A stretch of 64,000 bases of DNA, taken from assembly GCA_964518565.1 (NCBI GenBank), contig CAZFGX010000001.1, positions 75,046-139,045 on the forward strand. The letters run 5' to 3'. The first letter of the stretch is position 1, and each line of letters begins with the position of its first letter. Positions 1 through 64,000 of the stretch are shown piece after piece. This DNA comes from an uncultured Gammaproteobacteria bacterium. Lineage in GTDB: Bacteria > Patescibacteriota > Microgenomatia > CAZETR01 > Amesbacteraceae. The notes under the pieces were generated by a model, which ran no database searches, was not told where the DNA came from, and was given only the letters and a program-made list of their open reading frames with translations. A program made the translations under genes and the position numbers.

Positions 1-2060
1 ATCACATATCCAGCTCGACCTTGAGAGATGGATCGTAGTTTTGTGGCATAGCCAGACATTTCCGCCAGTGGTACGTATGCGACGATAATCGTCAGATTGG
101 CTCGTTTATCAGTGCCCAAAATCTGGGCTCGTTTAGAAGATAGATCTCCAATCACGTCTCCCATAAAGTCATCTGGAGTAGATACTTCGACTTTCATGAC
201 CGGTTCCAAAAGACATGGATCAGCTGTCTTAGTCGTATGTTGAAACGCCATAGAACCAGCAATCTTAAAGGCCATTTCAGACGAATCCACATCGTGGTAA
301 GAACCGTCATATAGAGTGATTTTTACGTCAGTAGTTGGGAATCCAGCCACGACCCCTGTTTCCATAGCTTCTTTGATACCTTTTTCTACTGCCGGAATAA
401 ACTCTCCAGGAATAGCACCACCTTTGATAGCGTTTACCCACTCGTAGCCACCGCCACGAGGAAGTGGTTCGATACGAATATTACAATGACCATACTGTCC
501 ACGACCTCCAGATTGGCGAATGTATTTGCCTTCACCTTCAGCCAGTTTCTTGACTGTTTCTTTGTAAGCGACTTGTGGTGCTCCAGTAGTAGCTTCTACG
601 TTAAACTCTCGCTTCATACGATCTACGATAATTTCCAAATGCAGCTCACCCATACCTGAAATAATTGTTTGTCCAGTTTCAGCATTTGCTTTAATTCGGA
701 AGGTTGGATCTTCATCTCCCAATTTATTCAATGCATAACCCATTTTTTCTTGATCAGATTTAGTCTTTGGCTCAATAGCGAGTGAAATAACCGGTTCAGG
801 GAAAGAAATAGACTCCAACACAATAGGTGCCGACTTGTCACAGAGCGTGTTTCCGGTCGTTGTATCCCGCAATCCTACCAGAGCTACGATTTCTCCAGCA
901 TAAGCAATATCGATTTCTTCTCGTTTGTTTGCATGCATTAAAAGCATTCGGGAAATACGCTCTTCTTTTTGTTTTGATGCGTTCCAAATAGGTTGTCCAG
1001 CCTTCAAACTTCCAGAATAAATACGCACATATGTTAATCGGCCTACGTGTGGGTCAGTCTGAATTTTAAAGGCAAGACCTGCAAACTTTTCTTCGTTTAC
1101 TGTTTTACGTTGTACTTCCTCACCAGTGTAAGGGTCAGATCCCTTTACATGATCTACATCGGCTGGAGAAGGTAAGTATTCTACAATTGCATCCAACATT
1201 GGCTGAACCCCTTTATTACGCAAACTAGCTCCCGCATACACTGGCACCAATTTGTAGGCAATGACTGCTCGACGTAAGGCTTTTTTCAAATCCGGCACGC
1301 TTGGTTCTTCACCATTTAAGAATCGAGACAACAATTCGTCATCAGTCTCACAAATCTGTTCAATTAGCTTTGCCCGCCATTTTTCTACCACTTCAGTCAT
1401 GTCGGCGGGGATCTCCTCTTCAGTATATTTGGCTCCAGTTTCATCTCCATGCCAAATCAGTGCCTTTCTCTCCAGTAGTAGCACTACACCTCGGAAGGTA
1501 TTTTCGGCCCCGACTGGATAGGCCATCACAGCTGGATTTGCGCCGAGTCGGTCGATTACTGCTCGAACTGTACCTTCAAAATTTGCCCCCAATTTATCAT
1601 TTTTGTTAATAAAAATGATTCGTGGCACTTTATATTTATCGGCTTGTCGCCAGACAGTTTCTGTCTGAGATTGCACAGTTTCTTCAGCATCCAACACAGT
1701 CACGGCTCCATCTAATACCCGCAGACTACGTTCCACTTCAGCGGTAAAGTCTACGTGACCTGGAGTATCAATCAAGTTAATACGGAAAGATTCATTACCC
1801 ACTGGGGAATTGGGATCTTTAACAGTCCAAAATGTCGTAGTAGCAGCAGAGACGATTGTGATTCCACGTTCTTTTTCTTGTTCCATCCAATCCATTTGGG
1901 TGTCACCATCATCAATATCACCAATCTTGTAGCTCTTGCCTGTATAAAATAAAATTCGTTCAGATGTTGTGGTTTTGCCGGCATCGATGTGCGCAATAAT
2001 GCCGATATTTCGGACTTGATCCAAAGGAACGATACGATTTGTTGTTTTTACGTCAGCCAT
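1..2060 (-). CDS. fusA: Elongation factor G, 3' end truncated by the window edge. Start Met at 2058-2060.
   Basis: Reverse-strand translation from 2060 gives [42 protein letters not shown] (EF-G G-domain). Reverse translation of the first window bases gives the EF-G C-terminal motif [18 protein letters not shown]. It is absent from the ORF track because the ORF runs off the edge. Confidence 0.9.
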
Positions 2061-2088
2061 AAGTCAAAGAATTCTACCACAACCTCAA

Positions 2089-4626
2089 TTATTTCCACAG
2101 GTTCAAAAAACTCTTACTGTAAAGGGCCGCTCCAAACCATAACCAGTTTTGTTCATAGTAGTTCGTTGATTGTTTTAGACCGTCTCCATCAAAATATTCC
2201 CGGTACACTTGCCCAGCCAGCAACGGGTCAGTTTCGGAAAAAACGGCCAATGGGCCTGTCAGGGTAGATAGGGTAGAGTAGGGCACCTGCTCTCTGCCAG
2301 ACAAGTCATACTCCGCTACTACTCGTTTACCATTGTGCCATGTCGATCCAAAAAAACTCTGCATTACTTCAGTCAATTCAGATTTAGCTCGATCATCACC
2401 GAACCATTGTGCATCTATAGCTATACGAAAATACGCCCGAAATGCATCAAAGCCATACAGGTCAGCGCCCGATCCCATAAATCTCGACCCACTATAAAAT
2501 TGTCCAGTTTTTTTATCTATCCACAACCAATTAGGCATCAGTCCCACTGGCGACAGTGTTCGAATACGCCCATACGTCTCATATGTATCATCTACCAACT
2601 GCATCCACGGATGACCAGGATCTATTTGACTAAAAATCTTGTAATACGCTGGCGAGAAGTAAGATGGATTGATCAGATACCCATTTTCTCGGGCTAAGTC
2701 CGGCCCTGCGATCAAATAATACTTCCCCTGTATCAGTACAACTTCTCGTTTCCAGATATCAGAAGTTATTGTTTTTGCCGCCGTCAAATATGCTGGGTTG
2801 TTCCAACGCTTACTGGCAAATGCCAATGCAATTGCCGTGTCCAAATCAGCGTCACTTGCTGCGGCGGAATCTTTTAGTTGATTATCTTTCCATAGCCACG
2901 ACAACAATTTATCCGAATCACGAAATTGCATATGGTCTCGAGTCCATTGCCAGACGCCATCAAATGTCGCCTGGTCGTTCATCTGTACCGCTCGCAACAT
3001 GGCGTACGCCTGGCCTTCAGAAGTAGTTTGTTCGCTTTGTGGGTCAATAATTTGTCCGTAAGAATGAATAAAGCTGGATTTATAAAAATTCCACGAGTCT
3101 GTCAGCTGAATTTGTTCATCGCTGCGAACCTTATAAATCGCCATCCAATCCCCATTGGCGGAAATATGGCGCTCTACATTGACATAGGTGGTTGTATCCA
3201 TGCCCCATTGAGTAACCAGATCAGCGTGAGACAACGCGAGTTCTATTGTCGGAGCGTTGAGTTCGCCAATCTGTTTCAACATTTCATGACTCAAAACAAT
3301 GTAATCGATGGATCGCCAATCCCCCTGCAATTTTTTTTCAAACACATCTCGGTCTCGCGCCACCTTCCAAAACCAATCCGCATTCGCAAATGTGGGCTCG
3401 TCTGGATGTTTGCCATACCACAAGTCATCTAAGATCGACGCATCAATTGCCATATGTGAATCTTCTGGCAACGTTTGCTTAATATAATTCACCGCCTGAC
3501 GATATGGCTCGTTCTCATTTTTGTAGTAATGCTTTACTCCCATCAGTAAAAACGCCACCATGACAATACCCAACACAACTGCCCAATGCAGTTTTTTCAC
3601 CACCTGTTGCACAACCAACCCAAAACACCACCCCGCAAACGGAAATATCGGCACGATATAAAAATCAATCACTAAGGCATTGCGCAATAAGAAAAAACCA
3701 AATCCAGCAGCCAGCAGTGCTGGCAACCGAAATGTCTTATTCCATAATGCCAGTCCACTTGCTGCCAAAATACTCACTATTCCTCCCCACACCACAATCA
3801 CATCCCGGCTCACCCATGTTCGCCACGCCATTCGAAATAGACTATCTGGATGCCAAAAGGGGACATGTACTCCTCGTCCCAATTGTTGCATCAAACTACC
3901 AAGTAAGCTCACTCGATCTCGGCTATCACCTAGCCACCCCACTGGCAATAGTTCCGTCTTTAGCGCCCCGTACAAAAAATAGCTACCTACTACCATTCCT
4001 ACAATACTCAACCACAGTCCTATTCCCATCACTCGATGTCGTCTATCTAGTTGCCACAATAAATACACCATTCCAGGTAAAAAAAAGATAACCACTTCTT
4101 TAGTCAAGGCCGCAATCCCAAAACACACCGCCGACAACATAACATGTCGCAATGTTTTTTTACCCAAGTACAACCAACTAATAGCCGCCAACAACCAAAA
4201 CACCATAATATTGTCCAAAAGTACTCGTCGATGGTAATAAATTGCCAATGGCGAAATCGAAAAAAACACTACCGCCAATACCGCTGCCAAATGCCGCTGG
4301 CTGTGTTTGCGTACCAGCCAAAACAGCATCAACGAAGAAGCAATATGCAACACCAACATAAATACCCGACCAGTATCTACCGACATCCCAAATGTAAATA
4401 GCCCGCCAGTGGCCTTGATCCACCCAGCCAAAAAGATCCACCCAGCCGGCGCATGATCATACCAATAGGTATAAGGCGCCAATTTTCCCTGGCTCAGTAG
4501 TGACCACGCCTGTGAAATATATGTCCCTTCATCGTTTTCATAATACGGATAGTTGCGCATATTAAACCCATGCGCGACTGCCGCAATTACAAGAGCGACC
4601 AAGCAGATTTTCCAAGTCCTAGTCAT
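2089..4626 (-). CDS. 845-aa fusion protein. N-terminal polytopic GT-C fold glycosyltransferase domain (PMT/ArnT, GT39/83-like) with a loop-1 DE motif. C-terminal glycoside hydrolase family 8 (BcsZ-like endoglucanase) domain.
   Basis: N-terminus has many TM helices and the motif YYENDEGTYISQAWSL. C-terminal half has TSEGQAYAMLRAVQMNDQATFDGVWQWTRDHMQ and ASDADLDTAIALAFASKRW, a near match to the GH8 signature A-[ST]-D-[AG]-D-x2-[IM]-A. Confidence 0.6.
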   Translation of the reverse strand: MTRTWKICLVALVIAAVAHGFNMRNYPYYENDEGTYISQAWSLLSQGKLAPYTYWYDHAPAGWIFLAGWIKATGGLFTFGMSVDTGRVFMLVLHIASSLMLFWLVRKHSQRHLAAVLAVVFFSISPLAIYYHRRVLLDNIMVFWLLAAISWLYLGKKTLRHVMLSAVCFGIAALTKEVVIFFLPGMVYLLWQLDRRHRVMGIGLWLSIVGMVVGSYFLYGALKTELLPVGWLGDSRDRVSLLGSLMQQLGRGVHVPFWHPDSLFRMAWRTWVSRDVIVVWGGIVSILAASGLALWNKTFRLPALLAAGFGFFLLRNALVIDFYIVPIFPFAGWCFGLVVQQVVKKLHWAVVLGIVMVAFLLMGVKHYYKNENEPYRQAVNYIKQTLPEDSHMAIDASILDDLWYGKHPDEPTFANADWFWKVARDRDVFEKKLQGDWRSIDYIVLSHEMLKQIGELNAPTIELALSHADLVTQWGMDTTTYVNVERHISANGDWMAIYKVRSDEQIQLTDSWNFYKSSFIHSYGQIIDPQSEQTTSEGQAYAMLRAVQMNDQATFDGVWQWTRDHMQFRDSDKLLSWLWKDNQLKDSAAASDADLDTAIALAFASKRWNNPAYLTAAKTITSDIWKREVVLIQGKYYLIAGPDLARENGYLINPSYFSPAYYKIFSQIDPGHPWMQLVDDTYETYGRIRTLSPVGLMPNWLWIDKKTGQFYSGSRFMGSGADLYGFDAFRAYFRIAIDAQWFGDDRAKSELTEVMQSFFGSTWHNGKRVVAEYDLSGREQVPYSTLSTLTGPLAVFSETDPLLAGQVYREYFDGDGLKQSTNYYEQNWLWFGAALYSKSFLNLWK

Positions 4627-4627
4627 C

Positions 4628-6034
4628 TTATATTGTCAGGGGAACCTGACGATGTAAATTGTAATGGGTTGTCTTCTCCCATGCTAGATTGCGACTCAAA
4701 AATCTCACCCAGGCTCGAATGCCTGCAAACGCCAATATACATATATAAGGTAAGTAAGCCACAGTTATTTGCACAGGCATCCAGATGGGATATCCCAATC
4801 GAAAATCTCGACTAAATTGCCAAACTGCAATCTGAGTGACCACAAACTGTAATCCCAAAATTGCCAGTGGCAAAAACGACAACATGGCGACTGTCATCGG
4901 TAGGTGGTACAAGATTCCCACCATTGTCATAAATGGAGTCAAAAATAACAATCCCGCCAAGACCAATGGCAAAATGAGCAAATACCCTCCCAAGAATCGT
5001 TGCTTCCAAATCGGAAATCTCCACCAATCACCCTTACGCAGTATTTGTAAAAATCCTGTATTCCATCGAGTTCGTTGTTTAATAAACGACGCCACGTCAA
5101 TCGGTGTTTCTTCTTGAGTGGCATACGCTTCATGGTACACCACACTGGTTTTCGCCCCATGCAAACTCATTCGAATTCCAATATCCCCGTCTTCAGTCAA
5201 ACATGTCTCATCCCACCCACCGACCTCCAGTAGTCGTTCTCGTTTGAAAAATACCGTATTTCCACCCAATGGCACCACTCCTCGCTTTACAAACCAAGGC
5301 AAAATAGACTTAAACCAAAAATAATATTCCAGACAGTTTAACGCCGAAAACCATCGCGATCGATAATTCACCAGTTGCACTCCACCTTGCACTACATCAG
5401 CACTGTCTCGCACCATGGTAGCTTGTACCATGTGGTAAATATCCCGGTGTGGCTGGTCTTCTGCGTCAAATACCACCACCACATCGCCCTTTGCTGCTCG
5501 CAGCCCCCAATTCAGTTGGTTAGGTTTGTTTACAGGTAAATCATCTACCACTAGTACATGTACCCGCGACAATTGATCTGCCATTTGCTGCGCTGCCGCA
5601 ATAGTCTCTGTGTCATCCGAACGGACAATTACGATCAATTCTTTCAATTGATCTGGATAATCAATTGCGGCAATCGCCGTAATAGTTTGCCCAATCACAG
5701 CGGCCTCATGTCGTACTGGTAACAAAGCCGTAAATGATAGCTGTGCCGGTACAAAATCTGCCAATTCCGTTTCTTTCGGTTCATTCCAAGCATGCAGTGT
5801 CCAACCCAAAAACACCAGCGCCTGAATCGCCATAGCCAAGTAAAACACTGCCAGTCCTCCCACAATCAGCTGACTCACAGTTACCAGCGACCAATCAATC
5901 TGTCCACCACGCCACACCAGCCATCCCAAAAGAATAGCTGCAATCAAATAAGGAAACCGCAAATATTTTTTCATAAAAAAATAATTCATCGAAGAAAAAA
6001 GTTGGGGTTGGGAGCACGTTGCCCCCAACCCCAA
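4628..6034 (-). CDS. Processive family-2 glycosyltransferase (BcsA/PgaC/NodC-like polysaccharide synthase), membrane-embedded.
   Basis: 468 aa with TM helices at both ends. Motifs DDTETIAAAQ, VVVFDAEDQ (DxD), CLTEDGDIGIRM (TED) and QRTRWNTGF (QxxRW). Confidence 0.7.
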   Translation of the reverse strand: MGLGATCSQPQLFSSMNYFFMKKYLRFPYLIAAILLGWLVWRGGQIDWSLVTVSQLIVGGLAVFYLAMAIQALVFLGWTLHAWNEPKETELADFVPAQLSFTALLPVRHEAAVIGQTITAIAAIDYPDQLKELIVIVRSDDTETIAAAQQMADQLSRVHVLVVDDLPVNKPNQLNWGLRAAKGDVVVVFDAEDQPHRDIYHMVQATMVRDSADVVQGGVQLVNYRSRWFSALNCLEYYFWFKSILPWFVKRGVVPLGGNTVFFKRERLLEVGGWDETCLTEDGDIGIRMSLHGAKTSVVYHEAYATQEETPIDVASFIKQRTRWNTGFLQILRKGDWWRFPIWKQRFLGGYLLILPLVLAGLLFLTPFMTMVGILYHLPMTVAMLSFLPLAILGLQFVVTQIAVWQFSRDFRLGYPIWMPVQITVAYLPYICILAFAGIRAWVRFLSRNLAWEKTTHYNLHRQVPLTI

Positions 6035-6039
6035 AAAAA

Positions 6040-7320
6040 CTAACGTATTACCATCGGCACAAACAGTCCGTATTTGAACTGTAAGCCAACGGAAATGCTT
6101 TGCGTAGACTCTGTCAACACAGTAGTGGTTCCTAGTTCATCCACTGTGCTATCACCGCCCACCACAAACTTGTATCCATCTGGCGCGCTCACCGTCACCG
6201 TGTAAGGGTTCTCGGGGCATCCCAGCGCAGTGCAATCAATCTGTTTAAACTGCGTATTGATATACCCCTGATCCACAGTCGTCGTGGTAAATGCGAAAGT
6301 CGAACTGACGTTGACCGTCACCGTGATGCCATCTGGCCCCACCGTATGATCATTGTTCAATCCGTCCCGATTCGTATCGATCCACAACCGACCATAGATA
6401 GTCGTGGTTTGTTCCAGTGTCGGAGAAATCGCGGTTTCAATCCAACCGATATTGGTCCAGTCATTAAATGCTGGTCCAAATCGACTCGAATAGTTATCCA
6501 GATTCACTTCCAATGCGCCAGTCAAAATCACCCCTGCGGATAGTTCTTGATCTTGACCATCATGCGCCAAGATCATCCAGCCGTTACTAAGGCCAGACAC
6601 ATATGTCACATCGTGGCTTGGATCCCAGCCGAGCGCATCCTTTTCCAAAGGGAGTCGAAATCCTGAAAACGTCTTGGCTCCCAGATCAACCGTTTCCAAC
6701 ACATACGGCGTCCCGCTGACCACATTAGTCAAGGTCATGCCATATGTATTAGCCACCAGTTGGATTACTCCACCTGGCGCTTTGATATCCAGAGCTGGAC
6801 TATGCTCCATCAATGTCAGGTGTAGATCGCATTGCTGCTGCATCCACACGCTATCAATGAAGTCATTCCATGCCCCAAACTGAAAACGTGGAACACCAAG
6901 GGTATCCAACTCGACCGTAAAAAAGTCCGTCGGTCGAATCGAGAAAAACGCCTTGCCGCCATCGCGGCTACCAGCAAACATTGTCAAACACGAGGTTCGC
7001 CCCTCAATGTAGGAAATACTTGTGGTAATTGGTGCACTCCATTGTGCTGGCGTCGTGCCTGGTAGTTGCACGCCTCGAAAGCTCATTAGTGGCAATTTTT
7101 CTACCGCCACACTCGGTGCCAACTGCGTATCAGTCAACACGTTCGACACCCGAAAGCCATCCGAGTCTGCATGAATTCCAAGGATGTATCCTCGGTTTAA
7201 TCCATGCTGATACAGACCCACGTCTGTGTACGCATACTGCAAGACTGGCTCGGCTGCCCGTACAGGCATAAACGAAAACAGACTCAACAAAACAGCCATG
7301 AATACACTTGCAAACCGCAT
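6040..7320 (-). CDS. Secreted protein of unknown function with an N-terminal signal peptide. First gene of the polysaccharide locus.
   Basis: Start chosen at MRFASVFMAVLLSLFSFMPVRAAEP. GGAGG lies 5 nt upstream on the - strand. There is a C-terminal Asp/Thr-rich segment (DTNRDGLNNDHTVGPDGITVT). The track ORF extends 11 codons further upstream (to 7353). Confidence 0.5.
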   Translation of the reverse strand: MRFASVFMAVLLSLFSFMPVRAAEPVLQYAYTDVGLYQHGLNRGYILGIHADSDGFRVSNVLTDTQLAPSVAVEKLPLMSFRGVQLPGTTPAQWSAPITTSISYIEGRTSCLTMFAGSRDGGKAFFSIRPTDFFTVELDTLGVPRFQFGAWNDFIDSVWMQQQCDLHLTLMEHSPALDIKAPGGVIQLVANTYGMTLTNVVSGTPYVLETVDLGAKTFSGFRLPLEKDALGWDPSHDVTYVSGLSNGWMILAHDGQDQELSAGVILTGALEVNLDNYSSRFGPAFNDWTNIGWIETAISPTLEQTTTIYGRLWIDTNRDGLNNDHTVGPDGITVTVNVSSTFAFTTTTVDQGYINTQFKQIDCTALGCPENPYTVTVSAPDGYKFVVGGDSTVDELGTTTVLTESTQSISVGLQFKYGLFVPMVIR

Positions 7321-7493
7321 ATCGCCTCCAAAAATGAATGAATGAAAAACCATTAATACGTCGCAATATGTGCTACTTTGTACTTCGATGAATTGTTAAG
7401 GAACCTCTCAAATTATCCCATAAAATAGCAAGAAAATCAACACTATAGGATATAGACGCCTTAGCACTCATAGAGTAGAATTGCCAATATACT

Positions 7494-8366
7494 ATGGCTG
7501 CAAAACGCGATTACTATGACGTCTTAGGTGTGCCCAAAACAGCTTCAGCTCAAGAACTAAAGTCCGCTTATCGAAAATTAGCGCTGGAATGGCACCCCGA
7601 TCGCAACAAATCTCCTGAAGCCGAGGCCAAATTCAAAGAAATAAACGAAGCCTATCAAGTCCTCTCAGATGCCAAGAAAAAAGCTTCCTACGATCAATTT
7701 GGCCATGCCGCCTTCGATCCTTCATCTGGCGGTCCAGGTGGCTTTGGTGGCCGCCAAGGTCCGTTCCAATATTCTTATTCCACCAGCGGTGGCGGCAACC
7801 CCTTCGGTAATATGGATTTTGGTGGCTTTGGTGACCCATTTGAGATTTTTGAACAGTTTTTTGGCGGTGGCGGCAACCCCTTCGGTCGCTCTGCTCCACG
7901 AAAAGCCCACTATTCACTCAAAATTCCATTCATGACCGCCATCAAGGGTGGTGAGGAAGAAGTCAAAATCGATGGCAAATCTCACAAAATCAAAATTCCC
8001 GCCGGTGCAGATACTGGGACCCATCTGCGGTTCAAAGATTTTGATATCACCTTTGAAGTCGAAGAACATGCCAAGTTTCGCCGCGAAGGTGCCGACATCT
8101 ATCTGGATCAGCCCATTCCATACACCTTAGCTATTCTCGGTGGCGAGACCACTATTCCGACGCTAGAAGGTGATCTAAAAATCAAAATTCGTTCTGGTAC
8201 TCAACCAGGCACCCTCGTTCGTCTGACTGGCAAAGGCATCACGCGTCTGAACTCCTTTTCTCGCGAGAGTCGGGGAGACTTCTACATTCGTCTAGTAGTC
8301 ACTATTCCTGAATCTGTATCCAAAAAACACCGCCAACTCTTAGAAGAGTTAGCTAAAACCGGTTAA
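7494..8366 (+). CDS. DnaJ-like co-chaperone (CbpA/class II type): J domain, Gly/Phe-rich region and C-terminal substrate-binding domain, with no CxxCxGxG zinc finger.
   Basis: [34 protein letters not shown] (HPD motif). A GGFGG/GNPFG-rich linker. No Cys repeats. Confidence 0.75.
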
Positions 8367-8498
8367 ATAATCTTGAATAAATTTTTTTGTTCTCTGCGTT
8401 TCTAAATCATAATTTTGGTCGCTCAAAACCAGACAAAATCCAGCCAACTGACTAGCCTCTTCACCTTTTTCCAACTTTAATAGAATCAAATGTAAACA

Positions 8499-9293
8499 TT
8501 ATTGTTTCTCAATAAATTTAATCAAATCATTTAGTTTATTCTTCTGAAGATCTAAACATTCCACAAAATATTTTTGTGTCATAAACGATGTTGGGTCAAA
8601 TAATGCCGAGATATTATTTTTATCAATTTCGAGCCATAACTTCATCAGTTCTGAATAAATAGCCGATAAATCCTCCGAACGCTTTCCAGAAAAACACTCC
8701 TGACTAACGCGTTCTAATCTTAAGCTCGTATCTCCTGGAAAAAACTCCACAAAGCCATCCATAAATAGTTCCGCCCCCTGAGCAAACCCCACATTCCCAA
8801 CACACTTTAAAGATGTTTCAATCAAGGCAAGCAGTCGTGAGACAAATGCCGAATAATTTGTATCGCGATCTTCACAATGTAGTCTTTTTTCAAACAAAAA
8901 TTGCTTTGTATTTCTATGTCTTTCACAAAAGTCATGCAGTTCCAGTAAGAGGTCTTGTTTAAATTTTTCTGCTTTCTCTGGATAGGTATCAAGATAATAG
9001 GGAATATCCGCCAATCGTTCACAGACATCTGCTAGGTCTGAATATAACTGCTTGCTACCATTTTTATTAACAAGGCTAAGTGAAATATAGTGCCCTGCAT
9101 CAATCAAATCATCAAAATCACACATCTCAGTAAAGTATTGATCAGCCACAAAAATTAGCAGTTCTACTTTCCGGTCATAGGACAAATTTTTCACATCCGA
9201 ATCAGTTCCAAACCGTTGCAAATAGAGATCGATCCCAGACAAGTGAGGGTTCTTGGAGGTGTTTTTATGGTCCATATTCCACAAATTATACAA
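8499..9293 (-). CDS. Hypothetical 264-aa cytoplasmic protein. Downstream partner of the zinc-ribbon repeat protein. No recognisable family.
   Basis: Long ORF with no signal peptide or TM segment. It lies 36 nt downstream of 9330-10112 on the same strand. By eye it is AT-rich compared with its neighbours. Confidence 0.5.
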   Translation of the reverse strand: MYNLWNMDHKNTSKNPHLSGIDLYLQRFGTDSDVKNLSYDRKVELLIFVADQYFTEMCDFDDLIDAGHYISLSLVNKNGSKQLYSDLADVCERLADIPYYLDTYPEKAEKFKQDLLLELHDFCERHRNTKQFLFEKRLHCEDRDTNYSAFVSRLLALIETSLKCVGNVGFAQGAELFMDGFVEFFPGDTSLRLERVSQECFSGKRSEDLSAIYSELMKLWLEIDKNNISALFDPTSFMTQKYFVECLDLQKNKLNDLIKFIEKQ

Positions 9294-9329
9294 AAAAGCC
9301 CAACAGTTTCCTGTTGGGCGGCTATTTTT

Positions 9330-10112
9330 TTAATCATCGTTTCCGAAAAGACTAAAGGGCTTATTAGCTTTATAGCTTGCTCTCTGGCCGTTTTCTTTAT
9401 ATCCATACTCTATCCCATGTTCATTAAGAACCTCGTTCGAAAATTTATGGAAGTCAGCCGATACTCGAAAGTGGTCAGAATATACAGTTATATGCCAATA
9501 GTCTGGACCTAAACGAGAATCCGCCTCCTTTCTAGAACTACCTGTAGATTGACGCCAATATGTCGCAAGAGCCGAGTTTGCAACAAATTGGTAATTAGAC
9601 CTCTTAGACATCTCTAAACATCTTTTACAATAGTCGGGCTGCGAAACCCAATCATGATGATATTTTACTTGATTACCACATCTCGAATTTGCACAGTCTT
9701 TTTCAGACCATCCTTTACACTTAGAACAGTATTTGGGAATCGAATGTGCAGTATCGTGATACTTAATTTCCCCACCACAATTTGGACAATTAACATAACG
9801 AAACCCCTTACACTCATTACAATACTCCGGTACATTGTCCCATTTATCGTGGAATCGTAAATCTCTTTGACAATCAGGATTTTTACAAGTCTTAGTGCGC
9901 CAGCCTCGACAGTTATTGCAATACTCAGGTATTCGATCCCAAAAAACCTTATAAGACACCTCACCATAACAATCAGGATTTGCGCAATTTTTTGTACACA
10001 GCTCATTGCAGCTCCTGCAGTATTCCGGAATTTTGTTCCAGTCATACCGATAGCTAATATCGGTTCCACAGTGCTTACAACTCGTCGTACCCCAATAATC
10101 TTCCCGTGCCAT
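9330..10112 (-). CDS. Cysteine-rich protein with five tandem zinc-ribbon-like repeats and a non-repetitive C-terminal domain of about 90 aa. Unknown function.
   Basis: Repeats: CKHCGTDISYRYDWNKIPEYCRSC / CANPDCYGEVSYKVFWDRIPEYCNNC / CKNPDCQRDLRFHDKWDNVPEYCNEC / CPNCGGEIKYHDTAHSIPKYCSKC / CANSRCGNQVKYHHDWVSQPDYCKRC. A strong RBS (taggagga) lies upstream on the - strand. Confidence 0.6.
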   Translation of the reverse strand: MAREDYWGTTSCKHCGTDISYRYDWNKIPEYCRSCNELCTKNCANPDCYGEVSYKVFWDRIPEYCNNCRGWRTKTCKNPDCQRDLRFHDKWDNVPEYCNECKGFRYVNCPNCGGEIKYHDTAHSIPKYCSKCKGWSEKDCANSRCGNQVKYHHDWVSQPDYCKRCLEMSKRSNYQFVANSALATYWRQSTGSSRKEADSRLGPDYWHITVYSDHFRVSADFHKFSNEVLNEHGIEYGYKENGQRASYKANKPFSLFGNDD

Positions 10113-10215
10113 TTGTTAATCCTCCTACTAAATTCTGAACATGCTTGAGGGCATTATATACCCATATATCAGAAGACATAGCTACCAAGGCCAATTACTG
10201 ATATAATCAGCGTAT

Positions 10216-11322
10216 ATGGCCTCACGTAGTCAACCAGCTCGCACAGAATTTGCATCCGCATTGACCCAGCTCGCTCACGAGCGGGGATTGGATCCAGCCG
10301 TCGTTGTCGACACCATCAAACAAGCCATCGTTGCCGCCTTCAAAAAAGATCACCCTTCTATATATAGTGACCAAAATGTCTACGACGTAGATCTCAACTC
10401 TGCCAGTGGTGAAGCCCAAATTTTCGAAACCGAAGGTGTCCCTCAAGAACCCGTCGCCGAAGGTGAAATTGCTCCAGCTCCAGTAGCCAAGCCTGGTGCC
10501 AAACCTACAAATGTCACCCCTCCTGGTTTTGGCCGTATTGCCGCCCAGACCGCCAAACAAGTTATCCTACAAAAAATTCGCGAAGCCGAAAAATCAAACA
10601 TCGTTGCCGATTATGAAAAACGTCTCGGCCAACTCGTCAGTGGCATGATCATTCGTTTTGTTGGTGGCGAAACTATTATAGATCTGGGCAAAGCCGAAGC
10701 CGTTATGCCTCGCGAAGAACAAGTCTATAGTGAAAACTATCACCTCAATCAACGACTGACATTTTTAATCCACAGCATTCGTGACAGCGTCCGTGGTAAA
10801 GAAATCATTCTTTCTCGAGCCGATACTGGGTTGATTCGCGAACTCTTCCGCCGTGAAGTCCCTGAAGTAAACAGTGGTGCCGTCGAAATCCGCGCTATCG
10901 CTCGTGACGCTGGTTCACGCGCCAAGATCGCCGTCTATTCTCATCAATCTGGCGTCGACCCAGTCGGTTCTTGTGTGGGTCAAAAAGGTGTCCGCGTCCA
11001 AGCGGTCATCAGTGAACTCAATGGTGAAAAAATTGACATCATCCAATTCAGTGAAGACCCTGAAAAATTTGTCGCTGCAGCTCTGTCTCCTGCCACTGGT
11101 CTCACAGTAAAAATCAATACCAAAACCGAAATCGCTGAAGTCACCGCTCCTGCAGACCAGCTCTCTCTAGCCATTGGTCGCGAAGGCCAAAACGCCAAAC
11201 TCGCCGGCAAGCTGACTGGTTTCCACATCGATATCAAAAATGCTGCTGGTGATACACCAGCTGCTGCACCTACCTCCGAAGAGTCATCCACTCCTGATCA
11301 AACCAATCCGGCTGATCAATAA
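10216..11322 (+). CDS. nusA: Transcription termination/antitermination factor NusA.
   Basis: 368 aa with NusA N-terminal domain, S1 and tandem KH (GQNAKLAGKLTGFHIDIK). Followed by infB. Confidence 0.9.
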   Translation: MASRSQPARTEFASALTQLAHERGLDPAVVVDTIKQAIVAAFKKDHPSIYSDQNVYDVDLNSASGEAQIFETEGVPQEPVAEGEIAPAPVAKPGAKPTNVTPPGFGRIAAQTAKQVILQKIREAEKSNIVADYEKRLGQLVSGMIIRFVGGETIIDLGKAEAVMPREEQVYSENYHLNQRLTFLIHSIRDSVRGKEIILSRADTGLIRELFRREVPEVNSGAVEIRAIARDAGSRAKIAVYSHQSGVDPVGSCVGQKGVRVQAVISELNGEKIDIIQFSEDPEKFVAAALSPATGLTVKINTKTEIAEVTAPADQLSLAIGREGQNAKLAGKLTGFHIDIKNAAGDTPAAAPTSEESSTPDQTNPADQ

Positions 11323-11350
11323 AGAGCGTTAGTGTTTCGGATTTTCACCT

Positions 11351-12754
11351 ATGCTTCAAAACCGTCCGCCTATCATTGTCATTTTAGGTCATGTCGATCA
11401 TGGCAAAACTACCCTCCTGGATTATTTACGCAAATCAAACGTTGCCGCTCGTGAAGCCGGTGGTATTACCCAACACATTCGTTCGTTCCAGCTAACAGCC
11501 AACCAGTCTCAGACTCCTATCACTTTTATTGATACTCCAGGCCACGAAGCCTTTGCCGCCATGCGTTCACGTGGTAGTCAAATAGCCGATATCGCTATTT
11601 TAGTGGTTGCTGCTACTGATGGTGTCATGCCTCAGACCAAACAATCCATTGAATTCATTCGTTCAGCCAATATCCCATTCATCGTCGCCTTAAATAAATC
11701 CGATGTCCCAACAGCCGATCCGATCAAAGTCAAAACCCAGTTGGCCGAAATCAATGTCTTGGTTGAGGATTTTGGTGGCAACGTACCTTGTGTGTCTATA
11801 TCAGCTAAAACGGGCCAAGGCATTCCTGATCTTTTAGAACTCATCAATCTTCTTTCTGAAATGACTCCACCCCAAGCTGATCCTACTGCCACGGTTGAAG
11901 CAGTAGTGCTTGAAAGTCGACTCGATCCAAACAAGGGTCCTCTAGCAGTTGTCATCGTCAAGTCTGGCACTATGTCAGTCGGCCAGCAAATATTCCAAGC
12001 TTCAGAAATTGGTAAAGTACGAGCATTGATTGACCCAAATGGTCAGCAAATAAAATCCGCCGTACCTAGTATGCCAGTAGAAGTAATTGGGTTATCTATC
12101 GTCCCTGCCGTTGGCAGTCTGCTCTCAAATCAAGTGCTTACCGAAAAGCGGCCTGTCAAATCTGCCAAGGTTCAATCTGATGTTCCAAGTGAGGTCAGTC
12201 TGATTCTCAAATGTGATGTTGCTGGTTCTCTAGAAGCTATTTTAGCTTCATTGCCTAAGGAGGTTGCTGTATTAAGCTCCGGCACAGGTGAAGTTACAGA
12301 AAATGACGTTGATCTAGCCAAAAATGCTCCAGCGACAATTTTTGCTTTCAACACCAAGGTTCCTGCCTCCATTACCAAACTAGCCGAAATCAACAAGGTC
12401 AAAATAAAATCTTTCAAAATCATTTATGAACTTTTAGATAGCGCAAAAAATCTCTTGGCGCCAAAATTAATCGAAACTGTGTTAGGCAGGGCGGTCATTG
12501 CTGCCGAATTTGAAATCAATGGCGAAAAAGTTGCTGGCTGTCGCTGTACCGAAGGAGTTCTCTCTCGTGGTGATGTGTTAAAAATTATGCGTCAGGACAA
12601 ACTTATCACTACCGTCAAATTCAAGTCTCTCCAGTCTGGTAAATTGCAGGTAGAAAAAGTCAAAAGCGGCACCGAATTTGGCGCCAGTTTCAATCCTTCT
12701 GTTGATTTCAAACTACAGGATAGTATAATCGCAGTGCGCTATGACGAATCTTGA
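11351..12754 (+). CDS. infB: Translation initiation factor IF-2, short form of 467 aa (G domain plus C-terminal domains, no long N-terminal region).
   Basis: IIVILGHVDHGKTTLLD, DTPGHEAF and NKSD GTPase motifs. Position after nusA. Confidence 0.9.
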   Translation: MLQNRPPIIVILGHVDHGKTTLLDYLRKSNVAAREAGGITQHIRSFQLTANQSQTPITFIDTPGHEAFAAMRSRGSQIADIAILVVAATDGVMPQTKQSIEFIRSANIPFIVALNKSDVPTADPIKVKTQLAEINVLVEDFGGNVPCVSISAKTGQGIPDLLELINLLSEMTPPQADPTATVEAVVLESRLDPNKGPLAVVIVKSGTMSVGQQIFQASEIGKVRALIDPNGQQIKSAVPSMPVEVIGLSIVPAVGSLLSNQVLTEKRPVKSAKVQSDVPSEVSLILKCDVAGSLEAILASLPKEVAVLSSGTGEVTENDVDLAKNAPATIFAFNTKVPASITKLAEINKVKIKSFKIIYELLDSAKNLLAPKLIETVLGRAVIAAEFEINGEKVAGCRCTEGVLSRGDVLKIMRQDKLITTVKFKSLQSGKLQVEKVKSGTEFGASFNPSVDFKLQDSIIAVRYDES

Positions 12755-13655
12755 TATAAGTCATATTAAACCTCTTCTTGAATCAGCTAAGTCCGTTTCC
12801 ATCCTTCTGACCAAAAATCCTTCCTATGACGCAGTTGCCGCAGGTCTTGCATGTAAGTTAGCCCTGGACAATGCCGGCAAAATTACCCAAATCGCCTGCG
12901 AAACCCCCATGACTGTGGAGTTCAATCGACTCATTGGTGTAGATACCATCGACACCTCAGTGGGCAGTCGAAATTTGGTCATCTCGTTCCATGACCAGAC
13001 CGAATTTGTAGACAAGGTTAGTTACAATATCGACGAAGGCGAATTGCGTTTACTCATCACTCCTAAGTCTACTGCCCCAGATCTCGATCATCGTCGTCTA
13101 CGTTTTATCCCAGGCCGTAGTATTAGCGATCTGATCATCGTGATTGACGCCGACAGACTAGATCATCTGGGTCAAATCTATATCGGTGCCAAAGATGCCA
13201 TTTCCAAAGCCAAAATTATTTCCATCAACCATCGTCCTCCTGCCGATAGCTACACAACTCACCAAGTCTACGACCCACAATCTTCATCCTTATCCGAAAT
13301 CATGGCCAAATGTATCCAATCGCTAAATCTAAATCTGCATGCCGATGTCGCTACCAATTTGTTGGCAGGGTTGCAAAATCATACTCAAAATTTCCAAGCC
13401 CAGACCGTTTCCTCAGAGACATTTGAAGTCGCCGCTTTACTTCTCAAACGTGGTGCCAGTCGTCACAGTCCATTGTCAGCATCAGACTTTCCTGCCGGCT
13501 CAATCCCCAAGCAGCCTCTTCAGTCTACTCAACCTACCAACACCCCGACGCCTTCCGCAAATATCGGCTACGGCACCGATAGTAACGACCCGACCATCGA
13601 TACCCCAGCCGACTGGTACGAACCCAAAATCTATCGCGGCCCAATGCTACAATAA
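12741..13655 (+). CDS. DHH-family (NrnA-like) phosphoesterase homolog with degenerate catalytic motifs.
   Basis: Position (nusA-infB-X) and overall similarity to NrnA (ILLTKNPSYDAVAAGLACKLAL; IVIDADRLDHLG). The canonical DHH and GGGH motifs are not intact. Confidence 0.45.
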   Translation: MTNLDISHIKPLLESAKSVSILLTKNPSYDAVAAGLACKLALDNAGKITQIACETPMTVEFNRLIGVDTIDTSVGSRNLVISFHDQTEFVDKVSYNIDEGELRLLITPKSTAPDLDHRRLRFIPGRSISDLIIVIDADRLDHLGQIYIGAKDAISKAKIISINHRPPADSYTTHQVYDPQSSSLSEIMAKCIQSLNLNLHADVATNLLAGLQNHTQNFQAQTVSSETFEVAALLLKRGASRHSPLSASDFPAGSIPKQPLQSTQPTNTPTPSANIGYGTDSNDPTIDTPADWYEPKIYRGPMLQ

Positions 13656-13663
13656 ATATATCT

Positions 13664-13879
13664 ATGCGTTTGGCTCTCACATTTTTTCTCATTACTGCCG
13701 CCGTCTTTGGTCTCGTCAAGCTGATCCAGTATGTGACAAATACCACAGGCCGCAGTTGTGGTGGCTTGATAGGTGAGACTGGCGCGGCCAAATGTCCAGC
13801 TGGTTTTCGTTGTGATTATTCTCGAGTTAACTCTGGTAGTGGAGACGCTCCAGGGATTTGCACACTAGGTGTGCTATAA
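13664..13879 (+). CDS. Small secreted cysteine-rich peptide (71 aa; signal peptide plus 4 Cys).
   Basis: MRLALTFFLITAAVFGLVKL signal/TM segment followed by GRSCGG...CPAGFRCDY...GICTLGVL. Existence as a real gene is uncertain. Confidence 0.35.
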   Translation: MRLALTFFLITAAVFGLVKLIQYVTNTTGRSCGGLIGETGAAKCPAGFRCDYSRVNSGSGDAPGICTLGVL

Positions 13880-13974
13880 TACGACCACTAACCGCAGAGA
13901 ACTAACTAAGACCAGTTCTGAAGAAGTACTCGTCTTTGTCGAATCTCTGAATTTTTTAATGACTAAAAAAATCT

Positions 13975-14244
13975 ATGGCTCTCAAAGTTGATCACAAAAA
14001 AACAATTATTTCCGAGTTTGCTACCAACAAAACCGATACTGGATCTCCGGAAGTCCAAATCGCTCTGTTGACGGAAAAAATTACCAAACTGACCGAACAC
14101 TTAAAAGAACACAAAAAAGACAACCATTCTCGTCGCGGCCTCATTAGTATGCTCAGTAAACGCCGCCGCTTGTTGTCATATTTGCAAAAGAAAAACGTCA
14201 AACGTTATAATGAACTCACGAAAAAAGTAAATCTCTCCAAGTAA
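13975..14244 (+). CDS. rpsO: 30S ribosomal protein S15.
   Basis: 89 aa containing [32 protein letters not shown]. Immediately upstream of pnp. Confidence 0.9.
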
Positions 14245-14259
14245 GAAAGAAAGAAGCAG

Positions 14260-16473
14260 ATGTCGAAAAATAATCGTGTAACAAAATCCTCAGAAATTGC
14301 CGGACGAACGCTCAGTTTTGAAGTCGGGCATTTTGCCCCTCGAGCAACGAGTTCCGTTTTGGCCAAATATGGTGACACTTCAGTTCTCGCCACGGTAGTT
14401 GTAGGCAACGAAGATCCCAAAAAGGATTACTTCCCATTATCTGTTGAATATCAAGAACGTCTCTATGCTGGTGGTCGTATCAAAGGTTCCCGTTGGGTCA
14501 AACGCGAAGGCAAGGGGACAGACGCCGAAGTTCTCTCTGGCCGCCTAACGGACCGATCTATCCGACCACTCTTTCCATCTGAATTCAAAAATGAAGTCCA
14601 AGTTGTCCTAACTGTTCTTTCGGTCGATAACGAAAACGATCCAGATATCCTAGCACTCAACGCGGCCTCAGCCGCAATCGCTATTTCTTCAGCTCCTTGG
14701 AATGGCCCTGTGGCTGCCACTCGAGTTGGTCTAGACGATCAAACTATTGTGATCAATCCAAAAAATGGCAAAAATCTCCAAAATCAATTAGATTTAGTCG
14801 TTGCTAGTTCTGAATCTTTGATTACCATGATCGAAGCTGGTGCCAAACAAGTTCCCGAAGACACCATGTCTTCAGCCTTAACCAACGGTTTCAATGCCAA
14901 CAAACAAATTATCGACTTGATCAACGAATTAGTTTCCGAAGTCGGTCACCAAAAAATCACCGTCGCCAAAAAAGACTACGACGCAAAACTACTCAAAAAA
15001 GTCCAGTCTGATGCCAAAAGTATCATCGACCAAGCCTTTGCCGACGCAGCTGACAAATCAGTCATTGACCGTGAACATGTCTACGAACAAGCCAAGTCTA
15101 CCTTAGCCGCTACCTACGAACCCGCTGAACAATCAGCAGCCAAAGACATTATCGACCAAATGTTTACTTCTACGTTCCGTGATCGAATTTTAGACAAAAA
15201 TATCCGTGCCGATGGTCGAAAACTGGATCAGATTCGTCCTCTTACTATCGAAGTGGATGTAATTCCTCGAGTTCACGGTTCGGCTGTCTTCCAACGTGGT
15301 GAAACTCAAGCCCTTACCATTACGACTCTTGGCGCCCCGTCTCTCTATCAATCTTTAGAATCAGCTGAAGGCGAAGACCAAAAACGCTACATGCATCATT
15401 ACAATTTCCCCCCCTTTAGTACTGGTGAAACCGGCCGTATGGGTGGTCCAGGTCGTCGAGAAGTCGGTCATGGTGCTTTGGCTGAAAGAGCTCTCCAACC
15501 AGTTATTCCTGCCGAAACCAATTTCCCCTATGCCATCCGCGTCGTTTCAGAAATCTTAAGTTCATACGGCTCTAGTTCTATGGCTAGTACTTGTGGTTCT
15601 ACACTTTCCCTGATGTCAGCAGGAGTCCCATTAGTTGCTCCTGTTGCTGGCATTTCCACTGGGCTTATCACCTCTGCTGACTATCCTAAAAAAACCGACA
15701 AATATTGTTTGCTTACCGATATCAACGGCGGAGAAGATCATTATGGCGATATGGATTTCAAAGTTGCTGGCACCGAAAAAGGCATTACTGCCATCCAGCT
15801 AGATGTCAAAGTCCCTGGTCTGACCCTAGAAATTTGTGAACAAACACTCAAAACCGCTCGAGTTGCTCGTATGGAAATTCTCCAAAAAATGCTAGCCGTC
15901 ATTAAAGAGCCTCGAGCCAGTATTTCTCAATATGCCCCTCAAATCAAAACTCTGACTATTCCTGTAGACAAAATCGGCGAACTCATTGGGCCTGGTGGCA
16001 AAAATATCAAAAAACTCATGGCCGACACTGAATCCATGGTGGATGTCCGCGACGACGGCTCGGTATTTATCACAGGCGTCAGTGCCGAAGGTGTAGCCAA
16101 GGCCATGACGTATATCGAAGGCTTAGGCAAAGAAGTCATGCCTGGTGAAATCTATGAAGGAACTGTCGTCAAGCTTCAACCATTTGGTGCCTTTGTAAAC
16201 ATTTTGCCTGGAAAAGACGGATTGGTTCACGTATCCCAAATGGCTCAGGGCTTTGTCTCCAGTCCCGAACAAATCGTCCAAGAAGGTCAGACAGTTCGAG
16301 TCTGGGTAGTCGAAATAGATAGTCAAGGCAGACTGAGTCTGAGTATGTTGTTTGACGAAGCCGGCCAACCTATACAAAAAGCTCGTGAATCTCAACCTCG
16401 TTCCGAAGGTCCTCGGTCAAATGATCGTGGTGGTCACTTCTCTGGGCCTCGTCCACGCCGCGATCGTCGATAG
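14260..16473 (+). CDS. pnp: Polynucleotide phosphorylase (PNPase).
   Basis: 737 aa with two RNase PH domains, KH and S1 domains. Canonical rpsO-pnp pair. Confidence 0.92.
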   Translation: MSKNNRVTKSSEIAGRTLSFEVGHFAPRATSSVLAKYGDTSVLATVVVGNEDPKKDYFPLSVEYQERLYAGGRIKGSRWVKREGKGTDAEVLSGRLTDRSIRPLFPSEFKNEVQVVLTVLSVDNENDPDILALNAASAAIAISSAPWNGPVAATRVGLDDQTIVINPKNGKNLQNQLDLVVASSESLITMIEAGAKQVPEDTMSSALTNGFNANKQIIDLINELVSEVGHQKITVAKKDYDAKLLKKVQSDAKSIIDQAFADAADKSVIDREHVYEQAKSTLAATYEPAEQSAAKDIIDQMFTSTFRDRILDKNIRADGRKLDQIRPLTIEVDVIPRVHGSAVFQRGETQALTITTLGAPSLYQSLESAEGEDQKRYMHHYNFPPFSTGETGRMGGPGRREVGHGALAERALQPVIPAETNFPYAIRVVSEILSSYGSSSMASTCGSTLSLMSAGVPLVAPVAGISTGLITSADYPKKTDKYCLLTDINGGEDHYGDMDFKVAGTEKGITAIQLDVKVPGLTLEICEQTLKTARVARMEILQKMLAVIKEPRASISQYAPQIKTLTIPVDKIGELIGPGGKNIKKLMADTESMVDVRDDGSVFITGVSAEGVAKAMTYIEGLGKEVMPGEIYEGTVVKLQPFGAFVNILPGKDGLVHVSQMAQGFVSSPEQIVQEGQTVRVWVVEIDSQGRLSLSMLFDEAGQPIQKARESQPRSEGPRSNDRGGHFSGPRPRRDRR

Positions 16474-16488
16474 TGTAAACTTGTAGTA

Positions 16489-17532
16489 ATGGATGACCAA
16501 CTTCCGCAAGAAATAAAAAAATTACAGGATCAACTCGCCACTGTAAACATCCCCGATGACCTGCGTACCAAAACCTCAGACATGCTCGCTCGCCTCAGTC
16601 GCCAAATTCAGCACGGCACCTACACGAGTGAATATGAACAAATCCAAGATTACATTAATTGGATTACTAATCTCCCTTGGAAAACCTCTACTCAAGATGC
16701 GTTAGATCTAAAACACGCCAAAGAAATTTTAGACTCCCATCATTATGGACTAGAAGATCTCAAAGAACGTATCTTGGAGTATTTGGCCATCTTAATTATG
16801 AATCAAAAAAATCACGGTGTGTATCGAGCTCCAATCTTACTCTTTGTTGGCTTGGTGGGTACCGGAAAAACCACCATGGCAGCAAGTTTGGCCGAAGCCT
16901 TAGGCAGAAAATTCGTCCGCATCCCATTTGGAGGTATGAGCTCAGCCTTAGATTTGCGCGGCCAATCGCGCATTCATCCAGAATCTGAGCCCGGTCAAAT
17001 CATCAAAGCTCTGCGTCGAGCAGGTGCCAATAACCCCGTCATCCTTTTGGATGAAATTGACCGCATTGCCCCAGCAGCCCAAGGAGAAATTATGGGTGTA
17101 TTGGTCGAATTACTCGACCCACAGCAAAACAATAGTTTTGTCGATCATTATCTAGATTATCCGTTTGATTTATCTCAGGCCATCTTTATTGGGACAGCCA
17201 ATCACACTGCCAATATCAGCGTCGCCGTTATGGATCGCTTAGAGCCAATCACCATGCCCAGTTATACCGACGTTGAAAAAACTCAAATCGCCCAAAAATA
17301 TGTCTTCCCTTCAGAGATTAAAAAAGCCGGCATGCCTCCAGAAACCATCACAATCGATGACTCTGTTTGGCCCAAACTGGTTCGTCCACTTGGTTTTGAT
17401 GCTGGTATTCGTACCCTTGAGCGCACTATTCAAGGCATGGTGCGAAAAATTGCCAAAATGGTCGTCGAAGGCAAGGGGAATACATTCCATATCACAGACG
17501 AAAATATCAAACAATTCTTGCCAACGTACTAA
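16489..17532 (+). CDS. Lon-derived AAA+ ATPase (Lon ATPase module only). Lacks the LAN N-domain and the C-terminal Ser-Lys protease domain.
   Basis: LPWKTSTQDALDLKHAKEILDSHHYGLEDLKERILEYLAI is a close match to the Lon NPW-HYGLE region. Walker A GLVGTGKTT, Walker B ILLDEID, sensor-2 region GIRTLER. The ORF ends at 17532 and the next gene starts there. Confidence 0.75.
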   Translation: MDDQLPQEIKKLQDQLATVNIPDDLRTKTSDMLARLSRQIQHGTYTSEYEQIQDYINWITNLPWKTSTQDALDLKHAKEILDSHHYGLEDLKERILEYLAILIMNQKNHGVYRAPILLFVGLVGTGKTTMAASLAEALGRKFVRIPFGGMSSALDLRGQSRIHPESEPGQIIKALRRAGANNPVILLDEIDRIAPAAQGEIMGVLVELLDPQQNNSFVDHYLDYPFDLSQAIFIGTANHTANISVAVMDRLEPITMPSYTDVEKTQIAQKYVFPSEIKKAGMPPETITIDDSVWPKLVRPLGFDAGIRTLERTIQGMVRKIAKMVVEGKGNTFHITDENIKQFLPTY

Positions 17533-18035
17533 TGAAAATTGCCGTAATCTCTGATATTCACGATCATCTAAAAGAACTCGACAAAGCGCTTCAGGTAATC
17601 AAACAGCAACAATGTGAATCTATGATATTTTGTGGCGATTTATGTTCTCCGTTTGTCGTGCCTCTGCTCTTGAGCGCCTCTCTACCAATCCATGGATGTT
17701 TTGGAAACAACGATGAAGATCAAGGCATGATCATCGAAAATTCCAAAAATAATATCAATTGGTGGCCCTTGGCCAAAGAATATGCTGAAGTAGAAAACGA
17801 CCACCAAAAAATTGCCTTTTGCCATTACCCAAAACTGGCAAAATTTTTAGCCAGCACAGAGCAATATGCTGCCGTGTTTCATGGTCACACACACGCGGCA
17901 TACCAAGAAAAAATCGGCAGCACTCTCCTGGCCAATCCTGGAGCTATCTGCGGCATCCAATCTGGTCGTCCTGGCCAAGCCTCGTTTGGCATATACGACA
18001 CAAACACCAACAAATTCACGCATATCTCAATATGA
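17532..18035 (+). CDS. Metallophosphoesterase (YfcE/MJ0936-like calcineurin-fold phosphoesterase).
   Basis: MKIAVISDIHDH, FCGDLCSP, GNND and GHTH motifs. Confidence 0.7.
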   Translation: MKIAVISDIHDHLKELDKALQVIKQQQCESMIFCGDLCSPFVVPLLLSASLPIHGCFGNNDEDQGMIIENSKNNINWWPLAKEYAEVENDHQKIAFCHYPKLAKFLASTEQYAAVFHGHTHAAYQEKIGSTLLANPGAICGIQSGRPGQASFGIYDTNTNKFTHISI

Positions 18036-18607
18036 CCACGTCCGAAAAAATACTCGAACTAGACAAAATTGCTGCCCAAATAACTGCGTTCAAAGATTTG
18101 GAAATTGCTCGCCAAGCTACCCATGCCGTTCCTGGTGAAGGTGATCCAAATGCCAAGATTCTTTTTATTGGAGAGGCGCCCGGATTTAACGAAGATCGCA
18201 CCGGCAGACCATTCGTCGGCCAAGCTGGAAAACTATTAGAAACCACCCTAAAACAAACACTCCATCTTGAGCGTCAACAAGTGTTTATTACGAACATTGT
18301 GAAATTTCGTCCTCCGGACAATCGTGATCCCTCTCCAGAAGAAATTGCCGTTTGTCAGTCTTGGCTGGATCAACAAATCCAAATTATTGACCCAAAAATC
18401 ATCGTTACATTAGGCAGATATAGTATGGCCAAATTTTTTACCGGAGTGCTGATTTCACGCATTCATGGACAACCAAAACAAATGGATAGTCGCTGGATTT
18501 TTCCTATGTATCATCCTGCTGCCGCCTTAAGAGCGCCCGAGGTGTTAAAATTGTTCCAACTAGATTTTGTTAAACTCAATCAGTTTATCCTAGATCAAAA
18601 AATATGA
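18032..18607 (+). CDS. Uracil-DNA glycosylase, family 4 (UDG superfamily).
   Basis: Internal start MTTSEKIL at 18032 (overlaps the MPP stop via ATGA). GEAPG motif (FIGEAPGFNEDRTGRPFVGQAG) and HPAA motif. The upstream part of track ORF 17819-18607 overlaps the MPP gene and is rejected. Confidence 0.75.
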   Translation: MTTSEKILELDKIAAQITAFKDLEIARQATHAVPGEGDPNAKILFIGEAPGFNEDRTGRPFVGQAGKLLETTLKQTLHLERQQVFITNIVKFRPPDNRDPSPEEIAVCQSWLDQQIQIIDPKIIVTLGRYSMAKFFTGVLISRIHGQPKQMDSRWIFPMYHPAAALRAPEVLKLFQLDFVKLNQFILDQKI

Positions 18608-20265
18608 AACCCGATAGTGTCAAACTCGTCTCCCTTGGTGGATTTGGTCGAGTTACCTCAAATATGTTCTGCTATGAATATGGCAATGACATTCTTTTAG
18701 TAGATTGTGGCATGGGTTTTCCAACTGAAGAAATGTTAGGCGTAGATATTTTAATACCCGATATTTCATATATCCGTCAGCGCTTAAATCAAATCCGTGG
18801 CCTAGTGCTTACCCATGGACATGAAGATCACGTAGGCGCTCTGGCCTATATTTTGCCCCAACTCGGAGATATTCCGGTGTACGCGAGCCAACTCACAGCC
18901 AGTTTGGTCATGGAAAAACTAGTCGAGTATGAAAACATGCCGAAAAAAATCACTGTGTTAGATATGGGTAAACCAATTCAATTGGGTAAATTTACTGTTG
19001 AATCTGTTCGTATCTCACACTCAATTCCCGACGCAACCAATTTAATTATTAAAACGCCAGTTGGCACTATTTATCACGGCAGCGATTTTAAATTTGATTT
19101 TACCCCTATCGACGGCAAACAGCCGGACATTGGGCGAATCGCCGCCGCTGGCAATGAAGGTATCCAGTTACTTTTATCTGACTGTTTAGGCAGTGAACGC
19201 CGTGGATATACACCTTCTGAAAAAATTCTTAATGAAGTTCTTGAGCGCGAAATTGGCTCGTGTGAAGGTAAATGTTTGGTTACCACAATGAGCAGTAACA
19301 TTAGTCGTTGGCGCCAAGCAGCGGAAGTGGCTATTCGCCATGGCCGAAAAATTGCTATCTCAGGAAAATCTATCGAACGAAATATCCAAGTCGCTAGCCA
19401 GCTAGGCTATGTAAATCTTCCCAAAGGTATGTTTATTGATCTAAAAGATGCCAAAAAACTCGACGATAAAAATGTTTGTATCCTTATCGCCGGCAGTCAA
19501 GCTCAGGCAGGTTCAGCCTTAGTCAGAGTGGGAGACCAAGAGCATGCAGATATTAGTGTCGGACCAGGGGACAAAGTGATCTTTTCTTCAGATCCTATAC
19601 CAGGTAGTGAGACAGCAGTTCAATCTCTTATCGATTCACTAGCGCGGCTCGGTGCTGTAGTTGCCTATTCTGGCCCCAACGATAGTTTGCATGTGACCGG
19701 TCACGGCAGTCAGCAAGATTTACTTTTAATGATGAGCCTGACTCGACCAAAGTTTTTGCTCCCAATTGGCGGTACATATCGTCACATGATCCAATACCGT
19801 CGACTTGCTCAATCTATGGGCTATGCTCCAGAACAAGTATTACTTCCCAACACCAATCAAATTATCGAGATAGACAAAGATGGGGTCCGTCTCGGAGCGG
19901 CGATTGAAATCAAAAATGTCATGGTCGATGGTCTAGGTGTCGGCGACGTCGGCAGTGTCGTCTTGCGTGATCGCCAGCGCTTGGCCGAAGAGGGAATTGC
20001 TGTCATCGTTGTGGAGATCGATCAAAACGATCCATCAAAAGTTGAAAGTCTAGAAATTGTCAGTCGCGGCTTTGTTTTTGATAAGGAAAACACTGAATTA
20101 CTTAACAAAGCCAGCCAAGTTGTTCGCAAGCAGCTCGCCTCTCGTAAGGGAAAAATCGAAACCGAACGTCAAGTTCGTCAAATTATTATTGACAGTCTCA
20201 ACCCGTTCTTCTTTGAAGCCACCCGCCGCCGCCCCATGATTCTGCCTGTTGTGGTTGAAGTATAA
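18604..20265 (+). CDS. rnj: Ribonuclease J (metallo-beta-lactamase/beta-CASP RNase).
   Basis: 553 aa with HGHEDHVGAL and beta-CASP region. Confidence 0.85.
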   Translation: MKPDSVKLVSLGGFGRVTSNMFCYEYGNDILLVDCGMGFPTEEMLGVDILIPDISYIRQRLNQIRGLVLTHGHEDHVGALAYILPQLGDIPVYASQLTASLVMEKLVEYENMPKKITVLDMGKPIQLGKFTVESVRISHSIPDATNLIIKTPVGTIYHGSDFKFDFTPIDGKQPDIGRIAAAGNEGIQLLLSDCLGSERRGYTPSEKILNEVLEREIGSCEGKCLVTTMSSNISRWRQAAEVAIRHGRKIAISGKSIERNIQVASQLGYVNLPKGMFIDLKDAKKLDDKNVCILIAGSQAQAGSALVRVGDQEHADISVGPGDKVIFSSDPIPGSETAVQSLIDSLARLGAVVAYSGPNDSLHVTGHGSQQDLLLMMSLTRPKFLLPIGGTYRHMIQYRRLAQSMGYAPEQVLLPNTNQIIEIDKDGVRLGAAIEIKNVMVDGLGVGDVGSVVLRDRQRLAEEGIAVIVVEIDQNDPSKVESLEIVSRGFVFDKENTELLNKASQVVRKQLASRKGKIETERQVRQIIIDSLNPFFFEATRRRPMILPVVVEV

Positions 20266-20282
20266 TAAACATAAACCTGCCT

Positions 20283-22412
20283 ATGGCCAAAAGACGCTCG
20301 TCCTCTCATCAAAAATTTAAACTCAAACTAAAAAAGGGTACTGTCTATTCAATCGCTACATTAATTTCATTCGCAGCTGCCGGCTTAGTCGCTGTATCAT
20401 TCATCCGTCGTGGTTTGCTTCTTATGCGTGCAAATGAATTACTTACCACCTATATCGGTTTTATCCCCTCACTATTTTTACCGTTTCCTTTGGTAATTGG
20501 CGGGTTAATGATTAGTAAAATCAAAACCTCCCTTCGCGAACCACACGTCTTTGTTGGGAGCTTGATCATCTTATTGTCCCTAATTGGTTTGGTACACGAT
20601 GGCATAGTGGGTCAAGAGATTTGGAGTAATATTGCGGTATTCGTCTCCAGTGTTGGTGCTTTTTTATTATTACTGACCACTCTCGGCATCGGCATCTTAA
20701 TTATGTGCAATATTCCGTTCGAAGATGTCTTCAATGCCATATTTGCTACAGCCAAAAAAGCCGCCGAAGCCACCAGTAAAATGTCCGACAAAAAAAATCA
20801 ATTCGCCAAACCGCTAAAGACATCCAACACAGATCAGCCTACCGTTTCCAACAAGCCCTTTCAAATCAAAGGTCTTGGTCAAACAGACAAAAAACCCAAC
20901 GCCACTCCCGCAGCTGCTATGGCTCCACTAGTCCCTTCAAAACCCCAAGCAGCCAGTGACACTCCTTGGACCTATCCACCTTCGAATATCTTTACTGAAA
21001 ATATTTCTGGGAAAGCCGACCGGGGTAATGTGAATAACAACGCCGCTATTATTGAAAAAACTCTTGAAGCTTTTGGTATCACTGCCAAAGTCGTCGAAGT
21101 AAATCTTGGACCTGCCGTTACTCAATATGCCCTCGAAGTAGCCATCGGTACCAAGTTATCTAAAATCAGCTCATTAGGCAGTGATTTAGCTTTAGCTCTC
21201 GCAGCTCCCACTGGTCAAATTCGTATCGAAGCTCCTATTCCTGGTCGTTCATTGGTTGGTATAGAGCTACCAAACCGTGCCCCAGAATTTGTTAGTATCC
21301 GCAAAGTCTTAGAGTCTGATTCCCTCAAACACCATAAGAGTAAATTGGCAGTTGCCCTGGGCTTAGATGTTTCTGGAGAGCCGATTGTGGCTGACATTGC
21401 TCGCATGCCGCACGTCTTGATTGCAGGTAGTACAGGATCTGGAAAATCAGTCTGTATCAACGCCTTCCTTGCTTCATTGCTCTATCGCAATAGTCCTCAA
21501 GAATTAAATCTTATTTTAGTCGATCCTAAGCGTGTCGAATTGACCGGCTACAACAATATCCCTCATCTATTGACTCCAGTCATCGTCGAGCCAGACAAGG
21601 TGTTATCGGCATTAAAATGGGCCACAGTCGAAATGGATCGTCGCTACAAACTTTTTGCCGAAGTTGGTGTGCGCAATCTCGAAGGCTACAATGAGTTATC
21701 TGGGTTTCAAGCTCTACCATATATAGTCATTTTTATCGACGAGTTGGCCGATATTATGTTGTTTGCCCAGGTCGAAGTCGAAGATGCAATTACTCGCATT
21801 GCCCAGATGGCTCGTGCAACTGGGATTCATTTAGTACTCGCCACCCAACGTCCATCAGTAGATATTATTACTGGTTTAATCAAAGCCAATATTCCCACCC
21901 GTATCGCGTTTGCAGTTTCCTCCATGATCGACTCGAAAGTTATTTTAGATACTCCCGGAGCTGAAAAACTCTTAGGCAAGGGCGACATGTTATATATCCC
22001 ACCAGAGCAGGCCAAACCTACTCGTATCCAAGGAGCCTTCATTTCCGACAAAGAAATCAAAAACCTTATCGAATTTATCAAAAACCAAGGTGTTGCTCCT
22101 CATTACACAGAAGAAGTGTTGACCATGCCAGTAAACAGTAAACGTGGTGGCCGCGGAGCCGCCTTTATCGCTCCAAGCGGCGAAGACCGCGACGCTTTAT
22201 TTGAAGATGCGTTGCGGATGATTGTTCAGCATCAAAATGCTTCTGCGTCATTCTTGCAGCGCAAACTCAGTATCGGTTACGCTCGCGCCGCCCGCATTTT
22301 AGATGAACTGCAACAAGCCGGGGTAGTAGGCGCTGCCGATGGTGCCAAACCCCGAGAGATTCTTTTGGCTGACGCCGATAGCTTTTTTGCTCAACCCGCT
22401 GCCACCGAGTAA
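20283..22412 (+). CDS. ftsK: DNA translocase FtsK/SpoIIIE.
   Basis: N-terminal TM segments. Motor domain with GSTGSGKS Walker A, and a winged-helix gamma domain at the C-terminus. Confidence 0.85.
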   Translation: MAKRRSSSHQKFKLKLKKGTVYSIATLISFAAAGLVAVSFIRRGLLLMRANELLTTYIGFIPSLFLPFPLVIGGLMISKIKTSLREPHVFVGSLIILLSLIGLVHDGIVGQEIWSNIAVFVSSVGAFLLLLTTLGIGILIMCNIPFEDVFNAIFATAKKAAEATSKMSDKKNQFAKPLKTSNTDQPTVSNKPFQIKGLGQTDKKPNATPAAAMAPLVPSKPQAASDTPWTYPPSNIFTENISGKADRGNVNNNAAIIEKTLEAFGITAKVVEVNLGPAVTQYALEVAIGTKLSKISSLGSDLALALAAPTGQIRIEAPIPGRSLVGIELPNRAPEFVSIRKVLESDSLKHHKSKLAVALGLDVSGEPIVADIARMPHVLIAGSTGSGKSVCINAFLASLLYRNSPQELNLILVDPKRVELTGYNNIPHLLTPVIVEPDKVLSALKWATVEMDRRYKLFAEVGVRNLEGYNELSGFQALPYIVIFIDELADIMLFAQVEVEDAITRIAQMARATGIHLVLATQRPSVDIITGLIKANIPTRIAFAVSSMIDSKVILDTPGAEKLLGKGDMLYIPPEQAKPTRIQGAFISDKEIKNLIEFIKNQGVAPHYTEEVLTMPVNSKRGGRGAAFIAPSGEDRDALFEDALRMIVQHQNASASFLQRKLSIGYARAARILDELQQAGVVGAADGAKPREILLADADSFFAQPAATE

Positions 22413-22444
22413 CCAGCTAGACGTACAGGGTAAAATACAAATTC

Positions 22445-23086
22445 ATGAAAACCGCTGGTCAAATTTTACAATCCACTCGCATCGCCAAAAAAATTGATAT
22501 TCAGGACGCTTCGCGTACCACCAAAATTCGCCCCCAATTTATTTCTCACATTGAGGCTGATGATTACAGTCAGTTGCCCAGTGGAGCCACCGCTCGGGGA
22601 TTTATCCGAAATTATAGTGAATTTTTAAATCTAAACCCCGAATATGTGTTGGCCGTCTTTCGCCGAGATTTTTTAGAAAATCAATCAGGCCAAATTGTTC
22701 CCCGCGGAGTTGCCGAGCCAGTCAGTCAGCCAAATGTTTGGACACCTAAAATGACTATTATTGCAGTTGTAGTTTTAGTATTTACTCTTCTGGCTGGCTA
22801 CTTAATCTATGAATACCGCATTTTGACAGGCCCACCAGAATTGATTGTTACCACCCCCAACGACCAAATCGAAACAACTACAGATTCCATCGAAGTATCT
22901 GGGAGTACAGATCCGCAAGCCACTATTGCTGTAAACGGTCAATTGATTGCCTTAGATAAAGGCGGCCTGTTTTCTGTCCGTATCCCACTTCAGGCAGGCG
23001 ACAACAAAATTGATATCGTTTCCACCGGCAAATCCGGACGTAGTACCACCCAAAGCCGCCATGTCAAGTTGACTCCTGGCCAATAA
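22445..23086 (+). CDS. RodZ-like membrane protein (HTH_25 domain, TM, extracytoplasmic domain).
   Basis: N-terminal XRE-type HTH (IRPQFISHIEADDYSQLP...ARGFIRNYSEFL), then a TM helix and a C-terminal domain. Confidence 0.55.
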   Translation: MKTAGQILQSTRIAKKIDIQDASRTTKIRPQFISHIEADDYSQLPSGATARGFIRNYSEFLNLNPEYVLAVFRRDFLENQSGQIVPRGVAEPVSQPNVWTPKMTIIAVVVLVFTLLAGYLIYEYRILTGPPELIVTTPNDQIETTTDSIEVSGSTDPQATIAVNGQLIALDKGGLFSVRIPLQAGDNKIDIVSTGKSGRSTTQSRHVKLTPGQ

Positions 23087-23104
23087 ATCGGTAAAAATAC
23101 CCAT

Positions 23105-23449
23105 ATGTTATTACAAATATTACTCGGGGTCGTCATCCTCAGCATGACCGTAATCGTCGCCGCCGCAGGTATTCAGTTTTTCCTTATCCTTCATGATTTT
23201 CGTCAAACGGTCAAACGCTTAAATGCTATTTTGCAAAACACGCAAACACTTTCCGACGCCTCTGCCAAGCCTATAGCCGCCGTCAACGAATTTTTCACCG
23301 AAGTTAAAACTCTCGTCAATGAAACTCAAACTGAAATCATTCAAAGTACTCCCGATCGTGTCATTGAGCCTTCTTCCGGCTTACCATATCGCTCCAGTCG
23401 AGCCAGCCGTTTCTTCCGCCGCGCCGGCAATACCCTAAGAGCAAATTAG
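23105..23449 (+). CDS. Hypothetical small membrane protein (114 aa).
   Basis: N-terminal TM helix. No recognisable motif. Confidence 0.35.
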   Translation: MLLQILLGVVILSMTVIVAAAGIQFFLILHDFRQTVKRLNAILQNTQTLSDASAKPIAAVNEFFTEVKTLVNETQTEIIQSTPDRVIEPSSGLPYRSSRASRFFRRAGNTLRAN

Positions 23450-23474
23450 CAACAACTGAGGGTATAATACGCTC

Positions 23475-25316
23475 ATGCTTACGGCCAACCAACTTCGCCA
23501 AAAATACCTAGATTTTTTTGCCTCTCATGGTCACAAAATTATTCCTTCTAGTCCACTCGTCCCCGAAAACGATCCCACCACACTTTTTACCAGTTCTGGC
23601 ATGCAGCCACTTATTGGTAATCTATTAGGCCAACCTCACCCTTCTGGTACTCGTCTAGTCGACAGTCAAAAATGTTTTCGCTCCCAAGATATCGATGAAG
23701 TGGGGGACAACCGCCACACCACTTTTTTTGAAATGCTTGGTAATTGGTCTCTTGGTGATTATTTCAAGACAGAACAACTTTCCTGGTTCTTCGAATTTTT
23801 GACCAAAGAAATCGGTCTTGATCCAAATAAGCTTTATGTGACTGTATTTTCCGGTGATCCTGAAACGAGCATTTCCAAAGACGACGAATCTATTACTCTC
23901 TGGCAAAAACTCTTTTCAGATGCGGGTATTTCAGCTGATTACGTCGAATTAGATACCGAAAGCAATGGCTACAAAGTTGGTATGCAATCTGGCCGCATCT
24001 TTGGTTATGGTGTCAAAAAAAACTGGTGGAGTCGTTCCGGCGTCCCCTCAGCCATGCCTGCAGGTGAGCCAGGTGGACCTGACTCTGAAGTTTTTTATGA
24101 TTTTGGCACACCGCACGACACCAAGTGGGGGACGCATTGTCACCCCAACTGTGATTGCGGCCGCTTCCTAGAAATCGGCAACTCGGTGTTTATGCAGTTT
24201 CAAAAACAAGCCGACGGTTCATTAAAAGAACTACCTCAAAAAAATGTCGATTTTGGCGGCGGTTTTTCTCGTCTTCTCGCCGCGATAAATAGCAATGGCG
24301 ATATCTTCACCACAGATTTATATTCACCCCTCATTTCTGAAATCGAAAATCAGACCAATAACTCTTACGCCTCCCAACCAGCTGCAATGCGCATCATTGC
24401 CGATCATATGACTGCCAGTGTTTTTCTCATTGCCGACGGTGTAATTCCCTCAAACAAAACCCAAGGCTATTTTTTGCGCCGTCTTATTCGCCGAGCTATG
24501 GTCAAAATGCAGCTACTCAAAGGCGATATCACCAAAACTGTCGATGACACATTTTATGAGCAAGTGATTCATAAAATTATCGCCATCTATAAAGACCAAT
24601 ATTTCAGCAAAATCGATACTTCCGGTATTTTAGAAGTCTTAACTGCTGAAAAAAATAAATTTGCCAAGTCGTTACAAACCGGCTTAAAACAAATAGATTC
24701 CACCTCACCCTTTGATTTATTTCAAACCTATGGTTTCCCTGTTGAAGTGACCGAAGAGTTATATGCCCAACAAGGCAAGACCGTAAATCGAGAAGAATTT
24801 GATCAACAATTAAAATCTCATCAAGACCTCTCTCGTACTGCTTCAAAAGGGATGTTCAAAGGTGGCTTAGAAGATCACTCGGATACAACCACTAAATACC
24901 ACACAGCCACCCATTTACTTCATGCCGCCCTCCGTCAAATCTTAGGTAACCATGTTTCTCAAAAAGGCAGCAATATCACCTCCGAACGCCTACGTTTCGA
25001 TTTTTCTCACCCAGAAAAATTGACCGATGGTCAAATGCGTCAAATTGAAGATCTGATCAACCAAAAAATCTCCGAAAATATCCCCGTCACTCGTATCGAA
25101 ATGAAAAAGTCCGACGCCATTGCCCAAGGTGCCATGGCCTTTTTCCCCGAGAAGTATCCAGACATCACAAGCGTGTATACTATTGGTACATTCTCAAAAG
25201 AATTATGTGGTGGTCCACATGTCAACTCGACCGGGGACATTGGTCGTATTAAAATTACCAAACAAGAATCCGTCAGTAGTGGCGTACGCAGGCTCTATGC
25301 CCAACTGACCAGTTAA
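23475..25316 (+). CDS. alaS: Alanine-tRNA ligase, short form (catalytic, tRNA-binding and editing domains; no C-terminal C-Ala domain).
   Basis: N-terminal LTANQLRQKYLDFFASHGHKIIPSSPLVPENDPTTLFTSSGM. Editing-domain HTATHLLHAAL and CGGPHV motifs. 613 aa. Confidence 0.85.
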   Translation: MLTANQLRQKYLDFFASHGHKIIPSSPLVPENDPTTLFTSSGMQPLIGNLLGQPHPSGTRLVDSQKCFRSQDIDEVGDNRHTTFFEMLGNWSLGDYFKTEQLSWFFEFLTKEIGLDPNKLYVTVFSGDPETSISKDDESITLWQKLFSDAGISADYVELDTESNGYKVGMQSGRIFGYGVKKNWWSRSGVPSAMPAGEPGGPDSEVFYDFGTPHDTKWGTHCHPNCDCGRFLEIGNSVFMQFQKQADGSLKELPQKNVDFGGGFSRLLAAINSNGDIFTTDLYSPLISEIENQTNNSYASQPAAMRIIADHMTASVFLIADGVIPSNKTQGYFLRRLIRRAMVKMQLLKGDITKTVDDTFYEQVIHKIIAIYKDQYFSKIDTSGILEVLTAEKNKFAKSLQTGLKQIDSTSPFDLFQTYGFPVEVTEELYAQQGKTVNREEFDQQLKSHQDLSRTASKGMFKGGLEDHSDTTTKYHTATHLLHAALRQILGNHVSQKGSNITSERLRFDFSHPEKLTDGQMRQIEDLINQKISENIPVTRIEMKKSDAIAQGAMAFFPEKYPDITSVYTIGTFSKELCGGPHVNSTGDIGRIKITKQESVSSGVRRLYAQLTS

Positions 25317-25321
25317 TAACT

Positions 25322-27475
25322 ATGAATCTGCCTTTTCTCAAAAAGAAATCCCCATCCAACACTCCAATAAAGCGTGATTATTTTCTTGCTATTGAAGTAG
25401 CCGACACCGTCGTTACATGTGCCTGTTGGACATTGGTGAACAATCAGCCCCAAGTCTTAACTATTGGCAAAACTACTTCTTGGAATATTCAAAAAGACGA
25501 TAGCCTCATCACTGCCTGTGACACGAGTATTTCTGATGCAGTAGCCCAATTGGATCCTACTGGCCAAATCGAACCCCAAAAAACCGTCCTTGGCATTCCA
25601 CCTCACTGGATCGAAAACGACAAACTCTCCCCAGAGAAAGGCCGTCTCCTTAAAGCCATGACCCAAAAACTCTCATTAGAAGCCTTAGGCTTTGTCGTGA
25701 CCCCAGAAGCCGTTGCCCGCTATTTGCAGGTGAGTGAGAGCGTCGCCCCTACCGCAATAATTTTGGGCTTCTCTTCTACTGACGTCAGTGTTGCACTGGC
25801 TCGCCTAGGCAAGTTAGAAGGGCTTCAAACAGTGGTTCGTAGTGATTCAGCATCCGCAGATGTTGCAGAAGGGTTGAGCCGTTTTGAACAAAAAGATGTA
25901 TTACCTTCGCGTATGGTCGTGTATGGATCCGTTCCAAATATCGAAGATATTAAACAGCAACTTCTAGCCCACCCTTGGCAGACTCCTCACGCCGTTCTGA
26001 AGTTTTTACATTTCCCCAAAATTGAAGTTCTACCAGCAAATTTTTCACTCCATGCTCTAGCTATCGCCAGTGGTTCAGAAATGACCAGCCATCTCGGGTC
26101 TGATGTACAGACAAAAGATGTCCAACCTGAACAGTACCCAGTAATATCAGAAAATGAACTAGACGATGATTACGAGCCAGACACTCAACCCGAGCCGGTT
26201 ACTCCTCAACCTGTTCCTGTTATTTTGCCACAAGCATTAGGTTTTGTTCTTCAAGACAGAGTCGAAGAAGCCGAACCGGTTAAAAAATCCTTTTCGCGAC
26301 CTTCATTGCCAAAAATCAAAATTCCTGCTGGTGGAGCAATTGCCATTACCGCAATCGTTGTTCTGGTTGGTGCGGCCGCCCTTACTGCCGCATACTGGTA
26401 TCTACCTAAAGCTACGGTGACCATTAGAGTGAGTCCTAAAACAGTAGATCAGGCATTTGATGTCACGACAAATACCGAAATTTCTTCTATAGACCAAGAC
26501 AACAAAAAAATCCCTGCGACCAAAATCGAAGCAACAGTATCTGAAGAAAAAACCGCTCCAGCTACTGGTACCAAACTCATAGGGGATAAGGCGACTGGTA
26601 AGGTAAAATTGATTAGTGGTCTAGATCAAGCCAAAACCATCCCAGCAGGCACTGTAATAGTTGCCTCCAACGGTCTCAAATTCACGCTAGATTCAGATGT
26701 AAAAGTTGCTTCCGCGTCAGGATCGCCTTTAGATAAAAACGAGTTTAAGCCTGGAGAAGCGACAGCTAGTGTAACCGCCGGACAAATAGGTATTGAAAGC
26801 AACCTAACAGCGGGGAATCAATTTAAAGTGGGCAATTTTGGCACCGCCATGGTCATAGCCAAAAACGAAGAAGCCTTCTCCGGTGGCAACAGTCGTCAAG
26901 CCAAAGTAGTCTCAAAAGACGATATTGCCAAACTTCGGGCAGATCTCTTGTCTAGTCTGAAAGACCAGTCAAAAACTCAACTGAATCAAAAAGTTTCTTC
27001 AGATCAAGTTTTATTGCCTGAAACTATGGAAACCAAAACTGTCTCCGAAGACATAAATCATAAAGCCGATGAAATTGCCGAATCTGTTACAGTAAAACTG
27101 TCTGTTCGCTCTTCAGCCTTGTCATATAACCAGACGGATATCAGTAGTCTAGCCTCTACCGAAGTGCTCAAACAATTGCCAGAAAAATACACTCCTTCTA
27201 CTACTCTTTCTCCTCAAATTGCTCTCAAAAGTCAAGATAAATCCGGCAGCGTTTTAGGTATTCATATCGAAGCTACTGCAGTTCCCACCTTAGACCAAGA
27301 TGCAATAAAAGCCGATATTACTGGAAAATCAGTTTCAGATGCAACGACATATATCACCAGTCTTCCAGGTGTATCCAGTGCTGATATAACCTTTTCTCCG
27401 CCCTTGCCTAAACTACTTCGCCTCTTGCCGCATAGTAGTAAAAACATCACCGTTTCCATAAACTCAGAGCAATGA
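25322..27475 (+). CDS. 717-aa membrane protein. N-terminal cytoplasmic actin-like ATPase fold (FtsA/PilM-like), Pro/Glu-rich linker, one TM helix, large Ser/Thr-rich extracytoplasmic domain.
   Basis: YFLAIEVADTVVTCA and ILGFSSTDVSVAL resemble actin-fold phosphate-binding motifs. TM at AIAITAIVVLVGAAALTAAYWYL. Functional call is weak. Confidence 0.4.
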   Translation: MNLPFLKKKSPSNTPIKRDYFLAIEVADTVVTCACWTLVNNQPQVLTIGKTTSWNIQKDDSLITACDTSISDAVAQLDPTGQIEPQKTVLGIPPHWIENDKLSPEKGRLLKAMTQKLSLEALGFVVTPEAVARYLQVSESVAPTAIILGFSSTDVSVALARLGKLEGLQTVVRSDSASADVAEGLSRFEQKDVLPSRMVVYGSVPNIEDIKQQLLAHPWQTPHAVLKFLHFPKIEVLPANFSLHALAIASGSEMTSHLGSDVQTKDVQPEQYPVISENELDDDYEPDTQPEPVTPQPVPVILPQALGFVLQDRVEEAEPVKKSFSRPSLPKIKIPAGGAIAITAIVVLVGAAALTAAYWYLPKATVTIRVSPKTVDQAFDVTTNTEISSIDQDNKKIPATKIEATVSEEKTAPATGTKLIGDKATGKVKLISGLDQAKTIPAGTVIVASNGLKFTLDSDVKVASASGSPLDKNEFKPGEATASVTAGQIGIESNLTAGNQFKVGNFGTAMVIAKNEEAFSGGNSRQAKVVSKDDIAKLRADLLSSLKDQSKTQLNQKVSSDQVLLPETMETKTVSEDINHKADEIAESVTVKLSVRSSALSYNQTDISSLASTEVLKQLPEKYTPSTTLSPQIALKSQDKSGSVLGIHIEATAVPTLDQDAIKADITGKSVSDATTYITSLPGVSSADITFSPPLPKLLRLLPHSSKNITVSINSEQ

Positions 27476-28155
27476 CCGTCAAAAAACTCGCGCCCATTAT
27501 CGTCATGTCCTTAGGTGTCCTCACGTTGGCTGCCGTGATTGTTCCTTTGAGTATTTCAGTTGTCAAAGCCAGCTTATTTACCACCCCAGTCTTGATCGAT
27601 CCGACAAATGTCTCATCCGCTCAAACGCCAGTGGTAATAAACGATTTAGGAATCACTACCACCATCGACTACGCCAGTCCAAATGCCTGGTTTGATACTC
27701 CACAAACCAGTTTAGTCGAAGACAATGCTCCGATTTCTAGTGGTGTCCAATACTATACTATTTCCATTCCGCGTCTAAATCTAGAAAATGTTCCCATTGA
27801 AATAAATGGTACTGACCTCAAAAAAAATGCTATCCACTTTCCTCACACTGCCTTACCTGGCACTCCGGGTAATGCCGTCATTTTTGGCCACTCAGCTCTC
27901 CCGCAGTTTTATCAAAAGGGTAACCCACTAACAATTTTCAATGCGCTTCCAGATGCCAGAGTAGGGGATGAAATAATTGTGAAATATGATGGTATCACCT
28001 ACCGCTATCAAGTAAAAAAAACCCAAGAAGTGACTCCGAGTCAGATAGATGTTATTTCTCAGCGGTACGACAAGCACGAAATGACGCTCGTGACGTGTGT
28101 GCCACTTGGTACCTATTGGCATCGCTTTGTTGCCACAGCCGAGCTGGTAAACTAA
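27472..28155 (+). CDS. Sortase (cysteine transpeptidase).
   Basis: N-terminal TM anchor, catalytic TLVTC motif, conserved His in FGHSAL. 4-nt overlap with the upstream gene. Confidence 0.75.
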   Translation: MTVKKLAPIIVMSLGVLTLAAVIVPLSISVVKASLFTTPVLIDPTNVSSAQTPVVINDLGITTTIDYASPNAWFDTPQTSLVEDNAPISSGVQYYTISIPRLNLENVPIEINGTDLKKNAIHFPHTALPGTPGNAVIFGHSALPQFYQKGNPLTIFNALPDARVGDEIIVKYDGITYRYQVKKTQEVTPSQIDVISQRYDKHEMTLVTCVPLGTYWHRFVATAELVN

Positions 28156-28535
28156 TGCCTATGAATTATTTAGGCATTGATTATGGACAAAAACATCTGG
28201 GACTTGCTCTTGCCATGAGTCCCATTGCCGAGCCATTAGACAGTCTTGAACCGTCCATGGCTCAACAAAAAATCTCACAGCTCGTCAAAAAATATAACAT
28301 TCAAAAAATAATTATTGGCTTACCCGACGAAAATCAACGCGAGTCAATCCAACAATTCTTTTCTTCATTAGATCTCGAATGCCAATTAGTTCTGGTAGAC
28401 GAAACACTATCGTCTCACGACGCTCGTCATGCTCTACTTCATACTTCTCAAACGAGTCGTCAAAAAAAAGAACATAGTGTCGCAGCAGCCATAATTTTAC
28501 AATCATATATAGATAACCTGTCGGTTGATTTTTAA
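28155..28535 (+). CDS. ruvX: Putative pre-16S rRNA nuclease / Holliday junction resolvase-like YqgF (RuvX).
   Basis: Internal start MPMNYLGIDYGQKHLGLALA at 28155, overlapping the sortase stop by 1 nt. The N-terminal extension in track ORF 28095 is rejected. Confidence 0.8.
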   Translation: MPMNYLGIDYGQKHLGLALAMSPIAEPLDSLEPSMAQQKISQLVKKYNIQKIIIGLPDENQRESIQQFFSSLDLECQLVLVDETLSSHDARHALLHTSQTSRQKKEHSVAAAIILQSYIDNLSVDF

Positions 28536-28561
28536 AACCAAAAACGGTACAGTACACCCAC

Positions 28562-28762
28562 ATGTTCAAAAACGTAATCGCTCCTGTTCAAGCCTGGTTA
28601 CTGTCTCAAGGTCGATGTGTTGGCTGTGGTACTGAACTTACGACTGGCAAAACCGAAAAATCCTCTAAGGGTGAAAAAGTCACCTGTCAAAAATGTGGCC
28701 GCATTTTTATGAAAGAAGCCGGTACCGGCAAATATCGTCGAGCCCTGTTTACCGAAGTGTAG
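28562..28762 (+). CDS. Small zinc-ribbon protein (66 aa; CxxC...CxxC).
   Basis: CVGCGTELT...CQKCGRIF. Confidence 0.4.
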   Translation: MFKNVIAPVQAWLLSQGRCVGCGTELTTGKTEKSSKGEKVTCQKCGRIFMKEAGTGKYRRALFTEV

Positions 28763-28763
28763 T

Positions 28764-29735
28764 GTGATAAAAAAACTTCTCATTGTTGGCCTGATAGTAA
28801 TAATTCTTACAGCGCTTCTTACTGTAGTAGTTGGGTTTTTTTGGTACCAAAAAAATATCAGTCCACGTTCACTTGTTAGTCAAAAAGTTGCAATCAGTAT
28901 CAAAGAAAATCAAACCACCCAATCCGTACTGGCCGAACTTGAATCCAAGCAAATCATTCGTTCACAAACAGCAGCTCGAATATATTTACGACTGCATGCA
29001 GCTCCATCAATTCGCCCAGGTAATTATTTGGTCTCAGCAGATCAATCCTTGCCTCAAATCCTTACCACATTATCTACTCAGCCAAAAGATATTCGTCTTA
29101 CCTTCCCCGAAGGCTGGCGTAAAGAACAGTTTGCCTCTCGCCTAGAGCAGTCATACGCCACACTCACAAATTCTCGTTTCATTATGAGTGAATTTTTAGC
29201 CAATGTGCAAACAAAAGAAGGCCAGCTCTTCCCAGATACATACTTATTGCCTGCTGATGCGACAGCTGAACAAATCGTAAATATACTTACCAACAACTTC
29301 ATCAAAAAAACTGGCCTGACAATGAGCGGCCCCGAAGACGAAAAAATTCTGATTATCGCTTCTCTCATCGAGCGAGAATCGCGCAATGCCAGTGAGCGTC
29401 CTATTATTAGTGGTATTATCCAAAACCGTCTGAACCAGGGCTGGTTGTTAAATATCGACGCAACCATCCAATATGCCAGAGACTCAGTCGGAAAAGTCGA
29501 AAAATATTGGCTTCCAGTCACAGACACCACTTTTCCGTCTGCTTACAATACATATATCCATTTAGGCCTACCTCCTGGTCCAATTGCTAGTCCAGGATTA
29601 GATGCAATCGAGGCCGCCAGACACCCTGAAGCCACTGACTACATGTTCTACCTTCATGACGCTCAGGGCGAAGTTCACTATGCCAAAACCCTGCCTCAGC
29701 ATAATCTGAATGTTGACAAGTACCTCAAACCCTGA
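28764..29735 (+). CDS. mltG: Endolytic murein transglycosylase MltG (YceG-like).
   Basis: N-terminal TM, then a YceG domain (FPEGWRKEQFA; LIIASLIERESRNASERPIISGIIQNRLNQGWLLNIDATIQYA). Confidence 0.8.
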   Translation: MIKKLLIVGLIVIILTALLTVVVGFFWYQKNISPRSLVSQKVAISIKENQTTQSVLAELESKQIIRSQTAARIYLRLHAAPSIRPGNYLVSADQSLPQILTTLSTQPKDIRLTFPEGWRKEQFASRLEQSYATLTNSRFIMSEFLANVQTKEGQLFPDTYLLPADATAEQIVNILTNNFIKKTGLTMSGPEDEKILIIASLIERESRNASERPIISGIIQNRLNQGWLLNIDATIQYARDSVGKVEKYWLPVTDTTFPSAYNTYIHLGLPPGPIASPGLDAIEAARHPEATDYMFYLHDAQGEVHYAKTLPQHNLNVDKYLKP

Positions 29736-29837
29736 TATAAGCAATATCATTGTGAAGGCAGTGGTGATCGTTACCCTGTCTTTTTGCGCGAGAGAAGCGC
29801 ATTTTTGTTTTCTCCCTGCCAAACAACCGCATATATA

Positions 29838-32800
29838 ATGACAACTCGCCAATATTGGGGTAAGTCTTACCCGTCACTTCCAAAACTAGATTTAAGCGAA
29901 CTTCAATTGGAGTCGTGGAAATGGTTTGTCGAACATGGTATCGGAGAAGCTATCAGCGAAATCACTCCTATTGAAGATTTTACTGGCAAAAATTGGAGCT
30001 TAGAATTTAGTAATCATATCGTAGAAAAACCAAATCTTACTGCAAGTCACGCTTTGACCAAGGGTCTGACATATTCAGCCCCACTTCGTATTCAAGCCAA
30101 ACTTACCAACAAGCAAACTAACAAAAGTGTGACCAGTGAAGTCTTTTTGGGAGATCTACCTCAAATGACTGATCGAGGTACATTTATTATCAATGGTGTT
30201 GAACGTGCAGTCATCAATCAAGTAGTCCGAGCACCTGGCGCATATTTTGGTGCCGAATTAGATCCAGCTTCCGGTCGACTTCTTCATACAGCCGAGCTTC
30301 GTCCTATTCGTGGTACATGGTTGGAGTTTGAAATTAGTCGAGGAGACGTAATTTCTGTTCGCATTGATCGCCGACGTAAATTTGTTGTCACCACTCTGCT
30401 TCGTGCTATGGGTCTGACAGATATTGGCGAAATCAAAAAGCTCTTTGCCGAAGTCGATACAAATGATTCCCATCACTATATAGAAAATACCTTAGCCAAA
30501 GATGTCACCAAATCAGCCGAAGATGCCCTAGTCGACATCTACAAAAAAATGCGTCCAGGTGAACCAATCGTTTTGGAAAATGCCCAACGCCTCATGTACG
30601 ACCTCTTCTTCAATCCTCGCCGATACGATTTGGGTAAAGTAGGCCGATATAAGTTAAATAAACGTCTCGGTGGTGACAGTGAGCAAACAATCCTCGTTCG
30701 TGACGATTTAGTTAATACTATTAAATATCTTATCGGTTTACAAAATGGCCATGGCAAAATTGATGACATTGATCATCTGGCCAATCGTCGCGTTCGTCGA
30801 GTAGGTGAACTCGTCGCCCAAACTGCATTCCGCGATGGCTTGCTACGTTTAGAACGTGCTATCAAAGAAAAAATGTCCCTCGTTTCCACTGAAGAGCTCG
30901 TCACGCCTACGTCGCTCGTCAATGCTCGACCAGTGATCGCTGCTGTCAACGAATTCTTCCGTAGCTCCCAGCTTTCACAAATCCTCGAACAAACCAATCC
31001 ACTTTCAGAAATTGACCATATCCGTCGCTTGACTGTTATGGGTCGTGGCGGTATTACCCGAGAACGCGCCTCATTCAGTATTCGTGACGTAAACAGTAGT
31101 CAATATGGTCGTATTGACCCCGTCCGATCTCCTGAAGGTGCCAACATCGGTTTGGTTACGTATTTATCTCTATACGCCAAAATCGATGAATACGGCTTCC
31201 TTCAAGTTCCGTATCGCAAACTGATAAAAGAAGAAAAAGGTGGGACTACAAAAGTAAAGTTGTCCAATGAAATCGTCTATCTACCTGCCGATGATGAAGA
31301 AAATGTCCGCATTTCTCATGCAGATATTCATTTTGATCGCGACGGTTATATTCAAGAAGCTTGGTTGTCTATGCGTTACCAAGGTAGTTTTGTCGAAGGT
31401 CCTACTGAAACCGTTGACTATATCGATGCCATACCTCGACAAGTGGTTGGTACCTCAGCCTCCCTTATTCCATTCTTAGCCAACGACGCTGCTAACCGTG
31501 CCCTCATGGGTTCAAACATGCAAACCCAAGCCGTGCCATTGCTCAAGCCTGAAAGTCCCGTCGTAGGTACAGGCATGGAAAGAGATGTAGCCGCATCGAT
31601 GGGTTGGTGTATCAATGCTCGACATGCTGGTACAGTTGTCTCAGTCGATGGTACAAAAATCGTAGTAAAGCTTGATAAAAAACCAGAAAATGTGACTTCT
31701 TCAGAATTAATCACTGTCAAAGGTGATTTAGAAACTTATCACCTAATCAAGTTCCGCCGCACGTCTCAAAGTTCTAGTTTCAATCAGATTCCTGCGGTCA
31801 ACGTAGGTCAAAAAGTTGTACCTGGTCAATTACTTATCGACGGTCCTTCTTCTCAAGATGGGGAGTTGGCTCTAGGTCAAAATTTGATGATTGCCTATGC
31901 CTCATTTGACGGTCTCGGATATGAAGACGCTATAGTAATTTCTGATCGACTCGTTCGCCAAGATTTACTTACCTCGATCCATATTGAAGAATATGAAGCT
32001 GACGTGGTCGATACCAAGCTTGGACCTGAAGAGTTAACTCGAGATATTCCCAACGTTGGAGAAAATTATCTGGCCAATCTAGATGCCGAAGGAATTGTTG
32101 CAATTGGTTCAGAAGTTAATCCAAACGATATTTTAGTCGGCAAAATCGCCCCTAAGGGTGAAACCGAACTATCTGCCGAAGAGCGTTTGCTCCGAGCTAT
32201 CTTTGGTGAAAAAGCTCGAGATGTACGTGACACCAGTTTGCGTATGCCTCATGGTGAACGTGGTATTGTCATTGGTATTAATATTTTAGATCGTGAAGCT
32301 GGTGATGAATTACCACCTGGTGTAAATAAACGCGTAGTCATCAATGTAGCTCAAATGCGAAAAATTAATGTTGGAGACAAGCTAGCCGGACGACATGGAA
32401 ACAAAGGCGTCATTAGTAAAATCGTTCCTGTAGCGGACATGCCACATCTCACCGATGGCACTCCTGTCGATATTATGATTTCACCTCTGTCTGTTTTGGC
32501 TCGTATGAATTTGGGTCAACTTCTCGAAGCTCGTCTAGGGTGGGCAATGGCCAAGCTAAACGGTAAAGTTGGTGTAGCTGCTTTCGAAAAAGTTAGCGAA
32601 GATCAAATTGCTACAGCTATGGCAGATGCCAATCTGCCAGTTTCCGGTAAGGCTCGTTTGATTGATGGTCGCACTGGTTTGCCATATGAAGAAGAAACCG
32701 TTGTTGGCGTGGGATATATCCTCAAGCTTCACCACATGGTTGAAGACAAGACCCACGCTCGTTCAACTGGACCATACTCCCTCGTCACTCAACAACCGCT

Positions 32801-33233
32801 CGGTGGAAAAGCTCAAATGGGTGGTCAACGTCTCGGAGAAATGGAAGTCTGGGCCCTTGAAGCACATAAAGCTGCACATACATTACAAGAAATGTTGACC
32901 ATTAAGTCCGACGATGTCGTGGGTCGTGCCAAAGCATTCGAAGCCATCGTCAAAGGTACAGAAATTCCTACGAGCTCAGTCCCTGAATCATTCAATGTGT
33001 TGGTCAAGGAATTGCAAAGTTTGGGTCTACAGATCAATCCAATTGGGGCAACAGCCAAAGCGGCAGATGATCTGGCCTCAACTCCCACTTCCACAACCGA
33101 TGATTCTCAGGTAAAATCTATGCCTACTCAAGCAGACGATGATGACATGGCCGAATCTCTAAAAGAGGCTGAAGAAGATGAACTAGACGAAGCAGATGTT
33201 ATCGCCGCTGAATCTGAAAAAGAAGAAGCATAA
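29838..33233 (+). CDS. rpoB: DNA-directed RNA polymerase subunit beta.
   Basis: Start taken at [10 protein letters not shown]. Conserved RpoB blocks throughout ([21 protein letters not shown]). Followed by rpoC. Confidence 0.95.
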
Positions 33234-33237
33234 AATT

Positions 33238-36200
33238 ATGGCTACAAAAACCACCACACCTATTCAAGATTCATTCAAAAATATTGCCGATTTTAATGCT
33301 TTACAGATTACTCTGGCATCTTCCGATTCTATTTTAGGTTGGTCTCATGGTGAGATAACTAAGCCTGAAACCATCAACTATCGTACGTTGCGACCAGAAA
33401 AAGATGGTTTATTTGATGAGCGCATTTTTGGTCCAGTCAAAGATTGGGAATGTTATTGTGGTAAATATAAGCGTATTCGCTATAAGGGGATTACTTGTGA
33501 TAAGTGTGGTGTCGAAGTCACGCATTCTCGAGTTCGTCGGGAACGCATGGGCCACATTACCCTGGCTTGTCCTACAGCTCACGTATGGTTTTTCAAAGGT
33601 GCTCCATCTAAGCTGTCTCTTTTACTAGATGTGTCTCCAAAGAGTCTAGAAGCTGTAGTTTACTTCGCCCAATATATCGTCACATCAGTTGACGAAAAAG
33701 CCAAAACCAAAGTGATCGACCAACTTCAAAAAGAATTGGCATCCAAAAAAGAAGATCTGAAAAAAGACTACACCAAAAAAATTGACGACCTCAAAGACGC
33801 CTCAGAGTCTGAATTGGCCAAATTGCAAAACCAATCCATGAAAGAAGAAGCCAAGGCCTTGGCACTAGAACAAGCCAGTCTCAAAGCCAAACAGCAAACA
33901 CAAGCACTGCGAGATGCAGAAACTACCGAATCCGATAAAACCGCTAATCTCTATGCCCGTCTAACTGAAATCGTCAAAAACATCAACGTCGCCACTCTGC
34001 TAACCGAAGAAGAATATCAAAAACTCGTTGAGTACGATGCGGTCGACTTTGCCGAAGTCGGTATGGGTGCCGAAAGCTTGCTCGAAGTAATAAAACAAAT
34101 TGATCTAGCTAAACTCAGTAGTGATTTACGCCAAGAAGTAGCCACCACCACTGGTCAACGCCATCTCAAAGCTACTAAACGTTTGCGAGTTGTCGATGGT
34201 TTGCGTCGAGCCCATGTTGATCCATCATGGATGGTACTAAAAGTGCTTCCAGTCCTTCCTCCAGATTTGCGTCCAATGGTGCAGCTATCCGGCGGCAGAT
34301 TTGCCAGCTCAGATCTCAACGATTTGTATCGCCGCGTCATCAATCGCAATAATCGTCTTAAACATCTCATCGATCTAGGAGCTCCTGAAATCATTTTGCG
34401 CAACGAAAAACGCATGCTTCAAGAAGCCGTAGATGCCCTTATTGATTCTACTCAACGCACCAGTCGTACTACTCGCATGCCAGCCAATGCTCACACAAAA
34501 TCGCTTTCAGACATGTTACGCGGTAAACAAGGTCGCTTCCGTCAAAATCTACTCGGAAAACGTGTGGATTACTCTGGTCGTTCCGTCATCGTCGTCGGCC
34601 CTGAACTCAAAATTAACCAATGTGGACTTCCCAAAGACATGGCTCTCGAAATGTTCAAGCCATTTGTTTTGCGCCAAATGATTATCCAAGGTTTGGCACC
34701 AAATGTGAAATCAGCCAAAAATCTTTTGGAATCCCGACCACCAGAAGTCTATGACATCTTGGAAAGTATTACTCGCGATCATCCAGTCTTGCTCAATCGC
34801 GCCCCAACCTTACACAAACTTTCTATCCAAGCCTTCTATCCAATTTTAGTCGAAGGTTCAGCTATCAAAGTTCATCCATGTATCTGTGCCGGATTTAACG
34901 CCGACTTTGACGGAGATCAAATGGCTGTTCATGTACCCTTGAGTAAAGAGTCTGTCGAAGAGGTCAAGGCCTTAATGATGCCTGAAAACAATTTGCGCAA
35001 GCCAGCGGATGGTACGCCCATCTCTGTTCCATCCACCAAAGAAATGGCTCTTGGCAATTATTATCTCACCTCAATCGACCCTACCTTGGCAGCATATGCC
35101 TCCACCTTCTCAAATGCCCAAGAAGCAATTATGGCCTACCACATGGGTACGCTAAAGCTGCGCCAAACCATGAAAGTAAATATGGATGGTGAAATTATCG
35201 AAACAACTGTTGGTCGTTTATTGTTCAATGAAGTCTTACCTCAAGAGTTACGTTTTGTTAACGAACCAGTTCGTCGTTCTGTAGTCGTCAATATTTTCCG
35301 TTCAGCCTTCAAACTTTTTGACACTACAACCATCGTCAAGCTGATCGACGACATTAAATCAATCGGCTTCTGGGCTGGAACCATCTCTGGTTTGTCAGTC
35401 AGTATTACTGACTGTGTAATTTATGCTGACAAAGATAAGGTCATCGCTGAATCAAACCAAAAAGTTGCCGAAATCGAGTCCAATTTGGCCATGGGCTTAA
35501 TCACTATCGAAGAGAAAAAACGCCTATCCCAAGAAGTTTGGCTAGAAACCACCCAAATCTTAGCCGATGCAACCTGGAATCTTATCGAGCGCACCAATCC
35601 GATTTGGCTCATGGTTGATGCCCAAGTTGGAAAAGTTTCCCGTGAACAAGTCAAACAAATCTCTGCTATGCGCGGTCTCGTTGTTGATCCGCTTGGTCGA
35701 ATCGTAGAATTACCAGTTAAGAGTAATTACCGTGAAGGATTGACCACATTTGAATATATCTCAGCTGCTCGTGGAGAACGTAAGGGTCTTTCAGATACTG
35801 CTATTCGTACTGCCGATGCTGGATATCTCACCCGCCGATTAGTCGATGTGGCTCATGATGCTATCGTTCGTATCGAAGACTGTGCTACCACCAGTGGTCT
35901 AACAGTTAGCCGTAGCGGTCGCCGAGGCAATGCCTTTTCTGCACGTATCTTTGGCCGGATTGCCGCCTCAGATGTTGTATCAGAAAAAACAAACGAAGTT
36001 GTAGTCAAAGCAGGAGATTTGATTGACGAAAAAGCCGTTTCTACAATTCAAGACAAGCAAATTACTGATGTTGTCGTTCGCTCACCACTAACCTGTAACA
36101 GTAAATATGGTATCTGTGCCAAGTGTTATGGTTGGTCACTCAGCAGTATGTCTATGGCTACCGTCGGTGATCCCGTTGGAGTTGTCGCTGCACAAAGTAT

Positions 36201-36978
36201 TGGTGAACCAGGTACCCAAATGACCCTTCATGGAAAACGCGGTGCCTTGTCTGCTGGTTCCATCGACGTGACCCAGGGCTTACCTCGTATCGAAGAACTC
36301 TTCGAAGCACGAACACCAAAGCTCGTTTCACCTCTTGCAGACATCTCTGGAAAAGTTGAAATCACCGAAACCGAAACCGGCTACAAAGTTCGTATCCGCA
36401 ACGAGCAAGTTAAGCCTGTCGAAGAAAAAGAATACATTATTCCTCTCACTGCTGAGCTCAAAGTTTCTGATGAAGAGCTTGTCACAGCCGGAGCTCAACT
36501 GGCTGCTGGTTCTTTAGATATCAAAGAAGTTTTAGAGATTCGTGGTCTGCGTGGCTCTCAAGAATACTTGATCGAAGAATTGCAAGCTGTTTACGAATCT
36601 CAAGGTATACCGATTCACGACAAACACTTTGAAGTCATCGTGCGCAAAATGAGTGATCGTGTCCGAATCCTAGTCCAAGGCGACACAGCATTATTGCCAG
36701 GCGACATTCTCGATCGAGCTGCTTTCGAAACTGAAAATACTCGTGTTATGGCCGCCGGTGGAGAACCAGCCACAGCTCAAGTTATTGTCTTGGGTATCAC
36801 CCGCGCCGCTCTAAAGACTGGTTCATGGCTCTCAGCCGCTTCCTTTATCGAGACCACCTCCCAACTCGGAGACGCTGCTGTCGAAGGTCGGGTCGACCCC
36901 TTGCTTGGACTCAAGGAAAACGTTATCATTGGTCGCCTGATTCCTACAAATGCTGAACGGGCAACAATCGCAGCGTAA
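33238..36978 (+). CDS. rpoC: DNA-directed RNA polymerase subunit beta'.
   Basis: Start [10 protein letters not shown] at 33238. Zn-binding [20 protein letters not shown] and the [12 protein letters not shown] catalytic motif. Confidence 0.95.
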
Positions 36979-36979
36979 T

Positions 36980-37414
36980 ATGCCAACCATAAACCAACTC
37001 ATCAAAAAAGGTCGCACAGCAAGAATCAAAAAAGTTCGCGCCACTGCCATGCGTCGTTCATACAACGCCAAAGATCGAATTTTCGACAATAACATGAATC
37101 CGTTCAAGCGCGGTGTGTTGACAGTGGTTAAAACCATGACACCAAAAAAGCCAAACTCAGCGTTACGTAAAATTGCTCGCGTCCGTTTGTCTAACAAAAC
37201 GGAAGTCACTGCCTACATTCCTGGAATTGGCCACAATCTAGCCGAACACGGTATCGTTTTGGTTCGTGGCGGTCGTGTAAAAGACCTTCCTGGTGTAAAA
37301 TATCACATTGTCCGCGGCAAATATGATGCCGCTGGAGTTCAAAATCGCAAACAAGGCCGATCCAAGTATGGAACCAAAGCCAGTAGTGGTCCATCAGCAG
37401 CTAAAGCTAGTTAA
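36980..37414 (+). CDS. rpsL: 30S ribosomal protein S12.
   Basis: Internal start [12 protein letters not shown] with [15 protein letters not shown]. The 10-codon N-terminal extension of track ORF 36950 overlaps the rpoC stop and is rejected. Confidence 0.92.
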
Positions 37415-37419
37415 TATTT

Positions 37420-37896
37420 ATGCGTGCAAAACCATCCACACCACGACCAATTACACCTGACCCAGTCTATCAAGACACGATGATCACCAAATTGATCAAC
37501 CGTGTGATGCGTGATGGCAAAAAAACAGTTGCCCAAAAGTCTGTCTACGGCGCTCTGGAAGTAATCAAAGAAAAAACTGGCCAAGATCCTATTGAATTAT
37601 TCCGTACTGCTATCGAAAATATTCGCCCACAAATGGAAGTTCGCGCTCGTCGTATTGGAGGTGCAGCTTATCAAGTACCTTCTCCTGTTCGCGGGCCACG
37701 CAAAGATTCTCTCGCTATTCGCTGGTTACTTTTAGCAGCAACTGCCAGGCCAAATACAGAATTTCATACTATGTCTGAAAAACTAGCAGCCGAATTAATC
37801 GATGCTTCAAATCAAACTGGTGGCGCAATCAAAAAAAAGTTAGATACCCATCGCATGGCCGAAGCCAACAAGGCCTTTGCGCATTTCCGCTGGTAA
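37420..37896 (+). CDS. rpsG: 30S ribosomal protein S7.
   Basis: 158 aa with canonical S7 sequence. Directly downstream of rpsL. Confidence 0.92.
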
Positions 37897-37902
37897 AATT
37901 TT

Positions 37903-38502
37903 ATGTCACACTATACCGGACCAAAAAATCGACTCTCCCGCCGCGAAGGCTTGGATTTATATGGTAAAGGCAATAAACTTCGTCGTGCTACCCAAGTCCC
38001 GGGTCAGCATGGACCTAAGGGTGGAAAACGCCCAACTGGCTTTGGTACCCAACTACGAGAAAAGCAGAAAACTCGGCGTATTTATGGTATAATTGAGAAA
38101 CAATTCCGCAAGTACTTTGAAATGGCTCGCAAGTCCAAAGGAGCAACTGGTGAAAAATTACTCCAGATGCTCGAGACTCGATTAGACAATACTGTCTACC
38201 GACTCGGATTTGTTCCTACTCGTCTCATGGCTCGACAAATCGTCAGTCATGGACATATCCGTGTAAACGGAAAGTTAGTGAGTGTGCCATCATATCAAGT
38301 AAAAATTGGAGAAATTATTACTTTAAGTGATAAAATCTCTCAAAACCCAACTGTCCAGGCAAAATTATCAGCAAGTGATATAATCTTGCCCGCCTGGTTA
38401 AAACGCGAATCAGCCCAAGGTTCAGTCGTTGCTATGCCAAGTCGTAGCGACATAGACGTGCCCGTCTCTGAACAACTTATTGTCGAATATTATTCTCGAT
38501 AA
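37903..38502 (+). CDS. rpsD: 30S ribosomal protein S4.
   Basis: MSHYTGPKNRLSRREG and an S4 RNA-binding domain. Confidence 0.92.
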   Translation: MSHYTGPKNRLSRREGLDLYGKGNKLRRATQVPGQHGPKGGKRPTGFGTQLREKQKTRRIYGIIEKQFRKYFEMARKSKGATGEKLLQMLETRLDNTVYRLGFVPTRLMARQIVSHGHIRVNGKLVSVPSYQVKIGEIITLSDKISQNPTVQAKLSASDIILPAWLKRESAQGSVVAMPSRSDIDVPVSEQLIVEYYSR

Positions 38503-38507
38503 TTTTT

Positions 38508-39446
38508 ATGAACCAACCACAATTTACTATTCAAACTGAAAATCTACCAGCAAACACCACCAAATTTGTGTTTGAACCACTTCCTCAAGGATATGGTCAC
38601 ACACTTGGAAATGCTCTTCGTCGTGTTTTATATACTTCTATCCCAGGTGCAGCCATTACCAGTGTCACAATTACTGGCGCCTCTCACCAATTTACTGCTA
38701 TCGAAGGTGTCAAAGAAGATGCAGTACAAATTATTCTGAATCTTAAATCTCTACACTTAAGCTTGACTGGTGACAAAGCCGCCAAAATCACTCTGTCAGC
38801 TAAAGGAGCCGGAGTAGTCACTGCTGAACAATTCGAACTACCTGGAAATGTAAAAATTGCCAACCCAGAAGCAGTCATTGGTACTATTACCGATAAAAGT
38901 GGTCATCTAGAAATTGAAGCCACTGTGGAACCAGGTATGGGGTACTCTCCTGCAGAAGAACGCAAAAGTTCAACCATTGGTGTAATTCCAGTAGATGCTA
39001 CATTTACTCCAGTTCTACGAGTAAACTACGAAGTTATGGCTACTCGCGTCGGTCGAGTGACCAATTTCGACAAATTAATTCTCGACGTTACTACTGACGG
39101 CACAACCACTCCTGAAGAAGCAGTCAAACAAGCCGCTCAAATCTTAGTAGATTACTTCGCCGCTGTTGTTAGCCCAAATGCTGAATCTACTTCTACCGCT
39201 AAGACCTCAACATCTACCACATCATCAGCTCCTGCTGCCAGCTCAAAACCTGGTGGAAATGTAGCTGTAGAAGAATTAGATTTGCCAACCCGAATTGCCA
39301 ATGCCTTGCAGAAAGCTGGGTTTAATACGGTAGCCGATCTTTTGGCTGTGCCAAAAAATGAATTGGCCAAAGTAAAAAATCTTGGGGGCAAGTCCGTCAA
39401 GGTTGTCGAAGTTGCCCTCGCTGACCGTGGATTCCAGCTCTCGTAA
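38508..39446 (+). CDS. rpoA: DNA-directed RNA polymerase subunit alpha.
   Basis: 312 aa with N-terminal dimerisation domain (EPLPQGYGHTLGNALRRVLYTSIPGAAIT) and C-terminal alpha-CTD. Confidence 0.9.
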   Translation: MNQPQFTIQTENLPANTTKFVFEPLPQGYGHTLGNALRRVLYTSIPGAAITSVTITGASHQFTAIEGVKEDAVQIILNLKSLHLSLTGDKAAKITLSAKGAGVVTAEQFELPGNVKIANPEAVIGTITDKSGHLEIEATVEPGMGYSPAEERKSSTIGVIPVDATFTPVLRVNYEVMATRVGRVTNFDKLILDVTTDGTTTPEEAVKQAAQILVDYFAAVVSPNAESTSTAKTSTSTTSSAPAASSKPGGNVAVEELDLPTRIANALQKAGFNTVADLLAVPKNELAKVKNLGGKSVKVVEVALADRGFQLS

Positions 39447-39461
39447 TCGACGTAACATCTC

Positions 39462-39920
39462 ATGCATCACAACATTTTTGGTAAAAAGTTAAATCGAGAT
39501 ACAGGTCAACGTCAGGCTCTGTTAAAAGGGCTAGCGGGGGCGATGATTCGATCGGAAGCAATCGAAACTACAGAAACCAAAGCTCAGGCCGCTGTTTCAA
39601 TGATCGAAAAGCTGATCACTCAAGCTCGTCGTGCAAATCTAAACGATGTTCGTCAAATTGAAGCCGTTCTTATCAATAAAGAACTTGTACATAAATTAGT
39701 TCACAGTATTGCGCCCCGTTTTAAAGATACCAAAGGCGGCTATCTTCGACTAATCAAATTAGGAAACCGAACAGGTGACAACGCTCCAATGGTTCGTATG
39801 GAATTCACCAAGTCTGCTACAGTAGAAGCAGTTCTAACCTCAGCTCCAGCTGCATCGGAACCAGCTAAAGCCCCAGCAAGTAAAAAAACTAAAACAATCA
39901 AAGCCACTAAAACTAAATAA
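39462..39920 (+). CDS. rplQ: 50S ribosomal protein L17.
   Basis: N-terminal FGKKLNRDTGQRQALLKGLAGAMIRSEAIETTETKA, followed by a Lys/Ala-rich tail. Confidence 0.9.
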   Translation: MHHNIFGKKLNRDTGQRQALLKGLAGAMIRSEAIETTETKAQAAVSMIEKLITQARRANLNDVRQIEAVLINKELVHKLVHSIAPRFKDTKGGYLRLIKLGNRTGDNAPMVRMEFTKSATVEAVLTSAPAASEPAKAPASKKTKTIKATKTK

Positions 39921-40345
39921 TGAAAACCTTTTCCCTTAAACCTGCAGACACTACTCGTAAATGGCATTTTTTTGATGCCAATGGTCAAGTTCTTGGTCGA
40001 CTAGCCACTCAAGTTGCCATTATACTCATGGGGAAACACAAGCCTGTATACACTACTCACGTTGATGGAGGAGACAATATTGTCATTGTGAACGCCGCCA
40101 AAATAAACGTCACAGGCAAAAAGTCTTTGCAAAAAAAATATCGTCACCATTCCGGATATCCAGGTGGTATGAAAGTGCTTAGTTATGAACAAGTTATGGA
40201 CTCAAACCCTACTCGTATTTTAAAAAGTGCCATTACTGGCATGTTGCCTAAAAATAAACTCCAAGATCGAATGCTGAAACATTTGCATATTTATGCTGGC
40301 AACGAACACCCATACGAAAAGCAATTTAAAAAAGAAACAAAATAA
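39920..40345 (+). CDS. rplM: 50S ribosomal protein L13.
   Basis: 141 aa canonical L13. Forms the rplM-rpsI pair. Confidence 0.9.
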   Translation: MKTFSLKPADTTRKWHFFDANGQVLGRLATQVAIILMGKHKPVYTTHVDGGDNIVIVNAAKINVTGKKSLQKKYRHHSGYPGGMKVLSYEQVMDSNPTRILKSAITGMLPKNKLQDRMLKHLHIYAGNEHPYEKQFKKETK

Positions 40346-40348
40346 TCT

Positions 40349-40753
40349 ATGGCCGAATCAAAAACCAAAAATCTTACCAAAACCATTGGCCGCCGCAAGC
40401 GAGCCATCGCTTCAGTCCACATGACGTCTGGTTCAGGAAACATTACTGTAAACACAAAACCAATCGCCGACTACTTCCCAGGCTTGTGGGCCAAGCTTCG
40501 TTATGAGCAACCCTTCAAAGTAACCGGTCTCTCTAAATACGACGCTTCCATTAAAGTTCACGGTGGGGGATCGGCTGGCCAGCTCGATGCCGCAACCCTT
40601 GGTCTAGCTCGAGCCTTAGCAGAAATCAAAGCAGATCTTCGTCCAGTTCTTCGCCAAGCCAATTTATTGACTCGCGATCCTCGCAAACGCCAACGCCGCA
40701 TGGTTGGTACTGGTGGAAAAGCTCGTCGAGCCAAGCAATCTCCAAAACGCTAA
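40349..40753 (+). CDS. rpsI: 30S ribosomal protein S9.
   Basis: 134 aa ending ...RDPRKRQRRMVGTGGKARRAKQSPKR. Confidence 0.9.
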   Translation: MAESKTKNLTKTIGRRKRAIASVHMTSGSGNITVNTKPIADYFPGLWAKLRYEQPFKVTGLSKYDASIKVHGGGSAGQLDAATLGLARALAEIKADLRPVLRQANLLTRDPRKRQRRMVGTGGKARRAKQSPKR

Positions 40754-41127
40754 AACGACAAATACGGTCTTACTGCTATTCCAACTCCGCCCAGGCTTAG
40801 TACTCCCGCAAACAGTATTCCCACTACAGCTATACCTTCACGAGTTTTTATGTTCAATCGTTTATTCACATACACGCTTAGTACTGGCAGAGCCACCACA
40901 AAAACTGCAATAACAATTTGTCCCCAGATAGACATTTGCAAAGAAGCAATTACTACGTCAAATATATAGTCAGTCCCTAGGGTTATTCGAAAGAGCAGTG
41001 CCAACCAAAAAGCTACTGCCGGTCCTAAAAGAAAAAGATTTACAAACACAATTTTTACCGACGCAGGGATTTTAAGCCGTTTCTGTTTTTTGCCCCGCAA
41101 TTCAAAATAATTTCCAGGAGTAATCAC
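40750..41127 (-). CDS. Hypothetical small membrane protein (125 aa, 3-4 TM).
   Basis: ORF with hydrophobic segments. No recognisable family. Confidence 0.35.
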   Translation of the reverse strand: MITPGNYFELRGKKQKRLKIPASVKIVFVNLFLLGPAVAFWLALLFRITLGTDYIFDVVIASLQMSIWGQIVIAVFVVALPVLSVYVNKRLNIKTREGIAVVGILFAGVLSLGGVGIAVRPYLSF

Positions 41128-41150
41128 TTAAATAGTATAATATATCCCGC

Positions 41151-41224
41151 CGGGGCGGAGTTTGACGGTAGAATGCGCGCATGGGGTGCGTGTGGAGGCA
41201 GTTCAATTCTGCCCGCCCCGACCA
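41151..41224 (+). tRNA. tRNA-Pro (anticodon GGG), 74 nt with genomically encoded 3' CCA.
   Basis: Folded by hand. Acceptor CGGGGCG/CGCCCCG (7 perfect bp), discriminator A, then CCA. T-arm GGCAG-TTCAATT-CTGCC. Anticodon arm CGCGC-ATGGGGT-GCGTG with U33, GGG at 34-36 and G37. 4-nt variable loop. The D-stem is weak (GTTT/GAAT with two G-U pairs). A TATAAT box lies at 41136-41141. Confidence 0.7.
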
Positions 41225-41240
41225 AATTTTAAATTCAAAA

Positions 41241-41786
41241 ATGATAAACACAATATCGTTCGCGACTACTAACGAAGGAAAATTAAAAGAAGCTAAAGAA
41301 ATCCTAGATATAGCCATAGAACCATTAAGTTTGGATGTAGATGAAGTACAAACACTCGATCCAATAGTCTGTGCTGAAAAGAAAGCTGAATACGCTTACT
41401 CTAAACATCGTGCGCCATTATTAGTTGAAGATACAACGTTGTTCTTTGATGCGTGGAATGGATTACCGGGCGTATTTATAGATTATTTTATGAAAACACT
41501 AAAAAATGAAGGACTATTACGCTTATTAAAAGATGAAAAAAACAGACAAGCGAAGGCTCAAACCACTTTATGCTATTTTGATGGAACAACAAAACATATA
41601 GTTGTTGGAATAATAGAAGGAACAATATCAGAGTCTCCAAAAGGGGACAGTGGATTTGGATGGGATCCTATATTTATTCCCAATAAGACAAATAAAACGT
41701 TTGCTGAAATGACTTCAGAAGAAAAGAATCATACATCTATGAGAAAAATGGCTTTTGAAGAATTAAAAAAGAAATTAGATTTATAG
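41241..41786 (+). CDS. rdgB: Non-canonical purine NTP pyrophosphatase (ITPase; RdgB/Ham1 family).
   Basis: Start MINTISFATTNEGKLKEAKEIL. Ham1 motifs EDTTLFFDAWNGLPGVF, FGWDPIF, TFAEM and EKN. The gene is noticeably AT-rich. Confidence 0.8.
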   Translation: MINTISFATTNEGKLKEAKEILDIAIEPLSLDVDEVQTLDPIVCAEKKAEYAYSKHRAPLLVEDTTLFFDAWNGLPGVFIDYFMKTLKNEGLLRLLKDEKNRQAKAQTTLCYFDGTTKHIVVGIIEGTISESPKGDSGFGWDPIFIPNKTNKTFAEMTSEEKNHTSMRKMAFEELKKKLDL

Positions 41787-41830
41787 TTTCTTTTTGCCAC
41801 TACCAAGCCACTTTGTTAAAATAACCCAAT

Positions 41831-42655
41831 ATGAAAAGCTTTATCAATGAAACCATTGCCAGTCTAAAAGACAAAACGTACGGCCGGGTTATTATCACCA
41901 AAACCATCAAAGAGTGTTTTATTCATTGGCTAAAAATTGCCCTTGTCTTTTCTGCATTTTATTTAGCTATGGCTATTGTGACTGCAGTATACGAAATTCC
42001 TCAATTACCCAAAATCGCTAAATCAAATTTTCCCAATGGGGAAATCCTTCTCCAAGATGGCCATCTCAGCTCTACTCTAGAACAAAAAACCTTGCTCCAG
42101 ACATCAGATTTTACGGTCACTGTCGATCCATCAGCCAAAATAACCGATCCAGACAGTATTCCATTTGGAGTTCTCATCACCAGTGACAAACTCTATGCCA
42201 AAGCTCCAGACGAGCCAGTCAAAACAATCGAGTTATCTAAATTACCAAATCTGACTCTCTCCAAAGATAGTTTAGCTAAATACTTTTCCGAAAATCAGCT
42301 AAAAATTTTAGGCATAGCTCTGGCGGCTATTCTTATTATTGGCCTAATCGCCACAATAATTTATATTCTTACTCAGGCGATAGGCATGGTAGTTTGGGCA
42401 TCTGTATTTTTTGTCGTTGCCAAAATTCTTCGTAAGCCAATAGAGTATCGCGACATGGTCAAGCTCGTCATTTATGCCAGTGTGCCTTGGCTACTTGTCG
42501 CAAATGTCGTCAATATCACCCCTAACCCTATTTTTTATTGGCTCAACCTGGCTATGTTTACCTTCTTTGTTTTTTCCTGGCTGACCAACCTTCAATCTTC
42601 ACAGATAACCAAAATGCCCTTGAAATCTGAACCAAAAAAGCTCAAACTAAAGTAG
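41831..42655 (+). CDS. Hypothetical polytopic membrane protein (DUF1189/YpjA-like topology).
   Basis: 274 aa with several TM helices. Confidence 0.45.
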   Translation: MKSFINETIASLKDKTYGRVIITKTIKECFIHWLKIALVFSAFYLAMAIVTAVYEIPQLPKIAKSNFPNGEILLQDGHLSSTLEQKTLLQTSDFTVTVDPSAKITDPDSIPFGVLITSDKLYAKAPDEPVKTIELSKLPNLTLSKDSLAKYFSENQLKILGIALAAILIIGLIATIIYILTQAIGMVVWASVFFVVAKILRKPIEYRDMVKLVIYASVPWLLVANVVNITPNPIFYWLNLAMFTFFVFSWLTNLQSSQITKMPLKSEPKKLKLK

Positions 42656-42657
42656 AC

Positions 42658-43641
42658 ATGGCAAAAATCGAGTATGGTCAAATCATCTCTCAGGCCAAAG
42701 AACTGACCTTCAAACACAAATGGCTTTGGGTCTACGGCCTAGCTCTAGCTATTTTTGGTGCCGGCGCCTCCTCCAGTTTTCGTTTTCCAAATAGTAGCAG
42801 TTCTTCAAAGCGTCTCCCAGAAAATCTTCCCCAGCAGCTCCCAGAAAATGTCAAAAATGTTCTTGGTGCTACGACAAGTGCCCTCAAAGACTGGTTTATG
42901 TCCATTCCTGCCAGTACCTGGATTCTTTTTATCATCATTTTCACCGCATCAGTTTGTCTGTCAGTAATTGTTGGCATTATCGTCCAAAATTGGGCCAAAG
43001 CCGCTCTCATATCAGCCACTGCCAAATCAATCACCGCCTCAAACCCCCTCACTCTGTCAGAAACTGCTCCTGCCGGCCGAAAATACATGAAAAATCTATT
43101 TATTTTCTCTCTACTCAATGGTCTTATCTCGACATTTATCATTGCCGGTCTGTCTGTACCACTAATCTTTGTCTATGCTTTAAACATGCCAGTAGCACAA
43201 ATACTTCTCTCGATCATTTTTATCCCCATAATCCTCGTTGCTAGCTTATTTTTAGGCTTTATAACGACATATGGAGAACGGTTAGTAGTCTTACATAATT
43301 TCGAACCCTTCGCCGCATGGAAGCGCAGTTGGTCTTTGGCCAAACGCCATTTTGCTCCCAGCTTTATTATGTCGCTTACCAGCGGTCTAGTTGGTTGCAG
43401 TCTTGGCTGTCTTGCGTCTGTGGCTGTAGTAGTTCTTGTCCTATTTTTTGGTTCCCTCATTTATTTACCCAACTTTTTATATCATACTCAAATCACGCCT
43501 ATACAAATCGGCCTTTCAGCAATTGTTCTCGTCTTACTTGCCAATCTCAATCTTATTTTTGCTGCAGCCCTTCAAGTATTCAATCATCAAGTTTGGACAA
43601 TTTTTGTAAATCAAATTTTAGCTGACGAAAAAAATCTATGA
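42658..43641 (+). CDS. Hypothetical polytopic membrane protein.
   Basis: 327 aa with about 6 TM helices. Confidence 0.45.
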   Translation: MAKIEYGQIISQAKELTFKHKWLWVYGLALAIFGAGASSSFRFPNSSSSSKRLPENLPQQLPENVKNVLGATTSALKDWFMSIPASTWILFIIIFTASVCLSVIVGIIVQNWAKAALISATAKSITASNPLTLSETAPAGRKYMKNLFIFSLLNGLISTFIIAGLSVPLIFVYALNMPVAQILLSIIFIPIILVASLFLGFITTYGERLVVLHNFEPFAAWKRSWSLAKRHFAPSFIMSLTSGLVGCSLGCLASVAVVVLVLFFGSLIYLPNFLYHTQITPIQIGLSAIVLVLLANLNLIFAAALQVFNHQVWTIFVNQILADEKNL

Positions 43642-44636
43642 AAAATCTCGCTACACCATTCCGCCGATTCCTTGCCTGGAAAATAGATCTTGTCCTGGGA
43701 GGTATTTTACCTATCTATTGTATCTATAAAGCCTTTTCCATTGCTTCAGTTTCCAACTTACTCAGCTATGTAGTCTATTTTATTTTAGCAGCTATGGCCG
43801 TCCAAATAATCCTTGGCCTCCTAAATTGCTGGCTGACGACAAAATTTGGTGGTTCGATTGGTAAATTACTGACAGGAATTCGAGTAGTAGATATGGGTGG
43901 CGAATATATTACATTCAAAAAATCTCTATTCCGCTACTATGTTGGGTATACGATTTCTGGTGCGGTACTTGGACTGGGATATTGGTGGGTTTTCAAAGAT
44001 AAAAATCGCCAAACGTGGCATGATCAATTTGTAAACACATTTGTCATTACCAAAAATCCTTCCGCAGTAGCTCTCGGATTTATCACGCTTGTGGTGCTCG
44101 TTGCAGTATTCACATACCTGAGTTTATCCATGCTTACTAACATAGAAAAAAATCAACTTTTTTATCAAGAATCTATCACCGACATTGCCTCATCGCTAAA
44201 AGACAGCTTGGCGCCCAGTCCGACACATACTCCCACTCCTACACCCTCTACTACCCCAGCAATACCTGACCAGCAGCCATCGTCCTCATCAGCGAGTTCG
44301 CCCAGACCTCCCAAAATTGCCGCGACTGTTGAATCTGATATGGTTTCAGCTATTGCGTTAACAATAGACGGTGCCTCTCCAATTTCACCTACTCGTTTCC
44401 CGTGGCAAAATTCAGATAGTACCACCGTCTACACGGAAGGCTTTATCACGATCATTCCTACTAGTGCCCACCAAAAAGCACTAAATTATTTTATCAATAA
44501 CGGCTTTAGTAAATTAAACGAAAACCCGACTACTCACGAACAAATGTGGGTCAAAAATGCCTCTGTCTGTATCCTGTCTCAATATGATCCAAATCAAAAT
44601 TTTGTTGGTTGCTCTCCCAAGCCTTCAGTAAAATAA
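43638..44636 (+). CDS. RDD-family membrane protein with a Pro/Ser/Thr-rich linker and extracytoplasmic C-terminal domain.
   Basis: N-terminal [12 protein letters not shown]...R..W.D typical of the RDD domain. [27 protein letters not shown] linker. Confidence 0.55.
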
Positions 44637-44677
44637 CCCTTGCGTTTTATCTGCAGCATTGTATATTAGGCTTTGGT

Positions 44678-45721
44678 ATGTCTTCGGATCAAAAACTTCA
44701 AGCAATCAAAATCGCAATGGAGCAAATCGAAAAACAATTCGGTAAGGGCTCTATTATGAAGCTCGGCGAAAAAGCCGAAAAACTAAATATCGATGTCATT
44801 CCCACAGGCTGTATTCCTCTAGATGTAGCCTTAGGTATTGGTGGCTTCCCTCGTGGCCGTATTGTCGAAATTTATGGACCAGAAGCCTCAGGTAAAACCA
44901 CGCTCTGTCTCCACTGTATTGCCGAAGCCCAAAAAAGCGGCGGGGCAGCAGCTTTCATCGATGCTGAGCATGCTCTTGACCCGTCTCGTGCTCAAGCAAT
45001 TGGTGTCGACTTAGACAATCTGTATATCTCCCAGCCCGACTCCGGCGAACAAGCCTTAGAAATCGTTGAGACCTTGATCCGTTCAGGTGCGATGGATGTC
45101 ATTGTAATTGACTCAGTCGCCGCACTCGTACCTCGAGCCGAACTAGAAGGCGATATGGGTGACTCAGTCATGGGTGTCCAAGCCCGACTCATGTCTCAAG
45201 CGTTGCGTAAAATTACTGGAGCCATTGCCAAGAGTAAAACAGTTGTCATCTTTACCAACCAGCTTCGTATGAAAATTGGCGTCATGTTTGGCAATCCAGA
45301 AACTACTACCGGTGGTATGGCTCTGAAATTTTATTCCTCAATTCGTATCGACGTCCGAAAAATCGAATCTCTCAAAGATGGTGACGTCGTCTATGGTTCC
45401 CGCCATCGAGCCAGAATCGTCAAAAATAAGCTCGCTCCGCCATTTAGAGTCGCCGAGTTTGATGTCTTAAATGATCGTGGTATTAGTAAGACCTCTGGAC
45501 TCATCGATGTCGGAATCGAGTTAGGCAATCTGACCAAAAAAGGCGCCTTTATCTATTTAGACAACACTATTCTTGGCCAAGGCCGAGCCGCTGCTGGAAC
45601 ATTTTTAGATGAAAATCCTAAAGTAGCCAAACAACTAGAAGATCACATTTGGAAATCAGTCAAAGATGGTAAAAAAACTCTACCCAAAACAGCTGCTAAC
45701 TCAACAGAAGACGAAGAGTGA
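44678..45721 (+). CDS. recA: Recombinase RecA.
   Basis: Internal start [27 protein letters not shown]. Walker [10 protein letters not shown]. The N-terminal extension of track ORF 44609 overlaps the upstream gene and is rejected. Confidence 0.95.
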
Positions 45722-46191
45722 ACCCAGACCGTACCAAAATCTTCCAGCACGCCCTAAAACTACTTGCTATTCGAGCCAGGTCAAAAAAAGAATTGCTAGA
45801 TCTACTCTGCAAAAAACATTCCAACATTCAATTAATCAAACAAGTGCTTGAAGAGTTAGAGAAAACCAAATTACTCGATGATCAAGAATTCACTCGCTGG
45901 TATGTAGAATCGCGTTCCAGATCTAGACCTCGTTCAGCCTGGTTACTAAAAAAAGAATTACAAAAATTTGGTATCGATTCCCAGACTGTCGAGGTGTATA
46001 TATCTGAGTCTGACCAGGACTTAGCCCAATCAGCCTTGGACGCCAAAATAGCCCGCTTTAGCAAATTAAACTGGCCTGATTTTCAAATCAAAGCCAGCCG
46101 TTTTTTACACAGCCGTGGCTTTTCGTGGCCAACAATTGAGAAAATCCTAAAAAAATCGTATAATAAGCTACATGTTATTAAACAAGACTAA
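45718..46191 (+). CDS. recX: Recombination regulator RecX.
   Basis: 157 aa helical-repeat protein immediately after recA. GTG start overlapping the recA stop. Confidence 0.75.
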
Positions 46192-46193
46192 TT

Positions 46194-47468
46194 ATGGCTT
46201 TTTACACTCCACCGACCAAGTCGTCGTCACCAACTAACACTCCTCCACAACCAAAAGCAACAATTGCTGATATAGACAATGAGCTAGCTTCTTTACAAAA
46301 GCTTCGTGAAGAATATGTTGAAAAGCTGGAAAAAGCGACAGGATTAAGTAAAGAATCAGCCAAAACCCAACTTCTAGAAGAAACACGTAAGGTCTACGCC
46401 GAAGAGTTTGCAAAAGATTTAGAAAATATTCGTCAACAATTCACCACCGAATCAGCCAAAATTTCTCAGGAAATTCTTATAGATGCCATGCTTCATGGTG
46501 CAACCGAATACACTGCGGAATACACTGTCTCTGTTATTCAACTTCCGAACGAAAATGCGAAAGGAAGCATCATTGGCCAAGGTGGCCGAAATATTGCCGC
46601 CTTCGAACGCGCCACTGGTGTAGAAATGGAAATTGAAGAAGGTAACAGTATTCGCATTTCCTCATTCGATTCACTTCGCCGAGAAGTCGCCCGCAGATCT
46701 CTTGAAGTACTCATAAAAGATGGACGCATTACTCCAACTCGAATAGAAGAAGTTGTTACCCAAACCCGTAAACAGGTTGAATTGGTTCTGATTGATGAAG
46801 GTCGAAAAATTTGTGCCGCCTGCGGTGTCTACAACCTAGATCCAGAATTAATTAACATGATTGGTAGATACCGATTCCGTTTTAGCTATGGCCAAAATCT
46901 GGGTATTCATACAATTGAAGAAACAAAAATTGGCGTCCAGATTGCCTCAGAAATCGGCATGTCTGAAGAACAAATTTTGTTCGTTCGTCTTGGTTGTTTG
47001 CTCCACGATATTGGCAAAGTGGTAACAGATGAAGAGGGGACTCATGTCCAACTTGGAGTACAGCTACTCAAAAAATTTAATCTTCCAGAATTAGTAGTAA
47101 ATGCAGTTGCCGAACATCATGAAGATAAGCCATTCTCTTCTCATGTATCACGCGTAGTCTGGATCGCTGACGCCATTTCCGGCTCTCGTCCAGGGGCACG
47201 ATACGAACCACATGATGCGTATGTCAAACGAATGGAACAAATTGAAAATATCGGTCAAAAATTCCCCGAGGTCTTAGAAATCTTTGCTTTCCAAGCCGGC
47301 CGAGACGTTCGGGTAATTGTGAAACCTGAAGCCATTACTGATGCAGAATTAACTTTATTGGTTGCTCGCATCAAACAAGTTCTAGAAAAAGAAGTTCAGT
47401 ATGTCGGTCAAATAAAAGTCACTGCTATTCGCGAAGTTCGTGCTAGCGATATCACCAAGGCCAAATAA
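46194..47468 (+). CDS. rny: Ribonuclease Y-like (KH + HD domains). No N-terminal TM anchor.
   Basis: KH domain (GSIIGQGGRNIAAFERATGVEMEIEEG). HD domain (LLHDIGKV...AEHHED). Confidence 0.8.
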   Translation: MAFYTPPTKSSSPTNTPPQPKATIADIDNELASLQKLREEYVEKLEKATGLSKESAKTQLLEETRKVYAEEFAKDLENIRQQFTTESAKISQEILIDAMLHGATEYTAEYTVSVIQLPNENAKGSIIGQGGRNIAAFERATGVEMEIEEGNSIRISSFDSLRREVARRSLEVLIKDGRITPTRIEEVVTQTRKQVELVLIDEGRKICAACGVYNLDPELINMIGRYRFRFSYGQNLGIHTIEETKIGVQIASEIGMSEEQILFVRLGCLLHDIGKVVTDEEGTHVQLGVQLLKKFNLPELVVNAVAEHHEDKPFSSHVSRVVWIADAISGSRPGARYEPHDAYVKRMEQIENIGQKFPEVLEIFAFQAGRDVRVIVKPEAITDAELTLLVARIKQVLEKEVQYVGQIKVTAIREVRASDITKAK

Positions 47469-47480
47469 GAGCGCTGCTTC

Positions 47481-47510
47481 TTGACTTCTGGAGCCAATCA
47501 TAATATTTTT
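47481..47510 (+). promoter_or_regulatory. Putative sigma-70 promoter for hup, with a strong RBS (AAAGGAGGTG) at 47526-47536.
   Basis: TTGACT at 47481-47486 and an AT-rich TAATAT/TATTTT -10 region 14-17 nt downstream. Confidence 0.3.
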
Positions 47511-47546
47511 GAGGATATATAGGCATTTTAAAGGAGGTGAAATGAA

Positions 47547-47819
47547 GTGACAAAACAACAAATGTTTGAGGTGGTTGCAAGAAAAGCCCATCTCACAAAA
47601 AAAGCTGCTCGCGACTCTGTTGAAATGTTTTTAGACGAAATCAAAAAATCTTTAGCTAAAGGCGACAAGGTTGTCTTGTCCGGATTTGGAACATTCAAAG
47701 TTGTTCAGGTGAAAGACAAACCCGTGATCGTCCCCGGAACAAAAGAACGCAAAGTCGTCAAAGGTCACCGAGCCGCTCGTTTCACTCCAGGCAAGACTCT
47801 TAAAAAAGCAGTGAAATAA
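47547..47819 (+). CDS. hup: DNA-binding protein HU.
   Basis: GTG start preceded by a GGAGGTG RBS. GFGTFKVVQVKDKPVIVPGTKERKVVKGHRAARFTPGK. Confidence 0.85.
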   Translation: MTKQQMFEVVARKAHLTKKAARDSVEMFLDEIKKSLAKGDKVVLSGFGTFKVVQVKDKPVIVPGTKERKVVKGHRAARFTPGKTLKKAVK

Positions 47820-47838
47820 GTCAGTTATCTCATAACAC

Positions 47839-47864
47839 AAAACGAAGCCAATAGGCTTCGTTTT
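47839..47864 (+). terminator. Rho-independent terminator after hup.
   Basis: AAAACGAAGCC-AATA-GGCTTCGTTTT hairpin with a T-run. Confidence 0.6.
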
Positions 47865-47877
47865 GTTACCAAAATAT

Positions 47878-48729
47878 ATGCAAAAAGTGCTCATAATTTG
47901 CGGACCAACAGCCACCGGAAAATCTCGCCTCGCGCAACAGCTTTCGCATCTATACCCGGCAGATACAATTTCCGCAGATTCTCGCCAAATTTATATTGGT
48001 ACAGATATTGTCACTGGCACAGACCCCACCACCACGTATGGGATAAACTTGGTTAATCCAAACGAGCAATATAGTGTCTCTCAATGGCAAAAATACGCTT
48101 TAGAAAAGATTTCTCATATTCAGTCTCAAAATAGATTGCCAATTGTCGTCGGTGGTACAGGGCTATATATTGCTTCACTATTAAAGAATCTTGAGAGTAT
48201 TCATATTCCACCAAATCCAGATCTGCGCCAAAAACTTTCCGATCTTTCAGTCGCCGAATTGTTTACAAAATTAAACACCCTCTCTCCACAAAAAGCTCAA
48301 GAATTGAATAATTCGGATCGCAATAATCCCCGTCGTCTTATTCGAGCGCTTGAAATAGCAACGACCATCCCCACCAATCTTAATCATTTGCCAGAGTTTG
48401 ATACACTTCAAATTGGTTTAACTTGCGATCTGTCATCAGCAATGAAAAATATTTCCTTGCGAATAGATCAACGAATCGCCTCAGGAGCCCAGATTGAATA
48501 CTCCACACTTATACAAAAAGGCTTTGGTGAATATTTATCAAACATAGCTTCCGGATACACCTACATATCAGACCCTCAAAAATGGCTAACATCAGAGCTA
48601 CAACTATTTCGTCGGCAAAAAACCTGGTTTAAAAAAATGCCAAATATTCATTGGTTTGATATCGATCAAGTCAACACCTCCGAAAAAGTATTCCAACTTG
48701 TATCCGAATGGTATAGTAAAATAAACTAA
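47878..48729 (+). CDS. miaA: tRNA dimethylallyltransferase MiaA.
   Basis: ATG start MQKVLIICGPTATGKSRLAQ (P-loop). The track ORF uses an upstream TTG at 47863 inside the terminator, which is rejected. Confidence 0.85.
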   Translation: MQKVLIICGPTATGKSRLAQQLSHLYPADTISADSRQIYIGTDIVTGTDPTTTYGINLVNPNEQYSVSQWQKYALEKISHIQSQNRLPIVVGGTGLYIASLLKNLESIHIPPNPDLRQKLSDLSVAELFTKLNTLSPQKAQELNNSDRNNPRRLIRALEIATTIPTNLNHLPEFDTLQIGLTCDLSSAMKNISLRIDQRIASGAQIEYSTLIQKGFGEYLSNIASGYTYISDPQKWLTSELQLFRRQKTWFKKMPNIHWFDIDQVNTSEKVFQLVSEWYSKIN

Positions 48730-49718
48730 TGGATAAAAAGTTGGAAATCTCGGAAAAAACTATCCTCTTGACTCTATTATTGCTTCTGGCCGCATGGGTA
48801 ATAATCAAGTTAAATGATGTGCTTATTTTGCTGTTTTTATCATTTATTATTATGTCCGCATTGGACCCCTTGGTAGACCGGCTACAGCGAGCCAAGCTCC
48901 CTCGAAGTCTATCAATTATTATCGTTTACGTAATTTTGTGGCTTGTTCTTGGCAGTCTTCTGGCTGGGCTTGTTCCAGGACTAATTGACCAAACAGGTCG
49001 GTTTATTCGTATCTTGCCCCAGTCTCTAAATCAGATCGAATTCTTCAATGTGCATCAGCAGGAAATCAGCCAACAAACACTTGCCTATGTCAGTTCTATT
49101 CCAGAAAACTTTCTCAAATTTGTGGTTAATCTTTTTGGTAATCTGGTCAACTTTTTATCCACATTAGTTATTTCATTTTATTTGCTTCTTTATCGACCGC
49201 ATTTAGAGAAATATCTCTCTACGTGGATAGGGCAAAAATCTGCCGAAAAAACCACTAAACTTATTGGCAAAATTGAACAGCAATTAGGTAGTTGGGTTCG
49301 TGGCGAACTAGTCTTAATGATTGCAGTCGGAGTTCTAACATATGTTGGATTAGTTGTTTTAGGCGTGGATACAGCGCTTCCATTAGCTATTCTTGCAGGA
49401 TTATTAGAAATAGTTCCTAACATTGGACCTACCTTGTCTGCTATTCCTGCTATTTTAATTGCTCTTACCATCCACCCGCTAACCGCAGCCGGCACTATAG
49501 CCTTGTATTTTATTGTCCAGTTTTTAGAGAACAATTTGCTTGTGCCAAAAATTATGCAAAAAGCTGTCGGAGTTAATCCAATAATGAGTATCGTTGGCCT
49601 AATGATTGGTGTTCGTTTAGCTGGAGCAGCAGGTGCCTTGCTTGCCATCCCAGTTACTATTACGCTTCAAGCCATAATTCCCGAAATTTCCAATCTGCGT
49701 AATTCAACTGAAAAATAA
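48729..49718 (+). CDS. AI-2E family transporter (PerM/YhhT-like; UPF0118).
   Basis: 329-aa polytopic membrane protein with AI-2E-like topology and a conserved C-terminal region. Confidence 0.7.
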   Translation: MDKKLEISEKTILLTLLLLLAAWVIIKLNDVLILLFLSFIIMSALDPLVDRLQRAKLPRSLSIIIVYVILWLVLGSLLAGLVPGLIDQTGRFIRILPQSLNQIEFFNVHQQEISQQTLAYVSSIPENFLKFVVNLFGNLVNFLSTLVISFYLLLYRPHLEKYLSTWIGQKSAEKTTKLIGKIEQQLGSWVRGELVLMIAVGVLTYVGLVVLGVDTALPLAILAGLLEIVPNIGPTLSAIPAILIALTIHPLTAAGTIALYFIVQFLENNLLVPKIMQKAVGVNPIMSIVGLMIGVRLAGAAGALLAIPVTITLQAIIPEISNLRNSTEK

Positions 49719-49725
49719 CTTGTGC

Positions 49726-49983
49726 CTGGAAGCGAATAAGCCAGATTCTGTATTAGTAACCATCTGTCTTTGCCCTCATGCTTTCGGTCTCGGGAAGGCG
49801 TCCTAATAGCGACCGGGTCGGAGGTTGCAGCGGGGAGGATTGCCCGTTTCACCCGAGCTTTACCTCGGTTCGTCACTGTTGCTCTAACTAGCGCTTGCGC
49901 GTCCCCCGCAAAGCGGGGGCACCCTGCCTTCTGCTGTCTGGACTTTCCTCTCCCCAAGGGGAGTAGTTACTGGCTTCCAGGCC
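49726..49983 (-). ncRNA. rnpB: RNase P RNA (bacterial, strongly minimised, about 258 nt).
   Basis: Reverse complement contains P1 (GCCUGGAAGC...GCUUCCAGGC), a P3 hairpin (CUCCCC-UUGG-GGGGAG), P4 5' strand GAGGAAAGUCC, the conserved AGAAGGCAGGGUGCC and GGUAAAGCUCGGGUGAAACGGGCAA regions, and P4 3' strand ACAGAAUCUGGCUUA. The overlapping ORFs 49667-49957 (-) and 49770-50009 (+) are spurious. Confidence 0.75.
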
Positions 49984-50023
49984 AGTCAATTATACCCTTT
50001 CTTAGATAGGTTATAATAAATAT

Positions 50024-50182
50024 ATGCTGCTAAGCATTCTTAGTGATCCAAACGCCTTTCGTGGACTCGTCTCTTTGATCTTTGGTGTGCTCATTCTTAT
50101 GTTCCCAAAGCTCCTAAATTATTTGATCGCATTTTATTTTATTATTACCGGCGTCTCGTTGTTGCTCCCTCATTTGCGCTAA
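50024..50182 (+). CDS. Small 2-TM membrane protein (52 aa, DUF3096-like). Its stop abuts the ATG of the exonuclease gene.
   Basis: MLLSILSDPNAFRGLVSLIFGVLILMFPKLLNYLIAFYFIITGVSLLLPHLR. TATAAT at 50012-50017. Below the 60-aa track cutoff. Confidence 0.4.
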   Translation: MLLSILSDPNAFRGLVSLIFGVLILMFPKLLNYLIAFYFIITGVSLLLPHLR

Positions 50183-50755
50183 ATGCCCAATCTTCTTGCT
50201 CAAAATTCGCTTCCGTTTCGCGATCGTCCATTGTTATTTATAGACTTTGAAACAACTGGACTTGATGTTCGTCAGCATGAAATTATCGAAGTTGCTGCCC
50301 TTGTCGTATCTCCTCACGATTTATCTATCACCAACTCCTACTACACCAAAGTTCTACCAGATCATATTGCTACTGCCGATCCAACATCGTTAACAATCGT
50401 TGGTTACTCAGACAAAGACTGGGAATCAGCTATTCCTCTGCCACAAATGCTGCAAGAATTAAGTCAACTTGCTCCAGATGCACTTTTAGCCGGCTGGTCA
50501 GTACAAACCGAATGGGATTTTCTTATCGCTGCTTTAGAAAAACACGATATGTCTTATTTTTTTACTCACAAACTTATCGAAGTCTACACCTTAGCTTATA
50601 CCCATTTTTATTCAGACCCTACAATAAAATTTTTAAATCTTCGTAATACTGCCAAAGCCTTAGGAATATATCTAGATCAGCACAAGCCTGATTCTGATAT
50701 TCGTGCCACATTTGAAATTTTTAAACGATTAAACACCAAAAACCCCGCTACATAG
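50183..50755 (+). CDS. DEDDh 3'-5' exonuclease (DnaQ/epsilon-like exonuclease domain protein).
   Basis: LLFIDFETTGLDVRQHEIIEVAALVV Exo I motif. Later conserved H/D residues. Confidence 0.7.
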   Translation: MPNLLAQNSLPFRDRPLLFIDFETTGLDVRQHEIIEVAALVVSPHDLSITNSYYTKVLPDHIATADPTSLTIVGYSDKDWESAIPLPQMLQELSQLAPDALLAGWSVQTEWDFLIAALEKHDMSYFFTHKLIEVYTLAYTHFYSDPTIKFLNLRNTAKALGIYLDQHKPDSDIRATFEIFKRLNTKNPAT

Positions 50756-50765
50756 CGGGGTTATT
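50743..50765. terminator. Hairpin shared by the convergent genes 50183-50755 (+) and 50783-50929 (-). Likely a bidirectional terminator.
   Basis: CCCCGCT-ACAT-AGCGGGG followed by TTATT. It overlaps the exonuclease stop codon. Confidence 0.5.
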
Positions 50766-50782
50766 AGAGTAAGACAGATTGC

Positions 50783-50929
50783 TTATTTAGCAGCTCCAAT
50801 CTTAAACATTTTTGTGCCACAAACTGGGCATTTACCTTCAGTTGCTGGTTTACCATTTTTCATAGTAATTTGGCGAGCTTCAGGATCTTCCCGTTTTGCA
50901 CGACACTTAACACAATACATACTTGCCAT
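50783..50929 (-). CDS. Small zinc-ribbon protein (48 aa).
   Basis: Minus-strand translation gives MASMYCVKCRAKREDPEARQITMKNGKPATEGKCPVCGTKMFKIGAAK. Not in the track (<60 aa). Convergent with the exonuclease gene. Confidence 0.45.
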   Translation of the reverse strand: MASMYCVKCRAKREDPEARQITMKNGKPATEGKCPVCGTKMFKIGAAK

Positions 50930-51205
50930 AGTTACACGTCACCCCCTCTCAAAAAAAATATCATAAAGATAAAGAATGTAGTAATTGGAAAACAGTCTTC
51001 CAGCCACCATGTTGCAAATATATATACAAACCGGCTTGCATTGCAAGGCCGGCAATAGTAACCAAAGTTGTTTTTACTAAATCAGTTCGAATAGTTTCCC
51101 ATGGCAACGCTAACTCTGGTTGATGAAATTTTGTGGCCATGGGCTCATACTAGCACACGCCTAGAGTATGGGCAAACATTCCTAGCGTGTGCTATGCTTA
51201 ACCAG

Positions 51206-52396
51206 ATGTCAAAAGTCAAAATTTTTTTACTCGGATTGGGGGTTTTTCTTCTAGCTACAGGTGGTTCATATTTAGTCTTCAAAAAAACTAATACATCCTT
51301 ACCCATATCGTCTATTACTCCTACTACTACTGCCTCAAAAAATACCAAACGTCCGACTATTGACCCGTCTATTCCTCGAACTGAAGTTTGTCCATTAAAT
51401 GGCGCAATGTTTACTAAACAAGAAAAAGATATTTGGGATACTCGTCGACCGCTAGGAGTAATGATTGAAAACACCGTCGATGCCCGACCTCAGTCTGGAC
51501 TCTCTACAGCAGACATCGTATATGAAGCAGTTGCAGAGGGTGGTATCACTAGATTTATGGGTCTTTTTTATTGCAATGCTGCTATGGCTGGCAATATTAC
51601 ATTGGCACCAGTCCGTTCAGCACGAATTTATTTTGTAAATCTTATTTCAGAATATGATGGGTTATACAATCACGTAGGCGGAGCTGGCAACTGCGATGAT
51701 CCAAATGTAGACCCTCGAGCCAAAGCTTTGTGTACAATTCGTAAAAACAATATCAAAGACCTCGACCAATTTGGCCGTGCTGGAGATTTTAAAACCTGCC
51801 ACCGTTTGGCCAATCGCCTAGATCGTGAAGTGGCATATGAACATACAATGGCCTGTTTTCTTGAAGAACTCTATAATGCCGGCGCTAAGGCCGGTTGGAC
51901 CAATGTCGATGAAAAAGGCGTTGCTTGGAACAAAGGATTCGTTTCATGGAAATTCAAAACTGAATCGACAAAGATCTCCACTTCACCTGCCACAAATATC
52001 TCATATATGTTCTGGGAACATAATCGAGATTTTAACAAGAGTTTTGATACATCTTGGAAATACGACTCAGTTACCAACAGTTATTTACGTTCAAATGCTG
52101 GTACTCAATCTATCGATTTAAATACAAACGAGCCGCTTGCCTTCAAAAACCTGGTTATCGAATATGCCAAAGAAACCAATTTAGGTGATTTGGAGCATCA
52201 CATGCTTTATGACGTCATAGGTACCGGTAAAGCCCAATTCTTTATGGATGGCCAAGTTGTTGAAGGGACCTGGTCTAAAGCTAGTCGTACTGCTAGAACG
52301 CTGTATTTTGATAAATCTGGCAAAGAAATCAAGTTCAATCCTGGACCTATCTGGATTTCTATCATCCCATCTACAAATACTGTCACAATTCAGTAG
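51206..52396 (+). CDS. Secreted/membrane-anchored DUF3048-like protein (YerB-like).
   Basis: Start chosen at MSKVKIFLLGLGVFLLATG (signal anchor); 51194 is an alternative. Conserved central region LAPVRSARIYFVNLISEYDGLYNHVGG. The N-terminal extension of the track ORF overlaps a palindromic leader. Confidence 0.5.
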   Translation: MSKVKIFLLGLGVFLLATGGSYLVFKKTNTSLPISSITPTTTASKNTKRPTIDPSIPRTEVCPLNGAMFTKQEKDIWDTRRPLGVMIENTVDARPQSGLSTADIVYEAVAEGGITRFMGLFYCNAAMAGNITLAPVRSARIYFVNLISEYDGLYNHVGGAGNCDDPNVDPRAKALCTIRKNNIKDLDQFGRAGDFKTCHRLANRLDREVAYEHTMACFLEELYNAGAKAGWTNVDEKGVAWNKGFVSWKFKTESTKISTSPATNISYMFWEHNRDFNKSFDTSWKYDSVTNSYLRSNAGTQSIDLNTNEPLAFKNLVIEYAKETNLGDLEHHMLYDVIGTGKAQFFMDGQVVEGTWSKASRTARTLYFDKSGKEIKFNPGPIWISIIPSTNTVTIQ

Positions 52397-52460
52397 CTGA
52401 GTCTTTTAAGTACTCATTCCTCTTGGAATTTTCCTTCAATAGTGATATCTTCTTGGTGTA

Positions 52461-53039
52461 ATGCTCAAAGATTTGTTCATTTCCAAAACTCGAGTCAAAC
52501 TTTTAGAAAGCTTTTTAGCAGACCCTACCCAAATGTATCACGTCCGAGACCTGGTTAGAAAAACTGGAGATGAAATCAACGCAGTTCGTCGAGAATTAGC
52601 GCGTATGGAAGAAGTGGGTATGGTCAAAAAAGAACCTCGCGGCAACCGATTGTACTATTGGTTTAGAAAAGATTACGAATATTATTCCGATTTACTTAGC
52701 TTGGTAGCCAAGAGTACTGGCATAGGTGCTGCGTTATTAAAAAACAAAACCAAATTAGGTAAGGTGAGTCTAATAATGCTATCAGGTAAATTTGTCCGTC
52801 ATGTAACCAAAAAAAATCCAGATGAAGTAGATTTACTCATTGTTGGTGAAGTGGTCATGTCTGAACTGGGAAATTTAGTCAAAGCCGAAGAATCGCGTCG
52901 CAATGTCTCTATTAATTACACACCAATGACAGAAGATGAATTAAAATTTCGCAGATCGCGTCGAGACCCCTTTTTACAAAACCTTTTACTCAACTCTCGA
53001 GTTATGATACTGGGAGATGAAGTTGACCTAACGGGCTAA
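52461..53039 (+). CDS. Winged-helix transcriptional regulator-like protein with an uncharacterised C-terminal domain.
   Basis: N-terminal wHTH (MYHVRDLVRKTGDEINAVRRELARMEEVGMVKKEPRGNRLYYWF). The C-terminal half has no clear motifs. Confidence 0.45.
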   Translation: MLKDLFISKTRVKLLESFLADPTQMYHVRDLVRKTGDEINAVRRELARMEEVGMVKKEPRGNRLYYWFRKDYEYYSDLLSLVAKSTGIGAALLKNKTKLGKVSLIMLSGKFVRHVTKKNPDEVDLLIVGEVVMSELGNLVKAEESRRNVSINYTPMTEDELKFRRSRRDPFLQNLLLNSRVMILGDEVDLTG

Positions 53040-53041
53040 CT

Positions 53042-53218
53042 ATGACACAAAAAATTCTCAAAAATGGCAATTCGCTCGCAGTCACTATTCCAGCAAAATT
53101 TGCTAAAATCCTAGGATTACAACCAGGCAGTGTAGTAAAAACTCAAGTTGATATGGCTACTGGTCAAGTCACTTATTCATTTTTAAGTGCCAGTCAAATG
53201 TCATTACTAAATAAATAA
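53042..53218 (+). CDS. AbrB/MazE/SpoVT-type small DNA-binding protein (58 aa; antitoxin-like).
   Basis: MTQKILKNGNSLAVTIPAKFAKILGLQPGSVVKTQVDMATGQVTYSF is a swapped-hairpin AbrB/MazE signature (KNGNS..VTIP). Below the ORF-track cutoff. Starts 2 nt after the upstream stop. Confidence 0.45.
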   Translation: MTQKILKNGNSLAVTIPAKFAKILGLQPGSVVKTQVDMATGQVTYSFLSASQMSLLNK

Positions 53219-53223
53219 TTATT

Positions 53224-54513
53224 ATGCGAAACAGTATTTTTATTTTTTTTCTTATCAGTCTATGTCTACTAGTATTAATGCCCAAGACGCTCACACTCGG
53301 ATCAAAAACCTTTTATCGTCCCAAAATAGACCTCACTTTTTTTAATGCCAAAATAGTTCGCGATTTAGATTTTAAGCTAGGTCTAGACCTCCAAGGCGGT
53401 AGCCATTTAGTCTATGAAGCCAATATGACCAATATTCCTGACGACCAAAAACAAGCGGCAATTTCAGCAACCAAAGATAACATAAATCGTCGTATCAATT
53501 CGCTTGGTGTGTCGGAGCCTATTATTCAAACTTCTCAGTCAGGCTCTTCTTATCGACTCATAGTCGAGCTTCCTGGAATAAAGGATGTACAGTCTGCCTT
53601 GAATACTATTGGTCAGACCGCTGAACTCAACTTTGTCGAAGTTGTTAGTACCTCACCTGGTACACCAGAGTTATTCAAACCTACAGATTTAACGGGTAAA
53701 GATCTTAAAAATGCTTCGGTGCAGTTTAATGGTGCCAATCAATCCTCGGGTCAGCCTGTAGTTTCGATCGAATTTACCCCAGAAGGAGCACAAAAATTTG
53801 CGGATATCACCAAAAGAAATATTGGCAAACCCCTAGCAATATTCCTAGACAACACCCCAGTTACTGCTCCCACTGTTCAAGACGTTATCTCAGACGGTCG
53901 TGCAGTTATTTCAGGAAATTTCACAATAGATGATGCCAAACGTTTGGCCATCCAGCTTAACGCCGGTGCATTACCAGTACCAATAAAAATTCTCGAACAA
54001 AAATCTGTTGGAGCTACCCTTGGTTCAGAATCAGTCACAAAAAGCTTGTTTGCCGGTCTGGTCGGCCTGGTTCTCATTTGGTTGTTTATGATTGCCAATT
54101 ATGGACTCAAGGGCTTATTGGCCAATATTGCCTTGACAATATATGTGCTCATTTCCCTGGCATTGTTTAAACTCATCCCAATAACCTTAACCCTAGCAGG
54201 TATTGCTGGATTTGTTTTGTCAGTGGGTATGGCAGTAGATGCAAATATTCTAATCTTTGAACGTATAAAAGAAGAACTTCGTTGGGGTCGTCCCATGCGA
54301 GCTGCAATTGAGCTAGGTTTTCATCGTGCTTGGACGTCCGTTCGTGATAGCAATATGAGTTCGCTGATGACTGCTGGAATTTTATTCTGGTTTGGTACTG
54401 GATCAATTCGCGGGTTTGCACTGACTTTAATCGTTGGTATTCTTGTATCACTGTTCACTTCAATCACTATTACACGTTCACTTGTTCGTCGTATTTATCA
54501 ACCAAAAAATTAA
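53224..54513 (+). CDS. secD: Protein translocase subunit SecD.
   Basis: 429 aa with N-terminal TM, periplasmic domain and C-terminal 5-TM bundle. Followed by secF. Confidence 0.85.
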   Translation: MRNSIFIFFLISLCLLVLMPKTLTLGSKTFYRPKIDLTFFNAKIVRDLDFKLGLDLQGGSHLVYEANMTNIPDDQKQAAISATKDNINRRINSLGVSEPIIQTSQSGSSYRLIVELPGIKDVQSALNTIGQTAELNFVEVVSTSPGTPELFKPTDLTGKDLKNASVQFNGANQSSGQPVVSIEFTPEGAQKFADITKRNIGKPLAIFLDNTPVTAPTVQDVISDGRAVISGNFTIDDAKRLAIQLNAGALPVPIKILEQKSVGATLGSESVTKSLFAGLVGLVLIWLFMIANYGLKGLLANIALTIYVLISLALFKLIPITLTLAGIAGFVLSVGMAVDANILIFERIKEELRWGRPMRAAIELGFHRAWTSVRDSNMSSLMTAGILFWFGTGSIRGFALTLIVGILVSLFTSITITRSLVRRIYQPKN

Positions 54514-54514
54514 T

Positions 54515-55393
54515 ATGAAATTCATGTCTCACGTCAAAATTTATTTTCTGATATCTTTGTTAATTTTAATTCCTGGAATTGTTTCTTTGATCCATTATGG
54601 TTTGCGCTTCTCAATCGATTTTACCGGTGGTACATTATTAGAAATTCAGACCAAGAGTCCTGTCTCTGCAGATCAAGTTAAGTCTATCGCTCAAAAAAAT
54701 GATGTAGAAATATCATCTATTAGTAATGTCTCAGACAATATTCTGCTCATTCGAGCCAAGCCCATATCTCAAGAAAAAAATACTCAATTAAAGTCCGCAT
54801 TGACCCAAGAAATTGGAGAAATATCTGAACGCCGCTTTGAAACAGTTGGTCCTGTCATTGGTGCAGAACTCACTCGAAAAGCAATTACCGCCGTTATCGT
54901 TGCTGCTCTAGCAATTATTGCCTATTTAGCATGGTCATTTAAAGCCATACCCAAGCCATATTCATCTTGGAAGTTTGGTGTCTCAGCTGTTGTTGCCCTA
55001 TTGCACGACGCCCTAGTGGTGTTAGGAATTTTTTCCTTATTAGGTCACTATTATCATGTAGAAATCGACGCCTTATTTGTGACAGCTATCTTGACGGTGA
55101 TTGGCTTTTCTGTCCATGACACGATTGTCGTCTTTGACCGCATCCGCGAAAACGTAATAAAAATGCATCATGCTAGTTTCTATGAAGTCGTAGATTTTTC
55201 CTTAGCAGAAACCTTAAACCGTTCACTCAACACTTCTCTTACTGTCATACTTACTCTATCTGCGCTGTTATTTTTTGGTGGCGAGTCAATTCGTTGGTTT
55301 GTCGTTGCGCTGCTTATCGGCATCATTTCTGGTACCTATAGCAGTATTTTCAATGCAGCTCCAATTCTGGCCATTTGGGAAGAAAAAAAATAA
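54515..55393 (+). CDS. secF: Protein translocase subunit SecF.
   Basis: Internal start MKFMSHVKIYFLISLL at 54515, 1 nt after the secD stop. The N-terminal extension in track ORF 54434 is rejected. Confidence 0.85.
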   Translation: MKFMSHVKIYFLISLLILIPGIVSLIHYGLRFSIDFTGGTLLEIQTKSPVSADQVKSIAQKNDVEISSISNVSDNILLIRAKPISQEKNTQLKSALTQEIGEISERRFETVGPVIGAELTRKAITAVIVAALAIIAYLAWSFKAIPKPYSSWKFGVSAVVALLHDALVVLGIFSLLGHYYHVEIDALFVTAILTVIGFSVHDTIVVFDRIRENVIKMHHASFYEVVDFSLAETLNRSLNTSLTVILTLSALLFFGGESIRWFVVALLIGIISGTYSSIFNAAPILAIWEEKK

Positions 55394-56749
55394 CTACAAG
55401 CTCAATTGTTGTAGCCGTCCAAGCAATTGCTCTCGTTCATTAATCAATTTTTGTTCCACGATCTCATCAAATAAAAGTTGTAAATATTTTCCTACCAGTA
55501 CTCCACCAGAAATATTTTTTTCTTTCATCACATCAAAACCATTAATTCGCAAATCTCTAATCTGGAATGGTTGTTTTTGTACATCCAGTAATCTTTTTTT
55601 AAATTCCTCCAATCGCCAGCTTGTTTCTTGCGCTCCTCCTCCCAACCGGTCTCCTGTTCTGAGAGCTAACATGTCAGGGACATATTCCAAACCTACATTT
55701 CGAATAAATCGCCGAATAGCGTTGTCTGTTTGTCTTTCGTCCACCGTAAACTGGTGCCAACGAACTAGTCGAACAAATTTTTCCTTATCTGCTTTTGAAA
55801 ATCTCAATCGATCGGCAATTCGCTCAGCAATTTTTGCACTCTCCATTTCATGGTTGTAAAACGTAATCCTACCGTCTGGATACATCCGCTGTGTTCGTAC
55901 TTTGCCTACATCATGTATCAATGTCGCAAACCTCGTCACTGGATCAGCGCTGGTACAATGTCTCAACGACTCCACGCTATGGGTGCCTACATCATAAATA
56001 TGATGCCTACCGGGGCTTTTTTGCTCTACTCCAAATGTTTGTTCCATTTCGGGTAATATATATCTTCCAAGTGCTGTATTTCTCAGTAGCATATATCCAT
56101 CGGCTGGCCATGGGCTACTAAAAATTTTAAACAATTCATCGTGGATTCGTTCCCAAGCAATAGCCGATATGTGTTCAGCATTTCGGACAATCGCCATAAA
56201 TGTTTCTTCCTCAATAGCAAACTGTAGTTGGCTCGCAAATCTGACAGCCCGTAACATGCGCAATGCATCTTCACCAAATCGTTCATCAGCATTTCGTACC
56301 GTACGAATCAACCTGTGTTTCAGGTCTTGTTGACCGCCAAATAAATCAATAAGTTCAAATTGATCATATTGAATTTGTTTCAATGCCATTGCATTGATAG
56401 TAAAATCTCTGCGACCCAGATCCTCTTCGAGTGTTTTACCCCAAATGACACGATCGGGATGTCGTCCGTCTGAATAGCCTTGTTCGGTTCGAAATGTAGT
56501 CACTTCATATGGCTTCTCCGCAGTTTTTACACCTACAGTTCCAAAGGAATTGTCATAAAAACTATCAGGTAAAAATTTCAACATTTCTTCAGGTGTAGCA
56601 TCTGTAGCAAAGTCCCAATCCGATCTCCCTCTATCTAGTAAAATATCACGTACAATTCCACCTACGATATACAACTGAAAACCCTGCCTTTCAAACAACG
56701 AAAAAAGTTGCTGAACGTGATCTGGTAGACTTAAAGATATTCGTGACAC
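55394..56749 (-). CDS. cca: CCA-adding tRNA nucleotidyltransferase with C-terminal HD domain.
   Basis: GGIVRDILLDRGRSDWDFAT Pol-beta NTase head. HD domain (RHHIYDVGTHSVESL...LIHDVGK). Confidence 0.8.
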   Translation of the reverse strand: MSRISLSLPDHVQQLFSLFERQGFQLYIVGGIVRDILLDRGRSDWDFATDATPEEMLKFLPDSFYDNSFGTVGVKTAEKPYEVTTFRTEQGYSDGRHPDRVIWGKTLEEDLGRRDFTINAMALKQIQYDQFELIDLFGGQQDLKHRLIRTVRNADERFGEDALRMLRAVRFASQLQFAIEEETFMAIVRNAEHISAIAWERIHDELFKIFSSPWPADGYMLLRNTALGRYILPEMEQTFGVEQKSPGRHHIYDVGTHSVESLRHCTSADPVTRFATLIHDVGKVRTQRMYPDGRITFYNHEMESAKIAERIADRLRFSKADKEKFVRLVRWHQFTVDERQTDNAIRRFIRNVGLEYVPDMLALRTGDRLGGGAQETSWRLEEFKKRLLDVQKQPFQIRDLRINGFDVMKEKNISGGVLVGKYLQLLFDEIVEQKLINEREQLLGRLQQLSL

Positions 56750-56769
56750 AAACTAAGTATAACTGATAT

Positions 56770-58299
56770 ATGACGACAGAAGAAATCATCCAAACTATAT
56801 TAAAAAATCGTGGCCTTGTAACATTAGAAGACCAAAATACATTCTTCAGCCCCATCCATCCAGAAAAAATACCTCCTCTTTTTGAATCAGAACCGGCAAT
56901 TCAATTAATTAAACATCATATACAACAAAAAAATAGCATCGCTATTTATGGAGACTATGATGTTGATGGGGTCAGTTCCACGGCAATTTTATGGGAAACG
57001 ATATATAAATATACACATCTAGTATTTCCACATATACCTCATCGAAAAGAAGAGGGGTATGGACTATCGCAAAGAGGAATTGATAAGTGTTTAGAACAAA
57101 ATGCCAAGTTAATTATCACAATAGACAACGGCATAGTAGCTAACCAACAAGTCCAATATGCCCGAGACCAGGGATGCGATGTGATAATTATTGATCACCA
57201 TGAAGCCTCAAGTCAGTTACCAAATGCCAATGTCATACTACACAGCACACAAACGTGTGCCAGTGTCCTGGCCTGGCTATTTGTCAGGGATTTTCTCGGC
57301 CACTCAAATATGGAGCTACTTGGCCTGGCTGCATTAGGAGTTATTTGTGACATGATACCGTTGTTGGGTTTGAACCGCAGCGTTGCCTTGTTTGGTCTAA
57401 ACCAATTACGTCGTACAAATAGACCGGGTTTATTGGCTCTATATCACGAGGCTGGATTTACCGCAGACACAATTGACACGTACAAGGTTGGTTTTCTTAT
57501 TGGCCCTCGGCTCAATGCAATGGGTCGACTCGAACACGCACTCGATAGTTTACGTTTGTTGTGTATCAAAGACCCACAAAAAGCCAGTCAGTTAGCCCAA
57601 ATGCTCGGCGAAACCAACCGTAGTCGCCAGGAGCTTACGCAGCAGGCAGTTAATCACGCGTTAACAAATATCTCGGTTTCAAATGTTATTGTTACGGCAG
57701 ATTCTTCCTACGAAGAGGGGATCATCGGTTTGATTGCTTCAAAGCTGGTCGAAAAATATTATCGCCCCGTGTTAGCCATTAGCATTGGATCTGAAATTAG
57801 CAAAGGCTCAGCTCGTTCAATAGCAGGATTTGATATCACAAACCATTTGCGACAACATTCTCACTTATTGACTGCTGTAGGAGGTCATCAAATGGCAGCT
57901 GGGTTTAGTCTACACACCAAGGATTTACCAGAATTTATCTCATCAGTTTCTAACGCTAATATTCCTGAAGAATTGTTAACAAAAAAACAGCGAATTGATT
58001 GCCAAATTCCTACATCGGCAATAAATAATCAATTATGGTTTGAATTACAAAAATTTGCCCCTTTTGGGCTAGGTAACCCTCAACCTGTCTTCAGTTCTCA
58101 AATAATCAATGTTAAAAATCTGCGCAAAATTGGTCAACAACAAAACCATCTCAAAATGACCATCGATTCCCTCGACGCCATCTGGTTCAATTTTACAGAC
58201 GCCAATATTGACTCAAAAAACAAACTTATCTACAGCCTCTCCCAAAATACATTTAACCAAAAAACAACACTCCAATTACTCATAAAAGATCTGCAGTAA
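56770..58299 (+). CDS. recJ: Single-stranded-DNA-specific exonuclease RecJ (DHH/DHHA1).
   Basis: YGDYDVDGVSSTAIL, IIDHH and the GGHQMAAG DHHA1 motif. Confidence 0.8.
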   Translation: MTTEEIIQTILKNRGLVTLEDQNTFFSPIHPEKIPPLFESEPAIQLIKHHIQQKNSIAIYGDYDVDGVSSTAILWETIYKYTHLVFPHIPHRKEEGYGLSQRGIDKCLEQNAKLIITIDNGIVANQQVQYARDQGCDVIIIDHHEASSQLPNANVILHSTQTCASVLAWLFVRDFLGHSNMELLGLAALGVICDMIPLLGLNRSVALFGLNQLRRTNRPGLLALYHEAGFTADTIDTYKVGFLIGPRLNAMGRLEHALDSLRLLCIKDPQKASQLAQMLGETNRSRQELTQQAVNHALTNISVSNVIVTADSSYEEGIIGLIASKLVEKYYRPVLAISIGSEISKGSARSIAGFDITNHLRQHSHLLTAVGGHQMAAGFSLHTKDLPEFISSVSNANIPEELLTKKQRIDCQIPTSAINNQLWFELQKFAPFGLGNPQPVFSSQIINVKNLRKIGQQQNHLKMTIDSLDAIWFNFTDANIDSKNKLIYSLSQNTFNQKTTLQLLIKDLQ

Positions 58300-58318
58300 C
58301 AAAGTGCTATAATTAGCT

Positions 58319-59830
58319 ATGACAGACCCAAAAAAAGAGCTAATTGTAGCCATAAAATCCACAAATACACCTCATGATATAGAGAAAATATCTCAAGCTT
58401 GGGAATTTGCCAACCTGGCCCACAGTGGCCAACTTCGTAAATCTGGCGAACCTTTTATTAATCACCCGACTGAAACCGCCAAAATATTAGTCAGTTGGGG
58501 ACTTGACGACAGCAGCATTATTGGTGGAATTTTGCACGACACGATCGAAGATGGGGGAGCCACTCGTGATGATATAGTTAGTCAATTTGGCGAAGAAATT
58601 GCCCTGCTCGTCGATGGAGTGACCAAAATTAGTGATATTCGTCTAAAAGGCAGTGCTCAGGATTTATTTGTCGAAAACTTACGCAAAATGTTACTTGTGA
58701 TGGCTAAAGATGTTCGAGTGGTACTTATTAAACTCGCAGATCGTTTACACAATATGCGCACAATCAAAATTTTGCCCCCTGAAAAGCGAAAGCGCATTGC
58801 AAATGAAACCATAGACATTTATGCGGCCTTAGCTGACCGTCTTGGAATGAGCGAAATTGCTGGTGAAATGGACGATCTGAGTTTTCCTCATGCTCACCCT
58901 GAAGAATACGATCAGTTGGTCGAAAAAACAGACCAATTTTACAAAGACGCGGATCGCCAAGTCCAAAAAATGAAAACAGAATTAATGGAAAGCTTAAAAA
59001 CTGATTTACCCGATGCCAAAATTTCGGTCCGTGAAAAACATATGTATTCTCTTTACAAAAAACTCCAACGTCCAGAAATAGCTGGAGATCTCGGTCGTAT
59101 CCATGATTTAGTTGCTGCTCGTATTATTACTCAGACAGTCGCCGAGTGTTATATTGCCTTAGGCATAGTTCATGGTCAGTATCGACCAGTTCCATATCTT
59201 GGTGTATCAGATTACATTGCTACACCCAAACCCAACGGATATCAAAGTATCCATACAAAAGTCTTTGGTCCGGACGGTCAAATTGTCGAAATCCAAATAC
59301 GCACATATGATATGCATGAACAAGCCGAAAAAGGCGTGGCCGCCCACTGGCACTATGCTGAAGCCAAATCAAAAAAAGGTGCCTCAAGTGAACAACTAGA
59401 AAAAGGCCTAATCGCCGCCCCAGAAGAAAAACTTTCCTGGGTAAGACAATTAATGTCTTGGCAAAAAGAAATCGCCGACAATAAAGAATATCTAAACACT
59501 CTTAAAATTGACGCCTTTCAAAATCGAATTATGGTTTTTTCACCACTAGGCGATGTCTATGATCTGCCTCGCGGAGCAACACCAGTAGACTATGCTTATG
59601 CTGTTCATACCCAGCTCGGCCATCAAGCAGTCGGTGCCAAAGTAAACACAAAACTTGTATCTTTGAGTCACAAGCTAAACAATGGCGATGTGGTCGAAAT
59701 TGTCATCGACGAAAAACGTGGCAAACCAAATCGGGACTGGCTAGATTTCGTGGCGACCCATACAGCAAAATCCCAAATCGCCAAATCATTACGTACAAAT
59801 ACAGATACAAAGGTGTATAATTCAAAGTAA
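58319..59830 (+). CDS. rel: Bifunctional (p)ppGpp synthetase/hydrolase Rel (HD-SYNTH-TGS; lacks C-terminal ACT/ZFD).
   Basis: HD motif HDTIEDG. Synthetase motif YQSIHTKVFGPDGQIVEIQIRT. TGS domain near the C-terminus. Confidence 0.85.
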   Translation: MTDPKKELIVAIKSTNTPHDIEKISQAWEFANLAHSGQLRKSGEPFINHPTETAKILVSWGLDDSSIIGGILHDTIEDGGATRDDIVSQFGEEIALLVDGVTKISDIRLKGSAQDLFVENLRKMLLVMAKDVRVVLIKLADRLHNMRTIKILPPEKRKRIANETIDIYAALADRLGMSEIAGEMDDLSFPHAHPEEYDQLVEKTDQFYKDADRQVQKMKTELMESLKTDLPDAKISVREKHMYSLYKKLQRPEIAGDLGRIHDLVAARIITQTVAECYIALGIVHGQYRPVPYLGVSDYIATPKPNGYQSIHTKVFGPDGQIVEIQIRTYDMHEQAEKGVAAHWHYAEAKSKKGASSEQLEKGLIAAPEEKLSWVRQLMSWQKEIADNKEYLNTLKIDAFQNRIMVFSPLGDVYDLPRGATPVDYAYAVHTQLGHQAVGAKVNTKLVSLSHKLNNGDVVEIVIDEKRGKPNRDWLDFVATHTAKSQIAKSLRTNTDTKVYNSK

Positions 59831-59902
59831 TCTATTTGTTACGACATGAGTTTGCTGACAACAAGCCAGTAGCAACGGAAGTTGACCGATTCAACCAAAT
59901 TA

Positions 59903-59956
59903 AGACCCTTGTGAGCTGGCACATGAAAGCGCACAAATATAGGGTCTTTTTATTTT
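59903..59956 (+). terminator. Terminator/attenuator-like hairpin ending in a T-run immediately 5' of the aspS ATG.
   Basis: AGACCCT...(about 31-nt loop)...AGGGTCTTTTTATTTT. The T-run ends at 59956 and the ATG is at 59957. Confidence 0.45.
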
Positions 59957-61354
59957 ATGAACCGCACACTCATCAAAGAAACTATTCACAATATTGGCAA
60001 TCAACTGACCTTATATGGCTGGGTGGATACAAAGCGTGACCATGGAAAAATTACCTTCATTGATTTGCGTGATTACACTGGCAAGGTTCAGTGTGTCGGA
60101 TATCAAAAAATGCAGGAGCTGTCCACTGAGTCAGTAATAAAAATTACTGGTTTAGTCAAAAAACGTCCAGATAATATGATAAATCCCAACTTAGAAACTG
60201 GCACAGTAGAAATTGATGTACAAGAATATGAAATTCTCAACAAAGCCAAAGAATTACCAATTCAAGTTGCGGGTGATGGAAAAGACATAAGCGAAGAACC
60301 CAGGCTACGTTATCGTTATTTAGATCTCCGACGAGAACGTATGCAAAAAATAATGCGCATGCGTTCTGATTTTGTTCGAAGTATTCGTGACTCTTTATAT
60401 ACAAAAAACTTTGTTGAGGTAGAGACGCCCATTCTTACAAAATCCACAAAAGAAGGTTCACGTGATTTTCTGGTTCCTTCTCGATTCCAGCCTGGGAAAT
60501 TCTATGCCTTGCCTCAGAGCCCTCAGCAATACAAACAACTTTTAATGACTGCAGGCATAGAACGGTATTTTCAAATTGCTAAATGTGTTCGAGATGAGGA
60601 TTTGCGTGCAGATCGTGGATTTGAATTTACCCAACTTGATTTAGAAATGAGCTTTGTCACTCAACGTGAAGAAGTTATGTCCACAGTTGAATCTGTAGTC
60701 AAACAAGCAGTTTCCAATGTGGGTGGAAAAATGCGCTCAGGAGATTTTCCGGTCATCAGTTACCAAGATGCAATCCAAAAATACGGTGCAGACAAGTTTG
60801 ATGTTCGTACAGAAGAAGAAAAAAAGCAAAACATATTAGCCTTCACTTGGGTGATAGATTTTCCCTTCTTCAAAAAAGTGGATAAATCAGATATCGCTGA
60901 AGTTCGCGACGGAAAAAGTGGTTGGACATTTACTCACAACCCTTTCAGTCGACCGATTGATGCTCACAAAGACTGGCATATGAAAGCAGAAAATATTGAT
61001 CAAATTATTACCGCCCAATACGACTTAGTGTGTAATGGATTTGAAGTGGGAGGAGGAAGTATACGAGCACATGAACCTGAACTATTGAAAGCAACTATGA
61101 AAATAATGGGGTATATAGATAACGAAATTGAAGAAAGTATTGGTCATATGTTAGAAGCTTTTGAACTGGGTACCCCTCCACATGGAGGAATCGCATTGGG
61201 CATAGATAGACTTGTAATGTTGTTGGCTAATGAAGTGTCTCTAAAAGAAGCAATTGCTTTCCCTATGACATCTACTGGTCGAACGTCTGTCATGGACGCT
61301 CCCTCCACTGTCACTTCGGATCAGTTAAAAGAGTTAGGGCTTAAACTTAGTTAG
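59957..61354 (+). CDS. aspS: Aspartate-tRNA ligase (short, no GAD insertion; possibly non-discriminating).
   Basis: Class IIb motifs FQPGKFYALPQSPQQYKQLLM and GFEVGGGSIRAHEPEL. N-terminal OB-fold anticodon-binding domain. Confidence 0.85.
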   Translation: MNRTLIKETIHNIGNQLTLYGWVDTKRDHGKITFIDLRDYTGKVQCVGYQKMQELSTESVIKITGLVKKRPDNMINPNLETGTVEIDVQEYEILNKAKELPIQVAGDGKDISEEPRLRYRYLDLRRERMQKIMRMRSDFVRSIRDSLYTKNFVEVETPILTKSTKEGSRDFLVPSRFQPGKFYALPQSPQQYKQLLMTAGIERYFQIAKCVRDEDLRADRGFEFTQLDLEMSFVTQREEVMSTVESVVKQAVSNVGGKMRSGDFPVISYQDAIQKYGADKFDVRTEEEKKQNILAFTWVIDFPFFKKVDKSDIAEVRDGKSGWTFTHNPFSRPIDAHKDWHMKAENIDQIITAQYDLVCNGFEVGGGSIRAHEPELLKATMKIMGYIDNEIEESIGHMLEAFELGTPPHGGIALGIDRLVMLLANEVSLKEAIAFPMTSTGRTSVMDAPSTVTSDQLKELGLKLS

Positions 61355-61387
61355 TATAATAGTGATCCAACCAAGTAAAATAGCTTC

Positions 61388-62392
61388 ATGACCAAAGGTT
61401 TTATCCGTCGATATCTCAAATTGTTACCTCAGCGTGCTGGTAGTAGTTTGCGTCCCCATCTTCTTCCTATTTCAGCCGTAGCTATACTAATTATTCTCAC
61501 ATTATTTGGTTTAGCCAGTTTGCCACAAACACAAAAACAAATATCTAGTGCTCCAACGTCAGGGGCTACTCCATCTACATCTAAATCAAAAATTACCCAG
61601 CTCACATCCATACCAGTCGATATGTCCCGTGTCCCTGTTTTATCAGCCAAAAATGTTTTCATCATGGATTTGCATACCAATCAAGTCCTATACCAAAAAA
61701 ATGCCGATGAACAAATTTACCCTGCTTCAACAACTAAAATCACTACTGCCCTCGTCGTTTTAAACCATTTTAATTTACAAGATACAATTGTCGTAGACAA
61801 AGCTTACCCCGAAGGTCAAACAATCGGTGTACAACCAGGTGAAAAATTTACCGTTGAAAATTTGCTGTATGCCTTACTCATCCAGTCTGCCAATGATGTC
61901 GCCGAAGTATTTGCTCAGGCGTATCCTGGCGGTAGACCTGCATTTGTTACGGAGATGAATAAAACAGTTACCGATCTAGGTTTACAGCATACCTATTTCA
62001 AAAATCCTACTGGGTTAGATGAAGAGGGCCACTTTAGTAGCGCAGCGGACCTGTCACGCCTGGCTGCACAAGCAATGCGCAATCCATTGTTTAAACGAAT
62101 CGTTTCAACTGAAAATTCCATTATAGACACCCAAGATCACCAACAATCATTTATTTTGACCAATACCAATGAACTTTTGGGTAAAATCCCTGGCGTATTA
62201 GGGGTAAAAACTGGGTTCACTGAAAAAGCTGGCGAGTCACTCATTAGTGAAGTAGATCGTGACAATAAAAATGTTCTGATTGCCATCTTAGGTAGCCAAG
62301 ACAGATTTGGAGATACTCATAAACTAATAAACTGGCTATATTCTGACTCTAGTACTACTGCGTCGGTATCGGGCTCGTTGGGGTCTCAGTAA
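61388..62392 (+). CDS. D-alanyl-D-alanine carboxypeptidase (S11 family, PBP5/6-like).
   Basis: N-terminal TM anchor. SxxK (ASTTK), SxN (SAND) and KTG (VKTGFT) motifs. Confidence 0.75.
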   Translation: MTKGFIRRYLKLLPQRAGSSLRPHLLPISAVAILIILTLFGLASLPQTQKQISSAPTSGATPSTSKSKITQLTSIPVDMSRVPVLSAKNVFIMDLHTNQVLYQKNADEQIYPASTTKITTALVVLNHFNLQDTIVVDKAYPEGQTIGVQPGEKFTVENLLYALLIQSANDVAEVFAQAYPGGRPAFVTEMNKTVTDLGLQHTYFKNPTGLDEEGHFSSAADLSRLAAQAMRNPLFKRIVSTENSIIDTQDHQQSFILTNTNELLGKIPGVLGVKTGFTEKAGESLISEVDRDNKNVLIAILGSQDRFGDTHKLINWLYSDSSTTASVSGSLGSQ

Positions 62393-63482
62393 CTGGCGCG
62401 GCTGTAGGAGAAGGTGAATTCACATAATCATGGCTTATTGCAGGTACATAAGCTTTAAATGCTCCATCTCCTTCAAATACATAGACTGGCTGTAAAAAAC
62501 CTTGCGGATCACTTGATTCGTAATATGCTAAATATGCCAAACGGACAATTACCTTTGGTCCAGCTTTTCTAGCTATATACCCCTGTCCTTGTAACAATTC
62601 ATCCCATGCTTGGCTAATCGGACGTAGTGGGTAAGTCGCAAAATCATTATCCAAAGTAGGTGAAAATTGGTAGGACAATTGAGCAACTCGTTGAGCCCCT
62701 GTATTTGGATCTCTTACACCACTAAACAACACACTTACAGGCGATGTGTCTCCACCTCCTGTAACTACTGGCATAGTATCTTTGTTTGGTCTAAAAAAAT
62801 CTACCCGGGTAAAATTTGCCTGATAAGGAGTATCGATCGGAGTAATTGCCGAACCCGAGGCTACCAAATACAATACTTTAGGATCCCCTGAAGCAAGTTC
62901 CGAGGTCAAAAGACCCATTCGAGTCAATAAACTTCTACTGCTGGCAATTGCTTCAGCTGTTTGCGGTACTTCATGACTGCTATAAATTTTCGGTTCGGTT
63001 GTCCAGTCCCATCGGTAAGCTACTGTCCCCGTAATAATGTTAAACACAATTTCTGCTGGCAAGCTCGGATGGACAAATTTATATGTCTGTTCATCTAAGG
63101 GAATTAGATCATTACTAAACCCTAATACCCCAGCTTGTTGTCGCAGTTTATCAAGGCTGACCAGACGTGCCTTGTTTACACCTACTACATATACTTTTGC
63201 TACACTTACTAAGCTTGGTAGTCCACCTTGAATTGTTTCCAATTTATACTCAGGCGTCACGTCAGTATCTTTAGAGGGAAAAACGATTTCAGGCAACTTT
63301 CCATATTTAACCGTTGGGGCAGGAGGTGGAGCTGGATGTGTTTGAGCCCAATACTTTTTTGCCAGCGCAATAGCTCCAGGAATTAGCATTAGTACTACCA
63401 GACCAACTGCTCCAAATTTAATTGCTTTGCGCGAAATTGCCGATACTTCAGTCAAAGTAGCCATGTAGCCCAATTTTACCAC
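62355..63482 (-). CDS. Hypothetical membrane-anchored extracytoplasmic protein (375 aa).
   Basis: N-terminal TM (FGAVGLVVLMLIPGAIALA). Pro-rich segment. No recognisable family. Convergently overlaps the dacA-like gene by about 38 nt. Confidence 0.45.
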   Translation of the reverse strand: MVKLGYMATLTEVSAISRKAIKFGAVGLVVLMLIPGAIALAKKYWAQTHPAPPPAPTVKYGKLPEIVFPSKDTDVTPEYKLETIQGGLPSLVSVAKVYVVGVNKARLVSLDKLRQQAGVLGFSNDLIPLDEQTYKFVHPSLPAEIVFNIITGTVAYRWDWTTEPKIYSSHEVPQTAEAIASSRSLLTRMGLLTSELASGDPKVLYLVASGSAITPIDTPYQANFTRVDFFRPNKDTMPVVTGGGDTSPVSVLFSGVRDPNTGAQRVAQLSYQFSPTLDNDFATYPLRPISQAWDELLQGQGYIARKAGPKVIVRLAYLAYYESSDPQGFLQPVYVFEGDGAFKAYVPAISHDYVNSPSPTAAPVTETPTSPIPTQ

Positions 63483-63504
63483 CCAAAATGGTAAAATTTA
63501 AACC

Positions 63505-64000
63505 ATGACTCGAACTAGGTTTGCCCCATCACCAACTGGATTTTTACATATTGGGGGTCTTCGCACAGCCGCCTATGCCTATGCATTGGCCAAGCATGAT
63601 AATGGCGAGTTTTTGTTGCGTATCGAAGATACAGATCAAAAACGCGAAGTTGCTGGTGCGAGAGAAAAAATTCACGAAATTCTCAAAATATGCGGACTCA
63701 ATTGGGATGCAGAAACCGTCCAGTCTGTACGCGCTCGAGAAGGTTTGTATGCCCAAGCTGCAAATAAATTACTGGTTTCAGGTTACGCCTTTTATTGTCA
63801 GTGTGAGGGTAGAAATGCCAAAACCGATGGCTATTCCAACCAATTACGCGACCCTTGTCGGGACAAACATTTTACTTCTGGCGCCATCAAGCTAAAGATT
63901 CCAGACAACCAAACGGTCTCATATCATGATTTTGTTTTAGACAAAGACATATCTTGGGAAACAAACACCTTATCAGATACTGTTTTACTCAAATCAGATG
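63505..64000 (+). CDS. gltX: Glutamate-tRNA ligase, 5' part (truncated by the window end).
   Basis: MTRTRFAPSPTGFLHIGGLRTAAYAYALAK (HIGH motif). The ORF stays open to the window edge and is not in the track for that reason. Confidence 0.85.
   Translation, partial: MTRTRFAPSPTGFLHIGGLRTAAYAYALAKHDNGEFLLRIEDTDQKREVAGAREKIHEILKICGLNWDAETVQSVRAREGLYAQAANKLLVSGYAFYCQCEGRNAKTDGYSNQLRDPCRDKHFTSGAIKLKIPDNQTVSYHDFVLDKDISWETNTLSDTVLLKSD

Follow-up and report, generated by a model that had tools for sequence, protein, structure and literature searches.

A two-gene module pairing a synthase-type glycosyltransferase with a GT-C/GH8 fusion protein in Patescibacteria

A two-gene unit, in which a synthase-type family-2 glycosyltransferase (GT2) precedes a fusion of a GT-C membrane transferase with a GH8 hydrolase, is widely conserved in Patescibacteria, bacteria with small genomes, and is present in the 64,000-nt stretch of DNA analysed here (the window). 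Our tentative proposal from sequence features, to which we give slightly less than an even chance, is that this translationally coupled module supplies the envelope or matrix of a Patescibacteria (Microgenomates-type) cell with an extracytoplasmic β-linked glycan, which it both makes and processes. The most likely task of the unit is to build a surface polysaccharide and trim it in a manner not previously described, and a literature search found no account of a GT2 plus GT-C/GH8 unit.

Layout and boundaries of the locus

The initial annotation described three co-directional minus-strand genes separated by gaps of 1-5 nt. All three ORFs of the window are real and in place (Table 1), and the 1-nt gap from GT2 stop to fusion start (TAA G ATG) stands, but the 5-nt gap needs a GT2 start at TTG 6034, which we consider unlikely. 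Position 6034 is the first base of a terminator-like hairpin between the secreted-protein gene and GT2 (6034..6002; 15-pair stem with 9 G-C pairs and a 3-nt loop, then CTTTTTTCTT), and in identical contigs gene callers put the GT2 start at ATG 5974, giving 448 aa and a 65-nt upstream gap; an in-frame ATG at 5989 is a possible alternative. The hairpin and these gene calls together indicate two tightly coupled genes and a neighbour. A tightly packed three-gene unit was accordingly rejected, the conserved unit being GT2 and the GT-C/GH8 fusion only. The hairpin, a putative terminator or attenuator, marks the upstream boundary of this module.

The flanking genes are neighbours that lie outside the module. 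The upstream product does have the signal-peptide-like N-terminus first reported (MRFASVFMAVLLSLFSFMPVRA followed by AE), which is its single hydrophobic segment, but its inclusion in the locus is not sustained: a homologue search left it an ORFan, missing from all related loci, and the hairpin sets its gene apart. Downstream, the fusion stop does lie 28 nt before the fusA ATG on the same strand. This adjacency, first remarked on as odd, is incidental: fusA is not conserved next to the pair among related loci, where the neighbours are EF-P, restriction-modification genes or other glycan genes.

Table 1. Features of the locus, with positions in the window
Feature	Position	Strand	Basis
Secreted-protein gene, 426 aa	7320..6040	-	ORF list
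Terminator-like hairpin and T-run	5992..6034	-	between ORFan secreted-protein gene and GT2 start
Synthase-type GT2 gene, 448 aa from ATG 5974	4628..5974	-	ORF, Pfam, model
GT2 RSDD	aa 118-121	-	motif
GT2 DAED	nt 5467-5456	-	motif, coordinates verified
GT2 TED	nt 5197-5189	-	motif, coordinates verified
GT2 QRTRW	nt 5077-5063	-	motif, coordinates verified
GT2 C-terminal WEKTTHYNLHR	nt 4681-4649	-	motif
GT-C/GH8 fusion gene, 845 aa	2089..4626	-	ORF, Pfam; starts 1 nt past GT2 stop
GT-C membrane domain, aa 1-365, about 11 TM helices	3532..4626	-	Pfam, AF2, Foldseek
GT-C first-loop PYYENDEGTY	nt 4548-4519	-	invariant motif
GT-C YTYWYDHAPAGW	nt 4473-4438	-	invariant motif
GT-C RRVLLDN	nt 4230-4210	-	invariant motif
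GT-C TKE	nt 4104-4096	-	invariant motif
α/β linker domain, aa 366-495	3142..3531	-	model secondary structure, conservation
GH8 (α/α)6 hydrolase domain, aa 497-845	2092..3138	-	Pfam, CelA alignment
GH8 TTSEGQA, with catalytic acid	nt 3027-3007
GH8 YGFDAFR, with catalytic base	nt 2457-2437

The GT2 synthase and its GT-C/GH8 partner

The second gene had been called a processive family-2 enzyme with DxD, TED and QxxRW motifs, and its GT2 assignment is borne out by Pfam (PF13641 Glyco_tranf_2_3, E=1e-39; PF13632, 2e-22), by motifs DAED, TED and QRTRW that are invariant across 41 orthologues, and by a BcsA/HAS-type fold. The AF2 model (pLDDT 90.9) finds as best Foldseek matches BcsA, the minimal cellulose-synthase-like PcManGT and hyaluronan synthases, with no GtrB or DPMS structure among the top 50, which speaks against a DPM-synthase-type enzyme; the modelled fold thus supports a membrane-embedded synthase type. 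From its N-terminus, GT2 consists of two TM helices, a GT-A domain in the cytoplasm, interfacial helices and a C-terminal set of 2-3 membrane helices. The total of about 4-5 membrane helices is lower than in BcsA or HAS and resembles that of PcManGT, which to our knowledge is not a polymer exporter. Positive-inside counts and a triple fusion found in relatives place the GT2 C-tail in the cytoplasm, and thus favour 2+2 TM helices plus interfacial ones.

In the third gene, a Glyco_hydro_8 match and PMT and PMT_2 matches over gathering cut-offs confirm the proposed GT-C/GH8 fusion, an architecture present in all of its best 120 homologues (120/120). The hydrolase domain matches PF01270 (E=3.9e-47, 161 bits, residues 497-826) and aligns with Clostridium thermocellum CelA (1CEM, E=4e-29), with E95 and D278 of the latter matched. 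Its catalytic acid E537 is invariant, its catalytic base D727 is conserved in at least 90% of sequences, and it has a DAD cluster (D592/D594/D596); these residues support a catalytically intact, CelA- and BcsZ-like enzyme. Pfam upholds both the GT2 and the GH8 assignment. Between the last TM helix and GH8 lies a linker, predicted to be outside the membrane, that ends in an invariant STNGDW and matches no Pfam family.

Curated cut-offs limit how far these assignments reach. GT2 scores 47 bits against 699 for BcsA and 68 against 422 for PgaC, is far under the cut-offs of every other named synthase, and has PgaC_IcaA as its best NCBIfam match (E=7e-19); GH8 scores 125 against the BcsZ equivalog cut-off of 299. 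Sugar and linkage are thus guesses.

The membrane domain is more than an add-on: it is itself the partner that GT2 universally has, and its catalytic-type motifs are invariant. It matches PMT (32.7 bits) and PMT_2 (32.4 bits) over residues 67-212, both above the gathering cut-off, and the top 22 Foldseek matches of its AF2 model (pLDDT 78) are all GT-C enzymes. STT3, ArnT, Pmt4, PglB, ALG12, DPY19, EmbB and AftB are among them. Both the Pfam and the PDB matches of this domain are modest (E about 1e-7; TM-score about 0.45-0.5), and Agl23 gives a weak match. In 36 sequences at 42-49% identity, E30, D32 and E33 of the first loop, Y52-W63, R133/R134, D138/N139 and K176/E177 are invariant or nearly so. 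With these motifs retained, the domain looks catalytic.

The PMT and PMT_2 matches, with Pmt4 and Pmt1/2 among the fold matches and a secreted protein encoded just upstream, would suit protein O-glycosylation, in which a PMT-like GT-C acts on secreted or surface proteins such as pili, S-layer proteins or the neighbouring ORFan, with a glycan provided or lengthened by GT2 and edited by GH8. We regard this as very improbable: ArnT and STT3 match equally well, a MIR domain is missing, related loci lack the secreted protein, and being fused to polysaccharide endo-hydrolases points to a polysaccharide as the substrate.

Conservation in relatives and proposed function

When counting was confined to GT-C genes with room upstream (n=56), 51 were directly preceded on the same strand by an orthologous GT2, the exceptions being second tandem copies, fragments and slightly larger gaps. 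The two genes overlap at two loci (L039 and L122), and a GT2~GT-C~GH8 triple-fusion protein, with a degenerate QxxRW (QRTDR), occurs on two contigs. GH8 is fused to 50 of 68 GT-C genes, separate but nearby for 3, absent for 7 and obscured by a contig end for 8; in the split arrangement the order is GH8, GT2, GT-C (L096, L097, L103). The hydrolase is exchangeable, being replaced by a GT-C~GH3 fusion, an adjacent GH3 or a downstream GH39-like gene. Context comparison thus shows the linkage of GT2 and GH8, on which the initial annotation had relied, to be strongly conserved. A second, remotely related triad recurs at about 25 Patescibacteria loci: its GH8 is TM-anchored, its GT2 is CesA-like (Pfam Cellulose_synt, 1.6e-16) and its PMT_2 GT-C is separate.

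Such near-universal same-strand adjacency, overlap and fusion is the pattern of EPS operons with a cognate hydrolase, and genes for sugar uptake or catabolism are not conserved beside related pairs. Both observations tell against a degradative or predatory role, in which a surface-tethered GH8 would attack host or environmental cellulose or β-glycans for nutrition or attachment and GT2 would be functionally unrelated. Free cellulases, xylanases and chitosanases do belong to GH8, and Patescibacteria often live as epibionts and have a small set of biosynthetic genes, but we consider this role extremely improbable.

Relatives also suggest a lipid-sugar supply. Some 40% of GT2 orthologues (52/120) have an extra N-terminal domain whose best matches are ArnC, AglJ, PpgS and a Dol-P-hexose transferase, and 14 of 44 loci have this ArnC/AglJ-like domain, either as a fusion or next door. 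A GtrA gene lies downstream in L039, GtrA is fused to GT2 in P0173, and a GtrA~GT2 fusion lies past GT-C in L085. The 64-kb window contains no ArnC-like, GtrA or GtrB gene, and in most related loci neither an ArnC-like nor a GtrA gene adjoins the pair; a polyprenyl-P-sugar synthase and GtrA serving the module would have to be encoded elsewhere in this genome.

In our proposal, GT2, whose domains are clear, would use a nucleotide sugar to lengthen a sugar chain at the inner membrane face. The chain would cross the membrane through or beside GT2. With no more than about 4-5 membrane helices of its own, GT2 probably forms a complex with the 11-helix GT-C domain, which the adjoining or overlapping gene encodes. 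The latter domain, judging from motifs and context, would be an active outward-facing transferase using a polyprenyl-phosphate sugar donor that an ArnC/AglJ-like GT2 synthesises and GtrA flips, and would decorate the emerging polymer in the manner of Gtr, YfhO and GacL systems acting on other wall polymers. The tethered GH8, with its catalytic residues in place, would cut or trim a β-1,4-glucan-like chain, as BcsZ does cellulose. Both the β-1,4-glucan-like polymer and the putative GT-C acceptor are unproven.

The enzyme types behind the initial BcsA/BcsZ-like reading hold, but cellulose itself was inferred and is not secured, given scores far under the equivalog cut-offs and GH3 or GH39-like partners in relatives. 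A version close to that reading, a minimal BcsA/BcsZ-like β-glucan system, would make GT-C an anchor or scaffold without sugar transfer, holding GH8 at the synthase exit and perhaps completing the channel in a BcsB- or PgaD-like manner. GT2 and GH8 are indeed the parts with clear Bcs analogues, the pair has no polyprenyl-P-sugar synthase or GtrA beside it in the window or most related loci, and a CesA-like GT2~GH8 fusion without GT-C exists. We nevertheless find a scaffold role quite unlikely: in a domain that served as an anchor only, GT-C signature residues would not stay invariant at 42-49% overall identity, GT-C partners occur without any hydrolase (L015; 7 of 60 GT-C genes not cut by a contig end), ArnC-like and GtrA genes recur as fusions or neighbours, and the second triad retains a separate GT-C although its GH8 has its own TM anchor.

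A lipid-linked pathway deserves more weight, although it too seems unlikely. An ArnC/AglJ-like enzyme would load the first sugar onto polyprenyl phosphate, the synthase-like GT2 would elongate this primer on the inner side, as PcManGT or Agl enzymes do, and after flipping GT-C, as final transferase or ligase, would move the glycan or successive sugars to an envelope acceptor such as protein, peptidoglycan or lipid, GH8 then trimming or releasing the glycan. An ArnC/AglJ-like domain fused to the GT2 N-terminus is what consecutive steps on one carrier would predict; GT2 has few TM helices and covers PcManGT nearly fully (TM-score 0.70 on target) with the same E-value as BcsA; and GT-C resembles STT3, PglB and PMT as much as ArnT, besides its weak Agl23 match. 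A long polymer is indicated instead by invariant TED and QxxRW motifs, by interfacial helices like those of BcsA and HAS, and by the consistent partnering with endo-acting polysaccharide hydrolases. Moreover, the ArnC-like domain is absent from most loci, including the window, and most GT-C enzymes use single sugars from polyprenyl monophosphate.

Comparison with known systems

The module shares with BcsA of E. coli, Rhodobacter and Komagataeibacter a membrane-embedded GT2 (best Foldseek matches 9b8v_E and 4p00_A) with D, DxD and TED motifs and QxxRW on an interfacial helix, and with BcsZ a cognate extracytoplasmic GH8 from the same operon with catalytic Glu and Asp intact. It differs in identity (17-20%, the equivalog cut-offs being failed), in helices (8 in BcsA against about 4-5 in this 448-aa GT2), in having neither a PilZ domain nor, in related loci, a conserved BcsB- or BcsC-like neighbour, and in the fusion of GH8 to a GT-C transferase; we know of no described Bcs operon type that contains one. 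In E. coli BcsA-BcsG, complexes of which are among the GT2 fold matches (9fmv, 9fmz, 9b8v), a membrane-anchored enzyme bound to the synthase alters the growing chain beyond the membrane before BcsZ processes it. The analogy is functional only, BcsG being an alkaline-phosphatase-superfamily pEtN transferase, unrelated to GT-C, whose donor is a lipid head-group rather than a polyprenyl-P-sugar.

PgaC/PgaD, hyaluronan synthase and NodC are similar to GT2 in size and in having 2 N-terminal and 2-3 C-terminal helices, and hyaluronan synthase structures rank just behind BcsA in its Foldseek list. PgaC needs the small membrane partner PgaD, a precedent for a partner-dependent minimal synthase. At 68 bits against 422, however, GT2 is not a PgaC equivalog; its partner is an 11-TM GT-C, and no deacetylase or porin genes accompany it. 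Pyrobaculum calidifontis PcManGT (PDB 6YV7), said to have been assigned by Gandini and colleagues in 2020 to an archaeal N-glycan pathway, is an equal-best structural match (about 70% TM-score of target; phmmer E of 1e-7) and likewise a small membrane GT2 in which no full channel is obvious, but its identity is 17-19% and no GH or GT-C fusion is linked to it.

Three-component systems (GtrA/GtrB/GtrC, CsbB/GtcA/YfhO, GacI/GacK/GacL, ArnC/ArnT and Ppm1/Pmt) share a GT-C with an acidic first-loop motif and, in relatives of our module, an ArnC/AglJ/PpgS-like synthase and a GtrA-family protein, fused or adjacent. Here, in contrast, the obligatory partner is a synthase-type rather than a GtrB-type GT2, GT-C carries a glycoside hydrolase domain, and the window has no GtrA or GtrB gene. 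Finally, the monoderm EPS operon ydaJKLMN of B. subtilis, as described, resembles the module in encoding both a GT2-type synthase component and YdaJ, a putative glycosyl hydrolase (PMC13274460). The polymer it makes is recognised by an α-Gal/GalNAc lectin (PMC13274460), so an operon of hydrolase and GT2 need not mean cellulose.

Gene order and neighbours of the locus

An ORF scan of the region from 7353 to 2089 bears out the basic arrangement described in the initial annotation, three co-directional genes on the minus strand ahead of fusA (see the table for positions). The accompanying description of tight packing, with gaps of 1-5 nt, holds for one of the two gaps: a single base separates the stop codon of ORF2, the GT2 gene, from the start of ORF3, the GT-C/GH8 fusion gene (TAA G ATG). 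The 5-nt gap claimed between ORF1 and ORF2 requires a TTG start at 6034, which is the first base of a hairpin of 15 pairs, 9 of them GC, followed by CTTTTTTCTT. This start was ruled out because it lies within the terminator-like hairpin and gene callers choose ATG 5974, as in the gene calls on two identical metagenomic contigs. The packing is thus that of two coupled genes and a neighbour, and transcription of the GT2 gene past this strong hairpin may involve read-through or an internal promoter.

The neighbour, ORF1, has the N-terminus of the signal-peptide protein it was taken to be, and its sole family signal is a weak SdrD_B-like match under the Pfam cut-off. Among 5.8 billion proteins searched, the only match to ORF1 was ORF1 itself, and tblastn detected no similar product in any related locus. 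As an ORFan without such a match, the secreted protein was discarded as a module component.

The start of fusA lies 28 nt beyond the ORF3 stop codon, and the initial annotation had found it an odd neighbour for an exopolysaccharide locus. The adjacency is not kept among related pairs: fusA was found in one unrelated locus only, distant from GH8, which rules out a conserved link. Related pairs are flanked by EF-P and an aminoacyl-tRNA synthetase (tRNA-synt_2 family), by restriction-modification genes or by other glycan genes. Adjacency to fusA reflects a compact genome. The window has the look of Patescibacteria (CPR) DNA: its proteins are found again on a contig of 1.0 Mb, and housekeeping genes (DnaJ, NusA, a short IF2, EF-G) surround the locus. 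The context of fusA in the window is not that of a str operon. The extended -10-like element in the spacer stops some 10 nt short of the fusA ATG, and transcription of fusA may start from a promoter of its own, leaving a very short leader.

Several features elsewhere in the window were also recorded. The short RNase P RNA scores 87.6 bits with the archaeal Rfam model (cut-off 84) and 88.2 bits with bacterial class A (cut-off 100); it appears to be a bacterial RNase P RNA in reduced form, the 'archaeal' label then being a threshold artefact. Two ORFs without a family lie near a cysteine-rich protein, and the plus strand shows a persistently negative GC skew.

Features of the locus, of the rest of the window and of related loci (L-numbers, loci fetched for comparison; P-numbers, homologous proteins)
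Feature	Position	Strand	Description
ORF1	7320..6040	-	426 aa; single N-terminal hydrophobic segment, end VRA/AE; weak SdrD_B/CNA-B-like C-terminal region
Hairpin	6034..6002		terminator-like; ends just ahead of GT2 start
ORF2	5974..4628	-	448 aa; GT2
ORF3	4626..2089	-	845 aa; PMT/PMT_2 and GH8 Pfam matches
Spacer before fusA	2061-2088	-	28 nt; TGgTAGAAT
ORF	8499-9293	-	264 aa; no family
Cysteine-rich protein	9330-10112	-	260 aa; about six CxxC...(I/V)PEYCxxC zinc-ribbon-like repeats; no Pfam family
IF2	11351-12754	+	467 aa; without the long N-terminal part usual in bacterial IF2
ORF	12741-13655	+	304 aa; no family
tRNA Pro-GGG	41151-41224		single tRNA gene of the window
RNase P RNA, short	49721-49981	-	about 261 nt
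GT2/GT-C/GH8 triple fusion	L123 5001-8996		protein P0316, 1331 aa; same protein on two contigs
GH3 fusion	L108 6902-9334		GH3 N-terminal (NagZ-like) domain fused to same GT-C family instead of GH8; also P0341, P0347, P0354, P0361, P0377
GH3 gene	L088 8527-9777		adjacent to GT-C
GH39-like locus	L085 8640-11640		GT-C, then GtrA/GT2 fusion and GH39-like gene
Second triad	L023 9884-14164 (example)		TM-anchored GH8, 391 aa; CesA-like GT2, 521 aa (Pfam Cellulose_synt E=1.6e-16); separate PMT_2-type GT-C, 507 aa
Paralogous gene and following gene	L121 4683-8486		ArnC-like domain fused to synthase-like GT2, 742 aa; then multi-TM protein, 523 aa
FHA-bearing GT2 with GT-C	L015 7554-11503		Chloroflexota (Aggregatilineales) MAG
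Module with kinase gene	L073 9583-11022		Ser/Thr kinase gene follows module
HTH_17 gene	L039 5567-5806; L122 9283-9988		small, excisionase/MerR-like; directly upstream of long-type modules

A synthase-type GT2 and a GT-C/GH8 fusion protein

The GT2 protein matches Pfam PF13641 (137 bits, cut-off 27, E=1e-39), PF13632 (80 bits, E=2e-22) and PF00535 (49 bits). It carries RSDD, DAED, TED and QRTRW, all invariant among 41 orthologues, and a C-terminal W-E-K-T-x-H-x-N-x-H-R motif that is invariant in orthologues at 44-59% identity. A profile score above cut-off and the invariant DxD motif (DAED, aa 170-173) place it in CAZy family GT2, and it has both the sequence signature (D, DxD, TED, QxxRW) and the overall fold of membrane-integrated processive synthases. 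In its AlphaFold model (pLDDT 90.9) QRTRW sits on helix 294-314, and the structures that Foldseek ranks highest are BcsA of E. coli and Rhodobacter, the minimal cellulose-synthase-like enzyme PcManGT, and hyaluronan synthases of viral and vertebrate origin (HAS; E=5e-15 to 1e-10, TM-score on query 0.52-0.64). Pfam, invariant motifs and Foldseek therefore agree on the processive-type GT2 first proposed. The type named at that time as evidence against this reading, a DPM synthase, was ruled out for the window protein together with GtrB by family scores and by Foldseek, whose top 50 matches include no GtrB or DPMS structure.

Curated family models make the GT2 the equivalog of no named synthase: it scores 47 bits with the BcsA model TIGR03030 (cut-off 699), 36 with NF008558 (cut-off 992) and 68 with the PgaC/IcaA model TIGR03937 (cut-off 422). 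The GH8 domain likewise falls short of the BcsZ equivalog level (NCBIfam NF008305, 125 bits against a cut-off of 299, though E=2e-36). No PilZ domain was matched in the GT2, which ends 22 aa past its last helix, and related loci have no conserved BcsB-like neighbour. What remains of the 'BcsA/BcsZ-like core without BcsB' is thus the resemblance of GT2 and GH8, below equivalog level for BcsA and BcsZ, and the lack of such a neighbour.

The GT2 has two membrane helices at its N-terminus and two to three at its C-terminus, against the 6 or more, as in BcsA and HAS, that we took as the mark of a self-sufficient channel. Structure prediction, suggested earlier as a check for a BcsA-like channel, returned the BcsA/HAS-type fold with just 4-5 membrane helices. 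Positive-inside counts and the topology of the triple fusion, in which no TM segment lies between the second C-terminal GT2 helix and GT-C TM1, point to a cytoplasmic C-tail, and hence to 2+2 TM helices plus interfacial helices. So few helices imply either that a partner completes the export path or that the acceptor is lipid-linked, as with PcManGT, which reportedly acts on such an acceptor. By its sequence, the GT2 is a candidate for processive polymer synthesis and export.

In the fusion protein, residues 67-212 match PMT (32.7 bits, cut-off 22.7) and PMT_2 (32.4 bits, cut-off 26.1), and residues 497-826 match GH8 (PF01270, 161 bits, cut-off 24, E=3.9e-47), so that both the fusion and the GH8 assignment of the third gene are upheld. 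The N-terminal 495 residues were modelled as about 11 TM helices and a small α/β domain (pLDDT 78). The top 22 Foldseek matches are all GT-C enzymes (STT3, ArnT, Pmt4, PglB, ALG12, DPY19, Pmt1/2, EmbB/C, ALG3/9, AftB, GPI-MT-I), at modest values (E=1e-4 to 0.17, TM about 0.33-0.52). Both the profile matches and the fold, with its many TM helices and a long extracytoplasmic loop near the start, are those of the GT-C class. The acidic motif expected in that first loop is present as YYENDEGTY, whose E30, D32 and E33 are invariant among 36 sequences at 42-49% identity, and YTYWYDHAPAGW, R133/R134, D138/N139 and K176/E177 are invariant or nearly so in 36 GT-C sequences. As far as sequence can tell, this is the pattern of an active GT-C and not of a decayed anchor, and a minimal Bcs-like system in which the GT-C is a mere scaffold appears distinctly unlikely. 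The enzyme may take a polyprenyl-phosphate-linked sugar as donor, to judge by context, namely the ArnC/AglJ-like and GtrA modules that are joined to or lie beside the pair in relatives. Protein O-glycosylation by the module is very improbable: the PMT matches recall protein O-mannosyltransferases (GT39, PMT), and membership in that family fails on the MIR domain, for which the fusion has no Pfam match, its extracytoplasmic part consisting of the α/β domain, without assigned family, and GH8.

The GH8 domain matched 38 PDB GH8 chains, the best being C. thermocellum CelA (E=4e-29), with BcsZ-type enzymes at about 1e-23. Its catalytic acid E537 aligns with CelA E95 and its base D727 with D278; among 36 family members E537 never varies and D727 is kept in at least 90%. 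A purely degradative role for the module seems scarcely credible. The modelled 11 TM helices, given the usual GT-C topology, would place linker and GH8 on the outer side, in agreement with the signal-anchored GH8 of the second triad described below.

Conservation and rearrangement of the module in related loci

An HMM was built for each domain and 120 fetched loci were scanned. An orthologous GT2 gene lies directly upstream, on the same strand, of 51 of the 56 GT-C genes with upstream room; the exceptions are tandem second copies (L053, L073), a fragment (L087), a 1.1-kb gap (L092) and a rearranged locus (L090). The linkage of GT2 and GH8 proposed for comparison across genomes is strongly conserved. 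The two genes overlap in L039 and L122, and one protein, present on two contigs, unites all three domains, with degenerate QxxRW (QRTDR) and AED in place of TED. At the genomic level, adjacency, overlap and triple fusion argue strongly for joint action of the two window proteins, probably in a complex. The triple-fusion locus itself has a high-GC, non-CPR-looking context with an ECF sigma/anti-sigma pair, a Ser/Thr kinase and an FHA-peptidase.

The family is large: scoring covered 758 clusters at 90% identity, the fusion protein has matches in at least 579 stretches of metagenomic DNA, and an exhaustive search of 50%-identity representatives gave 4825 matches, 677 of them at E<=1e-30. The GT-C/GH8 architecture is common to all 120 best matches and occurs in 104 of the best 148 new representatives. 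Wherever a relative bears a name, it is one of the Roizman-, Woese-, Shapiro- or Levybacteria, or 'Patescibacteria group'.

Exopolysaccharide operons typically include a cognate hydrolase, such as BcsZ, PslG or PgaB. Over 68 GT-C genes, GH8 is fused in 50, separate but nearby in 3 (order GH8, GT2, GT-C in L096, L097 and L103) and absent in 7, a contig end intervening in 8. GH3 (in sister subfamilies) or GH39-like enzymes in place of GH8 (table) indicate that the hydrolase cassette is exchangeable.

A second triad, with the three domain types on separate genes, occurs in many Patescibacteria loci (L008-L036, L111, L116, L120). Its proteins are no more than remote relatives of those in the window. 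Its GT2 shares 23% identity with the window GT2 (hhalign probability 97.6%), and the two GT-C proteins align only around the DE and H-x-P motifs. Both module types coexist in one MAG (L006, L016). An extra, larger GH8 lies on the opposite strand in three second-triad loci (L021, L023, L035), and an ArnC-like gene, encoding a relative of ArnC/AglJ-type polyprenyl-phosphate-sugar synthases, follows the GT-C in two (L012, L014). That a synthase-type GT2, a GT-C and a GH8 recur in two deeply divergent forms speaks for a genuine system of three activities and against fusion by chance.

Many relatives also carry modules for lipid-sugar supply. An extra N-terminal GT2 domain is present in 52 of the 120 best GT2 orthologues, its best NCBIfam matches being polyprenyl-phosphate-sugar synthases (ArnC, AglJ, PpgS, dolichyl-phosphate hexose transferase), and this ArnC-like domain is fused or adjacent in 14 of 44 loci. 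A GtrA-family protein follows the fusion gene in L039, is fused to the GT2 in P0173 and, as a GtrA/GT2 fusion, follows the GT-C in L085. In the 64-kb window, about 6% of a roughly 1-Mb genome, tblastn and HMM searches found no GtrA or ArnC-like gene; if used, these would lie elsewhere in the genome. The ArnC-like/GT2 fusions, like the few GT2 helices, are best accounted for by a lipid-linked pathway, in which the synthase-like GT2 extends a lipid primer and the GT-C, as final transferase or ligase, passes the glycan to an envelope acceptor; on balance we consider this pathway unlikely. A paralogous gene joining an ArnC-like domain to a synthase-like GT2 lies a few kb from the main pair in eight loci (L121, L041, L043, L046, L091, L045, L069, L095). 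In L121 it precedes a 523-aa multi-TM protein with no Pfam match and a weakly GT-C-core-like profile (hhalign 48%); these two genes may represent yet another, third form of the arrangement.

No sensory domain is present in the window GT2. In some relatives an FHA domain precedes the GT2 (P0222, L015); in L015 the GT2 is paired with a GT-C without hydrolase, and FHA and VWA proteins adjoin. Ser/Thr kinase genes lie near the module in L073 and L123, and HTH_17 genes stand ahead of several long-type modules, among them two on unrelated contigs (table). This suggests phospho-threonine rather than c-di-GMP control in some lineages.

A candidate pathway and its place among known systems

The observed domain identities, motifs and genomic coupling are compatible with a pathway whose polymer, acceptor and complex are postulated, and which we regard as the likeliest reading, a serious possibility somewhat short of probable. 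The GT2 would elongate a β-linked chain at the inner membrane face; the chain would emerge at a GT2/GT-C complex, where the GT-C would decorate the nascent polymer with sugars from a polyprenyl-phosphate carrier, and the tethered GH8 would trim or release a β-1,4-glucan-like chain. A broader proposal, which we find possible but doubtful, is a new class of hybrid pathway. A minimal processive synthase, unable to act alone, would be obligately coupled, in some cases within a single polypeptide, to a GT-C; this transferase would both complete the route of export and use polyprenyl-phosphate-sugars to modify or anchor the chain, and the hydrolase cassette (GH8, GH3, GH39-like) would be interchangeable. 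If this is true, the principal envelope glycan of Microgenomates-type Patescibacteria may be the module's product, and the module reaches at least Chloroflexota.

Patescibacteria have tiny genomes and an almost uncharacterised envelope biology. Retention of the pair by hundreds of them, often as two paralogous versions, suggests an important surface polymer, perhaps for host attachment or wall structure. The candidate mechanism would join synthase-dependent polymer export and extracytoplasmic glycosylation by polyprenyl-phosphate-sugars and GT-C enzymes, usually taught separately. The natural fusions (GT-C/GH8, ArnC-like/GT2 and GT2/GT-C/GH8) make it a compact and tractable system, with two genes enough to express. 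The present analysis also corrects the database labels of the GT-C/GH8 proteins ('glycosyl hydrolase family 8', 'hypothetical', 'endoglucanase Y/ArnT-like').

The literature searched, in which subscription journals were partly covered so that absence is not proof, gave no account of GT-C/GH8 fusions or of a synthase/GT-C/GH8 or cellulose-synthase system in Patescibacteria. The kind of each part is known, as is the logic of an exopolysaccharide synthase with its cognate hydrolase; the novelty lies in the obligatory GT-C partner and in the modular fusions. A hydrolase-plus-GT2 operon, ydaJKLMN of B. subtilis, yields an exopolysaccharide reactive with an α-Gal/GalNAc lectin (PMC13274460), a caution against reading cellulose into such a gene combination. 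By analogy, the functional counterpart would be BcsA-BcsG-BcsZ of E. coli, with Gtr/YfhO/GacL-type chemistry here replacing pEtN transfer.

Follow-up and report, generated by a model that had tools for sequence, protein, structure and literature searches.

A conserved GT-C glycosyltransferase-GH8 hydrolase fusion paired with a processive GT2 synthase in Patescibacteria

The envelope chemistry of CPR bacteria, which live attached to host cells, is essentially uncharted. Among described systems, BcsA-BcsZ and Komagataeibacter CMCax resemble the locus reported here in that a processive multi-TM GT2, carrying TED and QxxRW, lies beside an extracytoplasmic GH8; members of the GH8 family are inverting hydrolases and not usually transglycosylating. 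To our knowledge, all known GT-C enzymes use a polyprenyl-phosphate-linked sugar, and in Actinobacteria Ppm1 is paired with Pmt. ArnT (GT83) and Pmt (GT39) share with the present protein the GT-C-A fold and, at the opening of outer loop 1, a DE-type motif with an HPP-type motif after it. An outer-face GT-C is also the element that our locus has in common with the three-component systems (GtrA/GtrB/GtrC; CsbB/GtcA/YfhO; ArnC/ArnT; GT136, PMC11127046), and GT136 ORF12 (PMC11127046) and EmbC (PMC3044687) are GT-C enzymes whose C-terminal carbohydrate module binds the acceptor.

Our analysis concerns a protein family in which a GT-C, a folded middle domain and a GH8 are joined in one polypeptide. 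The individual kinds of domain are known; their present combination constitutes an uncharacterised family. In the literature on Patescibacteria/Saccharibacteria/CPR GH8, endoglucanase, cellulose synthase and Glyco_hydro_8 + PMT_2 we found no paper on this architecture; the sole CPR paper found with GH8 merely tallies GH8 'cellulases'.

The fusion gene and its family

The fusion gene occupies positions 2089..4626 of the minus strand, stop codon included, in the window (the whole 64-kb stretch of DNA that was analysed), and encodes 845 aa without interruption; the plus-strand reading of the same interval was rejected, its translation being riddled with stops. The full-length AF2 model is confident (pLDDT 92.3, pTM 0.86). 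The first-pass annotation had described a GT-C/GH8 fusion in one polypeptide, and this description holds: the frame is continuous, both domains are matched by Pfam, and each motif that it quoted is found, YYENDEGTYISQ spanning aa 28-39, TSEGQAYAMLRA aa 535-546 and ASDADLDTAIALAFASKRW aa 590-608. Its anatomy needs adjustment, in that the GT-C and GH8 assignments stand while the membrane domain spans aa 1-365 and not some 430 aa, and what it had called a linker is a folded, conserved alpha/beta domain (aa 366-500).

The same annotation regarded the fusion as an oddity and suggested searching for it in other genomes. This search returned hundreds of homologues of 840-920 aa, mainly in Patescibacteria and also in Chloroflexota, Dormibacterota and Rubrobacteraceae; the GT-C half alone gives 459 clusters at 50% identity (E<=1e-30), and species-representative genomes contain at least 595 stretches that match. 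The GT-C/GH8 fusion is thus the usual architecture in a large family and is not rare in these lineages. Among the matches listed, 119 of 120 homologues have the same architecture over 818-1136 aa, with 94-100% query coverage, the remaining one being 788 aa long with 90% coverage. At an overall identity of only 42-48%, both halves keep their catalytic residues almost without exception. Several fusion-bearing MAGs labelled 'Gammaproteobacteria', 'Pseudomonadales' or 'Bdellovibrionales' cluster amid the Patescibacteria in the tree, and these MAGs were therefore left out as evidence for a Proteobacterial occurrence.

Relatives outside the standard form vary chiefly at the hydrolase. GH8 is encoded by a separate neighbouring gene in L036, in Curtobacterium (L074) and in Plantibacter (L082), while a NagZ-like GH3, resembling N-acetylhexosaminidases, takes its place in L037 and P0354. 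The closest unfused GH8 relatives adjoin cellulose-synthase-like GT2 genes, some relatives adjoin GH6 or GlxA-like/CBM4_9 genes, and one relative bears a LysM domain at its C-terminus. The folded middle domain, the GH3-for-GH8 variants and the DPMS-like/GtrA partners described below were missing from the first-pass annotation.

Domains of the fusion protein

The GT-C membrane domain (aa 1-365; 3532..4626, minus strand) has 11 TM helices, within the earlier estimate of about 11-12, with its N-terminus inside and its C-terminus outside according to the AF2 model, hydropathy and the positive-inside pattern. D32-E33 (codons at 4528..4533, minus strand) make up the catalytic 'DE' motif that GT-C enzymes have in loop 1, already recognised in the first pass; these residues are kept in 119/119 full-length homologues and in 52/52 more distant relatives, which take in Actinobacteria and Chloroflexota. 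The first outer loop carries the invariants P27..D32-E33-G-T-Y36 and Y54-W-Y-D57-H58-x-P60-x-G62-W63, and R133, D138, K176, E225 and R251 are also invariant in this half (120 homologues and the 52 distant relatives).

Pfam matches PMT (PF02366) to aa 67-193 at 32.7 bits against a cut-off of 22.7, and PMT_2 (PF13231) to aa 78-212 at 32.4 bits against 26.1; neither PMT_4TMC (PF16192) nor MIR was matched anywhere in the fusion protein at E<=0.1. A sequence search of the GT-C half against the PDB gave no match, and its fold was therefore sought by Foldseek against the PDB, using aa 1-500 modelled on their own with AF2. The best 34 matches are GT-C enzymes without exception, among them STT3, ArnT 5f15 (TM 0.58), AglB, ALG12/9, Pmt4, DPY19, Emb and Aft. 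The multi-TM fold and the acidic motif opening a long outer loop 1 place the domain in the GT-C superfamily (GT-C-A fold). It falls outside GT39 as defined by PF02366 with PF16192, the PMT match being partial, as it covers profile positions 66-200 of 245, with PMT_4TMC absent, and outside GT83, since it has 11 TM helices, aligns to 5f15 at TM 0.58 with 14% identity and matches only the generic PMT_2. No match to the ArnT equivalog in NCBIfam was found for the fusion protein, and none of the curated NCBIfam models reaches its cut-off.

The extracytoplasmic alpha/beta middle domain (~135 aa; 3127..3531, minus strand) shows secondary structure in the AF2 model, at pLDDT above 80, and carries the invariant residues K421 and D425. 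An HMM built for it (MID) matches all GT-C relatives, fused or unfused.

The C-terminal domain (aa 501-845; 2089..3126, minus strand) is a GH8 (alpha/alpha)6 hydrolase domain, as first annotated. Glyco_hydro_8 (PF01270) matches aa 497-826 with E 3.9e-47 and 161.4 bits against a cut-off of 24, over profile positions 13-329 of 341, and phmmer against the PDB finds CelA 1cem (4e-29) and BcsZ 7f81 (6e-27). The AF2 model of this region has 10-residue pLDDT means mostly at or above 90 and 72 at the lowest, and superimposes on CMCax 1wzz and BcsZ 9b87/3qxq at TM 0.80-0.83; target-length-normalised TM values to the endoglucanases 1wzz, 3qxq, 1cem and 5gy3 are 0.77-0.87. E537, D592 and D727 (codons at nt 3016-3018, 2851-2853 and 2446-2448, minus strand) align with CelA E95 (catalytic acid), D152 (-1 subsite) and D278 (base), and are conserved in 119, 117 and 113 of 120 homologues, respectively. 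Profile, barrel and catalytic residues together assign the domain to GH8; with 125.4 bits against the cut-off of 299 for the BcsZ equivalog (NCBIfam NF008305), it appears BcsZ-like, yet is no BcsZ orthologue by that criterion. The 11 TM helices and the positive-inside pattern put the GH8 domain outside the cytoplasm, where the catalytic loop of the GT-C also lies, in agreement with the first-pass topology.

The GT2 partner, the neighbourhood and a possible sugar donor

Directly upstream of the fusion gene lies the gene for a processive BcsA-like GT2 synthase (4628..5989, minus strand; ~448-453 aa, with an ATG at 5989 or 5974), whose stop codon stands 1 nt ahead of the ATG of the fusion gene (TAA-G-ATG). 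Pfam matches are Glyco_tranf_2_3 (1.1e-39) and Glyco_trans_2_3; the best PDB match is a distant one to BcsA 4hg6/5ej1 (E 1e-8), with the TED and QxxRW motifs aligned. The GT2 has DxD, TED and QxxRW; FDAED, LTEDGD, KQRTRW and a C-terminal WEKT.H are kept among 23 orthologues, and these motifs and the flanking TM helices identify a processive membrane GT2 synthase of the BcsA/NodC/HAS/PgaC type. It reaches no curated equivalog (the best in NCBIfam, PgaC/IcaA, scores 68 bits against a cut-off of 422); a Pfam search found no PilZ in the GT2, and no BcsB-like gene was found at the locus. Of 49 related loci, 42 have a GT2 orthologue as the gene immediately upstream of the GT-C, and three more are truncated by contig ends. 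The fusion gene and the upstream multi-TM GT2 therefore form a tightly linked gene pair, which supports the functional link to the adjacent GT2 that had been proposed at first.

A strong terminator-like hairpin (15 pairs and a T-run; 6002..6034, minus strand) separates the GT2 from the next gene upstream, and since it overlaps the TTG listed as the GT2 start, the true start must lie downstream of that codon; the Logan gene call for the GT2 is 448 aa. The gene beyond the hairpin (6040..7353, minus strand) encodes a secreted SdrD_B-like protein of 437 aa, its Pfam SdrD_B match of 26.8 bits lying below the cut-off. No homologue of it was found across 85 related loci, and given this and the strong terminator it was rejected as a conserved partner or acceptor. 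On the other side, an apparent 2-kb gap downstream of the fusion gene is in fact fusA (EF-G; 1..2060, minus strand; a 687-codon open frame, MADVKTTNR...AHIDAGKTT), which crosses the window edge and is absent from the ORF list; it begins 28 nt past the stop of the fusion gene and continues beyond the window start. Locus L005 has the same fusA synteny, and the module as a whole is set among the housekeeping genes fusA, dnaJ, nusA and infB.

The related loci also offer an indication of the sugar donor. A DPMS-like domain, that is, a polyprenyl-phosphate-hexose synthase (E 1.6e-35 and 6e-30 against PDB 5mlz), occurs in 23 of the 49, in 15 of these fused at the N-terminus of the processive GT2. GtrA is present in at least five of the 49, downstream in L001 and fused between DPMS and GT2 in L034, L061 and L069, so that relatives such as these bring polyprenyl-phosphate sugar synthase, flippase and GT-C all together. 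No DPMS-like or GtrA gene was found in the 64-kb window, where the GT-C part alone is present. These recurrent partners point indirectly to a lipid-linked sugar as the putative donor for the GT-C.

Proposed function and comparison with known systems

The fusion family, which spans hundreds of bacteria, the ultra-small CPR among them along with others of Gram-positive type, probably helps to build a cell-surface sugar polymer. We favour, with moderate confidence, a model in which a polymer made by the GT2 is glycosylated by the lipid-sugar-dependent GT-C and processed by the fused GH8, with polymer, donor sugar and acceptor all inferred. The GT2 would use a nucleotide sugar to build a beta-linked polysaccharide, which it would extrude across the membrane. 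The product would most likely be a beta-1,4-glucan, or alternatively a HexNAc-containing polymer; it may be no glucan, because the GT2 lacks a curated equivalog and the GH3 variants resemble N-acetylhexosaminidases. At the outer face, the GT-C would take a polyprenyl-phosphate-linked sugar, which in relatives would be the product of the DPMS-like GT2 flipped by GtrA, and glycosylate the emerging polymer, whether as a branch, as a cap or as a primer. The attached GH8 would bind the same chain and cut or trim it, as BcsZ does with cellulose, thereby setting chain length or releasing the product. Such coupled trimming and transfer would be a reasonable reading of the architecture, and the whole would amount to a synthase-dependent pathway crossed with 'three-component' extracytoplasmic glycosylation. 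A protein, a lipid or peptidoglycan would be just as plausible as the acceptor of the GT-C.

A more ambitious version of this model seems to us possible and rather unlikely: the GT2 and the GT-C-GH8, with DPMS/GtrA elsewhere in the genome, might be the core machine of an unrecognised major envelope glycopolymer of CPR/Patescibacteria and several Terrabacteria, made by a hybrid mechanism. The lipid-sugar-dependent GT-C would act outside the cell on a beta-glycan extruded by the synthase, priming it, branching it or anchoring it to the wall, and the hydrolase domain of the GT-C protein itself (GH8 or GH3) would process the chain. We know of no description of such a hybrid mechanism for any polysaccharide.

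A different role for the GT-C, that of a protein O-glycosyltransferase, we consider unlikely. Like bacterial Pmt (GT39), it would mannosylate Ser/Thr of secreted proteins, such as the SdrD_B-like protein, with polyprenyl-phosphate-mannose as donor, leaving the GH8 and GT2 to serve a separate polysaccharide. PMT and PMT_2 scores above their cut-offs, the DE motif, the DPMS-like partners in relatives and the secreted-protein gene just upstream all fit this role; however, that neighbour is kept in no related locus, the processive GT2 is the invariant partner of the GT-C, glycanases (GH8, GH3 and GH6) recur as its fusions and neighbours, the PMT match remains partial with PMT_4TMC undetected, and Foldseek places STT3, ArnT and ALG12 over Pmt.

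We are similarly doubtful that the GT-C makes or transfers a lipid- or wall-linked primer and that the GH8 is mainly a transglycosylase joining synthase chains to the primer or wall. This arrangement resembles the lipid-intermediate model that Matthysse is said to have put forward in 1995 for Agrobacterium cellulose, with the CelC endoglucanase as transferase. The covalent union of a lipid-sugar-dependent transferase with a BcsZ-like domain speaks for it, the C-terminal LysM of one relative suggests peptidoglycan as the site of action, the NagZ-like GH3 variants are compatible with it, and the housekeeping setting would suit a constitutive envelope role, but an inverting GH8 would not normally transglycosylate.

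It is improbable, too, that one half is vestigial, the GT-C being a mere anchor that tethers a BcsZ-like glucanase beside the synthase or the GH8 a mere non-catalytic carbohydrate-binding module. BcsZ-type enzymes must be close to the synthase, and GT-C enzymes with purely binding C-terminal modules exist (PMC11127046, PMC3044687). Yet the near-perfect retention of catalytic residues in both halves at such low identity speaks against it; were the GT-C half a membrane anchor alone, its invariant residues would not be kept, and the co-occurrence of DPMS and GtrA argues for an active GT-C. The base D727 is substituted in 7/120 sequences, and a minority of the family may therefore lack hydrolysis.

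That two genes were merged by an assembly or frameshift error, a possibility raised in the first pass, we regard as excluded for practical purposes, because an identical, continuous gene with the same neighbours occurs in an independent Logan assembly (run SRR16481186) and hundreds of full-length homologues come from NCBI, JGI, ENA and Logan; the single confident AF2 model also speaks against it, and no support for it was found. The three-part envelope enzyme that the fusion gene specifies is genuine and conserved.

Since the pair is conserved, among housekeeping genes, in hundreds of CPR species, the GT2 and the fusion protein are a strong candidate for the builder of a major surface polymer. 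If the favoured model is true, synthase-dependent polymerisation and lipid-carrier-dependent extracytoplasmic glycosylation, usually held apart, would be joined in one system, and the fusion would be a natural 'Rosetta stone' for the cooperation of glycanases like BcsZ with synthases. Unfused versions occur in cultivable Microbacteriaceae (Curtobacterium, Frigoribacterium, Frondihabitans), which makes the hypothesis directly testable.

Set against BcsA-BcsZ, the fusion protein has the same GH8 fold and catalytic residues, whereas the locus is without BcsB and, by Pfam, without PilZ, the GH8 is below the BcsZ cut-off and the GT2 resembles BcsA only remotely (E 1e-8). The GH8 is here covalently fused to a GT-C, and we know of no Bcs system with such a fusion. 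In the Streptomyces CslA-GlxA-CslZ system (PMC9040799; bioRxiv 10.1101/2023.11.20.567928), a cellulose-synthase-like GT2 also works with a beta-1,4-glycanase in a Gram-positive-type envelope, and some of our related loci likewise have GH6 and a GlxA-like galactose-oxidase beside GT2/GT-C; the Streptomyces hydrolase is a GH6 and ours a GH8, and the portions of these two sources available to us mention no GT-C partner (PMC9040799; 10.1101/2023.11.20.567928).

As in the three-component systems, the GT-C of relatives is accompanied by a GtrA-family protein and by a polyprenyl-phosphate sugar synthase of the DPMS/GtrB kind, although DPMS and GtrA are absent from the present window, and the modified glycan would here stem from a synthase-type GT2 rather than a Wzy/ABC pathway. 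GT136 ORF12 and EmbC possess a C-terminal glycan-binding module, as does our GT-C, in which this module is a hydrolase, GH8 or in variants GH3, with its catalytic machinery intact to judge by its residues. From the solved GT-C enzymes the domain is remote, with only 12-16% identity and TM 0.5-0.58. PMT and PMT_2 are above threshold in it, a point in common with ArnT and Pmt; ArnT has 13 TM helices against 11 here, Pmt differs in the PMT_4TMC and MIR domains that the present protein lacks, and the family carries an invariant signature of its own, DEGTY...YTYWYDHPPLGW.

A conserved tripartite enzyme with intact, outward-facing catalytic centers

Our analysis shows the fusion protein to be a conserved tripartite enzyme with both catalytic centers intact and outward-facing. 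Its gene, on the minus strand of the window, is one unbroken ORF of 845 codons (2089..4626); the plus-strand reading of this interval is ruled out by many in-frame stops. Pfam assigns Glyco_hydro_8 to residues 497-826 (E 3.9e-47), and PMT (67-193) and PMT_2 (78-212) both exceed their curated cut-offs; in NCBIfam the protein matches best to the BcsZ equivalog (125 bits; cut-off 299) and, weakly, to an Agl23-type GT-C. Every motif quoted by the first-pass annotation, which described a PMT/ArnT-like GT-C enzyme joined through a linker to a GH8 domain, is found in the protein. The linker itself proves to be a folded domain: a single confident AlphaFold2 model, built on an alignment of 64 sequences (pLDDT 92.3, pTM 0.86), comprises a GT-C membrane part of 11 transmembrane helices (residues 1-365), an alpha/beta middle domain (366-500) and a GH8 (alpha/alpha)6 barrel (501-845). 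Within the GT-C part, long loops (26-81 and 223-275) alternate with short loops rich in Lys and Arg (106-112, 154-161, 192-198, 295-301 and 343-345), which argues for an N-in, C-out topology; the earlier placement of the GT-C and GH8 sites on the same, outward side agrees with this.

Foldseek analysis of the whole model gives CMCax (1wzz), BcsZ (9b87, 3qxq) and CelA (1cem) as top matches (TM 0.78-0.83), a structural likeness to CMCax and BcsZ, which are endoglucanases of cellulose operons. For a separate model of residues 1-500 (pLDDT 90.8), the best 34 matches are exclusively GT-C enzymes of 12-16% identity, including STT3, ArnT (5f15, TM 0.58), AglB, ALG12/ALG9, Pmt4, DPY19, EmbA/B and AftA/B. 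These matches to the predicted structure indicate that the N-terminal half is a GT-C-A-fold enzyme, whose solved relatives are all distant.

An alignment with phmmer matches E537, D592 and D727 of the fusion protein to E95 (acid), D152 and D278 (base) of CelA. Conservation was scored over 120 homologues of only 42-48% identity. In the GT-C part, D32 and E33 are kept in 119/119 homologues, and D57, H58, P60, R133, D138, N139, K176, E225, R251 and D275 in 120/120; in the GH8 part, D594 and D596 are invariant (120/120), followed by E537 (119/120), D592 (117/120) and D727 (113/120). The GT-C signature P..DEGTY.SQAW...YTYWYDHPPLGW also survives in every one of 52 remoter relatives; Curtobacterium, Plantibacter, Chloroflexota, Rubrobacteraceae and Dormibacterota are among them. 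Judged by this conservation, both halves look enzymatically active; the rival explanation, that one half of the fusion is vestigial, has to be set against it.

The possibility that two genes were wrongly joined is refuted by an independent Logan contig (SRR16481186) carrying the identical gene and neighbors. Nor is the architecture the rarity it was first taken for. By word-indexed search, 758 homologues reach E<=1e-5; among the matches listed, 119 of 120 are 818-1136 aa long with 94-100% query coverage, the labels at source go no further than 'glycosyl hydrolase family 8' or 'endoglucanase Y / ArnT-like glycosyltransferase', and the hosts include Roizman-, Woese-, Shapiro- and Levybacteria and Saccharimonadales. 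When residues 1-500 were compared by exhaustive phmmer with 1.84 billion cluster representatives, 459 clusters reached E<=1e-30 (among the best 150, ~60% are of fused length and ~35% about 500-570 aa), and at least 595 stretches of species-representative genomes match. The parts of the fusion are of known kinds, and public databases already list the family under generic names assigned automatically. Several 'binchicken' MAGs with the fusion are labelled Gammaproteobacteria, Pseudomonadales or Bdellovibrionales (loci L018, L019, L026, L027, L030, L013 and L020); their sequences cluster among Patescibacteria, so these labels look unreliable.

Genetic linkage to a processive GT2

The upstream GT2 (4628..5989, minus strand) contains Glyco_tranf_2_3 and Glyco_trans_2_3 domains; BcsA tops its PDB matches, and the TED and QxxRW motifs of the two proteins align. 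A single nucleotide separates its stop from the fusion-gene ATG (TAA-G-ATG). A strong, GC-rich terminator-like hairpin (6002-6034, minus strand; 15 pairs, 9 G-C, and a T-run) stands between the GT2 and the preceding gene for a 437-aa SdrD_B-like surface protein. Because this hairpin overlaps the TTG start assigned mechanically, the GT2 must really begin at ATG 5989 or 5974; the Logan gene call is 448 aa long. The hairpin lies only ~13 nt 5' of the likely start codon, leaving no space for a separate promoter, and read-through from the gene of the surface protein may therefore drive expression of the GT2/fusion pair.

Downstream, fusA (EF-G; 1-2060, minus strand) begins 28 nt past the fusion-gene stop and exits the window edge; the first 2 kb had appeared ORF-free since the ORF listing skips ORFs leaving the window. 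On the other side lie dnaJ, nusA, infB and pnp, and locus L005 shares the synteny. Elsewhere, a 260-aa Cys-rich protein (9330-10112, minus strand) has ~6-7 tandem modules, C..C...W(D/N).(I/V)PEYC..C, similar in appearance to zinc ribbons, and adjoins the gene for a 264-aa protein (8499-9293, minus strand); precomputed calls of the identical locus L086 name no Pfam family for either. Across the 64 kb, only an RNase P RNA (49725-49981, minus strand) matches Rfam at the gathering threshold, with the archaeal-type RF00373 as best model (87.6 bits; gathering score 84), in contrast to surrounding genes that look bacterial (CPR-like). No tRNA reaches the Rfam gathering threshold within the window; ARAGORN finds a single tRNA-Pro (anticodon GGG, 41151-41224, plus strand).

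Scanning 85 related loci with HMMs built per domain left 49 non-redundant GT-C loci. In 42 an orthologous GT2 (150-480 bits) lies immediately 5' of the GT-C on the same strand; three are cut by a contig end, and in the other four the GT2 is absent, lies 1.5 kb off or on the opposite strand, or is truncated by a contig end. The fusion enzyme is genetically locked to a processive GT2, whose orthologues keep FDAED, QGGVQ, LGGN, LTEDGD, KQRTRW and a C-terminal WEKT.H.

The hydrolase partner varies. GH8 is fused in 37/49 loci and not fused in 12/49, with a separate GH8 gene close by in L036 (Dormibacterota), L074 (Curtobacterium) and L082 (Plantibacter). Locus L037 (3959-6382), another of these 12, and protein P0354 carry GH3 instead of GH8 after the GT-C and middle domains; this domain scores 135 bits to a beta-N-acetylhexosaminidase model, its strong PDB matches are all N-acetylglucosaminidases or hexosaminidases, and these matches mark it as NagZ-like. 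Protein P0328 has an additional C-terminal LysM domain, and P0309, P0348 and P0381 an N-terminal DUF4388 regulatory-type domain. In a neighbor-joining tree of GT-C domains, Microbacteriaceae, some Saccharibacteria and Limnocylindrales form a separate, always-unfused clade, and the window protein falls within a large, mostly fused one. Two tandem GT-C-GH8 fusion genes follow a single GT2 in L011 (1802-9264) and L015 (903-6577), and L003 (1-10640, Saccharimonadales) holds three successive pairs of GT2 and membrane protein, the partners being PMT_2-type, without Pfam match, and a GH8 fusion, respectively.

Proposed lipid-linked donor and polymer product

Some forms of the upstream GT2, of ~700 aa, have an additional N-terminal GT2 domain matching Pyrococcus dolichol-phosphate-mannose synthase (DPMS; 5mlz, E 1.6e-35), then ArnC and GtrB; a recurrent separate neighbor gene also matches the 5mlz enzyme (E 6e-30). 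The DPMS-like domain occurs in 23/49 loci, fused to the processive GT2 in 15 of those. GtrA, a putative lipid-sugar flippase, is encoded downstream in L001 and fused between DPMS and synthase in L034, L061 and L069. To our knowledge, every known GT-C enzyme uses a lipid-phosphate-linked donor; together with the Rosetta-stone fusions, this points to a polyprenyl-phosphate hexose as the probable sugar source of the GT-C. Within the 64-kb window no DPMS or GtrA genes were found. Seven loci (L011, at 3-1760, L012, L014, L022, L025, L032 and L073) encode a fusion of the GtrA membrane domain with an amine-oxidase-like FAD oxidoreductase, which, by analogy with DprE1-type enzymes, might modify the lipid-linked sugar donor.

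The predicted product can be called only a beta-linked glycan, with beta-1,4-glucan as the likeliest identity. Among its known counterparts the GH8 domain most resembles CelA and BcsZ, the nearest unfused GH8 relatives lie beside GT2s with clear Cellulose_synt matches, and neighbors of the GT2/GT-C pair include GH6 genes (5 loci) and GlxA-like galactose-oxidase/CBM4_9 genes (4 loci), all of which favor such a glucan. The GH6 and GlxA-like neighbors resemble Streptomyces CslA-GlxA-CslZ, in which CslZ is a GH6 enzyme (PMC9040799). Caution on the glucan identity comes from the best NCBIfam match of the upstream GT2 (PgaC/IcaA, far under cut-off), the NagZ-like alternative hydrolase and the terminal LysM domain of one relative.

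Proposed mechanism and comparison with known systems

We propose a model in which the GT2 synthase would extrude the polymer and the GT-C would decorate, cap or prime it with sugar from a lipid carrier. The rival explanations are a Pmt-like protein O-glycosyltransferase and a primer, anchor or transglycosylase model. Literature searches directed at the fusion itself and at GH8 or cellulose synthase in CPR turned up no account of a GT-C-GH8 or GT-C-GH3 fusion, or of its obligatory pairing with a processive GT2. The fusion is widespread in CPR bacteria and implies a hybrid of two pathway types; cultivable Microbacteriaceae with the unfused gene set exist. In the proposed model, the tethered hydrolase domain would bind and cut the same chain, as BcsZ does on cellulose. 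Its position in the fusion is occupied in GT136 ORF12 and EmbC by acceptor-binding carbohydrate modules (PMC11127046, PMC3044687).
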